This document shows positions 1 through 5,849 of a DNA stretch of 5,849 nucleotides, piece after piece; positions within the stretch are counted from its first letter, which is position 1; every line of letters begins with the position of its first letter. This stretch comes from a virus. Taxonomy: Duplodnaviria; Heunggongvirae; Uroviricota; Caudoviricetes. The position numbers and the translations under genes were made by a program. The DNA lies in IMG/VR virus record IMGVR_UViG_2711768015_000003, one strand, 5' to 3'. The notes under the pieces were generated by a model, which did not search any database, was not told the origin of the DNA, and saw only the letters and a list, made by a program, of their open reading frames with translations.

Positions 1-567
1 AAAATTTCTTTTTTTCATTGGAGCACCTGTGTTGTTCTGAGGTGAGCATATCACCTCTGTTCAGGTGGCCAAATTCAGTGTGCCACTTCATTGTCGGTCA
101 GGTTACGTAGTGAACCTCTGGCAGGGGACTGATAATGCATCATTCTGGTGTTGTAAATATCTCTTCGGACAACTTACAAAATATTCTAAGCAAACCCCGG
201 GAACACACTCTTAACTGCCTTGGCTGGCGGTTTTTTGTACAGTGCTCGGTATGTGTGAGCTGGAAATCAGATTTTGCATGGACTGGAATCATGCTGTTAT
301 TTAGGGGCGAAGAACTGGCTTTTTCTTCCGCCTTCTCACCAGTAACGATTAGAAAAATAATGAAATGCCCCCCTCCGGGGAGGAGGACCGTAGAAAAAAG
401 GACCCGCCAGCAAAAACATTGGGGATGAACAGCTTTCGCTACTCAGATTGCTGGCGGGTAAAGTTCCTCATGAATTAAGAATGCTACGCGATCTTTTTTA
501 ATGGAAATGAAAATTATTGTCAATTAGTCGTGCGTGTTTTTTCATACAATATTGGTAAAGGTGATTC

Positions 568-600
568 AGGCCATCAGAGTTTTGCTGATGGCCTTTTTTC
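568..600 (+). terminator. Intrinsic (rho-independent) terminator, candidate late-operon tR'
   Basis: Perfect 10-bp inverted repeat aggccatcag (568-577) / ctgatggcct (585-594) with a 7-nt loop, followed directly by a T-run (594-599). It sits 35 nt upstream of the holin start, the expected position of the terminator that Q antitermination overrides in lambdoid late operons. Confidence 0.6.
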
Positions 601-634
601 TTTCCGATAGCACAGGTCTGTCGGGGGGCGGGAT

Positions 635-850
635 ATGTATCAGATGGAAAAAATATCAACAGGCATTGCCTACGGCACCTCCGCCGGCAGTGCCGGCTAC
701 TGGTTTTTGCAGTGGTTGGATCAGGTCAGTCCATCACAGTGGGCTGCGATTGGTGTGCTGGGAAGTCTGCTTCTGGGGCTTCTGACTTATCTGACAAATC
801 TGTATTTCAAAATAAGAGAAGACAAGCGTAAGGCTGCGAGAGGTGAATAA
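635..850 (+). CDS. S: Class II holin (phage 21 S21-like pinholin) with dual-start motif
   Basis: 71-aa [74 protein letters not shown]: two predicted TM helices and a charged C-terminal tail, closely resembling S21 / E. coli EssD-type pinholins as I remember them. Met1 (635) and Met4 (644) form the classic antiholin/holin dual start. A G-rich RBS lies upstream (623-632). The stop TAA (848-850) overlaps the endolysin ATG (850). Confidence 0.9.
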
Positions 851-1217
851 TGTCGCCATCATTACGCAAGGCTGTTGCAGCTGCTATTGGTGGTGGGGCT
901 GTTGCTATAGCATCTGTGTTAATCACTGGCCCAGGTGGTAACGATGGTCTGGAAGGTGTCAGCTACATACCATACAAAGATATCATTGGTGTATGGACTG
1001 TATGTCACGGACACACCGGAAAAGACATCATGCTCGGTAAAACGTATACCGAAGCAGAATGCAAAGCCCTCCTGAATAAAGACCTTGCCACTGTCGCCAG
1101 ACAAATTAACCCGTACATCAAAGTCGATATACCGGAAACAACGCGCGGCGCTCTTTACTCGTTCGTTTACAACGTGGGCGCTGGCAATTTCAGAACATCG
1201 ACGCTTCTTCGCAAAAT
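850..1217 (+). CDS. R: SAR endolysin (phage 21 R-like lysozyme), N-terminal ~122 codons; the 3' end is lost in the N gap
   Basis: Translation [64 protein letters not shown]... has a Gly/Ala-rich weakly hydrophobic N-terminal signal-anchor-release domain, then a lysozyme catalytic triad at E35, D44 and T50, as in R21-type SAR endolysins. It is translationally coupled to the pinholin (TAATG overlap). The reading frame is still open where the N run begins at 1218, so the true stop is hidden. Confidence 0.9.
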
Positions 1218-1467
1218 NNNNNNNNNNNNNNNNNNNNNNNNNNNNNNNNNNNNNNNNNNNNNNNNNNNNNNNNNNNNNNNNNNNNNNNNNNNNNNNNNNN
1301 NNNNNNNNNNNNNNNNNNNNNNNNNNNNNNNNNNNNNNNNNNNNNNNNNNNNNNNNNNNNNNNNNNNNNNNNNNNNNNNNNNNNNNNNNNNNNNNNNNNN
1401 NNNNNNNNNNNNNNNNNNNNNNNNNNNNNNNNNNNNNNNNNNNNNNNNNNNNNNNNNNNNNNNNNNN
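1218..1467. other. 250-nt run of N (assembly gap or masked sequence)
   Basis: Directly visible as n characters. It removes the endolysin C-terminus, the Rz N-terminus and the Rz1 start. Confidence 1.
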
Positions 1468-1644
1468 GCAGTCTGTCAGTCAGTGCGTGAAGCCACCACC
1501 GCCTCCGGCGTGGATAATGCAACCAGCCCCCGACTGGCAGACACCGCTGAACGGGATTATTTCACCCTCAGAGAGCGGCTGATGACGATGCAGATGCAAC
1601 TGGAAGGGGCACAGGAGTATATCCGCACTCAGTGCATTAAGTAG
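1468..1644 (+). CDS. Rz: Rz i-spanin (inner-membrane spanin), C-terminal 58 codons; the 5' end is in the N gap
   Basis: Translation after the gap, AVCQSVREATTASGVDNATSPRLADTAERDYFTLRERLMTMQMQLEGAQEYIRTQCIK*, resembles the lambda Rz C-terminus as I recall it. Stop TAG at 1642-1644. Confidence 0.85.
   Translation, partial: AVCQSVREATTASGVDNATSPRLADTAERDYFTLRERLMTMQMQLEGAQEYIRTQCIK
1469..1582 (+). CDS. Rz1: Rz1 o-spanin (outer-membrane lipoprotein spanin), C-terminal 37 codons, embedded in the +1 frame of Rz; the start is in the N gap
   Basis: The +1 frame relative to Rz reads QSVSQCVKPPPPPAWIMQPAPDWQTPLNGIISPSESG*, a proline-rich sequence resembling the lambda Rz1 C-terminus as I recall it. 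Stop TGA at 1580-1582. This is the classic embedded-gene spanin architecture. Confidence 0.8.
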   Translation, partial: QSVSQCVKPPPPPAWIMQPAPDWQTPLNGIISPSESG

Positions 1645-1686
1645 CCTTTTTATCGTGGTAAACATTTCGCAGGGTATGAGGTATTT

Positions 1687-2037
1687 ATGCCATCACTAAT
1701 CCCACGTGCCTGCCGTAAGCGTGGATGTGCAGGTACAACCACAGACAGTTCGGGTTACTGCGATAAACATCGCGGTGAAGGCTGGGTGCAGCACCAGCGC
1801 GGACTGAGCCGCCACCAGCGTGGCTATGGCTCAAAATGGACGGTGATTCGTGCCCGTATTCTGAAGCGCGATAAAGGTCTGTGTCAGTTGTGTCTGCGTG
1901 TCGGTGTGGTGAGCGAGGCGAAAACCGTCGACCACATCATCCCGAAAGCGCATGGCGGAACAGACGCAGACAGCAACCTGCAGAGTCTGTGCTGGCCCTG
2001 CCATAAAGCGAAAACAGCGCGCGAACGAATCCGGTGA
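1687..2037 (+). CDS. HNH endonuclease, terminase-associated (HK97 gp74-like)
   Basis: 116-aa ORF with an RBS (gagg, 1677-1680) 6 nt before the ATG. It has Cys pairs (CRKRGC, CQLC, CWPCH) and an HNH core (VDHIIPKAHGGTDADSNLQSLCWPCH). It lies immediately upstream of terS, as is typical of HK97-like cos phages, and ends in a double stop (TGA TAA). Confidence 0.9.
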   Translation: MPSLIPRACRKRGCAGTTTDSSGYCDKHRGEGWVQHQRGLSRHQRGYGSKWTVIRARILKRDKGLCQLCLRVGVVSEAKTVDHIIPKAHGGTDADSNLQSLCWPCHKAKTARERIR

Positions 2038-2052
2038 TAATTATTCTCACTT

Positions 2053-2120
2053 GTAGGGAGGGGCGGGGCAAATCCCTGTGACCTGACGTCTTCCGGACTG
2101 CCCGCCCCATCGTTTTTTTA
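2053..2120. other. Candidate cos / packaging-recognition element in the HNH-terS intergenic region (GC-rich imperfect inverted repeat plus T-run)
   Basis: Non-coding 112-nt spacer between the HNH stop and the terS RBS. It contains gggaggggcggggca (2056-2070) and its imperfect reverse complement tgcccgcccc (2099-2108), about 28 nt apart, with an inner aggga/tccct repeat (2055-2059 / 2073-2077), followed by atcgttttttta. The position between the HNH and terS genes is where cos lies in HK97-like phages. Confidence 0.35.
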
Positions 2121-2158
2121 TACCCGCGAAAAATGAAATTTAACCAGGAGTGCCGCAT

Positions 2159-2653
2159 ATGGCTGGAACGGCGGGGCGTTCCGGGCGTCGCCCCAAGCCA
2201 ACGGCGCGCAAGGCGCTGGCCGGAAACCCCGGCAAGCGAGCCCTGAACAAAGATGAACCTGTTTTTACGCCCATCAAAGGTGTTGAGCCACCAGAGTGGT
2301 TCGCTGAAGAAGATCTCCCTCTCGCCACGATCATGTGGCAACTGACAACCAAAGAACTCTGCGGTCAGGGCCTGCTGTGCGTGACTGACCTGGCGGTACT
2401 TGAGCGGTGGTGCGTGGCCTATGAGTTCTGGCGACGTGCCGTGAAAAATATTGCCATACAGGGCAACACCATCACCGGTGCAATGGGCGGCAGGGTCAAA
2501 AATCCGGAGCTGACCGCCAAAAAAGAACAGGAGTCCGAGATGAGCAGCACGGGGGCAATGCTCGGACTCGACCCCAGCAGCCGCCAGCGTCTGATTGGCC
2601 TGGCGGGGCAGAAGAAAGCCACTAACCCGTTTCTGAAAATTATCGAATCATGA
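2159..2653 (+). CDS. terS: Terminase small subunit (P27-family-like)
   Basis: ORF with AGGAG (2145-2149) 9 nt before ATG 2159. The ORF track starts at GTG 2150, which overlaps the RBS, so I prefer 2159. The product is basic at the N-terminus ([41 protein letters not shown]...), as expected of phage small terminases of the P27 type. Its stop TGA (2651-2653) overlaps the terL ATG (2650) as ATGA. Confidence 0.85.
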
Positions 2654-4383
2654 GCCGGAAATCTTACCCCAACGTAAATGCTGCAAATCAGTATGCCCGG
2701 GATGTCGTGCGCGGAAAGATTGTTGCCTGCCAGTTTGTGATTCAGGCCTGCCAGCGCCATCTTGATGACCTGATGGCGGAAAAAAGTAAGTCGTTTCGTT
2801 ACCGCTTCGACAAGGACCTGGCTGAACGGGCCGCGAAATTTATTCAGCTGTTGCCGCACACCAAGGGGGAGTGGGCATTCAAACGGATGCCCATCACGCT
2901 GGAGCCGTGGCAGCTATTTGTGATCTGCTGTGCGTTTGGCTGGGTCAATAAAGGCACCCGGTTGCGCCGCTTCCGGGAGGTGTACACCGAAATCCCCCGT
3001 AAGAACGGCAAATCAGCAATCTCTGCCGGTGTTGCCCTGTATTGTTTTGCCTGTGATAACGAGTTTGGCGCGGAAGTGTATTCCGGTGCCACGACAGAGA
3101 AACAGGCGTGGGAAGTCTTTCGCCCGGCGCGACTGATGTGTAAACGCACACCCATGCTGACGGAAGCGTTCGGGATTGAGGTTAACGCCTCAAACATGAA
3201 CCGTCCGGAGGATGGCGCGCGGTTTGAACCGCTGATCGGCAACCCAGGTGATGGTTCATCACCCCACTGTGCCGTGGTTGATGAATATCACGAGCATGCC
3301 ACCGATGCGCTTTATACCACAATGCTTACCGGGATGGGGGCGCGACGTCAGCCACTGATGTGGGCCATCACCACCGCCGGGTACAACATTGAGGGGCCGT
3401 GCTACGACAAGCGGCGGGAAGTCATCGAGATGCTCAACGGCTCGGTGCCTAACGATGAACTGTTCGGGATCATCTATACCGTTGATGAAGGTGACGACTG
3501 GACCGGCCCGCAGGTGCTGGAAAAAGCCAATCCAAATATTGGCGTGTCGGTTTATCGCGAATTTTTGTTAAGTCAGCAGCAGCGTGCGAAAAATAACGCC
3601 CGTCTGGCAAACGTCTTTAAAACAAAACACCTCAATATCTGGGTGTCGGCGCGTTCGGCGTATTTCAACTTGGTGAGCTGGCAGAGCTGCGAGGATAAAT
3701 CACTGACCCTTGAGCAGTTCGAGGGGCAGCCGTGCATTCTGGCCTTTGACCTGGCGCGTAAGCTGGATATGAACAGCATGGCGCGACTTTATACCCGCGA
3801 GATTGACGGTAAAACGCATTACTACAGTGTGGCCCCGCGTTTCTGGGTACCGTATGACACGGTGTACAGCGTCGAGAAAAATGAAGATCGACGGACAGCC
3901 GAACGCTTTCAGAAATGGGTGGAAATGGGCGTTCTGACCGTTACCGATGGTGCGGAGGTGGATTATCGCTACATCCTCGAGGAGGCCAAAGCGGCGAACA
4001 AAATCAGCCCGGTCAGTGAGTCACCCATCGACCCCTTCGGGGCGACCGGGTTGTCACATGACCTTGCTGATGAAGACCTGAATCCCGTCACTATCGTCCA
4101 GAACTTCACCAATATGTCCGATCCGATGAAAGAGCTGGAAGCAGCGATTGAATCGGGACGTTTTCATCATGACGGCAATCCCATCATGACCTGGTGTATC
4201 GGCAACGTGGTCGGCAAAAACATGCCGGGTAACGATGATGTGGTGAAACCCGTCAAAGAGCAGGCGGAAAACAAAATCGATGGTGCAGTTGCGCTGATTA
4301 TGGCGGTTGGCAGAGCCATGCTGTACGAGAAAGAAGACACGCTGTCTGACCACATTGAGTCCTACGGGATCCGCTCGCTTTAA
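2650..4383 (+). CDS. terL: Terminase large subunit (ATPase plus nuclease)
   Basis: 577-aa ORF with a Walker A-like P-loop ([14 protein letters not shown]), a Walker B-like motif ([10 protein letters not shown]) and a C-terminal acidic nuclease-type region (DPFGATG ... [12 protein letters not shown]). The size and order are typical of a large terminase. It is translationally coupled to terS. Confidence 0.95.
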
Positions 4384-4394
4384 CTGAGGTAATT

Positions 4395-4577
4395 ATGATC
4401 ATGCTGATTCTCGCGCCTCTGGTGGGCGTGCTGGGTGCGCTTTTGCTGGCGTATGGTGCCTGGCTGATTTATCCCCCGGCGGGTTTTGTTGTTGCCGGGG
4501 CGCTGTGCCTGTTCTGGTCGTGGCTGGTGGCGCGATATCTCGACCGTACACGGCAGTCTGTCGGCGGAGGTAAATAG
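4395..4577 (+). CDS. Hypothetical small membrane protein (60 aa, two predicted TM helices)
   Basis: [63 protein letters not shown] has two hydrophobic segments separated by YPP and a basic C-terminus. gaggt (4386-4390) lies 4 nt before the ATG. It exactly fills the terL-portal spacer, and its stop TAG (4575-4577) overlaps the candidate portal GTG (4577). I recognise no family. Confidence 0.5.
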
Positions 4578-5733
4578 TGTTCTTTTCGGGATTATTTCAA
4601 CGAAAAAGCGATGTGCCGGTGACCACGCCAGCAGAACTGCTGATGCTATCGGGCTGTCATACGACACCTATACCGGAAAGCGGATCAGTAGCCAGCGGGC
4701 CATGCGCCTGACGGCGGTCTATTCTTGCGTCAGGGTGCTGGCAGAGTCTGTTGGTATGCTGCCCTGCAGTCTCTACAAAATCAGCGGTACCCTGAAAACA
4801 CGGGCGGTGGATGAACGACTGCATAAGTTGGTTTCGGCAAAACCTAATGGCTACATGACACCGCAGGAATTCTGGGAGCTGGTTATTGTCTGCCTGTGTC
4901 TACGGGGGAATTTTTACGCCTACAAGGTAAAGGCACTGGGAGAAGTGGTGGAGCTTCTTCCGATAGATCCGGGCTGTGTGGAACCGAAGCTGAACAGCCA
5001 GTGGCAGCCGGTTTATCAGGTGACGTTTCCGGATGGTTCCGTGGATGTGTTGACCCAGAATGAAATCTGGCATGTGCGCACCCTGACGCTGGATGGACTT
5101 GTCGGGCTGAATCCCATTGCGTATGCGCGTGAGGCCATTTCACTGGCAGCGGCAACCGAGGAGCACGGTGCCAGGTTGTTTAGTAATGGTGCGGTGACAT
5201 CCGGTGTGTTGCGTACGGAACAAAAGCTCACGCCGGATGCTTACGAGCGTCTGAAGAAAGATTTTGAGGAGTGTCACACGGGGCTTGGCAATGCTCACCG
5301 CCCGATGATTCTGGAAATGGGGCTGGACTGGAAGTCGATGGCGCTGAACGCCGAGGACAGTCAGTTCCTGGAAACCCGCAAGTTTCAGCTGGAAGAAATC
5401 TGTCGTCTGTTCCGGGTGCCGTTGCACATGGTGCAGAACACCGATCGCGCCACCTTCAACAATATCGAAGAGCTGGGGCTGGGATTTATCAACTATTCAC
5501 TGGTGCCGTATCTGACCCGCATCGAACAGCGGATCAACACCGGACTGGTACGAAAAAGTAAGCAGGGCGTTTATTACGCCAAATTTAACGCCGGGGCGTT
5601 ACTGCGCGGGGATATGAAGTCCCGTTTTGAAGCCTACGCCACCGGGATCAACTGGGGAATTTACTCTTCCAATGACTGCCGCGACCTGGAAGATATGAAT
5701 CCGCGTCCCGGTGGTGTAATGCCGATCAGTTAA
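4577..5733 (+). CDS. Portal protein (HK97-family-like); the N-terminal 26 codons are in a different frame from the main body (apparent 1-nt frameshift near 4651-4653)
   Basis: The main ORF (frame 1) runs to TAA 5731-5733 and looks portal-like in size, position after terL, and sequence (AMRLTAVYSCVRVLAESVGMLPCSLY...). The ORF track starts it at TTG 4486 inside the upstream gene, with no RBS and an implausible extension. In frame 2, GTG 4577 sits 6 nt after GGAGG (4566-4570) and reads MFFSGLFQRKSDVPVTTPAELLMLSG..., which looks like a genuine N-terminus, before stopping at 4709-4711. Adding one G to the GGG run at 4651-4653 would join the two frames as ...AELLMLSGLSYDTYTGKRISSQRAMRLTAVYSC... Confidence 0.8.
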
Positions 5734-5765
5734 GGATCAGTTGACCGATCCAGTGGCTGTGTAAG

Positions 5766-5800
5766 AATCCGGAAACGCTCACTTGTTTCCGGATTTTTTT
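5766..5800 (+). terminator. Intrinsic (rho-independent) terminator downstream of the portal gene
   Basis: Perfect 11-bp inverted repeat aatccggaaac (5766-5776) / gtttccggatt (5785-5795) with an 8-nt loop, running into a T-run that ends at 5800. Terminator geometry exists only on the + strand. Confidence 0.7.
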
Positions 5801-5849
5801 ATGCACATTGGACAGGCTCTTGATCTGGTATCCCGTTACGATTCTCTGC

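What the first reader, a model, noticed from the sequence alone, without database searches (positions are those of the whole stretch)
4395..4577. Uncharacterised 60-aa two-helix membrane protein inserted between terL and portal
HK97-like packaging modules normally run terS-terL-portal with no gene in between. Here a short ORF with two predicted TM helices and a basic tail is translationally coupled on both sides (RBS after the terL stop; its stop overlaps the candidate portal GTG). A small membrane protein co-expressed with the packaging genes is not explained by known terminase or portal function. It could be a moron (for example superinfection exclusion or a membrane-acting factor) or a packaging accessory. 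This is the best candidate for something undescribed in the window, though it may simply be a conserved ORF of unknown function.
Basis: partly seen in the sequence, partly recalled or inferred. Interest (0 to 1): 0.5.

Follow-up and report, generated by a model that had tools for sequence, protein, structure and literature searches.

The report
Portal-linked small phage membrane protein (YmfR)
The 60-codon ORF is a real gene, the already catalogued but never studied prophage gene ymfR; it encodes a two-helix inner-membrane protein whose gene sits directly in front of the portal gene throughout a large group of HK97-like phages, which suggests (but does not show) that it helps the portal act at the cell membrane.

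Summary
Window 4395-4577 is an intact 60-aa ORF with a GAGG ribosome-binding site after the terL stop, two hydrophobic helices, a basic tail and a stop that overlaps the portal GTG (TAGTG).

It is not undescribed. It is the orthologue of E. coli K-12 e14 YmfR (PHROG 502, 'membrane protein'), annotated in more than 1,100 E. coli genomes and in phages phiP27, ST64B, SfI and SfII. No function is known.

It is under purifying selection (dN/dS about 0.26). It belongs to a large family of about 60-aa hairpin proteins with the motif YGAWxxYxPAGFIVxG (402 representative clusters).

In 61 of 61 non-redundant distant loci the next gene is a PF04860 portal, usually with a 1-nt stop/start overlap. In every mosaic and every insertion examined, the small gene stays with the portal and not with terL. 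SfV carries an unannotated homologue. The HK97 clade has none.

The gene has no promoter or terminator of its own and no compositional anomaly, so it does not look like a moron.

Best reading (inferred, about 0.4): a late, portal-coupled membrane factor for portal or prohead assembly, analogous in role to T4 gp40.

The gene is already known; the portal linkage is a useful lead. In this window the portal itself is broken by a frameshift and an IS4 insertion.

The parts
2650..4383 (+). Large terminase subunit (terL), the upstream neighbour
   Evidence: 577 aa. Pfam TerL_ATPase 8e-26 and TerL_nuclease 4e-33. Stop TAA at 4381-4383.
4386..4389 (+). Shine-Dalgarno core (GAGG) for ymfR
   Evidence: Lies 5 nt before the ATG. 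An SD core is present before the small ORF in 36 of 42 unique family loci.
4395..4577 (+). ymfR-family CDS, 60 aa: [60 protein letters not shown]
   Evidence: PHROG 502 at E=2.8e-28. Annotated 'protein YmfR' in E. coli genomes. dN/dS 0.26.
4398..4469 (+). Transmembrane helix 1 (about residues 2-25), glycine-rich (G11, G14, G21)
   Evidence: Hydropathy. AF2 helix 2-25. G14 and G21 are nearly invariant across the wide family.
4455..4499 (+). Most conserved motif: [15 protein letters not shown] (residues 21-35), the predicted periplasmic turn
   Evidence: G35 is invariant and G21, W23, P28 and G30 are nearly invariant in 73 diverse members. The loop carries almost no K/R (0.15 on average) against 1.4 in the N-terminal and 1.2 in the C-terminal segment, which fits N-in/C-in topology.
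4482..4535 (+). Transmembrane helix 2 (about residues 30-47)
   Evidence: Hydropathy. AF2 helix 27-57.
4566..4570 (+). GGAGG: Shine-Dalgarno for the portal gene, embedded in the last codons of ymfR
   Evidence: An SD core lies at the equivalent place in 27 of 42 unique loci (G-rich in most others). This explains the invariant C-terminal Gly-Gly.
4575..4579 (+). TAGTG: ymfR stop overlapping the portal start by 1 nt
   Evidence: Junctions in 42 unique family loci: TGATG 25, TAATG 6, TAGTG 6, 4-nt overlaps 3.
4577..5697 (+). Portal gene (PF04860 type), disrupted here by a 1-nt deletion near 4639 and cut by IS4
   Evidence: Alignment with SfII, phiP27 and an E. coli copy. ORF list. The intact SfII portal scores Phage_portal 2.7e-107.
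5698..5849 (.). End of an IS4 element inserted in the portal gene
   Evidence: 96-97% identity to IS4 copies in E. coli genomes, starting at query position 44-49 of 5650-5849.

Best explanation
**Shown.**
- The ORF is a real protein-coding gene of the YmfR family.
- The product is a roughly 60-aa helical hairpin predicted to sit in the inner membrane with both ends in the cytoplasm and a conserved YxPAG turn facing the periplasm.
- It has no transcription signals of its own. It lies in the late operon, starts 11 nt after the terL stop, and its stop overlaps the portal start.
- Across a wide family it is always the gene immediately upstream of an HK97-type (PF04860) portal and is inherited together with that portal.

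**Inferred.** The protein is made together with the portal protein late in infection. It acts with the portal at the cytoplasmic face of the inner membrane, most likely as a small membrane tether or chaperone. Such a factor would concentrate portal subunits on the membrane and favour formation of one dodecameric ring as the starting point of a prohead. This is the role the membrane-associated chaperone gp40 plays for the T4 portal. The glycine-rich helices and the naturally duplicated four-helix versions suggest that it works as a dimer or higher oligomer.
For: **Coding and conserved.**
- 93/93 copies are intact, with dN/dS 0.26.
- The SfV-type homologue is intact in 80/80 loci, with pN/pS 0.33.

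**Family.**
- 402 representative clusters at E<=1e-3. Of the 148 listed, 134 are 80 aa or shorter and share the YGAWxxYxPAG motif.

**Synteny.**
- In distant IMG/VR loci the downstream gene is Phage_portal in 61/61 cases, at 19-99% identity to the SfII portal.
- The upstream gene is a terminase large subunit in 40/40 cases, including one of a different family, Terminase_3.
- The stop/start overlap with the portal is 1 nt in 37 and 4 nt in 3 of 42 unique loci.

**Co-inheritance (values are % identity for terL / small ORF / portal).**
- SfV against SfII: 97 / 28 / 29.
- L133 and L169 against the rest: 37 / 53-70 / 77-87.
- L138 against L145: 28 / 96 / 99.

**Insertions.** A methyltransferase, a NUMOD3 homing endonuclease and unknown ORFs lie between terL and the small ORF. 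None lies between the small ORF and the portal.

**Not moron-like.**
- No promoter or terminator.
- GC3 equals that of the neighbours.
- Induced with the other e14 genes under SOS-inducing conditions (PMC10012262).

**Precedent.**
- T4 portal assembly on the inner membrane depends on the phage chaperone gp40 (PMC9958956, PMC4493910).
- SPP1 prohead precursors form at the membrane in a portal-dependent way, and the mechanism is stated to be unknown (PMC13212656).

**Oligomer hint.** Tandem-duplicated 4-TM members P0157, P0189, P0197 and P0201.
Against: - There is no direct evidence of any contact with the portal. The link is purely genetic.
- The HK97 clade has a PF04860 portal and no such gene (78/78 loci), so the function is not generally required.
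- The best-conserved part is the predicted periplasmic turn, not the cytoplasmic tails that could touch a cytoplasmic portal.
- No membrane step has been described for HK97-like heads.
- No portal fusions were seen in the 80 distant loci.
- There is no sequence similarity to T4 gp40.
- Tight operon architecture, with the portal SD inside the small ORF, could by itself keep the two genes together.
Confidence: 0.4

Rival explanations
1. A membrane-acting accessory protein whose function has nothing to do with the portal, such as exclusion of superinfecting DNA, interference with a host inner-membrane protein, or another host-takeover role. It stays next to the portal only because the two genes share translation signals.
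For: - PHROG 502 is filed under 'moron, auxiliary metabolic gene and host takeover'.
- Small phage membrane proteins such as HK97 gp15 and T4 Imm act this way (established knowledge).
- The most conserved segment is the periplasm-facing turn, which would fit a conserved host membrane target.
- The HK97 clade does without it.
- The portal SD lies inside the small ORF.
Against: - It has no promoter or terminator of its own.
- Its composition matches its neighbours, whereas HK97 gp15 has GC 0.33 against 0.51-0.54.
- It has no PADLOC hit.
- It has no similarity to gp15 or Imm.
- Its presence is uniform within portal clades rather than sporadic.
- It follows the portal in all three mosaics, although the terL junction is just as tight, at -7 to +13 nt.
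Confidence: 0.25
2. A holin-like or antiholin-like protein that tunes the timing of lysis.
For: - It is small, with two transmembrane helices, a predicted N-in/C-in topology and a short basic C-terminus, like class II holins.
- Its helices are glycine-rich.
Against: - The window already holds a complete S21-type lysis cassette: a 71-aa holin at 635-850 followed by endolysin and Rz-like ORFs.
- It has no Pfam or PHROG holin similarity.
- It is linked to the portal and not to an endolysin in 61/61 loci.
- The Met1/Met3 pair is not conserved; other members begin MIL, MFL or MLL.
Confidence: 0.08
3. No protein function. The ORF serves only as a translated spacer that delivers ribosomes to the portal start, or it is a chance ORF.
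For: - The stop/start overlap is conserved.
- Deleting ymfR in K-12 has no phenotype (PMC9145139). This says little, because e14 is defective.
Against: - dN/dS is 0.26 and 0.33.
- A residue-level motif is conserved in 402 clusters at 30-50% identity.
- Length is constant and all 173 examined copies are intact.
- The portal has its own SD.
Confidence: 0.03
4. A lambda gpW-type head-tail joining (adaptor) protein, as several GenBank phage records label it.
For: - It occupies the same position as lambda W, between terL and the portal.
- It is labelled 'head-tail joining protein W' in vB_EcoM-689R6, -720R4, -606R7 and Salmonella phage As1.
Against: - BLASTP finds no alignment with lambda W.
- Lambda W matches PHROG 75 and YmfR does not.
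- YmfR is strongly hydrophobic (GRAVY 1.16), whereas gpW is a soluble protein (established knowledge).
Confidence: 0.01

Closest known systems
YmfR of the E. coli K-12 e14 prophage (b1150); PHROG 502 'membrane protein'; Sb3 of ST64B; 'putative integral membrane protein' of phiP27 and SfII
   Same: - Orthologous: the DNA is about 91% identical over terL 3' end, ymfR and portal 5' end.
- Same 60-aa length and same position.
   Different: Nothing essential differs. The family has a name but no experimental characterisation.
PHROG 7105 ('unknown function'): the unannotated 53-aa ORF of phage SfV (NC_003444, 2289-2450)
   Same: - A two-helix hairpin with a basic tail, lying between terL and a PF04860 portal.
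- Reciprocal weak profile hits: the SfV ORF against PHROG 502 at 5.7e-6, YmfR against PHROG 7105 at 0.022, and the A2 HMM at 1e-7 to 4e-5.
   Different: - Only about 28% identical.
- It lacks the YGAW/PPAG signature.
- Its ATG overlaps the terL stop.
- It goes with a portal only about 29% identical.
T4 gp40, the membrane-associated head vertex assembly chaperone
   Same: Proposed role only: a small phage-encoded membrane-associated factor that lets the portal assemble on the inner membrane (PMC9958956, PMC4493910).
   Different: - No sequence similarity.
- gp40 is 114 aa, largely hydrophilic and encoded far from the portal gene.
- No experiment links YmfR to a portal.
HK97 gp15, a moron-encoded inner-membrane protein that blocks DNA entry
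   Same: A roughly 60-aa membrane protein encoded inside a late structural operon.
   Different: - gp15 has one hydrophobic helix and GC 0.33 against 0.51-0.54 in its neighbours.
- gp15 has its own intergenic spacer and terminator.
- No similarity.
- YmfR shows none of the moron hallmarks.
Lambda gpW (head-tail adaptor Ad1, PHROG 75)
   Same: Gene position between terL and the portal, and similar length (68 aa).
   Different: Unrelated sequence. gpW is soluble rather than membrane-embedded.
Class II holins and pinholins (for example S21)
   Same: Size, two transmembrane helices and a predicted N-in/C-in topology.
   Different: - No sequence similarity.
- It is not in the lysis cassette, and an S21-type holin is present separately at 635-850.

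Membership tests
YmfR / PHROG 502 | Significant profile match over the full length | tested here: met
   PHROG 502 at E=2.8e-28, residues 1-55 of 60. 88-97% identity to database YmfR proteins.
YmfR / PHROG 502 | Two-helix hairpin with the G..YGAW..Y.PAG..G signature | tested here: met
   Alignments A1 and A2. AF2 helices 2-25 and 27-57.
YmfR / PHROG 502 | Located immediately upstream of a PF04860 portal gene, overlapping its start | tested here: met
   TAGTG junction in the window. 61/61 distant loci. Junction statistics.
Moron (independent accessory transcription unit in a late operon) | Own promoter and/or terminator flanking the gene | tested here: not met
   No + strand promoter-like or terminator-like site within 3900-5000 flanks the ORF. 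The gaps are 11 nt and -1 nt.
Moron (independent accessory transcription unit in a late operon) | Nucleotide composition different from neighbouring genes | tested here: not met
   GC 0.61 and GC3 0.67, against GC3 0.647 for terL and 0.642 for the portal. The positive control HK97 gp15 has GC 0.33 against 0.51-0.54.
Moron (independent accessory transcription unit in a late operon) | Sporadic presence among otherwise closely related phages | tested here: not met
   Present in all loci of the YmfR-type and SfV-type portal clades and absent from all loci of the HK97 clade.
Lambda gpW head-tail adaptor (PHROG 75) | Sequence or profile similarity to gpW | tested here: not met
   No BLASTP alignment at E<=100. 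No PHROG 75 hit.
Class II holin / pinholin | Similarity to a holin family and a position next to an endolysin | tested here: not met
   No holin family in Pfam or PHROGs. The lysis cassette lies 3.5 kb upstream.
Class II holin / pinholin | Membrane permeabilisation at a programmed time | not testable with these tools
   Needs expression and lysis assays.
T4 gp40-type portal assembly chaperone | Sequence similarity to gp40 | tested here: not met
   hhalign probability 0.3%.
T4 gp40-type portal assembly chaperone | Required for membrane-associated assembly of the portal ring | not testable with these tools
   Genetic linkage only. Needs mutant phage and localisation experiments.
Superinfection-exclusion or defence proteins | Match to a known defence or exclusion family | tested here: not met
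   No PADLOC hit. No similarity to T4 Imm or HK97 gp15.

The most novel reading that the evidence does not exclude
The YmfR family, together with the SfV-type PHROG 7105 proteins, is a previously unrecognised dedicated membrane partner of HK97-type portals. It would tether or chaperone newly made portal subunits at the inner membrane, so that a single dodecamer nucleates each prohead. That would be the missing molecular link for membrane-associated prohead initiation in a large clade of temperate phages of Proteobacteria.
Probability: 0.3. Interest if true: 0.75.

Novelty: already known. Interest (0 to 1): 0.4.

Why it matters
How a capsid acquires exactly one portal, and why portals and prohead precursors are found at the cell membrane in some phages, are open questions. 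The 2026 SPP1 cryo-tomography study states that the mechanism of membrane association is unknown (PMC13212656).

A small membrane protein whose gene is coupled to the portal gene across hundreds of sequence clusters is a concrete candidate. It is genetically easy to test in lab phages that are already in hand (ST64B, SfII, SfV, phiP27).

In practical terms, the work also corrects annotation:
- 'head-tail joining protein W' labels on YmfR homologues are wrong;
- SfV and similar records miss the gene and place the portal start too early.

If the protein turns out to be unrelated to the portal, it is still one of the most widespread uncharacterised small membrane proteins of enterobacterial prophages, present in roughly a fifth to a third of complete E. 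coli genomes.

Tried and rejected
- **Family libraries.** Pfam and NCBIfam gave only sub-threshold hits to unrelated membrane families. PADLOC gave nothing.
- **Structures.** A PDB profile search gave only a chance hit at E=0.22. A BFVD fold search gave nothing at E<=0.001, which is expected for a generic helical hairpin.
- **Literature.** ymfR appears in 13 papers, only in gene lists, deletion intervals, an expression table, an overexpression screen it did not pass, and as a neutral integration site. Searches for a described small membrane protein next to a portal found nothing relevant.
- **Relatedness to known proteins.** Lambda gpW, T4 gp40, T4 Imm and HK97 gp15 all tested negative.
- **SPP1 genes 3-5**, which lie between terL and the portal, are hydrophilic and so are not analogues.
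- **The terminator annotated in SfII** inside the 5' end of the gene has no counterpart in the window scan. I treat it as a prediction artefact.
- **Searches that could not run or said little.** A wide alignment (A2) was too diverse to seed a locus scan, so a narrower one (A3) was used. tblastn with the 60-aa protein found only close relatives, because the low-complexity filter masks helix 1. Taxonomy of the distant members could not be established, as most are unnamed metagenome proteins; one cluster is from Marinobacter.
- **Ribosome stalling at Pro-Pro.** The idea that the PP in YPPAG matters was dropped, because the first Pro is replaced by Q, K, E, R, A or H in many members.

Full report
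**Setting.** The window is the late region of an enterobacterial prophage (terL domains). It contains, in order:
- an S21-like holin (635-850);
- an endolysin/Rz region with a 250-nt run of N (1218-1467);
- an HNH endonuclease (1687-2037);
- terS (2150-2653);
- terL (2650-4383);
- the 60-codon ORF (4395-4577);
- a portal gene.

**The observation.**
- The ORF, its GAGG ribosome-binding site 5 nt before the ATG, and the TAGTG stop/start overlap are all present as described.
- Hydropathy and AlphaFold2 both give a two-helix hairpin (helices 2-25 and 27-57, pLDDT 73.5). The C-terminal tail is basic.
- One correction is needed: the portal in this window is a pseudogene.
  - A 1-nt deletion near 4639, shared with IMG/VR contig L019, breaks the GTG frame after 44 codons.
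  - An IS4 end replaces the gene from about 5693-5698.

**Identity.**
- The stretch 4100-4900 is about 91% identical to phiP27, ST64B, SfI, SfII and SfIV. It matches 1,604 of 5,426 complete E. coli genomes, 1,162 of them over at least 80% of the query. There the ORF is annotated 'ymfR: protein YmfR', the e14 prophage gene of K-12.
- It matches PHROG 502 ('membrane protein', E=2.8e-28). It reaches no Pfam or NCBIfam model.
- In the literature library ymfR occurs only in these contexts:
  - gene lists;
  - e14 deletion intervals;
  - a table showing it is induced together with other e14 genes (PMC10012262);
  - an overexpression screen that it did not pass;
  - use as a neutral integration site.
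- The gene is therefore known and named, but has no assigned function.

**Is it a real gene?**
- All 93 copies recovered from genomes and viral contigs are intact. All start with ATG, and 92 are 183 nt long.
- Median pairwise dN/dS is 0.26, and variation is highest at third codon positions. Copies from Mangrovibacter, Scandinavium and Citrobacter keep 60-65% amino-acid identity at dS above 1.
- A profile search of 1.84 billion representative proteins finds 402 clusters at E<=0.001. Of the 148 listed, 134 are 80 aa or shorter. They share G-x6-G-x-W-x3-x-P-x-G-x4-G, typically [17 protein letters not shown].
- Lys and Arg are concentrated at both ends and almost absent from the turn. This places both termini in the cytoplasm and the conserved turn at the periplasmic face.
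- Four members are tandem duplications with four helices, which suggests that the working unit is at least a dimer.

**Context: the main result.**
- From 80 distant IMG/VR loci carrying the motif I took the flanking ORFs.
  - All 61 non-redundant downstream proteins are Phage_portal (PF04860), at 19-99% identity to the SfII portal.
  - All 40 upstream proteins are large terminases, one of them from a different family, Terminase_3.
- The small ORF's stop overlaps the portal start by 1 nt in 37 of 42 unique loci (TGATG, TAATG or TAGTG) and by 4 nt in 3. The portal's Shine-Dalgarno sequence lies in the small ORF's last codons, which explains the 'invariant' C-terminal Gly-Gly.
- Where terL and the portal have different histories, the small ORF always follows the portal (% identity for terL / small ORF / portal):
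  - SfV against SfII: 97 / 28 / 29;
  - L133 and L169 against the rest: 37 / 53-70 / 77-87;
  - L138 against L145: 28 / 96 / 99.
- Where extra genes are present, they sit between terL and the small ORF and never between the small ORF and the portal. Examples are a methyltransferase on the opposite strand, a NUMOD3 homing endonuclease and ORFs of unknown function.
- Phage SfV looked at first like an exception. It carries an unannotated 53-aa two-helix ORF at the same place (NC_003444, 2289-2450).
  - This ORF belongs to PHROG 7105 and cross-hits PHROG 502 and my family HMM.
  - It is intact in 80 of 80 loci of that portal clade, with pN/pS 0.33.
- HK97 and 78 of 78 loci of its portal clade run terL straight into the portal and have no such ORF.

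**Against a moron.**
- No promoter-like or terminator-like site flanks the gene.
- GC and GC3 match the neighbouring genes.
- There is no PADLOC hit.
- The genuine late-operon moron HK97 gp15 serves as a positive control. It shows all the hallmarks that YmfR lacks: GC 0.33 against about 0.52, an intergenic spacer and its own terminator.

**Other families tested.**
- Lambda W occupies the same map position but is unrelated. The 'head-tail joining protein W' labels on YmfR homologues in several GenBank records are therefore positional errors.
- T4 gp40, T4 Imm and HK97 gp15 show no similarity.
- PDB and BFVD searches are uninformative.
- SPP1 genes 3-5, which lie between terL and the portal, are hydrophilic.

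**Mechanism.**
- Shown:
  - a late-operon, translationally coupled, conserved inner-membrane hairpin protein;
  - genetic linkage to PF04860 portals of two clades.
- Inferred: it acts with the portal at the membrane, most simply as a tether or chaperone that promotes formation of the portal ring and initiation of the prohead.
- Precedents:
  - T4, where the portal assembles on the inner membrane with the phage chaperone gp40 and with host YidC implicated (PMC9958956, PMC4493910);
  - SPP1, where open prohead precursors sit on the membrane only if the portal is made, and the authors call the mechanism unknown (PMC13212656).
- I put this at about 0.4.
- Weaknesses:
  - the HK97 clade lacks the gene;
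  - the most conserved part faces the periplasm;
  - there is no physical evidence;
  - shared translation signals could hold the genes together on their own.
- Rivals and their weights:
  - a portal-independent membrane effector, 0.25;
  - a holin-like timer, 0.08;
  - a mere translated spacer, 0.03;
  - a gpW-like adaptor, 0.01.

**Verdict.**
- The finding is a correct observation of an already catalogued, uncharacterised gene (YmfR). It is not a new element and not an insertion peculiar to this window.
- The follow-up adds three things:
  - the family-wide, exclusive coupling to the portal gene;
  - a hidden homologue in SfV;
  - a testable hypothesis that bears on an open question in capsid assembly.
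- Interest is 0.4. The most novel reading has a probability of about 0.3 and would deserve about 0.75 if true.

Noticed in passing
window 4577-4711 and about 4639: The portal gene has a 1-nt deletion relative to SfII, phiP27 and an E. coli copy (GAACT-GCTG against GAGCTGGCGG). The GTG frame therefore stops after 44 codons. IMG/VR contig L019 shares the lesion, so it is a lineage trait and not a read error in this window alone.
   Followed up: partly
window about 5693-5849: The 3' end of the portal gene is replaced by the end of an IS4 element (96-97% identical to IS4 copies in E. coli genomes). Together with the frameshift, this marks the prophage as defective.
   Followed up: partly
window 1218-1467: A run of 250 N masks the junction of the endolysin and Rz-like ORFs, so ORF 850-1644 in the ORF list is an artefactual fusion.
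   Followed up: no
L001 (phage SfV, NC_003444) 2289-2450: An unannotated 53-aa two-helix ORF (PHROG 7105) lies between terL and the portal. The RefSeq portal start (GTG 2392) lies inside it in another frame. A start at GTG 2440 fits better. The ORF is intact in 80 of 80 related viral contigs.
   Followed up: yes
GenBank ON470584, ON470603, ON470580, PQ793804: YmfR homologues are labelled 'head-tail joining protein W'. The label is positional. The protein is unrelated to lambda gpW.
   Followed up: yes
L160 2480-4210 (IMGVR_UViG_3300023211_000079): A 577-aa portal protein carries a C-terminal Acb1 (anti-CBASS phosphodiesterase) domain (PF23474, 3.4e-39). This is an anti-defence enzyme fused to a virion portal.
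   Followed up: no
OR844959.1 'Enterococcus phage Efm 3-10' (1,764 nt); L006 'MAG: Bacillota bacterium' contig JAEWTL010000102: Records attributed to Gram-positive hosts carry this E. coli-type terL-ymfR-portal DNA at 95-97% identity. Contamination or mis-binning is likely.
   Followed up: no
P0157, P0189, P0197, P0201: Members of the family occur as tandem duplications in one polypeptide (four predicted helices).
   Followed up: no
L116 2566-3441 (- strand); L150 2787-3278; L103 2864-3424: The gap between terL and the small ORF is a hotspot for inserted genes: a methyltransferase on the opposite strand, a NUMOD3 homing endonuclease and an unknown 187-aa ORF.
   Followed up: partly
window 1687-2037: An HNH endonuclease gene lies directly upstream of terS. 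This is the arrangement known from HK97-like cos phages, in which an HNH protein assists the terminase. It was identified from the ORF translation and from memory only.
   Followed up: no

Follow-up and report, generated by a model that had tools for sequence, protein, structure and literature searches.

Why does the portal gene of this prophage segment begin in one reading frame and continue in another? A base may have been dropped by the sequencer from an intact gene, the gene may have been broken in the organism, or the two frames may be joined by recoding. The window, by which we mean the whole stretch of 5,849 nucleotides that was analysed, is a contig of Shigella sonnei with IS911 at one end and IS4 at the other. 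It carries a segment, in the order lysis-HNH-TerS-TerL-ymfR-portal, from a decayed phiP27/ST64B-like prophage (Table 1). Exact-sequence look-up of the TerL, YmfR and portal products returned Shigella sonnei names, in at least 1000 contigs each, and positions 1468–5849 are 100% identical to five of eight S. sonnei chromosome-scale loci and 99.7%–99.9% identical to the other three.

Both ends of the contig fall within insertion sequences. Annotated E. coli copies of the IS911 family match positions 1–90 with 97%–99% identity. Two IMG/VR contigs and the eight chromosome loci of S. sonnei diverge from the window leftward of position 89; judged from this comparison, the IS911-like end looks like a strain-specific insertion, which would account for the start of the contig. 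With this end at one terminus and the left end of IS4 at the other, the contig is therefore a piece of a short-read assembly ended by two insertion sequences. A mask of 250 N (1218–1467) lies over the end of the endolysin gene and the beginning of Rz/spanin, and the 264-aa "ORF" at 850–1644 is an artefact of reading through this mask. Where S. sonnei loci are unmasked, the genes in this place encode a lysozyme of 165 aa and a Phage_lysis protein of 154 aa.

Table 1. Features of the window, with the basis of each assignment
Feature	Coordinates	Strand	Basis or remark
End of IS911-like (IS3-family) element	1..90	-	left contig boundary
Holin	635-850		ORF listing and database matches
Endolysin	from 850		3′ end under N mask 1218-1467
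HNH endonuclease	1687-2037		ORF listing and database matches
P27-family small terminase	2150-2653		ORF listing and database matches
Terminase large subunit	2650..4383	+	577-aa ORF, intact; TerL_ATPase and TerL_nuclease
ymfR, gene for a 60-aa membrane protein	4395..4577	+	TAG stop overlaps portal GTG
Shine-Dalgarno GGAGG of portal	4566..4570	+	invariant among the homologues aligned
Portal codons 1-21, native frame (MFFSGLFQRKSDVPVTTPAEL)	4577..4639	+	residues 1-21 of the phiP27, A36 and ST64B portals
1-nt deletion, one G of CTG/GCT lost (Leu21/Ala22)	4639..4640	+	three homologues, L018, eight in-frame S. sonnei loci
Out-of-frame tail of N-terminal ORF	4640..4711	+	23 missense codons and TGA
Portal body, codons 22-380, frame 1	4639..5716	+	homologue alignment; Pfam Phage_portal
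343-aa ORF, annotated "portal protein [Shigella sonnei]"	4702..5733	+	Met43 to stop within IS4
IS4 target sequence GTCCCGGTGGTG, left copy of 12-bp duplication	5705..5716	+	same 12-mer after IS4 right end in L009
IS4 left end, terminal repeat TAATGCCGATCAGTTAAGG...	5717..5849	+	window ends within element

Portal start and site of the missing base

The sequence-only reading had placed the start of the portal at GTG 4577, behind a GGAGG and a 6-nt spacer, and this arrangement is seen on direct reading, with the GTG overlapping the TAG stop of ymfR (TAGTG). The frame-2 ORF that opens here has 44 codons (4577–4711) and ends at the TGA at 4709–4711, again as described. In frame 1, no start is found from the TTGs at 4486–4492, which lie within ymfR, to ATG 4702. 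The frame-2 ORF is indeed the true N terminus of the portal, as homologous portals open with MFFSGLFQRKSD at the equivalent GTG. Homologues starting at the equivalent of Met 4702 would have spoken against this assignment; instead, the annotated portals of phiP27, E. coli A36 and ST64B, which have 413–414 aa, start at the ymfR-overlapping codon. In the protein alignment, the frame-2 ORF corresponds to homologue residues 1–21 (MFFSGLFQRKSD.PVTTPAEL), and the frame-1 ORF matches the homologues from residue 22 on (ADAIGLSYDTYTGK...). The switch of frame that such an alignment had been expected to reveal is thus located at residue 21/22. On exact look-up, neither the 44-aa ORF, which was also searched with an explicit Met, nor the ORF from TTG 4486 is present in the protein collection; gene callers evidently do not call the 44-aa ORF.

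Alignment of the DNA to related portal genes, the comparison that had been proposed, confirms that one base is missing relative to the intact homologues. Three of these align with a single gap, ...GAGCTGGCGGA... against ...GAACTG-CTGA... in the window, and L018, a more distant intact relative, has exactly GAACTGGCTGATGC at the deletion site. In the window, G4639 is at the same time the third base of Leu21 (frame 2) and the first base of Ala22 (frame 1). In a search with the ymfR-portal region, all 30 E. coli matches and all 20 phage matches listed are one base longer than the query. The same G is present in eight S. sonnei loci with an in-frame portal, where "-G" at 4639 is the sole difference from the window at the deletion site. 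The indel had been assigned to the GGG run at 4651–4653. This position is not correct; the run is unchanged in all sequences, and the true site lies 12 nt upstream, in the context of a GG dinucleotide and not of a homopolymer run. L018 was also considered as the ancestor of the S. sonnei sequence and rejected: it has the restored local sequence, yet its overall identity is 95%.

The IS4 insertion and the remains of the portal

A second lesion, overlooked in the sequence-only reading, is found at the other end of the gene, where the end of the frame-1 ORF is not the natural portal stop. Homology to the portal ends at 5716, and IS4 runs from 5717 through the last 133 nt of the window, a stretch matched by IS4 copies annotated in 2,649 genomes of E. 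coli, with 97%–98% identity among the matches listed. The frame-1 ORF closes with five IS4-encoded residues (VMPIS) and a stop at 5731–5733, and the natural last 33 portal codons (381–413) are absent. In L015, one of the S. sonnei chromosome loci, the full-length element measures 1426 bp between its terminal repeats (TAATGCC...). It encodes a 442-aa product with Nterm_IS4 and DDE_Tnp_1 transposase domains, as expected of IS4. The target duplication of IS4 is typically 11–13 bp, and the 12-bp repeat of GTCCCGGTGGTG is the expected duplication, its right-hand copy being seen in one scaffold only (L009). At unrelated E. coli loci (torT, mlc, ptrR), the best IS4 matches extend for 12–16 nt to the left of the element (5701–5716), which may reflect a target-site preference of IS4 or chance extensions among ~5000 matched places.

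The sequence between the two lesions belongs to the portal family. The 343-aa ORF matches Pfam PF04860 (Phage_portal) with E = 1.7e-107 over profile positions 2–321 of 321, and the domain covers residues 5–331 of the ORF, corresponding to 47–373 of the intact protein. Met 4702 corresponds to residue 43, and IS4 cuts the protein after residue 380. An intact homologue aligns with the solved HK97 portal (8cez/8fql; E = 1.5e-53) over query residues 17–387; the N-terminal 42 residues, which are in part aligned to this structure, are lost from the 343-aa ORF. No uninterrupted ORF of ~413 aa leads from the ymfR-coupled start to the natural stop in the window. Judged from these alignments, the window portal is a predicted pseudogene of an HK97-family portal and not a functional member of the family.

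Prohead protease and major capsid genes do not follow downstream; in the eight chromosome loci, the genes after IS4 are those of the host. Seven of the eight have bamE-recN-nadK-grpE as the right-hand neighbours of IS4, and L015, where IS4 is intact (11016–12441), has raiA-pheA-tyrA-aroF. The differing flank of L015 indicates an IS4-mediated rearrangement. In the seven loci other than L015 (L010–L014, L016 and L017; 11016–13777), IS4 is interrupted by an IS3-family element of 1331 bp with a 5-bp duplication; from its size and the length of the duplication, we take this element to resemble IS2. On the opposite side of the locus, a DnaB-like gene is preceded by a further IS3-family copy. The prophage survives as a remnant with neither head nor tail genes next to it.

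The layout differs in one S. sonnei scaffold, L009, which has the 3′ end of the portal and protease, capsid and tail genes after the right end of IS4. The scaffold (product CST26286.1) is of the frameshift allele, yet it continues uninterrupted across the IS4 target site. Further on, the scaffold has an N, then a partial IS4 with its hairpin loop inverted. Positions 2433–2818 and 4197–4582 are a 99.2% duplicate of the portal-3′/protease segment, followed by head and tail genes. The layout reflects either an artefact of scaffolding or the presence of a second, related prophage. The junction of the IS4 right end with the portal was seen in L009 only, and on the evidence of this scaffold, some strains may still have the distal half of the prophage at another place. 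A 228-aa prohead-protease ORF was considered as a marker of IS4-interrupted prophages and discarded, as gene calls in intact E. coli prophages include it too.

Could the clipped portal still serve its host? The 343-aa core might be expressed from ATG 4702 and kept for the benefit of the host as a domesticated defence gene, a putative dominant-negative decoy that would poison head assembly in superinfecting phages of the SfII/ST64B/phiP27 type. The ORF keeps the entire Pfam Phage_portal domain, and with the whole domain predicted, it may have residual activity. The lysis and terminase genes upstream are intact, and the locus is present in essentially all S. sonnei assemblies sampled. Such a role is nevertheless very unlikely. 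There is no Shine-Dalgarno sequence ahead of ATG 4702, which follows an ORF that has already terminated, and the N-terminal residues missing from the core are part of a conserved structure. Nor is retention a sign of selection in S. sonnei, which is young and clonal, with loci that are 99.7%–100% identical. Similar decay in the e14 element of K-12 is annotated there as prophage remnants.

Recurrence of the deletion and order of the two lesions

The deletion is widespread in S. sonnei. An exact 29-mer spanning it was found in six IMG/VR contigs, each from a different genome project, and, together with the IS4 junction, in all eight S. sonnei chromosome-scale loci. Exact look-up places the 343-aa product, named as an S. 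sonnei portal, on no fewer than 1000 contigs. In the assembly collection it has index entries in 1695 blocks, of which 46 include contigs >1 Mb. A 28-mer over the deletion occurs in none of 5,426 complete E. coli genomes, and the exact 29-mer gave 0 matches in the representative-genome collection and in the metagenome collection. Its absence among species representatives is uninformative because GTDB does not separate S. sonnei from E. coli.

An allele that has kept the G also exists within the species. Exact look-up of a 385-aa in-frame protein with an IS4-derived C terminus returned "portal protein [Shigella sonnei]", and this product is found in 31 index blocks, compared with 1695 for the frameshifted one; ERR025742 and ERR1810436 are examples of in-frame isolates. 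All eight in-frame loci that were fetched read CTGGCT and join the portal to IS4 at the identical point. Over 1468–5849, they differ from the window, besides the G, only by a C at position 3670, plus two private SNPs. The T/C difference at 3670, where the window has T, is synonymous (TerL Leu341) and lies 970 nt from the deletion. T is present in 14 of 14 loci with the deletion, and C in all eight in-frame loci as well as in the K-12 e14 outgroup. Since both alleles have the same IS4 junction, IS4 is older than the loss of the G. The portal had already been cut by IS4, and therefore the frameshift did not inactivate the gene. By comparison with the outgroup, C at 3670 is the ancestral state, and the loss of the G and the change from C to T came later, on a branch inside S. 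sonnei. This branch now dominates the public S. sonnei assemblies.

Two proposals made from the sequence alone hold in part. A real inactivating mutation in a prophage had been considered, and the deletion is indeed genuine, recurrent and linked to a SNP, with homologues that are all single-frame; the portal, however, had first been inactivated by IS4. One extra G had also been predicted to fuse the two ORFs into a portal of ~385 aa. An in-frame allele of 385 aa does exist, but owing to IS4 it still lacks the 33 C-terminal residues.

These observations leave next to no room for a sequencing or assembly error, in which the gene would be in frame in the organism and the base dropped by the sequencer. 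Single-base indels are a frequent artefact, and two long assemblies, L013 and L016, have extra private indels that split TerL and TerS. The portal deletion, in contrast, is identical in all 14 deletion-allele loci and in >1000 contigs from many projects, lies at a GG dinucleotide where there is no homopolymer, and is perfectly linked to the SNP at 3670, a linkage that an artefact would not give. An artefact would be irreproducible and unlinked to real polymorphism, and the deletion is neither; the homopolymer error suggested earlier is ruled out by its recurrence across assemblies and by this linkage.

The private indels of the two long assemblies affect both terminase genes. In L013, TerL is split into 194 and 341 aa and TerS into 127 and 37 aa; in L016, TerL is shortened to a 498-aa call and TerS has 154 aa. 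They are probably long-read homopolymer errors, and they stand in contrast to the portal deletion, which is universally shared.

A programmed −1 ribosomal frameshift or transcriptional slippage joining the 44-codon ORF to the portal body, for which both frames are open over 4577–4708 and an A5 run is available at 4603–4607, is extremely improbable: no in-frame X XXY YYZ slippery heptamer is present in 4577–4711, A5 is too short for efficient transcriptional slippage and is equally present in single-frame homologues, every homologous portal is one continuous ORF so that the two-frame arrangement is not conserved, an in-frame allele with exactly this G exists inside S. sonnei, and the portal is truncated by IS4 in any case. 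A −1 slip on the A5 run was likewise rejected as a specific candidate, homologues with the same run being in frame.

The reading that we favour, with a probability of roughly 0.94, is that of two lesions, IS4 first and the frameshift later, in a decayed phiP27/ST64B-like prophage of S. sonnei. IS4 entered the gene behind codon 380, duplicated 12 bp of its target and replaced the last 33 codons. In the finished chromosomes, IS4 is now followed by host DNA in place of the protease, capsid and tail genes. Later, one G was lost at codons 21/22 on a branch inside the species. Ribosomes starting at the coupled GTG 4577 would now read 21 native and 23 missense codons and stop at 4709–4711, and the portal body would be readable only from the weak internal ATG 4702. 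Presumably no virion can be made, and the frameshift would represent selectively neutral decay of a gene that was already non-functional.

Comparison with known systems

For annotation, the appropriate label for the locus is that of a disrupted gene within a prophage remnant, and the 343-aa and 385-aa entries named "portal protein [Shigella sonnei]" are pseudogene fragments whose last five residues come from IS4. The 1-nt deletion and the linked T/C at 3670 provide a clean lineage marker inside S. sonnei. A 1764-bp record, OR844959.1 ("Enterococcus phage Efm 3-10"), is 96.6% identical to the ymfR/portal DNA (window 4380–4706) and is probably a contaminant or a mislabelled record.

The closest intact relatives are found in phiP27, ST64B, SfII/SfIV and prophages of E. 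coli, with nucleotide identities of 87%–95.6% over ymfR-portal among the matches listed and ∼92%–93% between intact relatives and the window over the longer module. They share with the window the ymfR-coupled GTG, the N terminus MFFSGLFQRKSD and the Pfam Phage_portal domain. In these relatives, the portal is a single 413-aa ORF, followed by a Peptidase_S78 prohead protease, a Phage_capsid gene and tail genes, whereas the window copy is without one G at codon 21/22, codons 381–413 and the downstream module.

Among described systems, the cryptic prophage e14 of E. coli K-12 comes closest, with homologous genes in the order ymfN/aaaE-ymfR-beeE-jayE. As in the window, a terminase is followed by ymfR, of 60 aa and with its stop overlapping the start of the portal, and by a portal remnant, in a decayed, non-inducible head module. 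In e14, this remnant is beeE (157 aa), and a pseudogene comes after it. The two differ in their lesions. The e14 portal is truncated at a much earlier point, and its terminase too is a pseudogene or chimera; in the window, TerL and TerS are intact and the portal carries a 1-nt deletion and an IS4 insertion.

In Shigella, IS1, IS2, IS4, IS600 and IS911 have expanded (Hawkey et al., 2020; PMC7373316), and of the S. sonnei genes that are interrupted, 12% have an IS together with another inactivating mutation (PMC7373316). The window portal is a member of this class. The word "prophage" does not occur in the main text of that paper (PMC7373316), where no account of this gene was seen, and the order of IS4 first and frameshift second was worked out in the present analysis. 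The locus raises no new biological question; it is an ordinary case of prophage decay in an IS-rich pathogen, and provides a small worked example of an IS hit that preceded secondary point decay.
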